From Alphaproteobacteria bacterium (GTDB lineage Bacteria; Pseudomonadota; Alphaproteobacteria; JAAXGF01), in assembly GCA_963555825.3 (NCBI GenBank), contig CAUVXB020000002.1, positions 1,952,001 to 2,016,000 on the forward strand: a DNA stretch of 64,000 bases, given 5' to 3'. Within the stretch, counting starts at the first letter, position 1. Each line of letters opens with the position of its first letter. Shown here piece by piece: positions 1-64,000 of the stretch. Both the position numbers and the translations under genes were made by a program. The notes below the pieces were generated by a model. The model saw nothing but the letters and a program-made list of their open reading frames with translations, had not been told where the DNA came from and did not search any database.

Positions 1-336
1 GACGAAGATATGCCGGGCCAGCTTGAGACCGGTCGGCGCATCGAGGCTGCCGGCCAGGATCGCCACGCGGTCCTTGGTGGCCGGCTGCCACAAGACGATC
101 GAGCCGCATTCGCCGCAGAAACCGCGCCGCGCCGTCGCCGACGCACGGTACCATTTCAGCCCGCGGTCCTCGGTCAGTGTGAAGCGCTCGGCGGTGATGC
201 TCGTCGTCGCGTAGAGGTGGCCGCTCTGGCGCCGGCACTGGCCGCAATGACAGGCGGTGATATCGGCCAAAGGCCCGCGCGCCTCGTAGCGCACCGCCCC
301 GCACAGGCAGCCGCCGGTATGTGTCTCGTCGGTCAT
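1..336 (-). CDS. GFA (CENP-V/glutathione-dependent formaldehyde-activating) family protein, 3' end outside window
   Basis: Manual translation from ATG 336: MTDETHTGGCLCGAVRY...CHCGQCRR...RGFCGECGS; AGGAGAG SD upstream; not in ORF track because it runs off the edge. Confidence 0.85.
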   Translation of the reverse strand, partial: MTDETHTGGCLCGAVRYEARGPLADITACHCGQCRRQSGHLYATTSITAERFTLTEDRGLKWYRASATARRGFCGECGSIVLWQPATKDRVAILAGSLDAPTGLKLARHIFV

Positions 337-346
337 GGGGCTCTCC

Positions 347-649
347 TTAGGTCGTAATATCGCTGTCGGTCACCGCGAGCATCAGCAGCTTCCCGATGAT
401 CGAGATTTCGCTCTGGTCGAGCATCATGCCGCCCTCGATGTTGCGCGGCTTGTGCTTGAGAAAACGGCCGAACGCGGCGGCGAGCAACAGGGCTTCGTCG
501 CGGGTGAAGAACTTGGGCGCCTTGGGGACCTCGAGCTTTTCGCTGACCGCTGGGGCGTCGCGCCCCTCCCAGTAGAGTTTCCACGCCTCGGCGAGGACGC
601 GAAGTTCGTCGATCGAAAACTGCAGCATCGCGGAGCTTGGACGCACCAT
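347..649 (-). CDS. Hypothetical ~100-aa helical protein directly downstream of polA
   Basis: ATG abuts polA stop; GC3-rich codons; its TAA overlaps the SD of the GFA gene; alternative ATG at 628. Confidence 0.65.
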   Translation of the reverse strand: MVRPSSAMLQFSIDELRVLAEAWKLYWEGRDAPAVSEKLEVPKAPKFFTRDEALLLAAAFGRFLKHKPRNIEGGMMLDQSEISIIGKLLMLAVTDSDITT

Positions 650-3418
650 TCAATGCGCGTCGGCCCAGGTCGCGCCGGCGCCGGTGTCGACGACCAGCGG
701 CACCGAGAGATGGGCGGCGCCTTCCATGACGCGCTTGGCCACTTGGGCGGTCGCCTCGAGTTCGCTTTCGGGCGTCTCGAAGATCAGCTCGTCGTGGACC
801 TGGAGCAACATCCGGCCCGTTAGCCCGGCTTCGGCCAGCGCCGCCGGCATGCGGATCATGGCGCGCTTGATGATGTCGGCGGCCGAGCCCTGCAAGGGCG
901 CGTTGATCGCCGCGCGCTCCATGAAGCCGCGCCGCGCCGGGTTCTTGTCGTTGATGCCCGGCATGTGGCAGCGCCGGCCGAACAGCGTGGTGACGAAGCC
1001 GTGCTTGCGGCAGAACGACTTGGTGCGCTCCATATATTCGAGGATGCCCGGATAGCGCTCGAAATAGGCGTCGATATAGGCCCGCGCGTCGCGCTGGTCG
1101 ATGCCCAGCTGGCGCGCCAGACCGAACGGACTGATGCCGTAAATGATGCCGAAGTTGATCGCCTTGGCGCGCCGCCGCACCATCGCGTCCATGCCCTCGA
1201 TCGGCACGCCGAAGACCTGGCTCGCGGTCATCGCGTGAATGTCGAGGCCGTCGCGGAAGGCTTGCTTGAGCGGCTCGATGTCGGCGACATGCGCCGCCAG
1301 GCGCAGCTCGATCTGGGAATAATCGGCCGACAACAGCGTGCAGCCCGTGGCCGCGACGAAGGCGTGGCGGATCTTGCGGCCCTCCTCGGTGCGCACCGGA
1401 ATGTTCTGCAGGTTGGGGTCGGTCGAGGCGAGCCGGCCGGTCGACGCCGCGGCCATCGCGTAAGACGTGTGGACGCGCCCGGTGTCGGGGTTGATCTGTT
1501 CGATCAGCGCGTCGGTGTAGGTGCTCTTGAGCTTGGCGAGCTGGCGCCAGTCGAGCACTCGGGCGGGCAGTTCATGGCCCTGGGCGGCGAGCCCTTCAAG
1601 CACGTCGGCGCCGGTCGCGTACGCCCCCGACTTGCCCTTCTTGCCGCCGTCGATGCCCATTTCGTCGAACAGCACCTCGCCGAGCTGTTTGGGCGAGCCG
1701 ATCGTGAAAGCGTGGCCCGCGAGTTTGTGGATCTCGCCCGCCAGCACGTCGATGCGCCCGGCGAAGTCGGCGGACAGGTCGGCGAGCAACTCGCGGTCGA
1801 CCCCGATGCCTGCGCGCTCCATGGCGACCAGCACCGGGATCAGCGGCCGCTCGATCGTTTCGTAGACCGTCACCATGCGCTCGGCGAGCAGACGGGGCTT
1901 GAGCGTCTGATACAGCCGGCCGGTGATGTCGGCGTCCTCGGCGGCATAGTCGAGCGCCGCCTCCAGCGGCACCAGATCGAAGGTGATCTGCTGCTTGCCG
2001 GTGCCGGCGACCGCCTTGAAGGGGATCGGATCGATGCCGAGGTGAAGCCGCGACAGCTCGTCCATGCCGTGGCCGTGCTGGCCGCCTTCGAGCACGTAGG
2101 AGATCAGCATGGTGTCGTCGCATGGCGCGATCTCGATGCCGTAGCGCAATAGCACCGCAGTGTCGTATTTGATGTTGTGGCCGACCTTGAGCACCGCCGG
2201 GTCCTCGAGCATCGGCTTCAGCAACGCGAGCGCTTCGTCGAACGCGATCTGGGTCGGCCGGCCGCCGGTCTCGAGCCCCAGGTCGTCGCCCTCGGGCGGG
2301 CGGTGGCCGAGCGGCACGTAACATGCCTTGCCGGGCACGACCGAGAGCGAGACGCCGACCAGCTCGGCGCGCATCGAATCGAGTGAGGTCGTCTCGGTGT
2401 CGACGGTGACGACGCCGGCGTCGCCCGCTTGCGCGATCCAGCGCTCGAGCGCGGCCGAGTCCTGGACCATCTCGTAGGATGTTTCAGCGGGCGCCTCGTC
2501 GGGCGCGCCGACCGCGCCGTCGCCGCCACCGTCGATGCCGAGCCAGCGCTCGGCGCGGGTTACGATGCCGCGGAAGTCCTGGGCCTTGAGGAAATCGGTC
2601 AGCACCTGGGGGTCGGGCGCGCGTATCACGAAATCGTCGATGCCGTCGTCGAGCGGCACGTCGTCGCGCAGATAGACCAGCCGGCGCGACAGCCGCGCCA
2701 TCTCGGCGTGCTCGACCAGGTTTTGACGGCGTTTCGGCTGGGTGATCTCCTCGGCGCGCTCGAGCACCGTCTCCAGATCGCCGAACCGGTTGATCAGCTC
2801 GGCCGCGATCTTGACGCCGATGCCCGGCACACCCGGCACGTTGTCGGTCGCGTCGCCGGCCAGCGCCTGGACGTCGACGACGCGCTCGGGCCCGACGCCG
2901 AACTTCTCGCGTACCTCCTCGATGCCGATGCGTCGTCCCTTGAGGCCGTCGTACATGGTGACGGTCTCGCCGACCAACTGCATCAGGTCCTTGTCGGACG
3001 AGACGATGGTGACCTCGGCGCCGGCCTCGCGCGCGAGCCGCGCATAGGTCGCGATGATGTCGTCGGCCTCGAAGCCCTCGCGCTCGATGCACGGCAGATT
3101 GAAGGCGCGCGTCACGTCGCGGATCAGCGCGAACTGCGGCACCAGGTCCTCGGGCGCCGGTGGCCGGTGCGCCTTGTACTGATCGTAAATCTCGTTGCGG
3201 AAGCTCTTGCCCGAATAATCGAAGATGACGGCGATGCGGTCGGCCTCGATCTCGTCGAGCAGCCGCATCAGCATGTTGGCGAAGCCGTAGACGGCGTTGA
3301 CCGGCGTGCCGTCGGCGCGCGTCATCGGCGGCAATGCATGGAAGGCGCGGAAGATGAAACCCGAGCCGTCGATCAACACGACGTGCCCGGCCTTGCTGAC
3401 CGGCGCCGCGTCGCTCAT
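650..3418 (-). CDS. polA: DNA polymerase I
   Basis: 5'-3' exo (LIDGSGFIFRAFHA), 3'-5' exo (DTETT), polymerase motifs DYSQIELR, KAINFGIIYG, LLQVHDEL. Confidence 0.98.
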   Translation of the reverse strand: MSDAAPVSKAGHVVLIDGSGFIFRAFHALPPMTRADGTPVNAVYGFANMLMRLLDEIEADRIAVIFDYSGKSFRNEIYDQYKAHRPPAPEDLVPQFALIRDVTRAFNLPCIEREGFEADDIIATYARLAREAGAEVTIVSSDKDLMQLVGETVTMYDGLKGRRIGIEEVREKFGVGPERVVDVQALAGDATDNVPGVPGIGVKIAAELINRFGDLETVLERAEEITQPKRRQNLVEHAEMARLSRRLVYLRDDVPLDDGIDDFVIRAPDPQVLTDFLKAQDFRGIVTRAERWLGIDGGGDGAVGAPDEAPAETSYEMVQDSAALERWIAQAGDAGVVTVDTETTSLDSMRAELVGVSLSVVPGKACYVPLGHRPPEGDDLGLETGGRPTQIAFDEALALLKPMLEDPAVLKVGHNIKYDTAVLLRYGIEIAPCDDTMLISYVLEGGQHGHGMDELSRLHLGIDPIPFKAVAGTGKQQITFDLVPLEAALDYAAEDADITGRLYQTLKPRLLAERMVTVYETIERPLIPVLVAMERAGIGVDRELLADLSADFAGRIDVLAGEIHKLAGHAFTIGSPKQLGEVLFDEMGIDGGKKGKSGAYATGADVLEGLAAQGHELPARVLDWRQLAKLKSTYTDALIEQINPDTGRVHTSYAMAAASTGRLASTDPNLQNIPVRTEEGRKIRHAFVAATGCTLLSADYSQIELRLAAHVADIEPLKQAFRDGLDIHAMTASQVFGVPIEGMDAMVRRRAKAINFGIIYGISPFGLARQLGIDQRDARAYIDAYFERYPGILEYMERTKSFCRKHGFVTTLFGRRCHMPGINDKNPARRGFMERAAINAPLQGSAADIIKRAMIRMPAALAEAGLTGRMLLQVHDELIFETPESELEATAQVAKRVMEGAAHLSVPLVVDTGAGATWADAH

Positions 3419-3443
3419 GGCGCTCCGCGGGGGCAGCGCGGCA

Positions 3444-3626
3444 TCAGTGGGCGGCTTCGGCGCCGGCGCCCTCGGCGAGCACGAAACGGCGGTCGCAGTA
3501 GCCGCATTCGACCCAGCCTTTTGGGCCGATCTTTAGATAGACCACGGGGTGGCCGAGCGCGTCGTCACCGCCGTCGCAGCTCACCTCGCGGCTGGTCGTC
3601 TCGATGGTTTCCGGCGCATCCATCAT
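3444..3626 (-). CDS. zf-CHCC zinc-finger protein
   Basis: [14 protein letters not shown]...CGYCDRRF motif. Confidence 0.85.
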
Positions 3627-3756
3627 GGCACTCGTTGTGGCTGTCCTGCCCCGCCTTGATCCGTCTTCGAGGTCGTTGACCCGGGGCTAGCCGGATGATA
3701 CCCATTGCCCGGCGACAATCAACCGCCACATCGCAATCACCACCGAACTAGCCCCG

Positions 3757-4722
3757 ATGTCGAGTGCGCGCACCAACGGCGGCGCTCCCGCCAATGCCCT
3801 GACTATCACCGGCCTCCGCAAGACCTATGGCCAGGGCGCCCGCGCCGTCGAGGCGCTGCGCGGCATCGATCTGGTGGTGCCGCGCGGTGCGTTCTTCGGC
3901 CTGTTGGGCCCCAATGGGGCAGGCAAGTCGACCTTGATCAACATCCTCGCCGGGCTGGTCGTCAAGACGGCTGGCGAGGCGTCGATATGGGGCTACGACG
4001 TCGACGCCCAACCGCGCGCCGCGCGCTCGGCGATCGGCGTCGTGCCGCAGGAGCTCAACCTCGACCCGTTCTTCACGCCGCGCGAGGTCTTGGAGCTGCA
4101 GGCCGGGCTCTACGGCCTGCGCAAGCGCCAGCGCCACACCGATGAGATCCTCGCCGCGGTCGGCCTGAGCGAGGTCGCCGAATCCTCCGCCCGTCAACTA
4201 TCGGGCGGCATGCGGCGCCGGCTTCTGGTCGCCAAGGCGATGGTGCATGCGCCGCCGGTGCTGGTGCTCGATGAGCCGACCGCCGGCGTCGACATCGAGC
4301 TGCGCCAGCAGTTCTGGTCCTACGTCGGCGCGCTCAACGCCGACGGCACGACGATCCTGTTGACCACGCACTACCTGGAAGAGGCCGAGCGCGTCTGCGA
4401 TTCGATCGCCATCATCCACGATGGTGAACTGGTCGCCAACGAGACGACCAAGACGCTGATCCGCCGGCTCGACCGCAAGACGGTCACCATCGCCATCACC
4501 GAAGATCTCGACGTGGTGCCCGAGGCGCTCGCCCGCTTCGACGCCGAGCTGTTGCCGGTGCGCCGCCTGGCGATCCACTACCGCCCGAGCCACACCGAGA
4601 TCGGCGAAGTGCTCGCCGCGGTCAATGGCGCCGGGCTGACGATCGCCGACCTGACGACCGAGGAAAGCGATCTCGAAGACATCTTCCTGGCGCTGACCAG
4701 CCGCCGCGGCCGCGAGGCATAG
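3757..4722 (+). CDS. ABC-2 type transporter ATP-binding protein (YadG-like)
   Basis: GPNGAGKST Walker A, LSGGM signature, LVLDEPTAGVD Walker B, TTHY. Confidence 0.92.
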   Translation: MSSARTNGGAPANALTITGLRKTYGQGARAVEALRGIDLVVPRGAFFGLLGPNGAGKSTLINILAGLVVKTAGEASIWGYDVDAQPRAARSAIGVVPQELNLDPFFTPREVLELQAGLYGLRKRQRHTDEILAAVGLSEVAESSARQLSGGMRRRLLVAKAMVHAPPVLVLDEPTAGVDIELRQQFWSYVGALNADGTTILLTTHYLEEAERVCDSIAIIHDGELVANETTKTLIRRLDRKTVTIAITEDLDVVPEALARFDAELLPVRRLAIHYRPSHTEIGEVLAAVNGAGLTIADLTTEESDLEDIFLALTSRRGREA

Positions 4723-4786
4723 CCGGTCTGCCCGGCACGGGGGGTGCGGTGGTCGGCCGGTGGCCAGGGCGCCGGCCGCGGCGCCG

Positions 4787-6826
4787 TTACGCATCGGCGC
4801 AAAAGCGACGCCACATCTCGCGGTAGGCGCCCTCGATCTCGCGCGCGAAGGCGCCCTGCCGGCAGAGCGGCGACTGCCGAACGCGATCGCGCAATTCGCT
4901 GCGCAGCAACGCAAGCTTTTCGAGGTCGCCGGCGAGCCGCACCGCTTGCGCGACATACGCGACCTCGGTCTCGGCAACGAATTCCGGGTGACCGATGCGC
5001 GCCAGCAGACTCGCACCCACCCGGCCAGCGTGACGGTCGCCCGCCAGCGTGACCACGGGTACGCCCATCCACAGCGCCTCGCAGGTCGTCGTCGTGCCGT
5101 TGTAGGGAAACGTATCGAGGCCGATGTCGACCCGGTGATACGCGCCCAGATGGCCGGCATTCGAGGCGATCCAGGGGAGCAACTCGATGCGTCCGGGGTC
5201 GATCCCGCGCGCGCCGAACAACTGCAGATAGCGCTGTCGCGTCGCCTTATCGGCCAAGGTCCGGTTCTTGATCAACATCCGCGAATTCGCCACGGCGTCG
5301 AGGACCTCGGCCCAGGTGCCGACCACCTCGGGGGTGACCTTGGCGAGCTTGTTGAACGAACCGAAGGTCACATGGCCGGCCGCCTGGGCCGGCGATCGGC
5401 CGACGTCCGGGGCGTTTGCCGACGGCGCGTAGCAGAGGAATCCGTTCGCAAGGCGCACCATCGTCTCGCTATGGAGCGAGTCGTCCGTCGCCACCGGGTC
5501 GGCGATCGCATCGGTCAGCCGGTAATCGATCGCCGCGACCCCCGTCGTGTTGGGGTAGCCGAGCCAGGTGACTTGCACCGGTGCGGGCCGCACAGCGAAC
5601 ATGAGGAGCCGGTTATTTGCGGTGTGTCCGGCGACGTCGACGAGGATGTCGATGCCGTCCACGCGGATGATGTCAGCGACCGCCGAATCCGGCAGGCCGA
5701 CAATCGATCGCCACGCGTCCGCCCGGCCGCGAAACCACGTCGTCATTTGGTCCGGGTTGGCGACCTGGGCGTAGCACACTGCCTCGAACGCGCGGCGGTC
5801 GTGCGCGGCGATCAGCGGCGCCAGAAAGTGACCGACGGAATGTTCGCAGAAGTCGGGCGAGACATAGCCAACGCGCAGCCGGCGGTCGGGATTTGGGTCG
5901 TTGGCGTGGCTTCGGTCCGACCCGTCGAAGGGCGCCGCGTGGACCGCGTTCCAGGCCAGTGTCTCGGCCCAAATGTCGGCTTGCGTCGGCGTCCCGTCGT
6001 AGTTCATACAGAAGATCAGATTGCTGTGCACCGCCGCCATGCCGGGCTTGATCTCGAGCGCCTTGCGGAACGCGGCCACCGCTTCGCCGAGCCGGCCCTG
6101 ATCTTCGAACGTGTAACCCAGGTTGTTGTGTGCTTCGGCGAAGTCGGGGTCGAGCGCCAGGGCCTTCCGATAGGCGGCGACCGCATCGCTCAGCCGGCCC
6201 TGGGCCTTGAGTGCGTTGCCCAGGTTGTTGTACGGCCCGGCGACATCGGGATTCAACGCCACCAACTTGCGCAGAATCGCCACCGCCTCAGCCGGCTTTC
6301 GCTGCGCGCTGAGCGCGTTGCCCAGATTGTTCAGCGCCTCGGCATAATCGGGCTTCAATTCCAGTGCCGTGCGGTATTCGGCCACCGTATCGTCCAGCTT
6401 GCCCTGGTTTTTGAGCGCATTGCCCAGGTTGTTCCGCGCCCGGGCAAAGTCGGGCTTGAGCGCCAAGGCGCGGCGGTGGGCCGCCACCGCTGCCTCGAGT
6501 TCGCCTTGCGCTTTGAGCGCCACGCCCATGTTGTCGTGCGCCTCGGCATAGTCGGGCCGCAAGGCAATCGCCTTGCCGATCAACTCGGCCGCCCGGCGAG
6601 GGTCGCCCCGTCGGATATGGATTACGCCATAGTGGCGCAGCGCGACAACATGCTCGGCGTCGCCGGCCAGGATGTCGACATAGATCGGCTCGGCTTCCGC
6701 CAGTCGCCCGGCTTGGAGGTGCGCCACCGCCTCGCGAAGCCGGGCATCCGCGGCCCGCGATCCGCCCGCCGCCGGCGCGCCACGTCTCCGGACCTTGGCG
6801 ACGGCGCGCCTTCGCTTTCGGTTCAT
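4787..6826 (-). CDS. TPR-containing GT41 glycosyltransferase (SPINDLY/OGT-like)
   Basis: Start MNRKRRR; about 7 TPRs (PDYAEAHNNLG-type), RLRVGYVSPDF..HSV, PAPVQVTWLGYP, FGSFN, LDTFPYNGTTTTCEALWMGVPVV. Confidence 0.9.
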   Translation of the reverse strand: MNRKRRRAVAKVRRRGAPAAGGSRAADARLREAVAHLQAGRLAEAEPIYVDILAGDAEHVVALRHYGVIHIRRGDPRRAAELIGKAIALRPDYAEAHDNMGVALKAQGELEAAVAAHRRALALKPDFARARNNLGNALKNQGKLDDTVAEYRTALELKPDYAEALNNLGNALSAQRKPAEAVAILRKLVALNPDVAGPYNNLGNALKAQGRLSDAVAAYRKALALDPDFAEAHNNLGYTFEDQGRLGEAVAAFRKALEIKPGMAAVHSNLIFCMNYDGTPTQADIWAETLAWNAVHAAPFDGSDRSHANDPNPDRRLRVGYVSPDFCEHSVGHFLAPLIAAHDRRAFEAVCYAQVANPDQMTTWFRGRADAWRSIVGLPDSAVADIIRVDGIDILVDVAGHTANNRLLMFAVRPAPVQVTWLGYPNTTGVAAIDYRLTDAIADPVATDDSLHSETMVRLANGFLCYAPSANAPDVGRSPAQAAGHVTFGSFNKLAKVTPEVVGTWAEVLDAVANSRMLIKNRTLADKATRQRYLQLFGARGIDPGRIELLPWIASNAGHLGAYHRVDIGLDTFPYNGTTTTCEALWMGVPVVTLAGDRHAGRVGASLLARIGHPEFVAETEVAYVAQAVRLAGDLEKLALLRSELRDRVRQSPLCRQGAFAREIEGAYREMWRRFCADA

Positions 6827-6954
6827 GCGATTCCGTCCCGACCACCCGTCCCATGCACGTCGACCGTCATGATACCGATCTCGATCGAGGCAAGATACGC
6901 CCGCTTCGGGACGGCGCCGCGGCCGGCGCAGCTGGCCTTGGTGAGAACGCCGGG

Positions 6955-7848
6955 CTAACTGCCTTCGTCGCCGGCGCCGCGGCCGCTGTCGAGCAACTCG
7001 TCGAGCGTGCGGTCGGTGAGTTGGGCGAGCGACCAGGCGGCGAACCAGCGGACGTCGGCGTCGCGGTCGCGCAGCAGCGCCTCGAGCGGCGTCACGGCGC
7101 TCTTGGCGCCGATCTTGCCGAGCGACCAGGCGGCCTCGCGCCTGACGTCCGCGTTCCGGTCGCCCAGAACGGCAATCAGGGCGCCGGCGGTGGGGCCGTC
7201 GCCCAGCGCACCGAGATCGCCAAGCGCGCGCGCCGCGTTGGGACGCACCACGCGGCTGCCGTCGTCGAGCGCGGCGATCAGCGGTTCGGGCCCGTAGACC
7301 TCGCCGATCGCTTCGAGGAAGCGCGGTACGAACGATCCCGCCCACGAAAAAATCTCGCCGAACGGCGCGTTTTCCGGTCGCTCGAAATTGAGGTTGAGAT
7401 TGAGTTCGAGCGGTGGCTGCTTGCGCGTGACGAAGGGCTTGGTCCAGACCGCGCCGCCGCCCGCCTCGAAGACGATGTCGCCCTCGAGCGAGGCGCCGAC
7501 GAAGAGATACTGCATGTCGGTGAAGCCGAACAGCCGACCGATCGCGGTGCCGCGCGCCGTGATCGTCAGCGTCGCGCCGTACCGGGTGGCGTCGGCGTCG
7601 ACGACGCGCACGCCGGCGTATTCCATGACCTCCTCGACGACCGCCTCGAAGGGAAGGCGATAACCGGGGATCGGCGCGATTTCGATGCCGTTGCGCGGCC
7701 GGTAGCCGAACGCCTGGTCGACGACCAGACGGACGGTGTCGGCCGAGGCGATGCGCGTACGTGTCGCCGCGTCGGGCTGGTCGGCCCGCACCGGGCCAAC
7801 GCCGATCACGCCGACGGTGAGCAACAGGGCGGCCAGCAGACGTTTCAT
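6955..7848 (-). CDS. Exported HEAT-repeat (HEAT_2/PBS-type) protein
   Basis: Signal peptide MKRLLAALLL...VRA; C-terminal repeats VRPNAARALGDLG, VRREAAWSLGKIG, VRWFAAWSLAQL. Confidence 0.8.
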   Translation of the reverse strand: MKRLLAALLLTVGVIGVGPVRADQPDAATRTRIASADTVRLVVDQAFGYRPRNGIEIAPIPGYRLPFEAVVEEVMEYAGVRVVDADATRYGATLTITARGTAIGRLFGFTDMQYLFVGASLEGDIVFEAGGGAVWTKPFVTRKQPPLELNLNLNFERPENAPFGEIFSWAGSFVPRFLEAIGEVYGPEPLIAALDDGSRVVRPNAARALGDLGALGDGPTAGALIAVLGDRNADVRREAAWSLGKIGAKSAVTPLEALLRDRDADVRWFAAWSLAQLTDRTLDELLDSGRGAGDEGS

Positions 7849-7981
7849 CGCAGTCCAAGCCTAACAGCCGGACCCGGGCGGCGGTAGTGACAACCCCGTG
7901 AGGCCCGCGCTCTTGCGCGCCGCGGCGTTTCGGCCGATGCTGCGCCCCATTAACCTACGGCGAGCGGACATACGGCAAGCC

Positions 7982-8983
7982 ATGGCGAGCCACACCTTTT
8001 TCTGCGTCGACGCGCATACTTGCGGCAATCCGGTGCGGGTGGTGGCCGGCGGCGCGCCGCCGCTCGAAGGCGCGACGGCCAGCGAACGGCGTCGGGATTT
8101 CATGGCGCGCTACGACTGGATCCGCACCGGCCTGATGTACGAGCCGCGCGGCCATGCCATGATGTCGGGCTCGATCCTCTATCCGCCGACGCGCCCCGAT
8201 TGCGACGTCGGCATCATCTTCATCGAGACCTCGGGCGCGCTGCCGATGTGCGGCCACGGCGCCATCGGCACGGTGACCGTGGCGATCGAGCGCGGGCTGG
8301 CGACGCCCGCCGAGCCCGGCGTCCTGCGCCTCGACACGCCGGCCGGCGTCGTCGTCGCGGAATATGAACTCATCGGCGAGCATGTCGCGTCGGTGCGCCT
8401 GACCAACGTCGCCTCGTTCCTCCATGCGACCGGTATCGAGGTCGAATGCCCGGACATCGGAACGATTACTGTCGACGTTGCCTATGGCGGCAATTTCTAC
8501 GCCATCGTCGAGGCCCAGGCGAACTACCGCGACCTCGCCGACATCGCGCCCGCCGACGTGCTGCGCTGGAGCCCGGTGGTGCGCCAACGCCTCAATCAGG
8601 CGCATGAATTCGTCCATCCCGAGGACGACACCGTCCGGGGACTGAGCCACGTCATGTGGACCGGCGCGGCGAAACATCCGGACGCCGACGCGCGCAACGC
8701 GGTGTTCTACGGCGACGGCGCGATCGACCGCTCGCCCTGCGGCACCGGCACCTCGGCGCGCATGGCGCAGCTCGCCGCCCGGGGCGAACTGGCGCCCGGC
8801 GACGGCTTCGTCCACGAGAGCATCATCGGCAGCCTGTTCCACGGCCGCATCGAGGCGACCGCGACGGTCGGCAACCGCGACGCCATCATCCCGAGCGTCG
8901 AGGGCTGGGCGCACATCACCGGACTCAACACCATCTTCATCGACGACCGCGACCCCTTCGCCCACGGCTTCCAGGTGGTTTAG
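7982..8983 (+). CDS. 4-hydroxyproline 2-epimerase (proline racemase family)
   Basis: DAHTCGNPVR, EPRGH, catalytic MCGH and DRSPCGTGT. Confidence 0.88.
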   Translation: MASHTFFCVDAHTCGNPVRVVAGGAPPLEGATASERRRDFMARYDWIRTGLMYEPRGHAMMSGSILYPPTRPDCDVGIIFIETSGALPMCGHGAIGTVTVAIERGLATPAEPGVLRLDTPAGVVVAEYELIGEHVASVRLTNVASFLHATGIEVECPDIGTITVDVAYGGNFYAIVEAQANYRDLADIAPADVLRWSPVVRQRLNQAHEFVHPEDDTVRGLSHVMWTGAAKHPDADARNAVFYGDGAIDRSPCGTGTSARMAQLAARGELAPGDGFVHESIIGSLFHGRIEATATVGNRDAIIPSVEGWAHITGLNTIFIDDRDPFAHGFQVV

Positions 8984-9522
8984 CCCGGCTTTCTCACTAA
9001 GGATAGGTGCGGCACGGCGGATATCGGACGACAGGCTAGGAAAAGCGTGCGGGCCACGATGCCAGTACTCCCTTGCACGATTCCACGGCACGTAGGATCG
9101 CGTTTCCCGTTTCCGCGGCAGTCGGGGGCGTGACGGCGATGCCTTGGCATCGCAGAGCGTTCCCGACGCCCCGAGGGGACGGGAAACGCGACCCGCAGGG
9201 CGACCTTGCGCGGCCGCCGGCGGCGTTGCCCGGCGCTTGTGATGCGCCCAGCATCACGGCGCGCCGGGCGCCTTGCCGGACGACCACGCAAGGCCGTCCT
9301 ACGTACCGTGGCATCGTGCAAGTGAGTACTCGCGCATCGGGCAAGCGCTTTGACGCGGCCTGTCGTCCGAGATCCGCCGCCATTCGGGTCGCGCCGGGCG
9401 GGGCGTGCGCGGCGTCGAGGGCCTTGCGCGTAGCCCAGGCTACGCTCCGCGGCCTTTTTCTGGCGGATCGGCGACCGCCCGACGCGATGACGCGCATGTC
9501 CATGGTGAGAAATTCGGGCTAG
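8981..9522. mobile_element. ~540-bp non-coding nested palindromic (MITE-like) element
   Basis: Terminal IR 8981-9003/9499-9521 (19/23), inner IRs 9015-9036/9358-9379 (21/22), 9064-9097/9297-9330 (31/34), 9098-9110/9179-9191 (13/13); terminal arms recur at 26770 and 35420. Confidence 0.75.
9066..9328. repeat. 263-nt structured element, copy 1 (TAC...GTA)
   Basis: Same fold and junction motifs as 52031-52292. Confidence 0.8.
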
Positions 9523-9607
9523 TGGATAGAATCCACGAGGCGAGAGCAGTCCCGACCGACGATACGCGGCCCCGCCAGGGCGCATCGATGTCCACGCCCG
9601 CCGCTGC

Positions 9608-10828
9608 CTAATCCACGCGGGTGAAGACTTCCTGCGGCTCGGCGACGCCAGCGAGGACGTGGCGGCCGAGCGAACGCAGCGGGGCCGAGACATGGGCCGC
9701 GAACTCAGCCGACGTGAGCAGCCGACGGTCGAGACTCTTGGTCAGCTTCTCGAGCCGCGCCGTGCGGTTGACGGCGGCGCCGATGACCGTGAAGTCGAGC
9801 CGCGCGGCGGCGCCGACGTTGCCGTAGATCACGGCGCCTTGGTGCAGACCGACGCCGAAGCGGATCGGCGGCTCGCCGGACCGGCGGCGACGGTGGTTGA
9901 CCGTATCCAGGCTGTCGATCAGGTCGATGGCGGCGTCGAGCGCGGCGTCGCATGCGGCGTCGAGCGAAACTTCGGCGGAGGTCGGGAAGATAGTCAGCAC
10001 GGCGTCGCCCATGAACTTCAGGATCTCGCCGCCACGCGCCGTGACCGCGGCGCCGACGACCTCGAAGTAGGCGTTGAGGAGGGCGAGCAGCGCGTCGGGC
10101 GGCAGGGTTTCGGAGAGCACCGTGAAATCGCGCAGGTCGCAGATCGAGATCGCCGCCTCGATGGTGTCGGCATCGCCGCGGCGGATCTGGCCGCTCAGCA
10201 CCCGAGCGCCGGTGCGATGCCCGACATAGGTGTCGAGCAGCGTGCGGGCGACGGTCTCGAGCGCGGTGACCCGCAGGATCGGCGTCACGATGTCGGCCAG
10301 CAGCTCGAGCTTCACCAGATTGTCGTCGCCGAAGCCCGCCGGGTCGTCGACGACGATGCCGATCGCGCCGATCACCCGACTGGCGGAGCGCAGCGGCAGC
10401 GCGCAGTAATCGGTGCCGCCGAGCGCCTTGACCTCGTGCAGCAACGCATGGTCGCGGTCCTCATCGAGGTCGTCGAGTCGGCGGCGGTAGACCGTGCCGG
10501 TCGAGAAGACGTGCTCCCAGGGGCTGCCCAGGTAGGACGGCGTTTCCTCCATGCCGTGGTGGACGCGCCCGGTATTGACGCCGCCGCCGCGCGCCCAGGT
10601 GTAGCTGAAGTCGCGCACCTCGGGGTGCAAGGTCATCAGCGTGATGCGAACGCGCAGCAGCGCGGCACCCGCCCCGGCCAGGTGATCGCAGAACGCGCCG
10701 ACGAAGCGGCCGGTGTCCTCGATCTGGCGGCCCTCGGTGACCAGCCAGGCGAGCACACCGGAAAGCGGCCAGCCCGGTTGCTCCTGTTCGATGAAGCGCC
10801 GCATGGCGGCGAGGCGCGGTGACGTCAT
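9608..10828 (-). CDS. Class III adenylate/guanylate cyclase with N-terminal GAF-like region
   Basis: CDLRDFT, LKFMGDAV, DFTVIGAAVNRTARLE. Confidence 0.88.
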   Translation of the reverse strand: MTSPRLAAMRRFIEQEQPGWPLSGVLAWLVTEGRQIEDTGRFVGAFCDHLAGAGAALLRVRITLMTLHPEVRDFSYTWARGGGVNTGRVHHGMEETPSYLGSPWEHVFSTGTVYRRRLDDLDEDRDHALLHEVKALGGTDYCALPLRSASRVIGAIGIVVDDPAGFGDDNLVKLELLADIVTPILRVTALETVARTLLDTYVGHRTGARVLSGQIRRGDADTIEAAISICDLRDFTVLSETLPPDALLALLNAYFEVVGAAVTARGGEILKFMGDAVLTIFPTSAEVSLDAACDAALDAAIDLIDSLDTVNHRRRRSGEPPIRFGVGLHQGAVIYGNVGAAARLDFTVIGAAVNRTARLEKLTKSLDRRLLTSAEFAAHVSAPLRSLGRHVLAGVAEPQEVFTRVD

Positions 10829-10848
10829 CGAATGACCCCGCCCGGGGA

Positions 10849-11220
10849 TCAGTCCTGCTTTTCGAGGAAGTCCGTGATCGCCGCTTCGAGGATGCTCTGG
10901 TAGGTGCGATCCGCGTTGTCGGCCAGGTCCCGAATCCGCTCGTACTTCGTGCGGCCGAGGCGGACGGTCAGTTTCTTGCGCTTGCGGCGCTTCGGCGGCG
11001 GCGTGGTCTCGGCGACCTCGGGATCATCGCCCGATCCCGCCGACGACAAGTGCTTCGTGACGTCGATCCGATGGCGCGCCTCGGCCGGCCGCGCGTAGTG
11101 TTGCGGCACGGCGGGTACCGGCCGGGGCGACGGCGCGCCGGCAATGCCGTGGCGCGAGATCAGCGCCGAAAGCGGCGACGCCGGCGTGCCCGCGCCGCCC
11201 GCCGGCGGTGGCGCGGGCGG
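10849..11220 (-). pseudogene. 3' part of a gene with Pro-rich region and C-terminal ribbon-helix-helix-like domain; 5' end apparently missing
   Basis: KKLTVRLGRTKYERIRDLADNADRTYQSILEAAITDFL; frame open to 11256 with no ATG/GTG above 11109. Confidence 0.5.
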
Positions 11221-11503
11221 TGCGCCGATCGGGCTCGAGATACTGGGAATAGCCGATCAGGCTGTAGCGCCGCTCGGGCGTGATCGCCGTGTAGACGACG
11301 GTGCCGTAGCCGTCGTCGTCGAGCTCGAAGCGCGTCGGAACGATGCGCCAGCGCTCGCGGTTCATGCGCCGGATCAGCGAGCGCATGAAGCTCAACCGCG
11401 TCGGGAAGCCGGCGCCCATGCGCGCCAGCCGCATCACCGTGTCGGGCGAGCGCAGCGCCACGCCGGGCGTTGCGATTTCCTGCTCTGTGGGACCGGATTG
11501 CAC
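11221..11503 (-). pseudogene. N-terminal fragment of a conserved hypothetical protein usually found next to membrane dipeptidase
   Basis: VMRLARMGAGFPTRLSFMRSLIRR...YSLIGYS..EPDRRT, then sequence becomes non-protein-like; family recognised from memory. Confidence 0.55.
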
Positions 11504-11515
11504 AGAAGTTTCCCG

Positions 11516-12502
11516 TCACGCGGCGGTGAACGACCGCTGGTAGAAGTCGAGCCAGTTGCGGCCCATGATACCCGCCGTCTCGTCATCGGAGAAACCGATC
11601 GCGCGCAGGCCGTCGGCTATCTTGCCGAAGTCGCGGTTGCCCTGAAACCAGGACGGCTGCGGCGGAAAACCAGCCTGCGCCTTGGAACCTTCGCCGTAGT
11701 CGACGTCCTTGCTCCAGCGCCCGACGCGCATCCATTCGACCACGCTGTCGGGCTGATCCTGACAGAGGTCCGAGCCGATGCCGAGGTGCTCGGGCCCGAT
11801 CAGCTCGGCGGTCCTGGCGATCATCGCGCAGAAATCGGCGAGCGCACAGTCGGTGCCGCCCTTGAGGTGGTGCGGATAGGCCGAGAAGCCGAGCATGCCG
11901 CCGCTGGCGCCGAGCGCGCTGAGCACGTCGTCCGACTTGTTGCGCAGCGCCGGGTGCCACGACGCCGGGTTGGCGTGGGTGATGGCGATCGGGCGCTCGG
12001 AAATCTCGATCGCCTCGAGCGTCGAGCGTTCCGCCGAATGCGACATGTCGACGATCAGGCCGACGCGGTTCATTTCGGCGATCACCTGGCGGCCCATGCG
12101 GGTGATGCCGGGGTCCTCGGCCTCGTAGCAGCCGGTCGCGAGCAGCGACTGGTTGTTGTAGCTGAGCTGCATGAAGCGCGCGCCGAGCGCATGGACGATC
12201 TCGACCAGGCCGATGTCGTCCTCGATCGGCGAGCAGTTCTGGAAGCCGAAGACGATCGCGGTGCGGCCCTCGGCGTGGGCGCGGCGTATGTCGTCGGCCG
12301 TCTTGCCGTGGCAGATCAGCTCGGCAAAGCGCTCGAACCAGCGGTTCCACGCCTCGATATTGGCGACCGTCTCGCGGAAGTTCTCGTGATAGCAGATCGT
12401 CGCGTGGACGGCCGAAACGCCGCCGGCCTGCATCTCGCGGAAGATTTTTTCCGACCAGTTGCAATACTGCAGACCGTCGATGACCAGAGGCCGCTCGGCC
12501 AT
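11516..12502 (-). CDS. Membrane dipeptidase (peptidase M19) family protein
   Basis: IDGLQYCNWS, MQLSYNNQS, IVDMSHS, ITHANP, RNKSD, GIGSD. Confidence 0.88.
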   Translation of the reverse strand: MAERPLVIDGLQYCNWSEKIFREMQAGGVSAVHATICYHENFRETVANIEAWNRWFERFAELICHGKTADDIRRAHAEGRTAIVFGFQNCSPIEDDIGLVEIVHALGARFMQLSYNNQSLLATGCYEAEDPGITRMGRQVIAEMNRVGLIVDMSHSAERSTLEAIEISERPIAITHANPASWHPALRNKSDDVLSALGASGGMLGFSAYPHHLKGGTDCALADFCAMIARTAELIGPEHLGIGSDLCQDQPDSVVEWMRVGRWSKDVDYGEGSKAQAGFPPQPSWFQGNRDFGKIADGLRAIGFSDDETAGIMGRNWLDFYQRSFTAA

Positions 12503-12617
12503 GGCGTTCACTCCCCAACGTCGCCGGGCGGGCCGCCGCCGTCCGGTTCGGCCTAGTCTACAGGCTGTCCCGCGCGGTGCGCGCAGAATCGATATTCCGA
12601 GAAAATTCATATTTCAT

Positions 12618-12654
12618 TTGTTATATTAACAATTTATTTAGGTGTCAGACACCT
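12618..12654. promoter_or_regulatory. AT-rich palindromes upstream of dipeptidase (TTGTTA-TAT-TAACAA; AGGTGTC-A-GACACCT)
   Basis: Two perfect IRs in an AT-rich island; second resembles the arm of the 45011 element. Confidence 0.4.
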
Positions 12655-12678
12655 TAAAGAACTTCGATACGCCGGTGT

Positions 12679-13785
12679 TTAGTCGAGCGCGGCGAGGACG
12701 CGCGCCATGAAGCCTTCGGCCGCCGCGTCGTCGAGCCAGCGCATGACCACGGTGAGGCCGAGCGCGGGGTCGACCCAGATCAGGTTGCCGCCGGCGCCGA
12801 CCGCGAAGACGCTCGCCTCGGGCGCACTCGGGTACAGGGTTCCGCCGGTGTTGAGCCACCAGAGGAAGCCGTAATCGGGCGCAATCGGGCAGGGCGCCAG
12901 CATCTCGTCGAGATAGGCCTCGGGCAGGATCCGCCGGCCGTCCCACAGGCCGCGGCGGCGCACCAGCTCGCCGAGCAGCGCCTGGTCATGGGCCGCGATG
13001 CGCAAGCCACCGCCCCAGTGGGTGCCGCCCGGCACCGAAGGCAGCCGTTCGCCATCGATCTCGAACCAGGCGTTGCGATAGGCGTGCCACGCCCAGTCGT
13101 CCGAGCCGCCGAGCGGCACCATGATCTCGTCACGCAGCACCGCGTCGAGCGGCCGGCGGAAGACCTGCGTGAGCGACAGGCTCAAGCGGTTGACGCGGAC
13201 GTCGTTGTATTCCCAGTAGGTTCCTGGCGCCTGCAGATCGCGCGGCTGGCCCTTGCGCGTGTTGTCGGCTTCGCCGCCGACCTCGCGGTTGCGGTCGACC
13301 AGGTCGGGCTTGTCCCACAGCGTGCCCTGCCATTCGCTGGTCTGCTGCAGCAGGTGGCGCCAGGTGATGGCGCGGTTCTGCGGCGCCTCGAAACCGTCGT
13401 CGAGCGCGGTCTCGCGCAGCGGCGCGTCGACGCTCGCGATCAGGCCGTCGCGCAGCGCGACGCCGGCGAGCACCGCGAGGACGCCGGCGAGCACCGCGAG
13501 GTAGCTCTTGGCGACCGAGAATGTCAGGTCGGCGCGGCGCGGATCGCCCCATTCGGCGGCCAGTCGTCCGTCGCGCAGAACGACGCCGGCCGGCCCGCCG
13601 CGCGGAAAGACGGGGCCCAACACCTCGTTCCACGGCGGCGGCTCGAACTCGCCCCGGCCGAGCTGCTCGGATAGATCGCGCGACCAGGGCATCTCGTTGG
13701 CCTCGGCAAAAGCGACCGCCTGGGCGAGGGCGGCGGGATCGAAACCGGACTCCGCGGGCGCGTCGTAACTGTCAGAACGGTGCAT
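12679..13785 (-). CDS. Serine hydrolase, beta-lactamase class C/NylB-like
   Basis: FSVAKS (SxxK), TWRHLLQQTS, PGTYWEYND, YGFLWW. Confidence 0.85.
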   Translation of the reverse strand: MHRSDSYDAPAESGFDPAALAQAVAFAEANEMPWSRDLSEQLGRGEFEPPPWNEVLGPVFPRGGPAGVVLRDGRLAAEWGDPRRADLTFSVAKSYLAVLAGVLAVLAGVALRDGLIASVDAPLRETALDDGFEAPQNRAITWRHLLQQTSEWQGTLWDKPDLVDRNREVGGEADNTRKGQPRDLQAPGTYWEYNDVRVNRLSLSLTQVFRRPLDAVLRDEIMVPLGGSDDWAWHAYRNAWFEIDGERLPSVPGGTHWGGGLRIAAHDQALLGELVRRRGLWDGRRILPEAYLDEMLAPCPIAPDYGFLWWLNTGGTLYPSAPEASVFAVGAGGNLIWVDPALGLTVVMRWLDDAAAEGFMARVLAALD

Positions 13786-13897
13786 TCTTTTTTCCGTCAC
13801 AACCCGCGACTGCGGGCCGCCGACCGTTCGGCCAGTCTTGATCCCATAAGATTGGCATGCGCGGCGATTGAGCGCAGCAAAGCGTTAGCTTTGCGAA

Positions 13898-14884
13898 CTA
13901 CGTATAGATATCGACGACACGGTCGGGCGGCACGTGGCCGTCGACGAAGGTCTTGATGTTGATGACGACCTTCTCGCCCATGTCGATGCGGCCCTCGATG
14001 GTCGCCGAGCTCATATGCGGCAGCAGCACGACGCTGTCGAGCTCGAGCAGCTTGGGGTTGACCGCCGGCTCGTGCTCGAAGACATCGAGCCCGGCGCCGG
14101 CGATCTCGCCGGCGCGCAGCATGCGGGTCAGCGTGTTCTCGTCGATCACCTCGCCGCGCGAGGTGTTGACGACATAGGCGTGCGGCTGCAGCAGCTTGAG
14201 CCGGCGCGCCGACAGCAGGTGATAGGTCGCCGGCGTATGCGGGCAGTTGACCGAGATGATGTCCATGCGCGCGAGCATCTGGTCGAGGCTCTCCCAGTAG
14301 GTCGCCTCGAGTTCGTTCGCGGTCTCCTCGGTAACCGGGTGGCGGTTGTGGTAGTGGATCGACAGCCCGAAGCCACGCGCGCGCCGCGCCACCGCGGTGC
14401 CGATGCGGCCCATGCCGATGATGCCGAGACGCTTGCCCCAGATGCGCTTGCCGAGCATCGTCGTCGGTCCCCAGCCGGTCCACTCGCCCCCGCGCATCAG
14501 GCGCTCGCCCTCGGCGAGGCGGCGCGGTACGGCGAGGATCAGCGCCATGGTCATGTCGGCGGTGTCCTCGGTCAGCACGCCGGGCGTCGAGGTCACCGTG
14601 ATGCCGCGCTCGCGCGCCGACGCCAAATCGATGTTGTCGACGCCGGTGCCGAAGTTGGCGATCAGGCGCAACTCGGGATGGGCGTTGGCGAGCACCGAGG
14701 CGTTGATCCGGTCGGTCACCGTCGGCACCAGCACCTCGGCGGTCTTGACGGCGTCGATCAGGTCGGCCTGCGACATCGGCCGATCGTCCTCGTTAAGGCG
14801 CGTGTCGAACAGCTCCATCATCCGGGTCTCGATGACCTCGGGCAGCTTGCGCGTGACGATGACGAGGGGCTTCTTGGTGGCCAT
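13898..14884 (-). CDS. D-glycerate/glyoxylate reductase (D-2-hydroxyacid dehydrogenase)
   Basis: GIIGMGRIG, VNTSRGEVIDE, GLDVFEHEP, LLPHMSS. Confidence 0.92.
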   Translation of the reverse strand: MATKKPLVIVTRKLPEVIETRMMELFDTRLNEDDRPMSQADLIDAVKTAEVLVPTVTDRINASVLANAHPELRLIANFGTGVDNIDLASARERGITVTSTPGVLTEDTADMTMALILAVPRRLAEGERLMRGGEWTGWGPTTMLGKRIWGKRLGIIGMGRIGTAVARRARGFGLSIHYHNRHPVTEETANELEATYWESLDQMLARMDIISVNCPHTPATYHLLSARRLKLLQPHAYVVNTSRGEVIDENTLTRMLRAGEIAGAGLDVFEHEPAVNPKLLELDSVVLLPHMSSATIEGRIDMGEKVVINIKTFVDGHVPPDRVVDIYT

Positions 14885-15078
14885 GCGTGTCTCCAACGGG
14901 ATGGCGCGGCGAGGCACGATCGCGCGCCGACCGCCAAGCATTAGCAAATGCGCGGGGTCGTTACAATGAAGCCGCGCAAGGGTGGCGCGAAACGCGCATT
15001 GGCCGCTGCGCCCGCGGCGCGCTTGCGATATACTCGGACGCGCCGTTTGTCTGTATTTTTCCGAGACCCGCGCCCGCC

Positions 15079-15552
15079 TTGTCCCGTCTCGCCGCGCTGA
15101 TCCTGGTTACCGTTTTCGCCGCCGCCGCGGCGGCGCAGGACGTCGCGCCGGTGCCGCGCTTCGCGTCGCTGCGCTCGGACGAGGTCAACCTGCGCGCCGG
15201 CCCCGGCAAGCAATACCCGGTCGACTGGGTGTTCACGCGCCGCGCGCTGCCGGTCGAGATCACCGCCGATTACGGTCAATGGCGCAAGATCCGCGATGTC
15301 GACGGCAGCGAGGGCTGGGCCCACCAGAGCCTCTTGTCAGCGCGCCGCTGGGTGATGGTCACCGGCGAGATTAGAACGCTCAAGCGCGCGCCCGAGCCCG
15401 GCGCGGCGCCGGTCGCGCGCGCCGAGCCCGGCGTCATCGCCCGGCTGCTCGCCTGTCGCGGCGCTTGGTGCCGCGTCGAGATCGAGCGCTACACGGGCTG
15501 GCTCGAGCGCGGCCATATCTGGGGCGTCTACGCGGACGAGGTGATCGAGTAG
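15079..15552 (+). CDS. Exported bacterial SH3 (SH3_4) domain protein
   Basis: Signal peptide; PVPRFASLRSDEVNLRAGPG, WRKIRDVDGSEGW; start uncertain (TTG). Confidence 0.85.
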   Translation: MSRLAALILVTVFAAAAAAQDVAPVPRFASLRSDEVNLRAGPGKQYPVDWVFTRRALPVEITADYGQWRKIRDVDGSEGWAHQSLLSARRWVMVTGEIRTLKRAPEPGAAPVARAEPGVIARLLACRGAWCRVEIERYTGWLERGHIWGVYADEVIE

Positions 15553-15731
15553 ACGGCCTGGGAGACGGCGTCCGTCGTATCTTCTGAAAATGGTGCCGGC
15601 GTCGAAAAAATTCGCATCGTGCCGCGTCGGCGCCCCGAGGCCGCCCTCTCTCTCATGATCGTCCCGGCGCGGCGCGGCGAGGACGGCGGAACCGCGCCCG
15701 GCCCATTGTTCCCGCCCGATCGAACGACCGC

Positions 15732-16151
15732 TTAGTCGAGCGTGTCGAGCGCCTTCTGGAAGCGCCCGGCGTGCGACTTCTCCGCCTTCGCCAGGGCCTC
15801 GAACCAGTCGGCGATCTCGTCGAACCCCTCGTCGCGTGCGGTGCGCGCCATGCCAGGGTACATGTCGGTGCAATCATACGTCTCACTGGCGATCGCCGCC
15901 TTAAGGTTGTCGGCGGTAGTGCCTATCGCCTTGCCGGTCACCGGGTCACCGACCTCGGCGAGGAAGTCGAGATGGCCGTGCGCATGCCCGGTCTCGCCCA
16001 CGACGGTCGACCGGAACACGGCGGAGACGTCGTTGTAGCCTTCGACGTCGGCCTTTTGCGCGAAGTAGAGGTAGCGCAGGTGCGCTTCGGCGGACTTGGC
16101 GAATGCCTCCTTCAGGTTCTTTCCTGTCTTCGTGCCAACTAACGACGGCAT
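15732..16151 (-). CDS. Short-chain rubrerythrin (no rubredoxin domain)
   Basis: [48 protein letters not shown]. Confidence 0.88.
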
Positions 16152-16287
16152 GATGCCCTCCTTGTCAGCCTGCGATGGCGGAGCTAGCCCTTTTGGGTCC
16201 ATCGCCGTCGCAAAGACGACAATTCTGATTGCCCGATGCCCAGTCGCGGCTGCGCTCTAAAAGCCCTCGAAGACCTTTCCGCTGAGA

Positions 16288-18926
<2,639 letters not shown>

Positions 18927-19039
18927 GACTGGAATATGGTCGCTCCCGAGGAAAAATTAAAGAGGAATTTCCGCTCCCTACGCCCGATATTGGATCGATT
19001 TCAAGGCGCCGGGCGGGATCGCGGCCCGGCCGTCGACGA

Positions 19040-20257
19040 TCAGTCCTCGTAGCGCTTGAACACCAGAGAGGCATTGGTGCCGCCGAAACCGAAGCTGTTC
19101 GACATCACCTGGTCGAGGCGAACACCGTCGCGGCGCTCGGTCACGATCGGCACGCCTTCCGCCTCGGGATCGAGAGTCTCGATATTGGCCGAGGCGCTGA
19201 TGAAACCGTGCTTCATCATCAACAGCGAATAGATCGCCTCATGCACCCCGGTGGCGCCCTGGCTATGGCCGGTCAGCGACTTGGTCGAGCTAATCGGCGG
19301 GGTGTCGTCGCCGAAGACACCCTTGATCGCTTCCAGCTCGCGGGTGTCGCCCACTGGCGTCGAGGTGCCGTGGGCGTTGATATAGTCGATCTGTCCGTCG
19401 GTCGTGGCCATGGCCATGCGCATGCAGCGCACGGCGCCTTCGCCCGAAGGCTGCACCATGTCGAAGCCATCCGAGGTGGCGCCGTAGCCGGCTAGTTCAG
19501 CGTAGATTTTCGCGCCACGCGCAAGCGCGTGTTCGAGCTCCTCGAGCACCAGCACGCCGCCGCCGCCGGCGATGACGAAGCCGTCGCGGTTGGCGTCATA
19601 GGGCCGCGAGGCACGCTCCGGCGTGTCGTTGTAGTTCGACGAAAGGGCCGGCATGGCGTCGAAAAGCAGGGTCAGGGTCCAGTGCAGCTCCTCGCCGCCG
19701 CCGGCGAACATGACGTCCTGCTTGCCCCATTGAATGAGTTCGCCGGCGTTGCCGATGCAATGGGCGCTGGTCGAACAGGCCGAGCTGATGGAATAGCTCG
19801 ACCCCTTGATCTTGAACGGCGTCGCCAGGGTCGCCGAGTTGGTGCTCGACATCACCTTGGGCACCATGAACGGCCCGACCCGCTTGGCGTTCTTTTCGCG
19901 CAAGGTGTCGGTCGACAACAACAGGTTCTTGGTCGAGGTGCCGCCCGAGCCCATGACCATGCCGGTGCGCTCGTTGGAAACCTGATCGTCGGTCAGGCCT
20001 GCGTCCTCGATGGCCTGTTTCATGGCGAGGTAGTTATAGGCCGCGCCGTCACCCATGAAACGCCGGAGCTTGCGGTCGATGGCGTCATCGAGATCGACTT
20101 TGAGCGAGCCGTGGACCTGGCTGCGGAAGCCGTGATCCTTGTATTCCTGGCAGAATTCGATGCCCGAGCGCCCCTCGCGCAGCGACGCGGCCACTTCGTC
20201 GAGGTCGTTTCCGATCGGGCTGATCACGCCCATTCCCGTTATGACGACCCGTCTCAC
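19040..20257 (-). CDS. fabB: 3-oxoacyl-ACP synthase I
   Basis: GTG start overlapping upstream TGA; [51 protein letters not shown]. Confidence 0.95.
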
Positions 20258-21933
20258 GTCGTTTCTCCCTTCGCATCGTCGGCTGCGGCAAACAGCCCGA
20301 CCCTGAGGTCGCGGGCTTCGTAAATCGGCCGGCCGTCGACTTCCATCATAGCGTCGGCAATACCAAGAACCAATTTTCGCTGTATGACGCGTTTCAGATC
20401 GACATGGTAGCGGATCGTGGTCGCCGTCGGCAGTACCTGTCCGGTCAGCTTGACCTCGCCGACGCCGAGCGCGCGACCGCGGCCCGGGCTGCCGCGCCAG
20501 CCGAGATAGAATCCGAGCAGCTGCCACAGCGCGTCGAGACCGAGGCAACCCGGCATCACCGGGTCGCTCTCGAAGTGGCATTCGAAGAACCACAGGTCGG
20601 GCCGCACGTCGAGTTCGGCGACGATGTCGCCCTTGCCGTGGCTGCCGCCGTCCTCGGTGATCCTGGCGATGCGGTCGAACATCAGCATCGGCGGCAAGGG
20701 CAGGCGCGCGTTGCCGGGGCCGAACAGATCGCCATGCGCGCATTCGAGCAGCTCGTCATACGTGTAGCTGCCCTTCTTCTTTGCCACGTTGATGGTCGCC
20801 GGCGTCACCGGCTCGGTGACCACCTCGTTGATCCGCTCGATCATCGCCTCGCCGCTCTCACGCGCCTGAGCGACGGTCCGCTCGAGCGCCTTTGCGATGC
20901 GTTCGATCGCGTGTTCGCCGCTCTCGCGCGCCTGCTGCATGGCGCCGTCGAGCGCCGTGGCGATGCGCGGCAGATCGGCCTCGATCACGGTGCGCAGCGC
21001 CGCCACGCCGGTCTCCTTGGTTGGCGATCCGTCGGCCGGCGGGTCGGCCTCGACCGCAGGCGCGGCTTCGGCCGGCGGCGCGGCCTCGACCGGCGATGCG
21101 GTCGCGTCATCAAACTGCGTCGGCTTGCCGTCGATCGCCTTCATGCCGACGATGTTGTAGCCGCAATCGACGTGGTGGGTCTCTCCGGTCACCGCCCCCG
21201 AAAGGCCGCTCAACAGATAGACCGCCGAGTTGCCGACCTCGTCGAGTTCGACGCTGCGCCGGAGCGGCGCATTGTCCTGGCTCCATTTGTAGATGTAGCG
21301 CGCGCTCGAGATGCCCGATCCGGCCAGTGTGCGCATCGGGCCCGCCGACAGCGCGTTGACCCGGATGCCGTCGCGCCCGAGGTCGGCGGCGAGATAGCGC
21401 ACACTGGCCTCGAGCGCCGCCTTGGCGACGCCCATCACGTTGTATTGGGGCATGACGCGCTCGGCGCCGGCGTAGGTCAGGGTAAGCACGCTGCCGCCGT
21501 GGTTGATCATCGGCGCGGCGCGCTTGACGACGGCGGTGAACGAGAAGCAGGAGATGTCCATCGTCTGCTTGAAGTTTTCGGGCGTCGTGTTGAGGTATTG
21601 GCCCTTGAGCTCTTCCTTGTCTGAATAGGCGATGGCGTGAACGACGAAATCGAAGCTGCCCCAGGCCTCGCCCAAAGCGGCGAAGACGTCGTCGACGCTC
21701 TGCTTGTCGGCGACGTCGCAGGGCAGCACGATGGTCGAGCCGACCTGCTCGGCGAGCGGCGCGACGCGCTTCAGGAAGGTCTCGTTCTGATAGGTGAAGG
21801 CGAGTTCGGCGCCTTCGCGGCCGAGGCACCGGGCGATGCCCCAGGCGATCGAACGATCGTTCGCGACGCCCATGATCAGGCCCCGCTTGCCGGCCATCAA
21901 CCCTGTCGCACCGCTCACTGCCTGGTCGCTCAT
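20254..21933 (-). CDS. fabI-fabA: Fusion protein: enoyl-ACP reductase FabI + ~110-aa linker + 3-hydroxydecanoyl-ACP dehydratase/isomerase FabA
   Basis: One uninterrupted frame; Fab[33 protein letters not shown]; Fab[41 protein letters not shown]. Confidence 0.92.
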
Positions 21934-22015
21934 CGAATAATTGCCCGGTTTCCCCATGCGGCCGTTGCGCCGTCGAGGCTATAACGTTCGGCCGGCGAAA
22001 GGAAGCGCCGGCAGA

Positions 22016-22804
22016 TCACGTGCCGAGGCCCGCCGCTGGGTCCGATGCGTCATCGGCGTCGCCGTGGCCATGGGCGCGCGCCGCGGCGAGCACGGCGCCG
22101 GGATCGTCACTGACGATCGAGGCGACGCCCCAGTCCAACAACTCGACCGCGCGCCACGGCTCGTTCACCGTGAACGCCATGACCGTGACGCCGGCCTCGC
22201 CGAGCGTGGCGACGTTGCGGCGCGTCAGTTGGCGGTGCAGGCACACGAAGACGTGGCAGTCGAGCGCCTCGAGCCGGGCGCGCCAGTCGCCCGGCAGGGT
22301 GCGGCTGAGCAGGCCGATCGGAAAGGCCGGCGCGACGGCGCGCGCGGCGATCAGGCTTTCCGGCGAGAAGCTGGTGATCAACGGCGTTGCGCGATCGGTC
22401 GGCCAGCGCGCCGCGAGCGCCGCCCCGACCGCGCGCCCGGTCTCGGATTCGCGGCCCGGGCAGGCCTTGATCTCTATGTCGGCGGCGAGGTCGAGCGCGA
22501 ACAGCGTATCGAGCGCCGCATCGAGGCTGGGCACGCGCTCGCCAGTGAAGCGCGTATCGAACCACGCGCCGGCGTCGAGCCGGGCGATGGCGTCGAAACG
22601 CGTCGCCGCGATCCGGCCGCGGCCGTCGGTGGTGCGCTCCAGCGTCTCATCGTGAAAGACGATGCAGCGACCGTCGGCGCTCAGCTTGGTGTCGAACTCG
22701 ACGCAACGGGCGCCGAGCTCGGCAGCCAAGCGCAGGCCGGCGAGCGTATTCTCGGGCGCCAGCGCCGCGGCGCCCCGGTGGCCGATGACCTTCGGTAACC
22801 GCAT
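22016..22804 (-). CDS. Glycerophosphodiester phosphodiesterase (UgpQ-like)
   Basis: IGHRGAAALAPENTL, VEFD, FHDETLERTT, IEIK, FTVN. Confidence 0.9.
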   Translation of the reverse strand: MRLPKVIGHRGAAALAPENTLAGLRLAAELGARCVEFDTKLSADGRCIVFHDETLERTTDGRGRIAATRFDAIARLDAGAWFDTRFTGERVPSLDAALDTLFALDLAADIEIKACPGRESETGRAVGAALAARWPTDRATPLITSFSPESLIAARAVAPAFPIGLLSRTLPGDWRARLEALDCHVFVCLHRQLTRRNVATLGEAGVTVMAFTVNEPWRAVELLDWGVASIVSDDPGAVLAAARAHGHGDADDASDPAAGLGT

Positions 22805-22854
22805 CGCGCGGCGCGCCGTCGTGGCGCGTCCCGACCGCCGGCCTGGCGTGACCG

Positions 22855-24996
22855 CTAGCCGGCAGTCTGTTCGGCCTTCGCTTCGCGCGGCTCGGGCGCG
22901 ATTTCCAGGCCGGTCTCCTGGTCGACCGATTTCAGGCTGAGACGCACCTTGCCGCGGTCGTCGATGGCCAACACCTTGACCTTGACCATGTCGCCCTCGT
23001 TGACGACGTCGGTCACCGTGTTGACGCGGCGCGGCGCGAGCTCCGAGATGTGGACCAGGCCGTCGCGGTTGCCGATGAAGTTCACGAAGGCGCCGAAATC
23101 GACGACCTTGACCACCTTGCCCGAGTAGATGACGCCGATCTCGGGCTCGGCGACGATGTCGTGGATCTTGTCGATCGCCGCCTGCACCGCCGCCGCATCG
23201 GACGCCGCCACCTTGACGGTGCCGTCGTCTTCGATGTCGATCTTGGTGCCGGTCGTCTCGCACAGCTCGCGGATCACCTTGCCGCCGGTCCCGATGACCT
23301 CGCGGATCTTGTCCTTCGGGATGTGAATCGTGGTGATGCGCGGGGCGTGCTCGCTGACCACGTCGCGCGCCGTCGACAGGCCCTTCTGCATCTCGCCCAG
23401 GATGTGCATGCGGCCGTCACGCGCCTGATCGAGCGCGATACGCATGATTTCCTCGGTGATCGAGGTGATCTTGATGTCCATCTGCAGCGAGGTGATGCCC
23501 TGATCGGTGCCGGCCACCTTGAAGTCCATGTCGCCGAGGTGGTCCTCGTCGCCCAGGATGTCGGACAGAACGGCGAACTTGTCGCCCTCCTTGATCAGCC
23601 CCATGGCGATGCCGGCGACCGAGCGCGGCAGCGGCACGCCCGAGTCCATCAGCGCGAGCGACGAGCCGCACACCGAGGCCATCGACGACGAGCCATTCGA
23701 TTCGGTGATCTCGGAGATGATCCGGATGGTGTAGGGGAAATCCTCCTTGCTGGGCATCAATGGGCGCAACGCGCGCCACGCCAGCTTGCCGTGACCGATT
23801 TCGCGCCGGCCCGGCGGCCGCATGAACGAGGCCTCGCCGACCGAATAGGGCGGGAAGTTGTAGTGCAGCATGAAATGCTCGCGGTACTCGCCCTCGAGGA
23901 CGTCCATGATCTGCTCGTCCTGGCCGGTGCCCAGTGTCGCGCTGACCAGCGCCTGGGTCTCGCCGCGCGTGAACAGCGCGCTACCGTGGGTGCGCGGCAG
24001 GACGCCGACCTCGACCGAGATCGGCCGCACGGTCTTCAGGTCGCGGCCGTCGATACGCTGGCCGGTCTCGAGCACGCTGCCGCGCACGATGTCCTTCTCG
24101 AGCGACTTGAACAGGCCGCCGAGGAGTGCCGCATCGAAGCCCTCGCTCTCCATCGTCCCGGCGACGTCCCGCTTGACGGCGGCGAGCTTCTCGACGCGCG
24201 CCTGCTTGACGACTTCGCCATAGGCATCGCGCAGGCCCGCCTCGGCGAGCTCGGCGAGACGCGCCGCCGCGGGCGCCTTGGCCTCGTCCTCGCCCGGCAC
24301 GGCCCAAGGCTCCTTGGCGCATTTCTCGGCGAGCAGGATGATGCCGTCGATGACCACCTGCATCTCGCGGTGGCCAAAGGTCACGGCGCCGAGCATGATG
24401 TCCTCGGACAATTCTCTGGCCTCCGATTCGACCATCAGCACGCCGTCCTGGGTGCCCGCGACGACGAGGTCGAGGACGCTGTCGACGCGCTGGTCGGCAG
24501 TCGGGTTAAGCACGTACTGACCGTCGATGTAGCCGACGCGTGCGCCGCCGATGGGGCCGAGGAACGGCAGGCCCGAGAGCGTCAGCGCGGCCGACGCGCC
24601 GACCATCGCGACCATGTCGGGGTCGTTCTCGAGGTCGTGCGACAGCACCGTGCAGACGACCTGGGTCTCGTTCTTGAAGCCCTTGGCGAAGAGCGGCCGG
24701 ATGGGCCGGTCGATGAGGCGCGAGACGAGCGTTTCCTTCTCGCCCGGGCGCCCCTCGCGCTTGAAGAAGCCGCCCGGGATCTTGCCCGCGGCCGAGGCCT
24801 TCTCCTGGTAGTTGATGGTGAGCGGGAAAAAGTCGAGGCCGACCCGTGGCTCGCGCTGCGCGACCGCGGTGCACAGCACCACCGTCTCGCCATAGCTCGC
24901 CAGGACGGCGCCGTCGGCCTGGCGCGCGATGCGCCCGGTCTCGAGCGTCAGCGTCCGCCCGCCCCATGAAATTTCCTGTTTGTAGACGTCAAACAT
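22855..24996 (-). CDS. pnp: Polyribonucleotide nucleotidyltransferase
   Basis: [42 protein letters not shown] and S1 domains. Confidence 0.98.
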
Positions 24997-25140
24997 GTTC
25001 TATCCCTTCCTTCCGTCGGCGCGGACCACCTATGGCCCCGCCGCTATCTGCAAAAGTTGTGCGCCGACGCACGCGCCGAACGGCGTGCCGGTCCCATGAC
25101 CGAGCGATCTACCGTCTCGACGGCGCGTAGCTGTGGCGCG

Positions 25141-25179
25141 AAAAATGCGGCAGGGACGCGACAGTGCGCCCCCGTCCGG
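25141..25179 (-). terminator. Putative intrinsic terminator between rpsO and pnp
   Basis: Minus strand GC stem CGGACGGGGGCGC..GCGTCCCTGCCG followed by CATTTTT. Confidence 0.45.
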
Positions 25180-25182
25180 TTG

Positions 25183-25452
25183 TCATCGGCGCAGACCCAA
25201 GCGTTGAATCAAAGTCTTGTACCGCTCGTGGTCCTTGCGATCGACGTAGTCCAAAAGCCGGCGGCGCCGGCTCACCAGCATCAGCAACCCGCGGCGCGAA
25301 TGCTTGTCCTTGTGGTGGGACTTGAAGTGGCCAGTCAGATTAGCGATACGCTCGCTCAAGATCGCGACTTGCACTTCGGGCGAGCCTGTATCGCCATCCT
25401 TGATGGCGTATTCCGAAATGAGCGCAGCCTTGCGCTCGGACGTAATCGACAT
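25183..25452 (-). CDS. rpsO: 30S ribosomal protein S15
   Basis: [27 protein letters not shown]. Confidence 0.98.
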
Positions 25453-25466
25453 CGTTCCTATCCATC

Positions 25467-26363
25467 CTAGATGTTGAAAACACGAACCGGGTGCACGTTC
25501 TCACCCCTGACCTCGGCCAACGCCACCAATCGATCTCCGACGGCGACGCGGACCAATCCGGGGGGGCTTTGGGGCACGTGCACGGCCTGTCCGCTTTTCA
25601 AGCGTTCGGCCTGATTTTCGGTTACGGCCAGCGCCGGGATGTCGGCCAGCGCGGTCTCTACCGGATGCACATGTTCGAACGGCGCGGCACTATGCCCCAG
25701 CGCCGCCAGTTTATCTAGCGAAATCGCATCCGCCTCGTCGAATTTTCCGACCGCCGTTCGGCGCAGTTTCACGACGTGACCGACAGTGCCGAGACGGCGC
25801 GCAAGGTCGCGCGCAAGGGCGCGCACATAGGTCCCCTTGCCGCAGCGCATTTCGAAGTCGGCGTGATCGCGATCGACAACCGCTGTCAACTCGAGGCGGT
25901 CGACGAACACCGGCCGCGCCGCGAGCGCTGCGGGCGTGCCCCGGCGCGCCAGATCATAGGCCCGTTTGCCGTCGACCTTGATCGCCGCATAGGACGGCGG
26001 CACCTGCGCGATCTCGCCGGTGAAACCGGCCAGCGCGGTGCGGATCGCCGCCGCGTCGGGCCGCGTGTCGCTGGTTTCGGTGATCGCGCCCTCGGCGTCG
26101 TCGGTGTCGCGCGCCTCGCCCCAGCGCACGGTGAAGCGATAGGTTTTCAGGCTGTCCATGGCATAGGCGACGGTCTTGGTCGCCTCGCCCAGCGCCATCG
26201 GCAGGACGCCGGTCGCCATCGGGTCGAGGGTACCGGCGTGGCCGACCTTGGCGGCGTCGGTGATGCGCCGAACCCGGGCGACGGCCGCCGCCGACGTCAT
26301 GCCGGCCGGCTTGTCGATGACCAACCAGCCGTTAATCGGCGTGCCGCGCCGCTTACGCGCCAT
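25467..26363 (-). CDS. truB: tRNA pseudouridine(55) synthase
   Basis: [29 protein letters not shown]. Confidence 0.96.
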
Positions 26364-26754
26364 CGTCGTCGCCCGTCGTGCCGCGCGCGTCGCCGGTGCC
26401 GCGCAGCAGGGTCTCGATGCGGATGGCGCGGTCGAAACTGGTATCGACTTCGAAGCCGAATTGCGGCGCGAACTTGAGGTGCACCATGCGGGCCACCTGG
26501 GAGCGGATATGGGGTGCCGCGCGGCGCAGGCCGCCGAGCACCGTCGCCGGGTCGCCGCCGCCGAGTGGCACGATATACGCCGTCGCGTTGCGCAGGTTGG
26601 GGCTGACGCGCACCTCGGTCACAGTCACCGGCGCGCCCTGCACGTCGGGGTCGTGCAGCGCGCCGCTCGAGAATAGTTCGGCGAGCGCGTGGCGCAGCGC
26701 CTCGCCAACCCGTAACTGGCGCTGGCTGGGTTCCCTGCCGGTTGACCTGGGCAT
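26353..26754 (-). CDS. rbfA: Ribosome-binding factor A
   Basis: SQRQLRVGE, VTVTEVRVSPNLRNA, LKFAP; operon position. Confidence 0.93.
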   Translation of the reverse strand: MPRSTGREPSQRQLRVGEALRHALAELFSSGALHDPDVQGAPVTVTEVRVSPNLRNATAYIVPLGGGDPATVLGGLRRAAPHIRSQVARMVHLKFAPQFGFEVDTSFDRAIRIETLLRGTGDARGTTGDDDGA

Positions 26755-26769
26755 ATCGACCCCTCGCTT

Positions 26770-26875
26770 CTAGCCCGGCGTTCTCGCCATGGACAGGCGC
26801 GTCATCGCGTCGGGCGACCCGCCCGGCGCGGCCCACGGGGCGGCGGATTCGTCCATGGCGAGAATTCCGGTCTGG
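26770..26875. repeat. Short member of the CTAGCCCGG..TTCTC(A/G)CCATGGA palindromic family between infB and rbfA
   Basis: Matches reverse complement of 9476-9522 and 9371-9400; terminal IR. Confidence 0.75.
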
Positions 26876-26888
26876 GTCCGTCAGCGGG

Positions 26889-29495
26889 CTATAACGTGCG
26901 CGCGATCTCCTCGATCTCGACCGCCTCGATGATGTCGCCGACGCGGAGGTCCTGGTAGTTCTCGAACGACATACCGCATTCGAGCCCTTCCTTGACCTCG
27001 CGGGCGTCGTCCTTGAAGCGCTTGAGCGTCGACAGCTTGCCCTCGTGGATCACCGTGTCGTCGCGCAGCAGACGCACCTTGGCGGCACGCCGGATGATGC
27101 CGTCGGTAACCCGGCAGCCGGCGATCTTGCCGACCTTGGTGATGTCGAACACCTCGAGCACCTGGGCGTTGCCGACGATGCTCTCGCGCAGCGTCGGCGC
27201 CAGCATGCCCGAGAGCGCCGCCTTGATGTCGTTGATGATGTCGTAGATGACCGAGTAGTAGCGAATCTCGATGCCATCGCGGCGCGCGTGCTCGCGCGCC
27301 TGGGCGTTGGCGCGCACGTTGAAGCCGATGATCAGCGCCTTCGACGCCATGGCCAGCGTGATGTCGGATTCGTTGATGCCGCCGACGCCGAGATGCAGCA
27401 CGCGCGCGGCGACCTCGTCGGTGGCGAGCTTCTCGAGACTGGCGTTGATCGCCTCGGCCGAGCCCTGGACGTCGGCCTTGATCACGACCGGCAGCTCGTT
27501 GGCCTCGCCGGCGGCGATGTCGGCGAACATCTGCTCGAGGCTGCCGCGCACGCCGGCCGCGTTGCGCAGATCGCGCAGCTGGTCCTGACGGTAGTCGACG
27601 ACCTCGCGGGCACGCTGTTCGTTGTCGACCGCGTTGACCTCGTCGCCTGCCAGCGGCACGCCGCTCAGACCCAGAATCTCAACCGGCGCCGACGGTCCGG
27701 CCACCTCGACGCTGTGGCCCCGTTCGTCGACCATTGCGCGGACGCGCGCCCATTCGCTGCCCGCGACGACGATGTCGCCGATGTTGAGCGTGCCGCGCTG
27801 TACCAGGACGGTCGCCACCGGGCCGCGACCGCGATCGAGCTTGGCCTCGATGACGATGCCCTCGGCCGGCCGATCGGGATTGGCGCCCAAATCGAGGATC
27901 TCGGCCTGCAGCAGGATGGCCTCCACGAGCTTGTCGAGGTTAAGTTTTTCGAGCGCCGAGACCTCGACCGACAGCACGTCGCCGCCCAATTCCTCGACGA
28001 ACACCTCGTGTTGCAACAGATCGTTGCGCACGGTGTCGGGCGCCGCATCGGGCCGGTCGATCTTGTTGATCGCGACGATGATCGGCGCCTTGGCCGCCTT
28101 GGCGTGGTTGATCGCCTCGATGGTCTGCGGCATGACGCCGTCGTCGGCCGCGACGACCAGGACGACGATGTCGGTCACGCCGGCGCCGCGCGCGCGCATG
28201 GCGGAGAACGCCGCGTGACCGGGCGTATCGATGAAGGTGACGCGCGCACCCGAGGCGAGTTCGACCTGATAGGCGCCGATGTGCTGGGTGATGCCGCCGG
28301 CCTCGCCGCTTACCACGTCGGTTGAGCGCAGCGCGTCCAAGAGCGACGTCTTGCCGTGATCGACATGGCCCATCACGGTGACCACCGGCGGGCGCGACAC
28401 GATCGTTTCCTCGCTGTCGGCCTCGCCCTTGAGGCCGAGTTCAACGTCAGCCGCGCTGACCCGCTTGATCTTATGGCCGAACTCCTCGACCAGCAGCTGG
28501 GCGGTATCGACGTCGATCGCCTGATTGATCGTCGACATGGTGCCCATATTCATGAGCGCCTTGACGACCTCGGCGCCGCGCACCGCCATGCGGTTGGCCA
28601 GCTCCTGCACGGTAATGGTCTCGGGTACGACGACTTCGCGCACTACCTTGACCGGCTCGCCTTGCTGGCCCGGCGGCGTGCCGCGCTTTACCTTCTCGCG
28701 CTCGCGCGCCCGGCGCACGGATGCCAGGCTTCGGACGCGATCCTCCTCGACGAGCGCCTGACTCATGGTCAGTTTGCCGGCACGCCGGCGGGGCTGCCCG
28801 CGTCGCGTCGCGAGTGACGATCGACGCGGCACATCGCCGCCCTTGCCGCGACGGCCGGGACCCTTCTTGCCGTCCTCTTCGAGCTCGAGCTTGCCGCGGG
28901 TGTGCGCGCCGGGCGACACCGAGGCCGCCGGCTTGCCCGGCGCGGCGGCCGCAGCGGCCGCCGCGGCCTTGGCGAGGTCTACCTCCTCCTCGGCCTTGCG
29001 CTGCGCCTCTTGTTCGGCTTTCTGCTGCTCCGCCTCTTCCGCGATCTTGCGCCGCGCCTCATCCTCGGCCCGACGTTCGGCTTCCTCGACGGCCCGTTCG
29101 TGCGCGACCTGGTCGACCTTGCGCGCCGTCTCGAGCGCGCGCACGCGGGTTTGCTTTTCCTCGTTGGTCAGCGTCTTCAGGATGGCGGGACGCTGCTCTT
29201 CGTCGGCCGCTTCCTCGACAACGGGCGCCTCGTCGACGGCCCCGGCGGGCAGCGCCGCCGCCGCCTCGACCTCGGCCGGTGTCGGCGCCTTGACCTCGGC
29301 CATGCGACCGCTCTTGCCAGGCGCGAAGGTCCGCTTGCGGCGCACCTCGACGGTGACCACTTTGGAGCGGCCATGCGAAAAGCTCTGGCGGACCTGCCCG
29401 GTCTCGACTGTCTTATGCAGCTCGAGCCGACCGGGTCGCTGGATGCTCAGCTGGACCTTTTCGCTCTTGCCGTCTTTTTCGTTGGTTTCGGACAT
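26889..29495 (-). CDS. infB: Translation initiation factor IF-2
   Basis: [34 protein letters not shown]. Confidence 0.98.
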
Positions 29496-29501
29496 AACCC
29501 T

Positions 29502-30146
29502 CTAACCGCAATTCACGATATGCTCGTCGCCGCTCGCGCGGCGAAATCCGGCGAGCCGCGCCGTCTCTATGACGAACCGCTTCGCCACGCCGCTCTTCTT
29601 CAGGGCCGCGTAAACCACCCTCTCGCGACCCAGCGCGCCGGCCAACTCATCCGCCGTAAACAGCGTCACGAGCGGAACGTCGCGACCGACCGCGATCAAC
29701 TTCCGCCGTCCGTCGTCGGCGCCGTCCGCGGCCGCGACCAGAACCGCGGCCGCGCCGGACTGCAAGAGCGCGCGAACCCTCTCGAAACCGGCGGTCGCCG
29801 CGCCACCGCGGCGCGCCAGACCGAGAAAATCGAGGCAGCGGCGCGCGAGCAACCGCTCCACCTGGTCGGCCAGATCGGGCGCGTCCACGGCCGTGATCCG
29901 CAATCCCCTGGCAATCAGGTTCTTCGACGACGCCGTATTTACCACATCCCGCTCGGCACTCAACCACAAACCCCGACCAGGCAACGTGCCGGCCACGTCA
30001 GGCACGACAGCGCCGTCTGGTCCGGCGACGAAGCGCAACAGCGTCGCGCGATCGGCATCGCGCCGGGTGACGAAGCACCGGCGGGTGCGCGCAGCGGTCC
30101 CTACGGGGCTGTTTTCGACGACGATCTCAGTTGCTTGCGCGACCAT
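29502..30146 (-). CDS. YlxR/DUF448 RNA-binding protein with L7Ae-like C-terminal domain
   Basis: RRCFVTR, LLRFVAGPDG, LPGRGLW, LGLARRGG; between nusA and infB. Confidence 0.88.
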   Translation of the reverse strand: MVAQATEIVVENSPVGTAARTRRCFVTRRDADRATLLRFVAGPDGAVVPDVAGTLPGRGLWLSAERDVVNTASSKNLIARGLRITAVDAPDLADQVERLLARRCLDFLGLARRGGAATAGFERVRALLQSGAAAVLVAAADGADDGRRKLIAVGRDVPLVTLFTADELAGALGRERVVYAALKKSGVAKRFVIETARLAGFRRASGDEHIVNCG

Positions 30147-30168
30147 GGCAGAGGGCTCCCATCGTCAC

Positions 30169-31791
<1,623 letters not shown>

Positions 31792-31797
31792 CTTGAT

Positions 31798-32295
31798 CTA
31801 TTCGCTTCCTTGTTGTGTGCTCGCCGCGATCAGCTCGTCGGTCAACACAAGCTTCGCGGCGGCGACGTCGTCGAGCGCAATCTCAGCCTCGCCATCACCG
31901 ACGGCGATCACTACCGCGCCGTCACGGACCCCGAGCAGCCGGCCGCGATACCGCTTGCGGCCGTCGACTGCTTGGCGCAACTCGATCTTCACCTCGTGGC
32001 CGGCGTACCGCTCGTAATCGGCGCGCCTGACCAACGGTCGGTCGATGCCGGGCGAGCTGACCTCCAGGTCATAAGCGCCCTCGATCGGGTCCTCGACATC
32101 GAGCACGGCCGAGACCAGGCGGCTGACCTTGCTGCAGTCGTCGACCGACATGCCGCCGCCCGACCGCTCGGCCATCACCTGTAGCCGCGGCCGGTGCCGC
32201 CCGCCTGTCAACTTGACGCGGACCAGATCATAGCCGGTCGCCTCGAGAGAAGGCGCGACGAGGCGCGCGATATGGCTTTCTACCGCCGTCGTCAT
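31798..32295 (-). CDS. rimP: Ribosome maturation factor RimP
   Basis: DDCSKVSR, YDLEVSSPGIDRPL; ATG 32295 with GGAGA upstream. Confidence 0.95.
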   Translation of the reverse strand: MTTAVESHIARLVAPSLEATGYDLVRVKLTGGRHRPRLQVMAERSGGGMSVDDCSKVSRLVSAVLDVEDPIEGAYDLEVSSPGIDRPLVRRADYERYAGHEVKIELRQAVDGRKRYRGRLLGVRDGAVVIAVGDGEAEIALDDVAAAKLVLTDELIAASTQQGSE

Positions 32296-32312
32296 TCTCC
32301 GTCCTGGCGCGT

Positions 32313-32338
32313 AAACAAAAAGCGGGCCGGAGGCCCAC
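32313..32338 (-). terminator. rimP leader attenuator/terminator hairpin
   Basis: GTGGGCC-TCC-GGCCCGC-TTTTTGTTT just upstream of rimP, the known conserved leader terminator arrangement. Confidence 0.75.
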
Positions 32339-32448
32339 AATTCTTCCAGGATCCGGCCCAGTAACCGGGACCCCGCTATAACAAACCCCGAAGCATAGTG
32401 ATCCGGCCGCGCCCCGCAAGCATTTTCTGCCGACCGACCGCTGTTGAC

Positions 32449-32733
32449 ATGGCATCCCGGGAGATGGTCTTCAAGACCCTCAACCAGGCGCGCGGGGTCG
32501 AGGTGGACGGCATCATCAAGTGGTTCAACGCGGATCGGGGCTATGGCTTCATCGAGCCCGGCGACGGCAGCGACGATGTCTTCTTCGACTCGGCGGCCCT
32601 CGATCCGGAATTCGGCGGCGCCGGTCCCGAACCGGATCAGTCGGTGACCTTCGAGATCGTCGATGGACCGCGCGGCGCCGAGGCCGCGCGGGTCGGTCGG
32701 CTCATCGGTCCTGGCGGCGGCTTCGGCGGCTGA
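32449..32733 (+). CDS. Cold-shock domain protein
   Basis: GIIKWFNADRGYGFI (RNP1), DVFF, VTFEIVDGPRG. Confidence 0.85.
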   Translation: MASREMVFKTLNQARGVEVDGIIKWFNADRGYGFIEPGDGSDDVFFDSAALDPEFGGAGPEPDQSVTFEIVDGPRGAEAARVGRLIGPGGGFGG

Positions 32734-33436
32734 AGCGCAGGAACGCGGGTCGCGCGCCGGCGGCGCGGGCTTTCGCCTCGTAGCGTGTCTCGGGCCAATC
32801 GTCGGGCCGCGCGCGCCAATCGCCGGGGCGACGCGCCAGCCATTCAAACGCCCCATCGCGCCTGACGTGATCGAGCATCCAGCGGGCGTATTCGAGATGG
32901 TCGCTGGCCAGGCGCAGCTCGGCGCCGTCGGCCAGCACGCGGGCCAGGACCGCGACCGTCGCGCCGTCGATGAAGCGGCGCTTGTGATGGCGCGTCTTGG
33001 GCCAGGGGTCGGGAAACAGCACGAACGCGCCGCCGATCGACGCGTCGGCGAGCGCCTCGATCAACAAGCGCGCGTCGTCGGCAAAGACGCGGACCCGCGC
33101 GCGCTCGGCGTCGGCCAGCGTGCCAAGCAGCGCCGCGATGCCGGCGATATAGGGTTCGCAGCCGATGATGCCGACATCCGGATTGGCGCGCGCCTGGGCA
33201 GCGAGGTGCTCGCCGGCGCCGAAGCCGACCTCGAGCCAGACGTCGCGCACCGGCCCGTCGAACAGGGTGGACGGATCGAGCGCCCCGTCGCCGGGCAGCG
33301 TGATCGAGAGATGCGGCAGAAGATCGGCGATGAGCCGCTGCCGACCCGGGCGCAACGGACGGCCCTGTCGGCGGCCGAAGAGGCGACGCTGCGGCTTGTC
33401 GCCGGTGGCCGGGCCGACGGGCGGTCCCTCGCTCAG
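32702..33436 (-). CDS. trmB: tRNA (guanine-N7)-methyltransferase
   Basis: [38 protein letters not shown]; start uncertain. Confidence 0.92.
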
Positions 33437-34602
33437 GAGAACGCCGCGGCCAGTTCTTCGACCAGGTCGAGACGCTCCCACGAGAAGCCCCCGTCGGGCT
33501 CGGGCGGGCGCCCGAAATGGCCGTAGGCGGCGGTGCGTGCGTAGATCGGTCGGCTCAGCTCGAGACGCTCGCGGATGCCGCGCGGCGAGAGGTCGACGAG
33601 CTCGCCGAGCGCGTCGCCCAGGCGGGCCTCGTCGACGCGCCCGGTTTCGTGTGTCTCGACATAGATCGCCAAGGGGTGCGAAACGCCGATCGCGTAGGCG
33701 AGCTGAATGGTGCAACGATCGGCCAGCCCCGCGGCGACGACGTTCTTCGCCAAGTAGCGTGCCGCGTAGGCCGCCGAACGGTCGACCTTGGTCGGGTCCT
33801 TGCCCGAGAAAGCGCCGCCGCCGTGCGGTGCCGCGCCGCCATAGGTATCGACGATGATCTTGCGTCCGGTCACGCCGGCGTCACCGTCCGGCCCACCGAT
33901 GACGAAACGCCCGGTCGGATTGACGTAGAACGCGTCGTCGTCGCACATCCAGCCTTCGGGCAGCACGTTCTCGACGTGCGGGCGCACGATTGCGCGGACG
34001 TCGTCCTGAGACAGCTCGTCGCCGTGCTGGGTCGAGACGACGACGGTGGTCGCCCGCACTGGTTTGCCGTCGACATACTGCAGCGTAACCTGGCTCTTGG
34101 CGTCGGGACCGAGGCCCGGCTCGGCGCCCGAGTGGCGGGCTTCGGCGAGCGAGCGCAGCATGGCGTGCGCGTAATGGATCGGCGCCGGCATCAGTTCCTC
34201 GGTCTCGCGGCAGGCGTAGCCGAACATAATGCCCTGGTCACCGGCCCCCTCGTCCTTGTTGCCCGCGGCGTCGACGCCTTGGGCGATGTCGGCCGACTGG
34301 GCGTGAACATGGATGTCGACGGTGGCGTGCTGCCAATGGAAACCCGTCTGCTCATAGCCGATGTCACGCACGCAGGCGCGCGCGACCTCCTCGAGATGAT
34401 TGGGCGTGATCGACGCCGGGCCGCGCACCTCGCCGGCGAGCACGATGCGGTTGGTCGTCACCAAGGTTTCGACCGCGACGCGCGAGGCCGGATCGGCGGT
34501 CAAGAACGTATCGACGACGGCGTCCGAGATGCGGTCGCAGACCTTGTCGGGATGGCCCTCGGAGACCGATTCGCTGGTAAACAGATAATCGCGTTTTGTC
34601 AC
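33433..34602 (-). CDS. metK: S-adenosylmethionine synthetase
   Basis: [45 protein letters not shown]. Confidence 0.98.
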
Positions 34603-34622
34603 GAACGACCCCCATTTCAAAT

Positions 34623-34700
34623 CCGAGCACACCTTGAACCCGAGCCCGATTCAACCTCGAGGTTGTGTGCTGAACGGCGTGATTCCCGCACACTGCTCGG
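34623..34700 (-). ncRNA. Candidate structured cis-regulatory leader of metK
   Basis: CCGAGCA/TGCTCGG closing stem with three internal hairpins and a duplicated GTGTGC allowing alternative pairing. Confidence 0.4.
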
Positions 34701-34831
34701 TCTCGGCGGCGCGCGACATCGTCGACGTTTTGACAAGCTTTCCAGCGCGGGTCAAGCGCTTTTCAGGAACGCTCCCGCGACGCGATCGTCAGCTTTCGAT
34801 TGGGCCCCCCCGAGCCGGCCGACCCGCCGGC

Positions 34832-35236
34832 CTACGACGACAGCTTGGCCATCGCCTTGGTCAGCTCGAACAAGCGCTTGCGGGCTGGCGCGTCGGTAAT
34901 GCGGTAATAGGCGCGCACCAGCTCGAGCGTCTCGCGCTTGATCATCGGGTCCTTTTCGAACGGTGCCGGCGGCGATTCGCCGAGGCCGGGCATGGCGCGC
35001 TTGTCGAGAGGCGGCATCTCGTCGAAGAAATAAGAGACCGGCACATCAAGGATCTGGCTCAAATGGTAAAGCCGACTGGAGCCGATGCGGTTGACGCCGC
35101 GCTCATATTTCTGGACTTGCTGGAAGGTCAGTTTGAGCGCTGCGCCGAGCGCCATCTGACTCATCCCGAGTAAGGTGCGCCGTAGCCGCACGCGCCCCCC
35201 TACGTGAATATCGATCGGATTGGGAACGGATGCCAT
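34832..35236 (-). CDS. XRE-family HTH transcriptional regulator
   Basis: PNPIDIHVGGRVRLRR, LTFQQVQKYERGVNRI; usual lnt-metK neighbour. Confidence 0.92.
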   Translation of the reverse strand: MASVPNPIDIHVGGRVRLRRTLLGMSQMALGAALKLTFQQVQKYERGVNRIGSSRLYHLSQILDVPVSYFFDEMPPLDKRAMPGLGESPPAPFEKDPMIKRETLELVRAYYRITDAPARKRLFELTKAMAKLSS

Positions 35237-35419
35237 ATTGTCGGAAACCTCATCTGACTCTTCATCGCCCGCCTGGCCGGTCGACGGTGCTGAAGCGGCA
35301 CCCGTCGGAAATCCGGACCGAAAATCAGGCCATGAGTTGCGTTTCACCTGATTAATAATTTAAAAACCGCCGCGAAGCTAGCATACGATTGCGTGCCGCA
35401 ACATCACATTATCGCCCCG

Positions 35420-35484
35420 GCCCGGACTTCTCACCATGGACGGGTGCGGCACGGTGGATATCCATGGTGAGAAATCCGGGCTAG
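35420..35484. repeat. Minimal member of the CTAGCCCGG palindromic family at the lnt stop codon
   Basis: 21-bp IR (20/21) with a 20-nt loop matching 9004-9023. Confidence 0.8.
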
Positions 35485-37019
35485 CCACGCGCCCGCGCCG
35501 GCCAGCATACGGAAAGCGCGCCGAGAAGGGCAGCCAGAACCAGCGGAACCGCGTCGCCGAAGCGTCCATACGGCGTCGCGGCGGCGATTGCAGCCGGCAA
35601 ACCGGCGTCGATGACGCCGCGCTCGTCGAGCCCCAGACCGGCGCGCACGCGGCCATGGGCGTCGATCACGGCCGAGATGCCGGTATTGCCGACCCGGACC
35701 ATGGGCAGGCCCTGCTCGACCGCGCGCATGCGCGCGCTGGCGAAGTGCTGGAAGGGCCCCAGACTGTAACCGAACCAGGCGTCGTTGGTGACGTTGAGCA
35801 TCCATTCGGGCCGGTCGTCGGGGTCGACGACCTGGTGCGGGAAGATCACCTCGAAGCAGATCAGCGGACTGACCGGCGGCAGGCCGGGCAAGCGGATCGT
35901 GCGCGGCCCCGGGCCGCGCGAGAAGTCGATGTTGCCGAAGCTGAGGCCGACCGCCGCCAGCACGTCGCGCAACGGCAGGTATTCGCCGAACGGCACCAGA
36001 TGGAACTTGTCGTAGGTTTCGAGGATCGCGCCCTTGGCATCGATCGCGTAGATGCTGTTCCAGGCTTCGGGCGCGCCGTCGGCCGGACGCAGCACGCGTA
36101 CCGCGCCGCTCAGCACCAGGCCGTCGGGCGGTGTCACCGCCGCGATCAGCTGACGCCGCACGGGGTCGCCGACAAGCGGGTAGGTGATCGCCGTCTCGGG
36201 CCAGATCACGTGGCTCACCGACGCGTCGCGATCGTCGCCCGTCATCCGCAGATAGCGGGTGAAATGGCCGTCGCGCAGCTCGGGGCGCCACTTGTCCCGT
36301 TGCGCAATGGCGGGCTGCACCAGACGAAGAACGACGCCCTCGACCGTCGCCGTCCCGGCGTCGGCGAGGCGCAGCGCGCCGCCGGCCCAAAGCGCCGCGA
36401 CGAGGCCGGCGGCGGTGATGGTGCCGGCCCAGCGGCGCACCCCGCCACCGTCGGCGAGCGTCGCCGGCAGCGCCGCGGCGAGCACCGTGACGAGGCCCAG
36501 ACCGGCGCTGCCGGCCAGCGCGGCGAACTGGATCATGTCGTCGGATACCGTCCAGCTGTAGCCGATCAGGTTCCACGGGAAGCCGGTGAACAGGCGGCCA
36601 CGCAGCCATTCGGCGACGACCCAGGCGGCGGCCAGGCCAAGGATGCGCGCGACACCCGGCCGGCATAGCCGCGCCGCCAATGCAGCGAACCCGGGGGCGA
36701 CGCCGAGCACCGCCCCGGCGCCGAGCACCGCGAAGGGAATCAGCGCCGCGAACCGCTCGGGCTCGACCAGCATGGCGTGAGCGAACCAGTAGAGCCCGCT
36801 GGCGAAGTGGCCGACGCCGAACCACCAGCCGGCGGCGAAGGCGGCGCGGCGCGTCGCCGCGGAGTCGATCAGCCAGACCAGACCGACGAAGGCGACGACG
36901 AGCAGCGGCAGGACGTGGAGCGGCGGCAGGGCGAGCGTCGCCAGGGCGCCGAGCAGGGCGGCCGCGGCCCAGCGGCGCCAGCCGACGAGAGCGGCGATGC
37001 GTGCCTTGTAGCGGACCAC
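35481..37019 (-). CDS. lnt: Apolipoprotein N-acyltransferase
   Basis: TGFPWNLIGY, IWPETA, YDKFHLVPFGEY, ICFE, NVTNDAWFG. Confidence 0.95.
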   Translation of the reverse strand: MVRYKARIAALVGWRRWAAAALLGALATLALPPLHVLPLLVVAFVGLVWLIDSAATRRAAFAAGWWFGVGHFASGLYWFAHAMLVEPERFAALIPFAVLGAGAVLGVAPGFAALAARLCRPGVARILGLAAAWVVAEWLRGRLFTGFPWNLIGYSWTVSDDMIQFAALAGSAGLGLVTVLAAALPATLADGGGVRRWAGTITAAGLVAALWAGGALRLADAGTATVEGVVLRLVQPAIAQRDKWRPELRDGHFTRYLRMTGDDRDASVSHVIWPETAITYPLVGDPVRRQLIAAVTPPDGLVLSGAVRVLRPADGAPEAWNSIYAIDAKGAILETYDKFHLVPFGEYLPLRDVLAAVGLSFGNIDFSRGPGPRTIRLPGLPPVSPLICFEVIFPHQVVDPDDRPEWMLNVTNDAWFGYSLGPFQHFASARMRAVEQGLPMVRVGNTGISAVIDAHGRVRAGLGLDERGVIDAGLPAAIAAATPYGRFGDAVPLVLAALLGALSVCWPARARG

Positions 37020-37041
37020 CGTTACGCCGCGGTGTCGGGCG

Positions 37042-37947
37042 TCATTCGGGAGGAGCCGGTGCGTTGTGGATGCGCAAACGCTTGATGCGGCGCAGATCGG
37101 CGTCGACGACCTCGAACTGCAGCCCCGACGGATGTGCGATCAACTCGCCGCGTGTCGGCACGCGGCCGACCAGCGAGAAGACCAGCCCGCCCAGCGTGTC
37201 GACGTCGTCCTCGGAGCCCTCGACGTGCAACTCAGCGCCGACGCGCGCCTCGAGATCTTCGACCGGCAGCCGTGCGTCGACCTCGATCAACCCGCCCGGC
37301 TCTTCGACCAGCATGGGCAGGTCGTCGGTGTCGTGCTCGTCCTGGATCTCGCCGACGATCTCCTCGACCAGGTCCTCGATGGTCACCAGGCCGTCGCTGC
37401 CGCCGTATTCGTCGACGACGACCGCCATGTGGATATGCACGTCGCGCATCTGCAGCAACAGGTCGCGCACCCGCATCGACGGCGGCACGAACAGCAGCGG
37501 CCGGACGATGTCCTCGAGCGTGAACGGCTCGTCCGAACCCCAGTAGCGCAGCAGGTCCCGGACATGCACCATACCGGTAATGTCGTCGAGTGTGCCGCGG
37601 AACACCGGCAGCCGCGAGTGGCCAGCCTCGTGCAGCGCCTTGACGACACCGGCCGGCGGCGTCTTCTGCTCGACCGCGACGATGTCGGCGCGCGGCACCA
37701 TGACGTCGTCGACGCGCAGCTCGCCGAAACTCAGCATGTTGAGCAGCATGGTGCGCTCTTCGGCGTCGATCTCCTCGGTCTCGTCGGCGTGCTTCTCGAT
37801 GAACTCCTCGAAGCTGCCGCGCAGCGCCTCGTCGCCGTTGCGGTGCTGGCCGAAGCCGCCGAGCCAGTTGCGCAGGAAGCGGCGGAAGCCCGACTGGGAA
37901 TCTGCGCCGTTGTCGCGGTTTGCGTTGGCTGGCGCGCGGCCCGTCAT
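37042..37947 (-). CDS. corC: CBS/CorC-HlyC transporter-associated protein (CorC/YbeX)
   Basis: [38 protein letters not shown]. Confidence 0.9.
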
Positions 37948-38552
37948 GTCGGGCGGGCGGATTGCGCGCGGCCGTGCTCGGGACGCGGGCGCGCTAGGGT
38001 CGGGGCATAGGGGTCGGCAACGCCGAGGCCGGCCAGAACGGCGGTCTCGAGCCATTCCATGACGTTTGCATCGGCGTCGTTCTCGTGGTCATAGCCGACC
38101 AGGTGAAGCACGCCGTGGACGACCAGGTGGCCGACGTGGTCGGCGACCGGCTTGCCCTGGACGCCGGCCTCGTCGAGCACCGTCTCGAGCGCCAGCACGA
38201 TGTCGCCGAGCGCGAGCGGTGCACCGTCCTCGGGCAGCGCCGGCGGGTCGCCGGGCGTCGCATCGCTGGCGGCGAAGGACAGCACGTTGGTCGGCGCGTC
38301 GCGGCCGCGGTAGCGATGGTTGAGGCGCCGCAGCTCGGCGTCGTCGGCGAGCCGCACGCCGAGCTCGACGCGCGGCGCCAGCGGGCCGAACCCGGCGGCG
38401 TCGAGCGCGGCCTTGGCGGCGCCGCGGCACAGCGCCGCCGGTTCGTCGAGCGCGTCGCGCCAGGCGGCGTGGTCGATCACGACGTCGATGTCGGGCGCCC
38501 CGGCTGTCGCCGCGCCTTGGTTTTCGCGTATCGGGACGTCTTCGTCGCTCAC
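37944..38552 (-). CDS. ybeY: rRNA maturation endoribonuclease YbeY
   Basis: [29 protein letters not shown]. Confidence 0.95.
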
Positions 38553-39565
38553 CGTTTCGGCTCCTCGGTGACCGGCGGCGGGCTGGACGAGCGTCGGTCG
38601 TAGGCGCGCACGACCTCGGTCACCAAGTGGTGGCGTACCACGTCGGCGTCCGTGAAAGTGACCGCCGCGATGCCTGCGACGCCTTCGAGTGTGTCGAGCG
38701 CATCGCGCAACCCGGTGCGCGCGCCCTGGGGCAGGTCGATCTGTGACAGGTCGCCGGTCACCACCATGCGCGAGTTCTCGCCCAGGCGGGTCAGGAACAT
38801 TTTCATCTGCACCGGCGAGGTGTTCTGGCCCTCGTCGAGGATGGCGAAGGCGTTGGTCAGCGTGCGGCCGCGCATGAAGGCGAGCGGCGCGATCTCGATG
38901 TCGCCGTTTTCCAGGCGCCGGCGCACGACGTCGCCGGGCATCATGTCGTGCAGCGCGTCATAGAGCGGCCGCAAATACGGGTCGACCTTGTCGCGCAGGT
39001 CGCCGGGCAGGAAACCGAGCCGCTCACCCGCCTCGACCGCCGGGCGCGACAGGATGATGCGGTCGACCCGGCCCGAGACCAGCATCGACACCGCCATCGC
39101 GACCGCGAGATAGGTCTTGCCGGTCCCCGCCGGGCCGAGCGCGAAGACCAACTCGTAATCGCGCAGTGCCTGCAAATACGCCGCTTGCATCGTCGAACGC
39201 GGCGCGATGCGACGCTTTTGGGTGTTGATGATCAGGTCGGAGCCGGCTATGTCGCCGCCGGTTGCGACCGACTCGGCGCCGAGCAACGCGGCGTCGACGT
39301 CGGCCGAGCCGATATCGTCGCCGCCCTTGAGCCGATCGTAGAGACCGCCGAGCACCAGCTTGGCGGTTTCGGTCGGCTGCGGCGCGCCGGTGATCGCCAC
39401 CTGATTACCGCGCGAAACCAGCGCCACGCCGAGGCGCTGCTCGATGCGCGCCAGATTCTGGTCATGCGCGCCGAACAGCGACGACAGAAGCGCGTTGTCG
39501 TCGAAGGTGACGTAGAGCGGCGTCGCCTCACGCACCGCGCCCGTCGACCGGGTCGACGCGCTCAC
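38549..39565 (-). CDS. PhoH family ATPase
   Basis: [34 protein letters not shown]. Confidence 0.95.
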
Positions 39566-40938
39566 GCGCCGACCCTCATCGTCTCGAGCGCGGCCGGATG
39601 CGGCGCGGAACCGGTCACCGTACCCGCCAGGCTGTTGGCGTGGCAGGCGGTAATCGCGACCTCGACGATATCGCCGATGGTGGCGCCGGCAGCATCGGCA
39701 TGGACCGCCTGCATGTAGGGGCTGCGGCCGACCAGCTGGCCGTCCCGGCGGCCGGCGCGTTCGAACAGGACGGCCAGGCGGCGGCCCATCCAGGCCCGGT
39801 TGAACGCGTCCTGCTGCGATTTTAGCAGCGCCTGCAGCGCCGCCAGGCGCGCCGACTTGGTGGCGTCGTCGATCTGACGCGGCAGCGTCGCCGCCGGCGT
39901 GCCCGGCCTCGGGCTGTACTTGAACGAATAGGCCTGGGCGAAGCCGATCTCGTCGACCAGCGCGAGCGTCGCGGCGAAGTCGTCGTCGGTTTCGCCGGGG
40001 AAGCCGACGATGAAATCGCCCGACAGCGCGAGTTCCGGCCGGGCGTCGCGCAGCCGGCCGACGACGCGGCGGTAGTCGTCGGTACCGTGACGGCGGTTCA
40101 TCGCCGAGAGCACGCGATCGGAGCCCGATTGAACCGGCAAATGGACGAACGGCATCACCTGGGGCACCGCGCCATGGACAGCGATCAGTTCGTCGTCCAT
40201 GTCGCAGGGATGCGAGGTGGTGTAGCGCAGCCGGGCCAGGCCGTCGATCTCGGCGAGCCGGCGCAGCAGGTGGCCGAGGCCCCAGTCGCCGCCCGGCCCG
40301 GCGCTGTGATAGGCGTTGACGTTCTGGCCCAAGAGCGTGATCTCGCGCGCGCCGGCGGCGACCAGGCGCTCGGCCTCGGCGATGACCTGGGCGACCGGCC
40401 GCGAGAACTCGGCACCCCGGGTGTAGGGCACGACGCAGAAGGTGCAGAACTTGTCGCAGCCCTCCTGCACCGACAGGAAGGCCGAGACGCCTTGCGGCGC
40501 ACGTTCCTCGGGCAGCGCGTCGAACTTCGATTCGGCTGGGAAATCGGTGTCGAGCACGGCACCCGCGCCGCGTGTCGCTTGGGCGACCATCTCGGGCAGG
40601 CGGTGATAGGTCTGTGGCCCGAACACCATGTCGACAAAGGGCGTGCGGCGCAGGATTTCCTCGCCCTCGGCCTGGGCGACGCAGCCGGCGACGGCGAGCA
40701 GCATGGGCGTTCCGTCGGCCGCGCGGCGTTGCTTGACGCGACGCAGCCGGCCGAGCTCGGAATAGACCTTCTCGGCCGCCTTCTCACGGATGTGGCAGGT
40801 GTTCAGAATCACCATGTCGGCGCCCTCGGGGGCGTCGGTCGGCGCATAGCCCAACGGCGCCAGGACCTCCGCCATACGCTCGGAGTCGTAGACGTTCATC
40901 TGGCAGCCGTAGGATTTTATGAAGAGTTTCTTCGCCAA
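39562..40938 (-). CDS. miaB: tRNA-2-methylthio-N6-isopentenyladenosine synthase
   Basis: [26 protein letters not shown] radical-SAM motif, [10 protein letters not shown]. Confidence 0.96.
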
Positions 40939-41145
40939 TGTCGCGCTAGGGGCACCAGCGATGCAGCGGTCCGGTATTCACCCAGGGACCCTCGATGTTG
41001 CGATACGGTGTCGACTGTAGCACCCAACTTTGCAGAGTCAAGCCGCGCCACCGGGCTACCCGTCGCCGGCGCCATCCGGCGGCGTGCCGTGAACCGCCGC
41101 TTGCGGCAGACGTCTGATCCGTGGAATTAACCGGCGATTCGCCGC

Positions 41146-41574
41146 TCACTCGTCCGACCCATCGTCGTCGTCGAAGCGGACGCCGTAGAGGACCAGGTCG
41201 TGGTCGACCAGCCGATAGCCGTAACGCTCTGCGATGGCGCGCTGGAGTTCCTCGATCGCTTCGTTGCGGAACTCGACGACGTCGCCCGATTTGACGTCGA
41301 CCAGATGATCGTGATGCTCGTCGGGGACCATCTCGTAGCGCGCCCGTCCGTCGCCGAAGTCGTGGCGCTCGAGGATTCGCGCCTCCTGGAACAGGCGCAC
41401 CGTGCGGTAGACCGTTGCCAGGCTGATGTGCGGGTCGATGTGCGAGGCCCGCTGGTAGACCTCCTCGACATCGGGGTGATCGTCCGATTCCGACAGCACG
41501 CGCGCGACCAAGCGCCGCTGCTCGGTCATCTTGATTCCCCTGTCGACGCACGCCTGCTCGATGCTCGTCGTCAT
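41146..41574 (-). CDS. fur: Fur/Mur family transcriptional regulator
   Basis: KMTEQRR, DHPDVEE, SLATVYRT, HHDHLVD. Confidence 0.9.
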   Translation of the reverse strand: MTTSIEQACVDRGIKMTEQRRLVARVLSESDDHPDVEEVYQRASHIDPHISLATVYRTVRLFQEARILERHDFGDGRARYEMVPDEHHDHLVDVKSGDVVEFRNEAIEELQRAIAERYGYRLVDHDLVLYGVRFDDDDGSDE

Positions 41575-41664
41575 GGGCGACAACTATTCCCGCGAGTTGA
41601 ACGCCGGCGGCCGGCCGCGTGGTGTCAACGGCCGCCGACGCGTATAGTTACGACTTCCGGCCGA

Positions 41665-42090
41665 TTACGATTTTTTCTTCCGGCGACGCTTGCGCGGCTT
41701 CGTGCCGAGCCCGATCTTCTTCGCCAAGGCGCTGCGCTGGGCCGCGTAGTTGGGCGAGACCATCGGATAATCGGCCGGCAGTCCCCAGCGCTCGCGGTAC
41801 TCATCAGGCGTCATGCCGAAGCTCGTCATCAGGTGGCGTTTCAGCATCTTAAGCTTCTTGCCGTCCTCGAGACAGACGATATAGTCCGGCTGTACCGATC
41901 GCTTGATCGACACGGCGGGCTTCGGCCGTTCGCGCACGGCGGCGTCGCCAGGCACCGTCGCCAGCGTCTGGTGGATCTGCTGGATGAGGCCCGGCAGATC
42001 GCTCACGGCGACCGCGTTGTTGGCGACATGAGAGGCGACGATTTTGGTCGTCATGGCAAGAATCTGGTTGGAACTGATGGTTTCCGCCAT
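41665..42090 (-). CDS. mucR: MucR/Ros family regulator
   Basis: PAVSIKRSV, CLEDGKKLKMLKRHL, YPMVSPNYA..RSALAKKIGLG. Confidence 0.93.
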   Translation of the reverse strand: MAETISSNQILAMTTKIVASHVANNAVAVSDLPGLIQQIHQTLATVPGDAAVRERPKPAVSIKRSVQPDYIVCLEDGKKLKMLKRHLMTSFGMTPDEYRERWGLPADYPMVSPNYAAQRSALAKKIGLGTKPRKRRRKKKS

Positions 42091-42181
42091 AAATAATTGT
42101 CCTTCCCTATAGTCGACGGGCCACCTAAACGATGAACCCGGCGGCGCCACCAAGAACAGTTGGTGCATTGTTGAGGTAACG

Positions 42182-42436
42182 ATGGGCAATCCCGCGACCG
42201 AAGCCATGAACTTCTTTCTCGATATCACGGCTGACGTCTGCCCGATGACGTTCGTGAAAACTAAATTGTTGATCGAGCGTATGTCAAGCGGACAGACTGC
42301 CGAAGTCCGCCTTAATGCCGGCGAGCCGCTCGACAATGTGCCGCGCGCCGTCGTCGAGCACGGCCACATGGTGCTCGATCTCGCGCCCGAAACCGACGGC
42401 GCTTCGGTTTACCTGCTGCGCCTGCGCAAGGCCTAG
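42182..42436 (+). CDS. TusA/SirA family sulfur-carrier protein
   Basis: LDITADVCPMTFVKTKL, EPLDNVPR. Confidence 0.88.
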   Translation: MGNPATEAMNFFLDITADVCPMTFVKTKLLIERMSSGQTAEVRLNAGEPLDNVPRAVVEHGHMVLDLAPETDGASVYLLRLRKA

Positions 42437-42550
42437 GGTCTGGACTCAATTAAGTGCAACTCGTTGAAATGGCTCATTTTTGATGAGACAGCGCCCAAAA
42501 CAACACCCAATAATTTCAATCTGTAAACCCTAATTGAGGACAGACCCTAG
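42433..42550. mobile_element. 118-bp AT-rich MITE with CTAG ends (IS5-like termini)
   Basis: CTAGGGTCTGGACTCAATTA ... TAATTGAGGACAGACCCTAG (18/20 IR). Confidence 0.75.
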
Positions 42551-43224
42551 AGCGGTTCTCGCGCGCCGGACGAGCGCAGATAAAGCGGTGCCGGCGGCGC
42601 GCTTGGCATTACCGCATCCGGACCGGCAAAGCGGCGCGCCGCCAGCGCGGCGATCACCGCGGCGTCGGGCAGGCGCGGCGCATCGAGTTCCGAGACATCG
42701 CCGGTGCGCCCCGCCAGTTCGGCCGCGATCAGCGGCGCGCCGTCGCCGACCAGGGCCAGCGGTCCCGCCGCCAGGCCGGCCGCCACCGCGCCCGGCGTTG
42801 CGGCCTGGGGCTCACCAAGCGGTGCAAGAACGCTGTCGAAGACCTGCGCATAGACCTCACCGCGCCGGGCGTCGAGCGCGGCGACCAGGATGCGCCCATC
42901 GAGCGCCGCGCGGTCGACGCCGTGGGCGAGCGCCTCGAGGGTGGTGACGCCGACGATGGGCCGGCCGGCGGCGAGCGCGACGCCGCGCGCCGCGGCGAGG
43001 CCGACGCGCAGCCCGGTGAAGGTGCCGGGGCCGACGGTCGTCGCGATCAGGTCGAGGTCGCGGTACGCCGCGCCGGCCTCGGCCATGACCGCCTCGACCA
43101 TCGGCATCAGCGCTTCGGCGTGGCCGCGGACCATCGCGACGAAGCGCTGCGCACGGAGCGCGTTGCCGCCCCACAGCGCCGCCGAGCAAGCGGCGGTGGC
43201 GGTATCGAGGGCGAGCACATTCAT
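42547..43224 (-). CDS. tsaB: tRNA threonylcarbamoyladenosine biosynthesis protein TsaB
   Basis: LALDTAT, GHAEAL, GPGTFTGLRVG, DARRGEVY. Confidence 0.94.
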   Translation of the reverse strand: MNVLALDTATAACSAALWGGNALRAQRFVAMVRGHAEALMPMVEAVMAEAGAAYRDLDLIATTVGPGTFTGLRVGLAAARGVALAAGRPIVGVTTLEALAHGVDRAALDGRILVAALDARRGEVYAQVFDSVLAPLGEPQAATPGAVAAGLAAGPLALVGDGAPLIAAELAGRTGDVSELDAPRLPDAAVIAALAARRFAGPDAVMPSAPPAPLYLRSSGAREPL

Positions 43225-43344
43225 GGCGCGCCCTGGTGTCGCGAAGGGTAGCCGTCTGCGGCCCGGATGATACAGTCACGCAACATCGTTCGAACATATA
43301 CCAAGGATCACCGATCCTTGGTATCAGCACGCCAGGAGATCGCC

Positions 43345-43896
43345 TTGGTTCTGGTCGAGATCGCACCGCCCGACTACGACGTCGAGGTCCACATCGTCTA
43401 TGCCACCGAGCACAACTTCACCGGCCGGCCGATCTACCGGCGGCCGGGTTGCTATCTCAACCCGGAAGCCGCCGAAGCGTTGGCCCGCGCGATCGACCTG
43501 GCGGCGGCGATCGGCCTGCGCTTCAAGATTTACGACGCGTTTCGGCCGGTCGAGGCGCACCGCTTGCTGTGGCGACACACCCCGGATCCGCAGTTCGTCG
43601 CCGAGCCGACGCGCGGCTCACCGCACTCGCGCGGCGCCGCGGTCGACATCACGCTGATCGACGGCGGCGGGAACGAGCTCGCAATGGGCACCGCGGTCGA
43701 CACCAACGAGGCGCAAGCGCATCACGGCCGCACCGACGTGAGCGAGGCGGCGCAGCGCAACCGCCTCACGCTCTTGGGCCTGATGACCGCCGCCGGCTGG
43801 GACAACTACCGCTACGAATGGTGGCACTATCAGTTGTTCGACGCGCGCCGCTACCCGCTGCTGTCCGATCGCGCGGCCGGCACGGCCATGATGTGA
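43345..43896 (+). CDS. ddpX: D-alanyl-D-alanine dipeptidase (VanX/DdpX, M15D)
   Basis: YATEHNFTG, YDAFRP, SPHSRGAAVD, EWWHY; TTG start after AGGAG. Confidence 0.9.
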   Translation: MVLVEIAPPDYDVEVHIVYATEHNFTGRPIYRRPGCYLNPEAAEALARAIDLAAAIGLRFKIYDAFRPVEAHRLLWRHTPDPQFVAEPTRGSPHSRGAAVDITLIDGGGNELAMGTAVDTNEAQAHHGRTDVSEAAQRNRLTLLGLMTAAGWDNYRYEWWHYQLFDARRYPLLSDRAAGTAMM

Positions 43897-44957
43897 GCGC
43901 CGTGGCCCGCCCCACGAGCACGCGCCGGCGCGTTGCCGCGATGGCCCCTGTGGCTCTTGTGGCCCTTGCCGTGTTGGCTGCGGTGGTCCCGGTTCGTCTC
44001 GCCTGGGCGGCCGAGGGGGCGGTAATCGTCATGTACCACCGCTTCGGCGAGGATGCCTATCCCTCGACCAGCACCCGGCTCGACCAACTCGACGCGCATA
44101 TCGCCGAACTCGCGCGCGGCGGCTACACGGTACGTCCCGTCGCCGACATCGTCGCCGCGCTCAAGACCGGGGCGCCGCTGCCCGATCGCACGGTGGGCAT
44201 CACCATCGACGACGCCTACGCTTCGGTCTACGACCACGCGTGGCCGCGCCTGAGGGCGGCGGGCCTGCCCTTTACGGTGTTCGTCTCGAGCGACGCGATC
44301 GACCAAGGCGCCGGCGGCATGATGAATTGGGACCAGATCCGCGAACTCGCCAGGGCCGGGGTGACGATCGGCCACCACGCCGCCGCGCATGCGCATATGG
44401 CGGGCGCGGACCCGACCGCCAACGCCGCCGATATCGCGCGCGCGACGCGCCGCCTTCGCGCCGAGCTGGGCCAGGCGCCGACGCTCTTCGCCTACCCCTA
44501 CGGCGAGTACAGCCTGGCGTTGCGCGACGCGATCGCCGTCGCCGGCTTCAGCGCCGCCTTCGGTCAGCACTCGGGCGTCGCCCATGCGCAGAGCGATATG
44601 TTCGCGCTGCCGCGCTTCGCGCTGAACGAGCGGTATGGCGGTCTCGACCGTTTCACCTTGGTCGCCCAAGCGTTGCCGCTGCCGGTCGCCGACGTCACGC
44701 CGTCCGAGCCGGTGCTCGCCGACAACCCGCCGGCGTTCGGCTTCACCGTGACGGCGGACGTCGGCGATCTCGGGCGGCTCAATTGTTACGCGTCGGGCGC
44801 CGGCGCGACGATCGTCGAGCGCCTCGGCGCGCGCCGCATCGAGGTGCGCATCGACGAGGCGTTCGCGCCCGGCAGAGCGCGCATCAACTGCACCCTGCCG
44901 GGGCCCGACGGACGGTGGCGCTGGTTCGGAACGCAGTTTCTGGTGCCCGCGCCGTAG
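43893..44957 (+). CDS. Exported polysaccharide deacetylase (CE4)
   Basis: MYHRF, ITIDDAY, HAAAH, FAYPYGEY, LPRF. Confidence 0.88.
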   Translation: MSAVARPTSTRRRVAAMAPVALVALAVLAAVVPVRLAWAAEGAVIVMYHRFGEDAYPSTSTRLDQLDAHIAELARGGYTVRPVADIVAALKTGAPLPDRTVGITIDDAYASVYDHAWPRLRAAGLPFTVFVSSDAIDQGAGGMMNWDQIRELARAGVTIGHHAAAHAHMAGADPTANAADIARATRRLRAELGQAPTLFAYPYGEYSLALRDAIAVAGFSAAFGQHSGVAHAQSDMFALPRFALNERYGGLDRFTLVAQALPLPVADVTPSEPVLADNPPAFGFTVTADVGDLGRLNCYASGAGATIVERLGARRIEVRIDEAFAPGRARINCTLPGPDGRWRWFGTQFLVPAP

Positions 44958-45010
44958 GCCCAACCGACATTCGGAAATCACCAGCCGGCCGATGCGTCGA
45001 AATCGCATCC

Positions 45011-45085
45011 AAATGGGGTCAGACACCATTATTGAAATTGTTTACCAAATAATATCAATGACATAAATGGTGTCTGACCCCATTT
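45011..45085. repeat. Perfect 20-bp inverted repeat with 35-nt AT-rich spacer (REP-like doublet)
   Basis: AAATGGGGTCAGACACCATT / AATGGTGTCTGACCCCATTT between convergent genes. Confidence 0.8.
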
Positions 45086-45126
45086 AAAACGTTGCTGACA
45101 TGCGCGGCGATTGACCGCACAATCCT

Positions 45127-46137
45127 CTAAACTTCGGAACCCAGGCGCAACAGGGCTTCGCCGTTACCCAGCAAGACGCCGTCGAACTGGTGCAGGTCGT
45201 TACCCGCGATGATCGAGCGGATGGTCGCGATGTAGGCCTCGCCGCGCTCGGAATAACGGTTCAGCGTGCCGGACAGCGCATAGCCGTCGAGCCCGCCCAT
45301 GGTGCGCCGCTGGCGCTCGCGCACCAGGCGGAATTCGTCGTAGGCGAAGTGGCTGTTGAGATTGACCATATAGCCGACCACCGAATCGAGCGGCTTGTCG
45401 TAGGTCTTGATTTCGTGGGTCTTGCCCTCGTCGCGGCGCAACGGCACCAGGCCCTTGCCCTCGGTGAAGGTGCGTTGGCCGAACACGGCGTTGCCCTCGC
45501 GCACGAAACGCGAGGTGCCCCAGCCCGATTCCTCGGCCGCCTGGGCAATCGCCAGCGACGGCGGGATCTCGTCGACACGCCGCAGCAATTCCTTGAAGTC
45601 GACACCCTCGACGCCATAGCGCTCGCCGAGCGCCAGCAGCCAGGCGCGTTCGTCGGCCGCGAGCCGGCCGCCGCGCGCCTCGAAGCGGACGCGCAGGACG
45701 GTGACGCGCGCGCGCGCATCGCGGATCTGCTCGTTGGCGTAGAGCACCATCGGCAGCATCAACCGGATGAACACGCTCTTGCGCGTGTCGGCCGACGCGA
45801 CGCGGTACAGATCGGCCGGGATGCGATCGACCAGAATGCGCGGCACGCGGCGGTCGCCGACGCGCACGCCGTCGAGGCGATAGTCGACACGGCCGAACAG
45901 ATCGACCAACGTGCCGACCGTCGCCGCGGGCTCGGTCAGCCAGCGCGCGCGCTCGTCGACCGGTCCGAGCGCCTCGGGCGCCGGAATCGGGATGATCGCG
46001 GCGCTCGTCGCGACATGGGGCACAGTGCGCAGCGCGAACCGCTCGCTCAGCACGATGCCGTACAGCGCCACGACGCTCGTGACGACGAGCGCGAGCGACG
46101 CATATTCGAAGCGAAATTCGTCGGTTTGGCCGTGCAT
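45127..46137 (-). CDS. Bax-like glucosaminidase-domain (GH73) membrane-anchored protein
   Basis: RKSVFI, IPPSLAIAQAAEESGWGTSRF..EGNAVFG, NLNSH.AY, YSERG..Y. Confidence 0.88.
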   Translation of the reverse strand: MHGQTDEFRFEYASLALVVTSVVALYGIVLSERFALRTVPHVATSAAIIPIPAPEALGPVDERARWLTEPAATVGTLVDLFGRVDYRLDGVRVGDRRVPRILVDRIPADLYRVASADTRKSVFIRLMLPMVLYANEQIRDARARVTVLRVRFEARGGRLAADERAWLLALGERYGVEGVDFKELLRRVDEIPPSLAIAQAAEESGWGTSRFVREGNAVFGQRTFTEGKGLVPLRRDEGKTHEIKTYDKPLDSVVGYMVNLNSHFAYDEFRLVRERQRRTMGGLDGYALSGTLNRYSERGEAYIATIRSIIAGNDLHQFDGVLLGNGEALLRLGSEV

Positions 46138-46567
46138 CCCATAAACCCTTCAGACACCTTGGACGCGTCGTCCCGGGCCACTGGCTCGCGACGACGCCGA
46201 CTTCCGCCCGTAAGCCGGTCAAGGAATCCCCCGGGGACACGCCATCCCCGTTTCATTGACATTCGCCGACGATCCGCGATCGCCGGCCTTGCTCTTGCGG
46301 CGCCACCATGGCGCCGGACGGTAAACGACGGTGGACCACCATCGTCGATAGGGTGGTCCGCACTCTGACGCGTTTACCGGAACACGATGTATACTGCACG
46401 CCCAAGGGGCGCCGAACCGCGACATCACCGAGGTCCGGTCAGCAAGATGGGGTAACCGGCGGGCGATTTCAACCCCCCGCCTTCGATGGCAGGCACGCAA
46501 TGGAAGCATCGCTTATCTCGATCGGGCCGATGACCGGCGTGTCGCGCACCCCATATAGGACGGAGCG

Positions 46568-47800
46568 ATGATCCAGAACAGCAGCGCCACCGTCCCGACG
46601 ACCCCGCCACGGCTCGATGGCGAATTCCGCGCCGGCCCGGTCTCGGACTGGCTGACCGGCGAGGCGCGCATGGTTGGCGGGCCGCGCGCGCAGCTCGAAG
46701 GCTTCTGCCGACAACTCCTGGCCGCGGGCCTTCCCTTGTTCCGGGCGAGTTTCAACCTGCAGACGCTGCACCCGCAGTTGCGCGCCCAATCCTTCGTCTG
46801 GGATCGCGCGACGGACACCGCCAAGGCCTTCGACCATAACCGCGCTGTCGACGACTCGCCCGACTATCTCAACAGCCCGGTGGCGGCGATCCACCACGGC
46901 GCCGGCGGCGTGCGCTGCCGCCTCGACGCCGACCCGCCGCAGCTCGACTATCCGCTCATGCACGAACTCGAGGCCGAGGGCGTAACCGATTACGTGATGA
47001 TGCCGATCACCTTTTCCGATGGCACGCTGAACGCCATCTCATGGGCGACCGACCGGCCGGGCGGCTTCTCGACCACGGAGCTCGGCGAGGTCTATTCGCT
47101 GTTGCCGATCCTCGCGCTACTGCTCGAGGTGGCGGTGACGCGCAAGGTCGCCGGCAACGTACTCGATACCTACATCGGCCGCGACGCGGCGCGCCGCGTG
47201 CTCGCCGGCGACATCACGCTCGGCAGCGGCGAGACGATCACGGCGGCGCTGTGGTACTGCGACATGCGCGGCTTCACCGTGATGACCGAAACGCTGCCGC
47301 GCGACGAGGTCCTCGCGACGCTCAACGATTACTTCGAATGCATGGTCGGCGCGGTGCACGCCCAACACGGCTCGGTGCTCAAGTTCATGGGCGACGGCAT
47401 GCTGGCGATTTTCGCTTGCGGCGATGCGCCGATCTGTGACGCCGCGTCCTGCGCGCTGGGCGCCGCGGTCGATGCGCTCGAGGCACTGGACGCGCTCAAT
47501 GTCGACCGCGTGGCGGCCGGCAAATCGGCGCTGGAAACCGGCCTCGCGCTTCACTTCGGCGATGTCATGTACGGCAATATCGGCGCCGGCGACCGGCTCG
47601 ATTTCACGGTCATCGGCCCGGCCGTCAACGAGGTGGCGCGCGTCGAGCAGGTTTGCCGCGAGGTCGAGCCGCGGATCCTGCTGACCAAGGCGTTCGCCGA
47701 GGCGAGCATCGACGAACTGGTTTCGCTCGGCACCTTCGGCTTGCGCGGCGTGGCGATGCCGCAGGAACTTTTCACACTGCCGGCCGGCGACCCGAACTAG
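46568..47800 (+). CDS. Class III adenylate/guanylate cyclase with N-terminal GAF-like region
   Basis: CDMRGFT, LKFMGDGML, DFTVIGPAVNEVARVE. Confidence 0.88.
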   Translation: MIQNSSATVPTTPPRLDGEFRAGPVSDWLTGEARMVGGPRAQLEGFCRQLLAAGLPLFRASFNLQTLHPQLRAQSFVWDRATDTAKAFDHNRAVDDSPDYLNSPVAAIHHGAGGVRCRLDADPPQLDYPLMHELEAEGVTDYVMMPITFSDGTLNAISWATDRPGGFSTTELGEVYSLLPILALLLEVAVTRKVAGNVLDTYIGRDAARRVLAGDITLGSGETITAALWYCDMRGFTVMTETLPRDEVLATLNDYFECMVGAVHAQHGSVLKFMGDGMLAIFACGDAPICDAASCALGAAVDALEALDALNVDRVAAGKSALETGLALHFGDVMYGNIGAGDRLDFTVIGPAVNEVARVEQVCREVEPRILLTKAFAEASIDELVSLGTFGLRGVAMPQELFTLPAGDPN

Positions 47801-48339
47801 CCCGGCCTACGCCCGGCTATTTGTCGACCTCGATATCGTCGGATGTGCTGTCGGTATCGATGATGATGCCGACATCCCAATCGATGATGTCGTATTTGGC
47901 GTCCGACATATTGCCGGTCCGGTCACCCTCGCCGCCGCCCAGGTTCGTCCGCACCGCCGGTCGGCGCATCTCGTCGGCGCCGCCCGGCGCGGCGGTATCG
48001 GCGACCTCGCGTTCGGCATCCGGTTCGGCAGTCGTCGCCGGGTCATCGTCGGCTTCGGACTCATCGCCGACCGTCCCGTCGTCCTCGGCTTTCGGCCCGT
48101 CCTCGACCCCGTCGTCGTCTTCCGGTGACGTCGGTGCGAGCGCCGCGGTCGCCTCGGACGTCGCGGTTTCGGGCGTCTCGGCCGTTTCCTGTGCCGCCAC
48201 GGCGTCCTGCGTTGCCGGTTCTGCCGACGGATCGACCGTGGCGAACAGTATCTCCGTCTCGACGTCGTCGTCGGACGGCGGCGGAACCGTCGGTTCGACC
48301 CAAACGGCCGCGTCGGTGCTGGACGGCGCGTCATCGGCC

Positions 48340-49437
48340 GACGCCGTATCGGAATCGACCGCGCCGCCCGGTTCGCCCTGCAGTGACACAACCGACGGCG
48401 CGTCGACCGAGAATTCCTTGGCCGGCGCCATCTCTTCGGTGCCGTGGCCCGTATCGTCGAGGCGCCGGCGCGGTATCGGCTCGGACGCCTCGACGGGCGC
48501 TGGCAGGCTCGTGGCGGTTTCCTCGTCTGCCGCCGCGTCAGGCGTGACCGTGGCGGTTTCGACAGGCGTTCCGGCCGGCGCCGTGGTATCCGGCACCGCT
48601 TCGTCTTGAGCCGGCGCGTCGGGCGCGTCGCCCACTGGCGCGGTCGTGGAAATTTCGGGCAAGATCACGATGGGCGGCGGCAGCGGTTCGTCGTCCGGCT
48701 CGGCCGCCGCCGTATCGGAATCGACCGCGCCGCCCGGTTCGTCCTGCAGTGACACAACCGACGGTGCGTCGACCGGGAATTCCTTGGCCGGCGCCATCTC
48801 TTCGGTGCCGTGGCCCGTGTCGTCGAGGCGCCGGCGCGGTATCGGCTCGGACGCCTCGACGGGCGTTGGCGCGATTGTGGCGGTTTCCTCGTCCACCGCC
48901 GCGTCAGGCGTGACCGCGGCGGTTTCGACCGGCGTTCCGGCCGGCGCCGTGGTATCCGGCACCGCTTCGTCTTGAGCCGGCGCGTCGGGCGCGTCGCCCA
49001 CTGGCGCGGTCGCGGAAATTTCGGGCAAGATCACGATGGGCGGCGGCAGCGGTTCGTCGTCCGGCTCGGCCGCCGCCGTATCGGAATCGACCGCGCCGCC
49101 CGGTTCGTCCTGCAGTGATACAACCGACGGTGCGTCGACCGGGAATCCCTTGGCCGGCGCCATCTCTTCGGTGCTGTGGCCCTTGTCGTGGAGACGCCAG
49201 CGCGGTATCGGCTCGGACGCCTCGACGGGCGCCGGCGCGATTGTGGCGGTTTCCTCGTCCACCGCCGCGTCAGGCGTGACCGCGGCGGTTTCGACCGGCG
49301 TTCCGGCCGGCGCCGTGGTATCCGGCACCGCTTCGTCTTGAGCCGGCGCGTCGGGCGCGCCGGCCTCTGGCGCGGTCTCGGAAATTTCAGGCACGATCAC
49401 GATGGGCGGCGGCAGCGGTTCGTCGTCCGGCTCGGCC
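48340..49437. repeat. Three tandem copies of a 366-bp (122-aa) acidic unit
   Basis: Near-identical blocks at a 366-nt period (e.g. 48444/48810/49176). Confidence 0.9.
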
Positions 49438-49679
49438 GCCGCGGCCGGCACGAGCGTCGCAACGGCCGGGCGCTGCGTCGCTTCCTCGATCTGTTCGGGC
49501 TCGATCTGTTCGGGCTCGATCTGTTCGGGCTCGATTGGTTCGGGCGCCACGACCGCTTCACGTTCGACCGGCTGTTCGGGCGGCGGCAGCACACTCAACC
49601 GTTCGCGCCGTCGCGGCTTACGCGCCGTTATTGGCTGCGGGGCGGGCTCGACCGCTGCCGTTTCCTCGATCCGCTCGGG

Positions 49680-50890
49680 TTCCGGCGCGGGCACGACGAC
49701 GATAGCCGGCTCGGGCTCTGGCTCGGGCGCGGGTTCCGACGTCGGCACGACGACGATAGCCGGCTCGGGCTCGGGCTCTGGCTCGGGTTCGGGTGCTGGC
49801 ACGACGACGATAACGGACTCGGGTTCCGGTTCGGGTTCCGACGTCGGCACGACGACGATAGCCGGCTCGGGCTCGGGCTCTGGCTCGGGTTCGGGTGCTG
49901 GCACGACGACGATAACCGGCTCGGGCTCGGGCTCGGGTTCCGGCGTCGGCGCGACGACGATAGCCGGCTCGGGCTCTGGCTCGGGCTCGGGTGCTGGCAC
50001 GACGACGATAACGGGCTCGGGTTCCGGTTCGGGTTCCGGCGTCGGCGCGACGACGATAACCGGCTCGGGCTCGGGCTCGGGTTCCGGTGCTGGCACGACG
50101 ACGATAGCCGGCTCGGGCTCGGGCGCGGGTGCCGGCGTCGGCGCGACGACGATGCCGGCTCGGGCTCGGGCTCGGGCTCGGGCGCGGGTTCGGCGCGGGC
50201 ACGACGACGATAACCGGCTCGGGTTCCGGTTCGGGTTCCGGCGTCGGCGCGACGACGATAGCCGGCTCGGGCGCGGGTTCGGGCTCGGGCACGACGACGA
50301 TAACCGGCTCGGGCTCTGGCTCGGGTTCCGGCGTCGGCGCGACGACGATAGCCGGCTCGGGCTCGGGCTCTGGCTCGGGTGCTGGCACGACGACGATAAC
50401 GGGCTCGGGTTCCGGTTCGGGTTCCGGCGTCGGCACGACGACGATAACCGGCTCGGGTTCTGGTTCGGGTTCCGGCGTCGGCGCGACGACGATAACCGGC
50501 TCGGGCTCGGGCTCGGGTTCCGGTGCTGGCACGACGACGATAGCCGGCTCGGGCTCGGGCTCGGGCTCGGGCGCGGGTTCGGGCTCGGGCACGACGACGA
50601 TAACCGGCTCGGGCTCTGGCTCGGGTTCCGGCGTCGGCGCGACGACGATAGCCGGCTCGGGCTCGGGTTCCGGTGCTGGCACGACGACGATAACCGGCTC
50701 GGGCTCGGGCGCGGGTGCCGGCGTCGGCGCGACGACGATAGCCGGCTCGGGCTCGGGCTCGGGCGCGGGTTCGGGCGCGGGCACGACGACGATAACCGGC
50801 TCGGGTTCCGGTTCGGGTTCCGGTGCTGGCACGACGACGATAACCGGCTCGGGCGCGGGCGCGGGTTCCGGCGCCGGCGTCACGACGACG
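49680..50890. repeat. Minisatellite of about 24-25 units encoding (PE)nP(A/V)IVV(V/A)P(A/T) on minus strand
   Basis: Recurring GACGACGATA core separated by variable numbers of CTCGGG/TTCCGG hexamers. Confidence 0.92.
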
Positions 50891-52030
50891 GGTGCCGGCG
50901 GCGTATTGCGCGCGCGCGTCACCCTGCCGCGCGGCGCGCAGGAATCAGCTGCGCGCCTGCTCGGGGCGCGCCGAGCCGCCGATGGCGTCGCGCAGCATGA
51001 CCGCGGTGCTGTATTGGGCATCGACGTCGCCGAGCGCCGCGCCGCGCCGGAACCACGCCAAGGCCATGACGTCGTCGCTCTGCACGCCTTCGCCGTTGCG
51101 GTACATCTCGCCCAGGTTGGTGGCGGCACGCGCCTCGCCCTGGGCGGCGGCGCGGCGAAACCATTCGAGCGCCGCGGCGATGTCCGGCGAACCACCAGTG
51201 CCCGCGCGATAGAGCGACGCGAGCCGCATTTGGGCGTCCGGGTCGCCGACGTCGGCGGCGGCCTGCAACGCGTGCATCTCGCCGGACGCGTCCGCGCCGT
51301 TTTCGTCGAGGCGCTGGGCCGCGTCGGTATGGCCTTCGGCCGCCGCCAGCCGGTACCAACGACCCGCCGCATCGAGATCCTTCGGCACACCGCGGCCGGT
51401 ACGGTAGAGCTCGGCGAGCTCGAACTGCGCCGGCGCCAGCCCGAAGCCAGCGGCCTTGCGCAACAGGCGCGCGGCGTCTTCCTCATCCTTGGGCACGCCC
51501 TCGCCGTCGAGGTAGAGGAGGCCCAGGTGATACGACGCCATGGGGTGACCCAGATCGGCCGCCCGGCGGTACCAGCGCGCCGCCTGCGACGGGTTGCGCG
51601 GCACGCCCTCGCCGAGCCGATAGATATGGCCGAGATGCAGCTGGGTGACCGCGAAATCCTGCTCGGCGGCGAGCCGGAACAGCGCGATGCCAGCCGCCGG
51701 GTCGGCGGTGATGCCGAGCCCCTTGAGGTACATGTTGGCGAGGTTGGCCTGGGCGCGCGCGTTGTTCTGGTTGGTCGCCTTGCGATACCACTCCAGCGCG
51801 GTCGTGTAGTTCTGCGCGACGCCGCGCCCCATGCGATACAAGTGGCCCAGGTTGGTCTGTGCGCGCGCATCGCCCTGTCCGGCGAGCGGCAGCCATTCCT
51901 CGTAGGCGGCCATGTAGTCGCCCCTGTCGTAGGCACCGACCCCGGCGCGGAAGTCGGCCATCGCCGGCCAGGCGAACGCGACCGAGAGAAGCGCGGCGAG
52001 CGCAGAAACTCTGAGCGGGATGATGCGCAA

Positions 52031-52292
52031 TACCAAGGAGCAGTGATAAAGGCCCATAGAGATCGCGTCCGCTTTTCGCCGGTGAGGCAAGGGAGCCGCA
52101 GGCGATGCAGCGCATCGGCTAGGCAACCTGGCGCCCTCCGGCGATAAGCGGACGCGACCCGAAGGGCGGCTTGCCGAGGCTCTCGGTCGTCGTTGCGCCC
52201 GCCTTGCGATGCGCTGCATCGCCGCGACGGGCGCGCCTAGCCGAAAACCACGGCAAGCCGTCTCCATGGGTCTTTATCACTGGTCCTTGGTA
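52031..52292. mobile_element. 262-nt structured element, copy 2 (TAC...GTA)
   Basis: IRs 52030-52062/52261-52293 (30/33), 52063-52082/52138-52157 (19/20), 52167-52176/52251-52260 (10/10); junction motifs shared with 9066-9328. Confidence 0.8.
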
Positions 52293-52351
52293 TGACATGG
52301 GGCGCCTTAAGATTAACTCATCGCAACGGCCGGGGACACGTAAAGTTCCGC

Positions 52352-52840
52352 TCACGCGAGGTTGACCAATTCCTCGTCGGTCAGGTTGCCGGGCACGATA
52401 ACGAGCGGAATATGGAGCTGCCCGGCGAGATGGCCGGCGAGCCATGAAATCAGCTCGCCGTGCTTGGTGTCGGGCGGCTGCGCGCCGACGACCAGGAAGT
52501 TGATCGACGGATCCTCTTCGACCGCGGCGAGGATCTCGTCGCCGATGCGGCCCTCGCGGACGTTGAGCTCGGGCATCACGCCGGCCCATTCGTTGACCTC
52601 GGCGCCGAGCTCTTGAAGCAGGTGCTCGGCTGCCTCGCGCTGCTCGTCGCGCATGACGTCCGCGACCGCCATCCAGTGCTGGAACTCGGCCTGGGCGATG
52701 ACCGTCATCAACACCACCCGGCCCTGCGTGTTCTTGGCGCGCAGGCAGGCGAACCGAACCGCGACACGCGACCAGGGACTGCCGTCCACGCAGACGAGAT
52801 ATCGGGCCCGACCAGGCTTGTGAGCCGGTGCGTCCGCCAT
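52352..52840 (-). CDS. Universal stress protein (UspA family)
   Basis: YLVCVDGS, LVVGA, IPLVIVPG. Confidence 0.9.
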   Translation of the reverse strand: MADAPAHKPGRARYLVCVDGSPWSRVAVRFACLRAKNTQGRVVLMTVIAQAEFQHWMAVADVMRDEQREAAEHLLQELGAEVNEWAGVMPELNVREGRIGDEILAAVEEDPSINFLVVGAQPPDTKHGELISWLAGHLAGQLHIPLVIVPGNLTDEELVNLA

Positions 52841-52947
52841 TGCGCCACTCTCCACAATACCCATTGCGCGCCGTCATTCTGCCATCGCACCGCCGGGTCC
52901 CGCAACCACGGCATTTCCCGCCTCCCGGGTGATAACGAATATCTCTT

Positions 52948-54015
52948 TTATTTCAAGAGGATGTTGGTGACTTCACGGAGCTGCGTACGGGCCCGAAGCA
53001 GGTAGAACCCCTGCGCCGCGAGGTGGCTGGGCAGGATTTGGGCGTCGGGCGCGCCGTTGACGACGACCCAGGGGTCGAGCTCGGCGGCGGCCTTGAAGCT
53101 GCCGAGCATCTGCTGCCAGACGGGGCCGAGTTCGCGTTCCTCGATGACGTTGCGGTAATCGACCGCGAGCGCGTCGAGCAGCAGATAATAGGCGTAAAGC
53201 CGGCCCTTGACGCCGTAGAACAGGTCGTCCGCCTCGGTGTCGATCAGCCAGCCAGCGTTGTCGCGAATGTGGCGGTCGAGCGCGGCCGACGACGAGCCGA
53301 CGTCGGCGGCGATGCGGTCGAGCGTCGCCAACAGGTTGTCGGCGCGCCGCTCGAACATTGCCCGGCCCTGGGCGAGCCGCTCGTTGTAACGCACGAGCGC
53401 GCGCCGTGCCGCGCGGTACTGGGCCTCCGACGTCGCGGTCGGCGCGAGCGAGATCGAGAAGTCGAAGATCCACACCGTTCCCGGGTATTTGAGCAGCCCG
53501 GCTGCCTTCTCGAGGTCGGCGTCGACCTCGCTCGAGCCGCGCATGCGGCCGATCTGGTCGGTCAGCTCGATGGCGAAGCGCGATAGCGCCGCGAAGATGC
53601 CCTGCTGGAAGTTGGGCATGTTGTCGAGCGCCGCGGCGGGCAGGAAGAACGGATCGTTCGCCGTCCAGCGATTCTGATCGACCTCGCGCGCGATCAGCGC
53701 GATGGCAAGGCCGACTGCTTCGCTCGCGCCGGGCAGCGCATCGGCCGGCGGCGCGCGGAAGTCGGTGTCGTCGTCGACCCGGTGCACCCAGATCATGCCG
53801 ATCGGGTAGTAGAGCGCGAGCAGAACCAGGATCAGCCCGACAATGCCGCCGAGGCGCAAGCGGCGCCGGACGGGCGGGGCGGGCGACGCCGCCGTCACGG
53901 GCTTGTCGTATGCCTCTATGACATCGTCGTCTTGTGATCTGGCGAGCGGGGCCGGTTCGTCGTCCGGCTCCCCGGGTTCCCGCGGCCCGTCCGGGCGCGA
54001 TGTGTCGTCGCTCAT
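52948..54015 (-). CDS. DUF2333-like membrane-anchored protein
   Basis: Single TM helix; WTANDPFF..LDNMPNFQQG, PSHLAAQGFYLLRA; family recognised from memory. Confidence 0.7.
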   Translation of the reverse strand: MSDDTSRPDGPREPGEPDDEPAPLARSQDDDVIEAYDKPVTAASPAPPVRRRLRLGGIVGLILVLLALYYPIGMIWVHRVDDDTDFRAPPADALPGASEAVGLAIALIAREVDQNRWTANDPFFLPAAALDNMPNFQQGIFAALSRFAIELTDQIGRMRGSSEVDADLEKAAGLLKYPGTVWIFDFSISLAPTATSEAQYRAARRALVRYNERLAQGRAMFERRADNLLATLDRIAADVGSSSAALDRHIRDNAGWLIDTEADDLFYGVKGRLYAYYLLLDALAVDYRNVIEERELGPVWQQMLGSFKAAAELDPWVVVNGAPDAQILPSHLAAQGFYLLRARTQLREVTNILLK

Positions 54016-54037
54016 CGATTGTATCTAGTGAGCTGGC

Positions 54038-55036
54038 TTACGGTCGCAATAGGCCGACCAGCTCGCGTACCTCGGCCATGTGACGCCGGGCCATCTCCGC
54101 GGCGCGCGCGCCGCCGCGCTGGAGAACGCCGTCGATGAAGCCCGGATCGGCCATCAGACGCCGCATCTCGCCGCCGATCGGCTCGAGCACCGAGACCGCG
54201 AGGTCGGCGAGTTCGCGCTTGAAGCCCGAGAATTGCGCGCCGGCGAATTTCTCGCATACCGCCTCGGCCGAGATGCCAGCGAGCGCGGCGTAGATGCCGA
54301 TCAGGTTGGCGGCCTCGGCGCGGCCTTCGAGGCCCTCGGGGGTCGCCGGCAACGGTTCGGCGTCGGTGCGCGCCTTGCGCACCTTGAGCGCGATGGCTTC
54401 GGCGTCGTCGGTCAGGTTGATGCGCGAATAGTCCGACTGATCCGATTTCGACATCTTGGCGGCGCCGTCGCGCAGCGACATGACGCGCGTCGCGGCGCCG
54501 AAGATCTGCGGCTCGGGCAGCGGGAAGCATTCGACGCCGTAATGGCGGTTGAAAGCGCCGGCAATGTCGCGTGAAAGCTCCAGGTGCTGCTTCTGGTCGT
54601 CACCGACCGGCACGTGGGTCGCCTTGTACAAGAGGATATCGGCGGCCATCAGCACCGGATAGCCATAGAGCCCGAGACCCGCGTTCTCGCGGTGCTTGCC
54701 GGCCTTTTCCTTGAACTGGGTCATGCGGTTGAGCCAGCCGAGCGGCGTCATGCAGCCGAGGATCCAGGCGAGCTCCGAATGCTCGGCAACGGCGCTCTGG
54801 TTGAAGACGATGCAGCGCTCAGTGTCGACGCCCGCGGCGATCATGCCGGCGGTCACCTCGCGCACGTTGCGGCGCAGCTCGTCCGCGTCTTGCGGCAGGG
54901 TGATGGCGTGCAGATCGACGATGCAATAGATCGACTCGAAATCGTCCTGCAGCGACACCCAGTTGCGGATCGCGCCCAGATAGTTGCCGAGGTGCAGGTT
55001 GCCGGTCGGCTGAATGCCCGAGAAGATGCGGTTCAT
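54038..55036 (-). CDS. trpS: Tryptophanyl-tRNA synthetase
   Basis: [42 protein letters not shown]. Confidence 0.97.
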
Positions 55037-55096
55037 GGCTCGTTTTTCGGAGGTCGGGAAAATGCCGCGCCGTTATGGCGCGCCGGGTCGCCCGGG

Positions 55097-55384
55097 TCAA
55101 GCCGGCTGGTAGCGCTGAACCACGATCCCAGCCGACTTCGCACGCGCCTGCGCCAGATCGAAGGCAAGCTGCATCCGCATCAGATGTTCCATCTTGGGGC
55201 CAAAGGCCTTCTCGATGCGAATCGCCATTTCGGGCGACAGCGACGCCCTTCCGTTCAACAGCTTCGACAATGTCGGACGAGCCACACCCAACACATGTGC
55301 GGCATCCGTGACGCTCAGCCCCAGTGGCTCGATCATTTCGCGCCGGACAAGCACGCCGGGATGTGTCGGGGTCTTCATAGCCAT
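55097..55384 (-). CDS. higA: HigA-family antitoxin
   Basis: PTHPG, LSVTDAA..LGVARPTLSKLLNG, SPEMAIRI, MQLAFDL. Confidence 0.9.
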   Translation of the reverse strand: MAMKTPTHPGVLVRREMIEPLGLSVTDAAHVLGVARPTLSKLLNGRASLSPEMAIRIEKAFGPKMEHLMRMQLAFDLAQARAKSAGIVVQRYQPA

Positions 55385-55396
55385 GATGTGATCCTC

Positions 55397-55681
55397 CTAG
55401 TGATAGTCGATAAAATCGACGTCGAAGGCCTGCCCTTGATCGAAGCGAAATACGATCCGCCAGTTGCCGCTCACCGTGACGCTCCAAGAACCGCCGAGCC
55501 GCCCCTTGAGCCGATGCACGCGCCAACCGGGGAAGAGCGCGACCTCGGACGGACTTGAGGCTTCCTGAAGCGCCGTAAGAATATCCCTGATCTTCTCGAT
55601 CAGGCCGGCCGGAAGCCCGCGCGGATCGTCGTCGACATAGAAGCGTCGCAAGCCCTTGTGCCGAACCGTCGCGATGCTCAT
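55397..55681 (-). CDS. higB: HigB/RelE-family toxin
   Basis: RHKGLRRF, HRLKG, WSVTVSGNWRIVFRF, DFIDYH; toxin-first order. Confidence 0.9.
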   Translation of the reverse strand: MSIATVRHKGLRRFYVDDDPRGLPAGLIEKIRDILTALQEASSPSEVALFPGWRVHRLKGRLGGSWSVTVSGNWRIVFRFDQGQAFDVDFIDYH

Positions 55682-55686
55682 CGGTG

Positions 55687-55715
55687 ATTGTCGTGCGTAA
55701 CGTTACACATGTCAA
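55687..55715 (-). promoter_or_regulatory. Sigma70 promoter with palindromic operator for higBA
   Basis: TTGACA-17 nt-GACAAT; GTAACGTTAC palindrome (55697-55706) in the spacer; ATG 5 nt after the -10. Confidence 0.75.
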
Positions 55716-55761
55716 CAGGCGTGATGGAAATACGACCCAAGTCTCGGACACCTATGGTCTT

Positions 55762-57312
55762 TCAAGCTTGGTCGGCGCGGCTGAAATGGGCGCGCAATTC
55801 GCCGAGACGCGCCGCGCCGAGGACCTGCGCGGCGACGCCGTAGACGACCAGACCGGCGCCGACCAGAGCCGCCAGGGCGGCGGCGGCCTCGGCGGTCGAC
55901 CCGGCGAGCGGGCCTTCGAGCACGGTCGCGAGCGGCCACAATAGCGCCGCCATGACGGCGCTCGCGGCAGCGATGCGCGGCAGCCGGGCAGCCAGACGGG
56001 CGTCGATCTCGAGCGCGCCGCGACGCCGCAGGATAATCCAGAACACGACGGCGTGGAGCCACGCCGCGGCCGAGGTGGCGAGCGCGATGCCGACATAGCC
56101 GATGATTTGGAACAGCGCGAGGCTCAGCGCCGTGTTGGTGGCGACGACGATCAGCGTGACGCGGAACGGCGTCACCGTGTCCTCGCGCGCGAAGAAGCCG
56201 GGCGACAGCACCTTGACCAAGACGTAGGCGGGCAGGCCCAGCGAGAAGGCGAACAGCGCGCGCGCCGTCGCGTCGGTGTCGGCCGCGCTGAACGCGCCGC
56301 GCTCGAACAGCACCTGGACGATCGGCCAGGCGATCACCAGGAGCGCCGCCGTGGCCGGCAGGGTCAACAGCAGCGACACCTCGAGCGCGCGCGACTGGCT
56401 CTCCTTGGCGGCCGCCGCATCGCCGGCGCGCAGGCTGCGCGCGAGCATCGGCAGCAGCGCCGTGCCGACCGCGACGCCGACCACGCCGAGCGGCAGCTGA
56501 TAGACCCGGTCGGCGTAATAGAGCCAGGCGGCGGCGCCGGTCTGCAGGGTCGCGATCATAGTGCCGATTAAGAGGTTGAGCTGCAGCGCGCCGGCGGTGA
56601 AGGCGAGCGGCAGGATCAAGACGCCGAGCCGCCGAACCCCCGGCGTCAGCCGCGGCCGGGGCAGGGCGAGCGCCATGCCGGCGCGCCGGCAGGCGACGAT
56701 CATCATCAGGAACTGGGCGGCGCCCGCCGCGGCTACGCCCCAGACGAGCGCGTGTCCGGCGGCTTCCGGCGTGCCGATGAAGGCGAGCAGCACGCCGATC
56801 AATATGACGTTGAGCAGGATCGGCGCGGCAGCCGGCGCGACGAAGCGGTAGAGCGCGTTCAGGACACCGCCAAGCAACGCGACCAGCGCCATGAACAACA
56901 GATAGGGGAAGGCGATGCGCGCGAGATCGACGGCGAGCGCGAATTTGCCCGGCTCGTCGACGAAACCGGGCGCGATGACGACCATCAGCCACGGCATGGT
57001 GATCTCGACCAGCACGGTGAAGATCAAGAGCGCGCTGAGCAGCACGGCGAGCGTCTGTTCGGCGAAGGCCTTGGCGGCTGCCCGGCCCTCGGACTCGAGC
57101 CGACGCGAGAACAGCGGCACGAAGGCCGCCGCCAAGGCGCCCTCGGCGGCCAGCCGGCGGAACAGGTTGGGGAAGCGGAAGGCGACGACGAAGGCCTCGG
57201 CGACCGGCCCGGCGCCGAGCAGCGCGGCGATCAAGACGTCGCGCACGAAGCCCAGCACGCGGCTCGCCATGGTGTAGCCACCGACCGTGGCGGCGAAGCG
57301 GATCAGCGCCAT
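55762..57312 (-). CDS. murJ: Lipid II flippase MurJ (MviN)
   Basis: SRVLGFVRD, AFRFPNLFRRL.AEGA, YYADRVYQLPLG, FFAREDT.TP. Confidence 0.96.
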   Translation of the reverse strand: MALIRFAATVGGYTMASRVLGFVRDVLIAALLGAGPVAEAFVVAFRFPNLFRRLAAEGALAAAFVPLFSRRLESEGRAAAKAFAEQTLAVLLSALLIFTVLVEITMPWLMVVIAPGFVDEPGKFALAVDLARIAFPYLLFMALVALLGGVLNALYRFVAPAAAPILLNVILIGVLLAFIGTPEAAGHALVWGVAAAGAAQFLMMIVACRRAGMALALPRPRLTPGVRRLGVLILPLAFTAGALQLNLLIGTMIATLQTGAAAWLYYADRVYQLPLGVVGVAVGTALLPMLARSLRAGDAAAAKESQSRALEVSLLLTLPATAALLVIAWPIVQVLFERGAFSAADTDATARALFAFSLGLPAYVLVKVLSPGFFAREDTVTPFRVTLIVVATNTALSLALFQIIGYVGIALATSAAAWLHAVVFWIILRRRGALEIDARLAARLPRIAAASAVMAALLWPLATVLEGPLAGSTAEAAAALAALVGAGLVVYGVAAQVLGAARLGELRAHFSRADQA

Positions 57313-57363
57313 GGCCGCGTCACATCGGAATTCCGTGGCCGAAGAAAGGCGGGCACGGGCGCG

Positions 57364-60126
57364 TTATTCGGCCGCATCGGCCTTGCCCGGCGCGGCGCCG
57401 GGCTCGGCGAGCGCGTCGAGCAGGCGTTCGCGCAGCGTGGTAAGCTTGCCCTCATGGGTGATCTTCAGGCCGAAGACGTCCTTGAGGTAGAAGACGTCGA
57501 CGGCGCGCTCACCGTGGGTCGAGACATGCGCCGTGACGATCGAGAGCGCGAGGTCGGCGAGCGCCTTGGTGACGTCGTGCAGGAGCCCCGGCCGGTCGCG
57601 GCCGTTGACCTCGATACGCGTGTGGCGCGTGCTCGCGGCATTGTCGATCAACACGCGCGGCGCCACCGTGAAGGCCGCCGCGGCGCGGCTCGACAGCGTG
57701 CGCCGGCCGGCGAGTTCGGCGCCCGGGTCGAGCCGGCCGCTCAGCGCCGCCTCGACCAACGCCGAAAGCTTGGCCAGCCGATCGGGCCGCTCGACCGGGT
57801 TGCCCTCGACGTCGTGCACCCAGAAGACGTCGAGCGCCATGCCGTCGGCGGTGGTGTAGATGCTGGCGTTGACGATCGAGGCGCCGGCCAGCGCCATGGC
57901 GCCGCAGACCTTCGAGAACAAGCCGTGCTGGTCGGGCGTGAACAGCGTCACTTCGGTGATCGAATGGCGCGCATTGACGCGGGTATCGAGCGTCACCGCG
58001 TCGCCCGCCGCCTCGGCGGCGCGCATCAGCCGCGCGTGATGGGCATGGCCGGCAGCGTCGAAGCTGAGCCAGTAGGGCGCATAGAGGCGCTCGATGTGGC
58101 GCTCGATGTCATGTTGCGGCCAGTCGGCGAGCTCGGCGCGCAGATCGTCCTTCGCGGCGGCGACGCGGTGGCGCTTGGCTTCCGCCGCGTGGCCGCCCGA
58201 CATGACCTCGAGCGCGCGGTAGTAGAGCTGGCGCAAGAGCGCGCCCTTCCATGCACTCCAGACGTTGGGACCGACCGCGCGGATGTCGGCCGCAGACAAC
58301 ACCAGTAACAATTTGAGCCGCTCGGGCGACTGCACTTGGGCGACGAAATCGTCGATCGTCTTTGGCTCGTTGAGGTCGCGCTTGAAGGCGATGCGGGCGA
58401 ACAGCAGATGATAGCGCACCAGCCAGGCGACGGTCTCGGTCTCGGACGGCTCGAAGCCGAGCCGGGCGCCCAGCTTGTCGGCGATCTCGGCGCCGATCTC
58501 GGAGTGGTCGCCGCCGCGCCCCTTGGCGATGTCGTGCAGGAACACGGCGAGGTAGAGCACGCGCCGCGACAGTACCTGGTGGATGATCTCGGTCGCCAGC
58601 GGCAGCTCGTCGGCCAGCTCGCCGCGCTCGATGCCGGCGAGCACGCCGACCGCGCGGATGGTGTGCTCGTCGACCGTGTAGACATGGTACATGTCGTGCT
58701 GCATCTGGGCGACGACGCGGCCGAAATCGGTCACGAAGCGGCCAAGCACGCCGGCCTCGTTCATGCGCCGGAGCGCGGTTTCCGGATCCTTGCGCGAGGT
58801 CAGCATCTCGACGAACAGGCGGTTGGCTTGCGGATCGGCGCGCAGATCCGCGTCGATGCGTTTGAGGTTCTGCGTGATCAGGCGCAACACACTCGGATGG
58901 ATGTCGAGGTCGTGTTTGTCGGCTGAGTGGAACAGCCGCAGCATCGCCGCCGGGTCGCGCGCAAAGACGTCGTCGGCCGGCACGCCAAGCCGGCCGCCTT
59001 CGACCGCGAAGCCGTCGATCTCGCGCCGACCGAACCCGGCGCGCGCCAGCCTCGGCCGCGTCGAGACGTGCAGTTCGGCCTCGATCGCGGCGCAGAAGAT
59101 GCGCGTCAGGTCGCCGACCTCCTTGGCGACCAGGAAATAGTGCTTCATGAAGCGCTCGACGCCGCTCGCCCCGGCGCGGTCGGTATAGCGCATGCGGCGG
59201 CCGATCTCGGGCTGGACGTCGAAGGTCAGACGCTCCTCGCCGCGTCCCGCCAGGTAGTGCAGATGGCAGCGCAGGGTAGCCAGGAACTCAGGCGCCTTGG
59301 CGAACTTGACGCGCTCGCGGCGGCCCAGCACGCCGCGCGCGACCAGCGCGTCGACGTCGTCGACCCGGTAGACGTATTTGGCGATCCAATAGAGCGTCTG
59401 CAGGTCGCGCAGGCCGCCCTTGCCCTCCTTGATGTTGGGCTCCAGCACGTAGCGCGAATTGCCCATGCGCCGATGGCGGCGCTGGCGCTCGTCGAGTTTG
59501 GCGGCGACGAACTCGGGCGCCGTGCGGGCGACCAGCTCGTCGGTGAAGCGGCGGCGCAGCTCGTCGAACAGCGTGGCGTCACCGGCGACCGCGCGCGATT
59601 CCAAGAGCGCCGTGCGAATCGTCATGTCGTGGCGCGCGCGGCCCAGGCATTCGCCCGGCGTGCGGGTCGCGTGGCCTACCTTCAAGCCCAGGTCCCACAG
59701 CATGTACAGCGTGTATTCGATGACCTGTTCGATCCACGGCGTCTCCTTGTAGGGCAGCAGGAACAGCAGATCGACGTCGGAGTAGGGCGCCAGCTCGCCG
59801 CGGCCATAGCCGCCGACCGCGACCACCGCGATGCGCTCGCCGGTCGTGCGGTTGGCGCTCGGAAATACCGTCCCGGCGGCGAAGTCGAAGATCGCGCCGA
59901 CCAGGGCGTCGACCAGGCGGCAGTTGGCGGCGAGCACGGCCGAGCCCGGCGCGCCGGCCTCGAAGTCGCGCCGCACCGCCGCGTGGCCCACGGCCAGGAC
60001 GTCCTTGAGCCGCGCCAGCACCACCGCGCGCGCCGCCTCGGCGCCCGTGTCCTCGGCGATGTCGGCGAGTTCGTCGGTCAACGCCGCGCGCTCGAGGGCC
60101 GGGGAGGTCATGGCATTGGCATCCAT
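57364..60126 (-). CDS. glnD: [Protein-PII] uridylyltransferase/uridylyl-removing enzyme
   Basis: AVGGYGRGELAPYSDVDL, EPNIKEGKGGLRD, YHVYTVDEH, LHDIAKG, two ACT domains. Confidence 0.96.
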   Translation of the reverse strand: MDANAMTSPALERAALTDELADIAEDTGAEAARAVVLARLKDVLAVGHAAVRRDFEAGAPGSAVLAANCRLVDALVGAIFDFAAGTVFPSANRTTGERIAVVAVGGYGRGELAPYSDVDLLFLLPYKETPWIEQVIEYTLYMLWDLGLKVGHATRTPGECLGRARHDMTIRTALLESRAVAGDATLFDELRRRFTDELVARTAPEFVAAKLDERQRRHRRMGNSRYVLEPNIKEGKGGLRDLQTLYWIAKYVYRVDDVDALVARGVLGRRERVKFAKAPEFLATLRCHLHYLAGRGEERLTFDVQPEIGRRMRYTDRAGASGVERFMKHYFLVAKEVGDLTRIFCAAIEAELHVSTRPRLARAGFGRREIDGFAVEGGRLGVPADDVFARDPAAMLRLFHSADKHDLDIHPSVLRLITQNLKRIDADLRADPQANRLFVEMLTSRKDPETALRRMNEAGVLGRFVTDFGRVVAQMQHDMYHVYTVDEHTIRAVGVLAGIERGELADELPLATEIIHQVLSRRVLYLAVFLHDIAKGRGGDHSEIGAEIADKLGARLGFEPSETETVAWLVRYHLLFARIAFKRDLNEPKTIDDFVAQVQSPERLKLLLVLSAADIRAVGPNVWSAWKGALLRQLYYRALEVMSGGHAAEAKRHRVAAAKDDLRAELADWPQHDIERHIERLYAPYWLSFDAAGHAHHARLMRAAEAAGDAVTLDTRVNARHSITEVTLFTPDQHGLFSKVCGAMALAGASIVNASIYTTADGMALDVFWVHDVEGNPVERPDRLAKLSALVEAALSGRLDPGAELAGRRTLSSRAAAAFTVAPRVLIDNAASTRHTRIEVNGRDRPGLLHDVTKALADLALSIVTAHVSTHGERAVDVFYLKDVFGLKITHEGKLTTLRERLLDALAEPGAAPGKADAAE

Positions 60127-60131
60127 GGCGC

Positions 60132-62834
60132 TCAATTGCCTTGCTCGGCGAGCGTTTTCAACCGATAGATCAATTCCAGCGCATCGCGCGGCGACAGCTC
60201 GTCGGGCGCGATCTCGGCGAGCACATCCTCGAGCACGCTCCGCGCGGCCGGCGAGACCGGCTGATCGAGCACGGCGGAGAACAGCGGCAGGTCGTCGGCG
60301 AGGCGCGCCAGCGCGCCCGATTGCTCGCCTTGTTCGAGCGTCTCGAGGATATGCTCGGCGCGCGCCACCACGGCCAGCGGCAGGCCGGCCAGGCGGCCGA
60401 CGTGGATGCCGTAGGAGCGGTCGGCGGCGCCCGGCGCGACCTCGTAGAGAAAAATCACCTCGCCGCGCCATTCCTTGACCCGCATCGAGTGGCAGGCGAG
60501 CGCGGCGTGGCGCGCGGCGAGCGCGGTGAGTTCGTGGTAGTGCGTCGCGAACAGCGTGCGGCAGCGGTTGACGTCGTGCAGGTGCTCGACCGTCGCCCAG
60601 GCGATCGAGAGGCCGTCGAAGGTCGCCGTGCCGCGGCCGATCTCGTCGAGGATGACCAGCGACCGTTCGCCCGCCTGGTTGAGGATCGCCGCGGTCTCGA
60701 CCATCTCGACCATGAAGGTCGAGCGGCCGCGCGCCAGGTCGTCGGCCGCGCCGACCCGGCTGAACAATCGGTCGACGACGCCGATATGGGCGCTCGCGGC
60801 GGGCACGAACGCGCCGCTCTGCGCGAGGATCGCGATCAGCGCGTTCTGGCGCAGGAACGTGCTCTTGCCCGCCATGTTCGGCCCGGTGACCAGCCACAGG
60901 CGGCGCTCGGGGCCGAGATCGCAGGCGTTGGCGACGAAACCCGCAGGCCCGCCCTCGCCGCCCGCCGCCAGCGCCTCGACGACCGGGTGGCGGCCGCCCG
61001 CGATTTCGAAGGCGAGACTGTCGTCAACCACGGGCCGAGTGTAGTCGCGTTCGACCGCCAGCGCCGCCAGCGCTGTCGCCAGATCGATGCCGGCGAGCGA
61101 CCGGGCGCATGCGGCGATCTCGTCGGCGCGCGCGGTGACCTCGCCGACCAGGTTCTCGAACAGCTCGAGCTCGAGCGCCAGCGCGCGCTCGGCGGCGCTC
61201 CTGATCTTGTTCTCGAGCGCACCCAGCTCAACCGTGGTGTAGCGCACCGCGCCGGCCAGCGTCTGGCGGTGGATGAAGCTCTCGGTCACCTTGTCGGCGT
61301 TGGTCGGCGTGACCTCGACGAAATAGCCGAGCACGTTGTTGTGGCGCACCTTGAGCGAGGCGACGCTGGTGTCGGCGCGGTAGCGCGCCTCGAGCTCGGT
61401 CAACAGCCGGCGGCTCTCGTCGCGCAGCGTGATCAGCTCGTCGAGCTCGGGCGCGTAGCCCTGCGCGATGAAGCCGCCGTCGCGCGCGATCAGCGGCGGC
61501 TCGGGGCGCAGCGCGCGGGCCAGGCGGTCGACCAGCGTGTCGTGGTGACCGAGCCCGCTATCGAGCGCGGTGAGCGCCTCGGGCGGTGCCGCCAGCCCGC
61601 CGCCGGCGAGCGCGCCGTGGACCAGCGCCGATTGCGCCAACGCGTCGCGCACCGCGCCGAGATCGCGCGGCCCGCCGCGCCCCACGGTCAGTCGCGACAG
61701 CGCGCGCTCGATGTCGGGGCAGCGCGCCAGCAGGCCGCGCAGCTCGTCGCGCAGCCGGGCGTCGGCGACGAAGTAGGCGACCGCGTCGAGCCGGCGGTTG
61801 ATCTCGGCCACCTCGGTCAGCGGCGCGGCGAAGCGGGCGGCCAGGAGGCGCGCGCCGGCGCCCGAGATGGTCCGGTCGATGACGCTCAGCAGACTGCCGG
61901 CGCGCTCGCCCGAGAGCGTCGCGGTCAGCTCGAGATTGCGCCGCGTCGCCGCGTCGATCGACATCGCGGCGCCGGCCGGCGCGAGGCGCGGCGGCGCGAG
62001 GCGCGGCATCTGGCCCTTCTGGGTCAGCGCGACGTAATCGATCAGCGCGCCGCAGGCGCCGAGCTCGGCGCGGCCATAGGCGCCGAAGGCGTCGAGCGCG
62101 GCGACCTTGAACAGCGCCTTGAGGCGGCGTTCGCCCGACGCCGAATCGAAACGCGCGGCGGGCAACGGCGTCAGCACGCGCTTCCACTCGGTGAAGACGT
62201 CGTACAATGCCGGCTGCTCGAGCAAGCTGTCGGCGACCAGCAATTCGCCGGGCTGTAGCCGCGCGAGCTCGGCGGCGAGGCCGACGGAAGCGACCGGCTG
62301 GACGCCGAACTCGCCGGTCGAGACATCGAGCCAGGCGAGCGCGAACGCAGTGCCGGCGCGCCCGATGGCGGCCAGATAATTGTGCCGGCGCGGGTCGAGG
62401 AGGGTGTCCTCGGTGAGCGTGCCGGCAGTCACGACGCGCACCACGGCGCGCTTGACGAGCGACTTGGAACCCCGCTTGCGCGCCTCCGCCGGCGCCTCGA
62501 CCTGCTCGCCGATGGCGACCTTGAAACCCTTGCGCGTGAGCCGCGCGAGATAGCCTTCGGCGGCATGCACCGGCACGCCGCACATCGGTATGTCGGCGCC
62601 GTCGTGCTTGCCGCGCTTGGTCAGCGTGATGTCGAGCGCGGCGGCCGCGGCGACCGCATCGTCGAAGAACAGCTCGTAGAAGTCGCCCATGCGGTAGAAC
62701 AGCAGCACGTCGGGGTGGGCGCGCTTGATCTCGAGGTACTGCGCCATCATGCGCGTCGCGCCCTCGGGCTTGGGCGGCGGCGCGGTCTCGGCATCGGCGC
62801 CGGTGACGGCGGCATCGGGGGCGGACGGCGGCAC
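60132..62834 (-). CDS. mutS: DNA mismatch repair protein MutS
   Basis: [40 protein letters not shown]; GTG start after GGAGG. Confidence 0.97.
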
Positions 62835-62877
62835 GGGCGGGCATTCCTCCGGGTGGAAATCGCGCCCAAAGCTAGCA

Positions 62878-62904
62878 CATCGCGCGCATCGCGCGCATCG
62901 CGCG
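62878..62904. repeat. CATCGCGCG x3 tandem repeat upstream of mutS
   Basis: Three exact 9-nt copies. Confidence 0.85.
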
Positions 62905-63124
62905 TAGACGCGCGCCCGATCGGCGCACGTCACGGCGGTGTCTCGGTTTGAAATTCTGTCGAAACAAAGCCCGGAACACCGGTTTATCAGCGGATCATGC
63001 CCGGTTTTCGCTCGTAGGCGGACTCAGCGTGCCTGCGCTGCCGAGGGCGGCTTGTGGCCCGAAGCAGACATTGGTGAAGCCCGACTTCGTACCTGAGATT
63101 ATGCGCCGGACAGACCCGATGTCT

Positions 63125-63910
63125 CTACGTTGGCTTGTTAGCGCGCAGCTGGACAAGGCAGATTTCCCCCCTATCTGCCATCACTTCTATCTGTCGCCAA
63201 TTCGAGAGCCATCTCTCAGCCACCGCCTCGTCGAACGCCTCGATGAGCCGATCTCTGACGGTGCCGGCTTCCATTCGCTCGACGTCCGCCCGCAGAATTT
63301 CAAGGAACCATTGTTGATGATCCCGCACGACGATATCGGTAAATCCGGCTTGCTTAAGCGCGCCTCTCGTTTCATCCGCCGTCGCCCAGTTGAAGGTAAG
63401 ACCGCCACCCTCCAGAAATGTCACCATCTCTGCTGAGAACGGACCGTCGTCTCCGCGCAACCAATCGTTGGCTGCAAGCGTCCCTCCCGGCCGGAGTACG
63501 CGGAAAATGTCGGCAAAGAGCGTCGGCTTATTCGGGATTTGGAGAAAGACCCCCATGCTGAACACCACATCAAAGCTCGCGCCCGCAAAGGGAAATGGGC
63601 CTGGTTCGACGATTTCGTACGTGATGCGATCCGAGACGCCTCGCTTCGTTGCCAATTGGCGGGATCGCTCGGCCTGTTCGGCCTGAACATCAATAGAGAC
63701 GATTTTCCCGGCGCCGTGGTTTGCCGCAAGTGCAACCGAGGGGCCTCCGAGTCCGGAACCGATATCGAGAATGGTTCGTCCAGACAGGTCTATCCCTTCG
63801 ACCACGGATGCGACCTCTCCGTCACCGCCTGGGGACATCCAGCCTTCACCCCACACAATCGCATGGCAGATGAGATGCTCCTCGGTGTATTCACCGCTGG
63901 TGTCCGCCAT
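63125..63910 (-). CDS. Class I SAM-dependent N-methyltransferase (phosphoethanolamine/sarcosine N-methyltransferase-like)
   Basis: WGEGWMSPGG, ILDIGSGLGG, FDVVFS, RVLRPGG; visibly lower GC than the rest of the window. Confidence 0.85.
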   Translation of the reverse strand: MADTSGEYTEEHLICHAIVWGEGWMSPGGDGEVASVVEGIDLSGRTILDIGSGLGGPSVALAANHGAGKIVSIDVQAEQAERSRQLATKRGVSDRITYEIVEPGPFPFAGASFDVVFSMGVFLQIPNKPTLFADIFRVLRPGGTLAANDWLRGDDGPFSAEMVTFLEGGGLTFNWATADETRGALKQAGFTDIVVRDHQQWFLEILRADVERMEAGTVRDRLIEAFDEAVAERWLSNWRQIEVMADRGEICLVQLRANKPT

Positions 63911-64000
63911 CTTCTCATCCATTCCGCTTCGCAAGGCCTGAACACACATTCGTACTCTTATCCCGGATGATCCCATCACCATGATCCGGGGCGATACACT

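Follow-up and report, generated by a model that had tools for sequence, protein, structure and literature searches.

Dispersed structured repeats of an alphaproteobacterial genome as probable IS630-type miniature transposons with a conserved two-arm core

Introduction

A 263-nt stretch with an extensive hairpin fold lies at positions 9066-9328 of a 64,000-nt segment of an alphaproteobacterial genome (the whole of this segment is called the window below), and a second one, of 262 nt, lies at 52031-52292. The two have the same architecture and different outer stems, which raises the question of what kind of element they are, what moves them and why their interior is so similar. A sequence-only reading of the window had described them as a two-copy element and had proposed either a mobile single-stranded DNA substrate defined by its structure, in the manner of REP/REPIN or attC sites, or a large non-coding RNA, acted on by an enzyme encoded elsewhere.

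Structure of the two window copies

The claimed coordinates, the TAC and GTA ends and the lengths of 263 and 262 nt were all reproduced, and the succession of outer stem, arm, CCC-GNA-GGG mini-hairpin and second arm is present in both copies. The fold energies are far below those of shuffled sequences, with z-scores for the two copies of -11.8 and -11.9 on the + strand and -12.6 and -15.5 on the - strand, and none of 200 dinucleotide shuffles equalled them. The features of the two copies, named type A and type B, are as follows.

9066..9328, + strand: type A element, the flagged copy; 263 nt, TAC to GTA; one of 18 copies at 93-100% identity.
9066..9095, + strand: left terminal inverted repeat of A, the 5' side of the outer stem, starting with TA (from the fold; same in all 18 copies).
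9096..9191, + strand: arm 1 of the A core, a long hairpin with the tip GCGATGC-loop-GCATCGC (from the fold; covariation helices 2-4).
9192..9200, + strand: CCC-GCA-GGG mini-hairpin of A, between the arms (from the sequence; covariation helix 5).
9201..9298, + strand: arm 2 of the A core, a long hairpin with the tip GATGC-loop-GCATC (from the fold; covariation helices 6-8).
9299..9328, + strand: right terminal inverted repeat of A, the 3' side of the outer stem, ending with TA (from the fold; same in all 18 copies).
52031..52292, + strand: type B element, the "other copy" of the sequence-only reading; 262 nt with termini TACCAAGG...CCTTGGTA; one of 42 full copies.
52158..52166, + strand: CCC-GAA-GGG mini-hairpin of B (from the sequence and the fold).

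The inverted repeat of the A copy continues for two bases outward on each side (AGTACT...AGTACT, 9064-9330). When aligned pairwise, the A and B copies of the window have a mean column identity of 69% and their outer stems do not align, in agreement with the earlier view that these stems are unrelated, and the motifs said to be common to both in the same order are seen in the pairwise alignment as well as in the core alignment described below. The outer stem is kept within each sub-family, which identifies it as a sub-family-specific terminal inverted repeat, and the two window copies differ in it because they belong to different sub-families. No gene was called inside either copy, except for the over-long start of a neighboring Sel1 gene, in a crude GC3-based gene map that was made for this analysis and from which the gene contexts and stop codons given below are also taken. 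The B copy is flanked by two genes of the - strand, a Usp gene on one side and a Sel1-repeat gene on the other.

Sub-families A to E across the genome

The genome (6.04 Mb, two contigs, 65% G+C) was searched by BLAST with both window copies, and a covariance model was built from six cores of types A-D. The "two-copy" description is true within the window alone, as the gene-less superfamily is present about 120 times in the genome. Its sub-families have a common plan, a core of ~210 nt (two long hairpin arms and the CCC-GNA-GGG mini-hairpin) within an outer stem of 28-35 bp that is specific to the sub-family. Across the whole genome, BLAST detected 18 full-length copies of type A, 93-100% identical with the outer stem included, and 42 full-length copies of type B, 80-100% identical, together with two B copies split by insertion sequences. 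Types C and D were defined by hits covering the core alone and comprise 11 copies plus one deletion form and 2 copies, respectively. Type E occupies 50 places in the genome, in 31 of which it is uninterrupted and matches the model. The covariance search suggested by the sequence-only reading did reach further copies beyond the window, with 135 matches in the genome (both strands counted) and others in different bacteria. The window copies of A and B are matched at 9092-9302 (188.6 bits) and 52057-52266 (166.9 bits), and the E copies are included over the whole model, the uninterrupted ones matching it over positions 1-211 on the strand opposite to A.

Several variants were observed within type B. 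Two contain 18 and 36 extra bases (C1:158650-159120, C2:285550-286030), for which an excision footprint was considered, and a replacement of the arm-2 loop by 21 nt was also seen. One 18-nt insert sits in the 5' side of arm 2 and is hit by a 1177-bp insertion sequence in the copy at C2:941112-942587. The B copies at C2:2713974-2714261 and C2:3625457-3625744 have identical flanks on both sides, which points to segmental duplication rather than to two insertions. Another B copy (C1:169300-171600) carries in its arm-2 tip loop a 1.84-kb IS110-family element (Pfam DEDD_Tnp_IS110, Transposase_20), the non-coding part of which contains tandem repeats with an apparent period of ~134 nt. This element was rejected as a specific partner, as its other copies have different flanks.

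Type A nested in type E

The intergenic region between a proline racemase gene (+ strand, 7898-8983) and a GAF-cyclase gene (- strand, 9608-10828), in which the flagged copy lies, consists of one E element with the following features.

8983..9519, - strand: type E element, ~270 nt without its guest, with A in the tip loop of one arm (50 genome places; A-free copies; model match of uninterrupted copies).
9385..9490 (bounds approximate), - strand: other arm of E (from the fold of an uninterrupted E copy).
9522..9536, + strand: solitary fragment (15-17 nt) of a type C terminal repeat, abutting the right TA of E (from a sequence match).

The "third module" reported at ~9410-9465 is real and belongs to one arm of the E element, into whose other arm A inserted. 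This E element is flanked by TA at 8981-8982 and 9520-9521, and the TAG stop codon of the racemase gene is made up of the left flanking TA and the first base of E. In A-free E copies, GCGATG|CTTGCGCATC is uninterrupted across the loop. The same position in E is occupied by 16 of the 18 A copies, the other 2 being elsewhere, which indicates that A spread with E as a composite; as these 16 copies derive from one insertion, the independent contexts of A number only about three. Solitary or internally deleted ends similar to the type C fragment occur elsewhere in the genome, e.g., at C2:1180359-1180377. Solitary A- or E-like ends were considered as ends of insertion sequences and rejected as deletion remnants.

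DNA contigs of two sequencing runs over 8600-9700 show the A-free form, for which paralogous copies are a possible source, and contig joints that skip 267-282 bases are explained equally well by paralogous A-free E copies and by an allelic empty site. For neither window copy was an allelic empty site recovered. DNA nearly identical to 8600-9700 is present in 14 DNA or unclassified runs from several studies, some of them labeled sponge metagenome, and the bacterium may be sponge-associated.

Ends, target sites and IS630-family transposases

TA lies immediately outside the repeat at both ends in 18/18 copies of A, 41/42 of B, 8/11 of C and 16/31 of E, and most of the remaining copies have it at one end. 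The ends of C and E are TA or CTAG, which as a duplication is indistinguishable from part of the repeat. In type B, 17 of the 42 copies carry the same triplet, in direct orientation, on the outer side of both ends of TACC...GGTA, compared with 266 of 1722 (15%) between the flanks of different copies, and among the 21 copies with T-N-A on both sides, N is the same in 17. The outside triplets of the window B copy, CAA and TGA, form an imperfect pair. In type A, the TA is bordered by an inverted pair, AG/CT, in 18/18 copies, with no visible target duplication, and the TA expected from a simple TA duplication is absent in A-free E copies. Paralogous empty sites were sought for 102 copies, and the only one found (A in an E variant) is without TA duplication. 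In relatives of other genera, such as G004, the gap between the genes flanking B is ~240 nt shorter.

The 102 catalogued copies are distributed over tandem (47), convergent (18) and divergent (15) intergenic regions, predicted ORFs (5) and places far from genes (17), and these proportions are close to the intergenic background of 1346 tandem, 446 convergent and 552 divergent regions. One end of the element adjoins a predicted stop codon in 8/11 copies of C, 13/31 of E, 9/42 of B and 0/18 of A, the baseline being 3.6% of non-coding TA dinucleotides. This abutment fits CTAG or T-N-A targets, which in a GC-rich genome are mainly stop codons.

The genome contains at least 150 DDE_3 (IS630-type) matches above the Pfam cut-off, which belong to four insertion sequences of 1163-1185 bp, all four types being above the cut-off. 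Many of these elements are located in repeated DNA, and the target duplications of the intact ones were read from filled sites and paralogous empty sites. The 1185-bp element duplicates CTAG; for one of its copies, both flanks and the empty site read CTAC, suggesting a duplication of 4 bp. Three insertion sequences (1163-1177 bp) have TACCA...TGGTA ends and produce a 3-bp T-N-A duplication (e.g., C2:724562-725738 versus the empty site C2:2278746). The IS630-type expansion is massive, with 66 full copies each of the 1185-bp and the 1177-bp element, and the former also occurs in head-to-tail arrays of up to four copies with a single CTAG per joint (e.g., C1:235249-239976).

The TACCA termini of B are those of intact IS630-family insertion sequences of this genome, and its 30 terminal bases resemble the ends of a seven-copy insertion sequence with z-scores of 4.1-4.5, equaled by 0 or 1 of 500 shuffles. 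For IS630 family members, the usual duplication is a 2-bp TA, while a 3-bp T-N-A duplication is typical of IS5 / PIF-Harbinger-like groups. The T-N-A duplication, direct for the three insertion sequences and statistical for B, would accordingly favor placing B and its TACCA-ended partners in the latter groups, but the transposases of all three match Pfam DDE_3 with 74-92 bits against a cut-off of 28.6, and this placement is very improbable.

The ends of C are shared, with 2 of 20 bases different, by a multicopy element in a relative of the same family (G001), where they run into the C-terminus of an IS630-type transposase. The transposase fragment of 78 residues gives a sub-threshold DDE_3 match (E 0.003) and is 82% identical to annotated IS630-family transposases on plasmids. 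Its reading frame enters the terminal repeat and stops in the last TAG of the latter, and the element breaks the G001 assembly at no fewer than 14 contig ends, at least (C52, C87, C99, C106, C160, C161, C196 and others). Annotated IS630-family elements on plasmids of Novosphingobium and Sinorhizobium have CTAG at their borders and end in this repeat as well, with 24 and 26 of 30 bases, compared by eye, in common with the C end. No insertion sequence with type A ends was found in this genome or among 72,556 plasmid records, and no autonomous element with type E ends was found among the insertion sequence ends of the genome or on plasmids.

Covariation and distribution of the core

An exact-motif scan of one genome per species yielded at least 100 stretches, mostly from Alphaproteobacteria among the matches listed. 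The covariance model covers most of the listed stretches at full length, including those from Thalassospiraceae, Kiloniellales, Rhodospirillales, Roseibium, Ensifer, Rhizobium, Hyphomicrobiaceae and Inquilinaceae. Weaker matches were obtained in Comamonadaceae, Pelomonas, Thermoanaerobaculia and Gemmatimonadota assemblies, some of which are metagenome bins, so that contamination is possible. The 49 best matches were aligned by fitting them to the model; 91.2% of their cells are paired, compared with 70.6% in shuffles and 34-43% with slid partners, and 68 of the 83 pairs have changed on both sides; none of 500 shuffles reaches the observed values. The loci were picked by tip-hairpin and mini-hairpin motifs, and the invariance of those two helices is thus partly by construction. 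This covariation upholds the earlier proposal of a conserved fold, which is kept through compensatory changes. Conservation in the core alignment extends to the unpaired junction motifs.

In an unbiased sample of one genome per alphaproteobacterial family, the core gave matches with E no higher than 1e-6 in 14 of the 150 other genomes. One match from each of these 14 was taken, and all have an inverted repeat of 28-32 bp round the core and TA at the ends (mostly CTAG or TTAG). The terminal repeats around cores fall into many classes, and the core tree follows the end class, requiring 6 changes versus 23.5 for shuffled labels, with 0/200 shuffles as low; in this tree, row L109 was mislabeled C owing to a nested flank, and one reverse-strand duplicate row was dropped. 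The A core falls within a clade of C-type cores and is 80% identical to the nearest of them, while the A ends are unrelated to those of C, so that terminal repeats are exchangeable around a lasting core.

Template switching inside a DNA palindrome (a Ripley-type mechanism) can also produce covariation when there is no selection, so the fold by itself is no proof of function. Arguments for some constraint on the core are its conserved unpaired motifs and its wide distribution.

These data bear on the two proposals of the sequence-only reading. A single-strand DNA element read by its structure (REP/REPIN-RAYT, IS200/IS605 or attC) and moved by an HUH or tyrosine recombinase would be in keeping with the very stable folds of both strands, the strong covariation, the replacement of ends around a lasting core, and the presence of A, without target duplication, in a hairpin loop; three Y1 (HUH) transposase genes also occur in the genome. 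However, an element lies within 5 kb of none of the three, so the RAYT/HUH gene looked for beside the element is missing there. Among 153 CGATGC-loop-GCATCG hairpins, 129 are inside catalogued elements, which leaves no free-standing REP family. The ends are conserved in sequence within each sub-family and contain TA, type B has T-N-A duplications as in DDE-type elements, and the ends of B and C are like those of the IS630 family. Movement by structure alone is thus hardly credible here, whereas the accompanying proposal of a mobile, non-coding element that depends on an enzyme encoded elsewhere is judged right.

The second proposal, a structured non-coding RNA family whose core is the functional unit, with one strand transcribed and the spread of the repeat being secondary, could likewise appeal to the pairing and two-sided changes given above, to the conserved junction motifs and to the occurrence of the core in 14 of the 150 sampled families of the class. 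It could also draw on the tandem settings, in which B, C and E copies run 24 times against and 12 times with the gene direction; type A runs 2 times against and 9 times with it, and the orientation bias is modest overall. Against this, the window has no Rfam match at the gathering threshold, and only chance-level hairpin matches appear at E up to 10 in both regions. The G-U pairs give no consistent strand bias (298 versus 296 by strand in B, more on the + strand in A and C, more on the - strand in E), the reverse strand also fits the model well, and copies lie both ways round in all kinds of intergenic region, with convergent, divergent and tandem settings in background proportions. Promoter and terminator scans gave no terminator-like site in either element and one promoter-like site, outside the flagged element. 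In two RNA runs, the contigs over 8600-9700 span the racemase gene and pieces of repeat ends that belong to other copies, and they speak neither for nor against a transcript of the element. An RNA family is, on balance, a most unlikely explanation.

Discussion

The elements are best explained, with a probability of about 85%, as non-autonomous IS630-type miniature transposons (MITEs) that are moved in trans by IS630-family transposases. The fit is strong for B and C, and A, D and E would follow by analogy. The observed features are the multicopy dispersal, the terminal repeats, the TA ends, the T-N-A duplication of B, the likeness of the B and C ends to IS630 ends, and the nesting of A in E. 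The elements are also shorter than ~400 bp without a gene of their own, have conserved terminal inverted repeats and dispersed, mostly intergenic copies, and share their host with a transposase, as MITEs do. We infer the assignment of a transposase to each sub-family and the same mode of movement for A.

As MITEs, the elements would be moved in trans by the DDE transposases of the abundant IS630-family insertion sequences in a cut-and-paste manner. They would land at TA-containing targets, CTAG-like or, for B, T-N-A, often at the stop codon of a gene. The internal palindromes may give the short element of ~260 bp flexibility or extrude as a cruciform, so that its ends could meet in the transposase complex, and such assistance is our preferred guess for the role of the core.

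Ordinary MITEs keep their ends while the interior drifts, and the MITE reading alone does not explain a conserved interior with differing ends. A more speculative idea, which we regard as possible but rather doubtful, is that the core is a functional module that persists across families, perhaps phyla, and switches terminal repeats among IS630 transposase lineages. It might raise transposition via a cruciform or four-way junction, or act as a structured RNA or DNA signal.

The closest known systems are other elements of this type. RUP (repeat unit of pneumococcus) is attributed to IS630-Spn1, and like RUP and other IS630-type MITEs, the present elements are short, non-coding, multicopy and intergenic, with terminal repeats that are IS630-like in B and C and putative TA-containing targets, and would be moved in trans. 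Unlike RUP, they form at least five sub-families in one genome, with different ends round one two-arm core, and this core recurs across the class in many families, with weaker matches in other phyla. They also resemble, by description, ERIC/MITEEc1 and the Correia elements of Neisseria, which are imperfect hairpin-folding palindromes in many copies, often co-transcribed with their neighbors; in contrast to the present elements, ERIC and Correia elements keep their ends and are confined to few genera. ERIC/MITEEc1 is placed under IS630 in ISfinder, with the name MITEEc1_IS630 (bioRxiv 10.1101/2024.01.18.576219). The same MITE census gives 97.4% of MITE clusters as confined to one genus (bioRxiv 10.1101/2024.01.18.576219), unlike the present core, which spans genera.

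REP/REPIN repeats likewise form hairpins between genes and retain their structure through compensatory changes. The present elements differ from them in being much longer, in having no HUH link, and in their sequence-conserved terminal repeats with TA and their T-N-A duplication; REP units are 20-40 nt long and stand alone or as inverted doublets, whereas the tip hairpins here are mostly within long elements. An integron attC site is an imperfect palindrome of 57-141 bp beside gene cassettes and an integrase, and the length and setting of the present elements do not fit it.

RIME1 of rhizobia has two large palindromes. RIMEs, Sm-repeats and AB/C palindromes of Sinorhizobium are presented in one study as repeats between genes that are conserved in sequence and structure and whose function is unknown (PMC2573895), and RIME1 and the Sm-repeats of rhizobia are credited to Osteras et al. 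1995 (cited in PMC2573895 and PMC1273637). By these descriptions, RIME1 and the Sm-repeats are like the present elements in being alphaproteobacterial intergenic repeats that share sequence and secondary structure. As the model matches Ensifer and Rhizobium, part of the superfamily may already carry RIME or Sm-repeat names. Full-text searches of the literature returned no description of this element family, which might be among the supplementary sequences of the MITE census.

MITEs are usually seen as short-lived deletion products of insertion sequences in which only the ends matter, with families mostly restricted to one genus. The kind of element described here is ordinary; its unusual part is the conserved, structured interior, not the ends. 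The fold is found in approximately 1 in 10 of the sampled alphaproteobacterial families and is kept by compensatory changes (68/83 pairs). Such elements are liable to be taken for riboswitch-like motifs or large non-coding RNAs when GC-rich genomes are screened, and screens of this kind would gain from a covariance model of the elements. If the core aids transposition, the competition of non-autonomous elements for transposases would follow a new principle.
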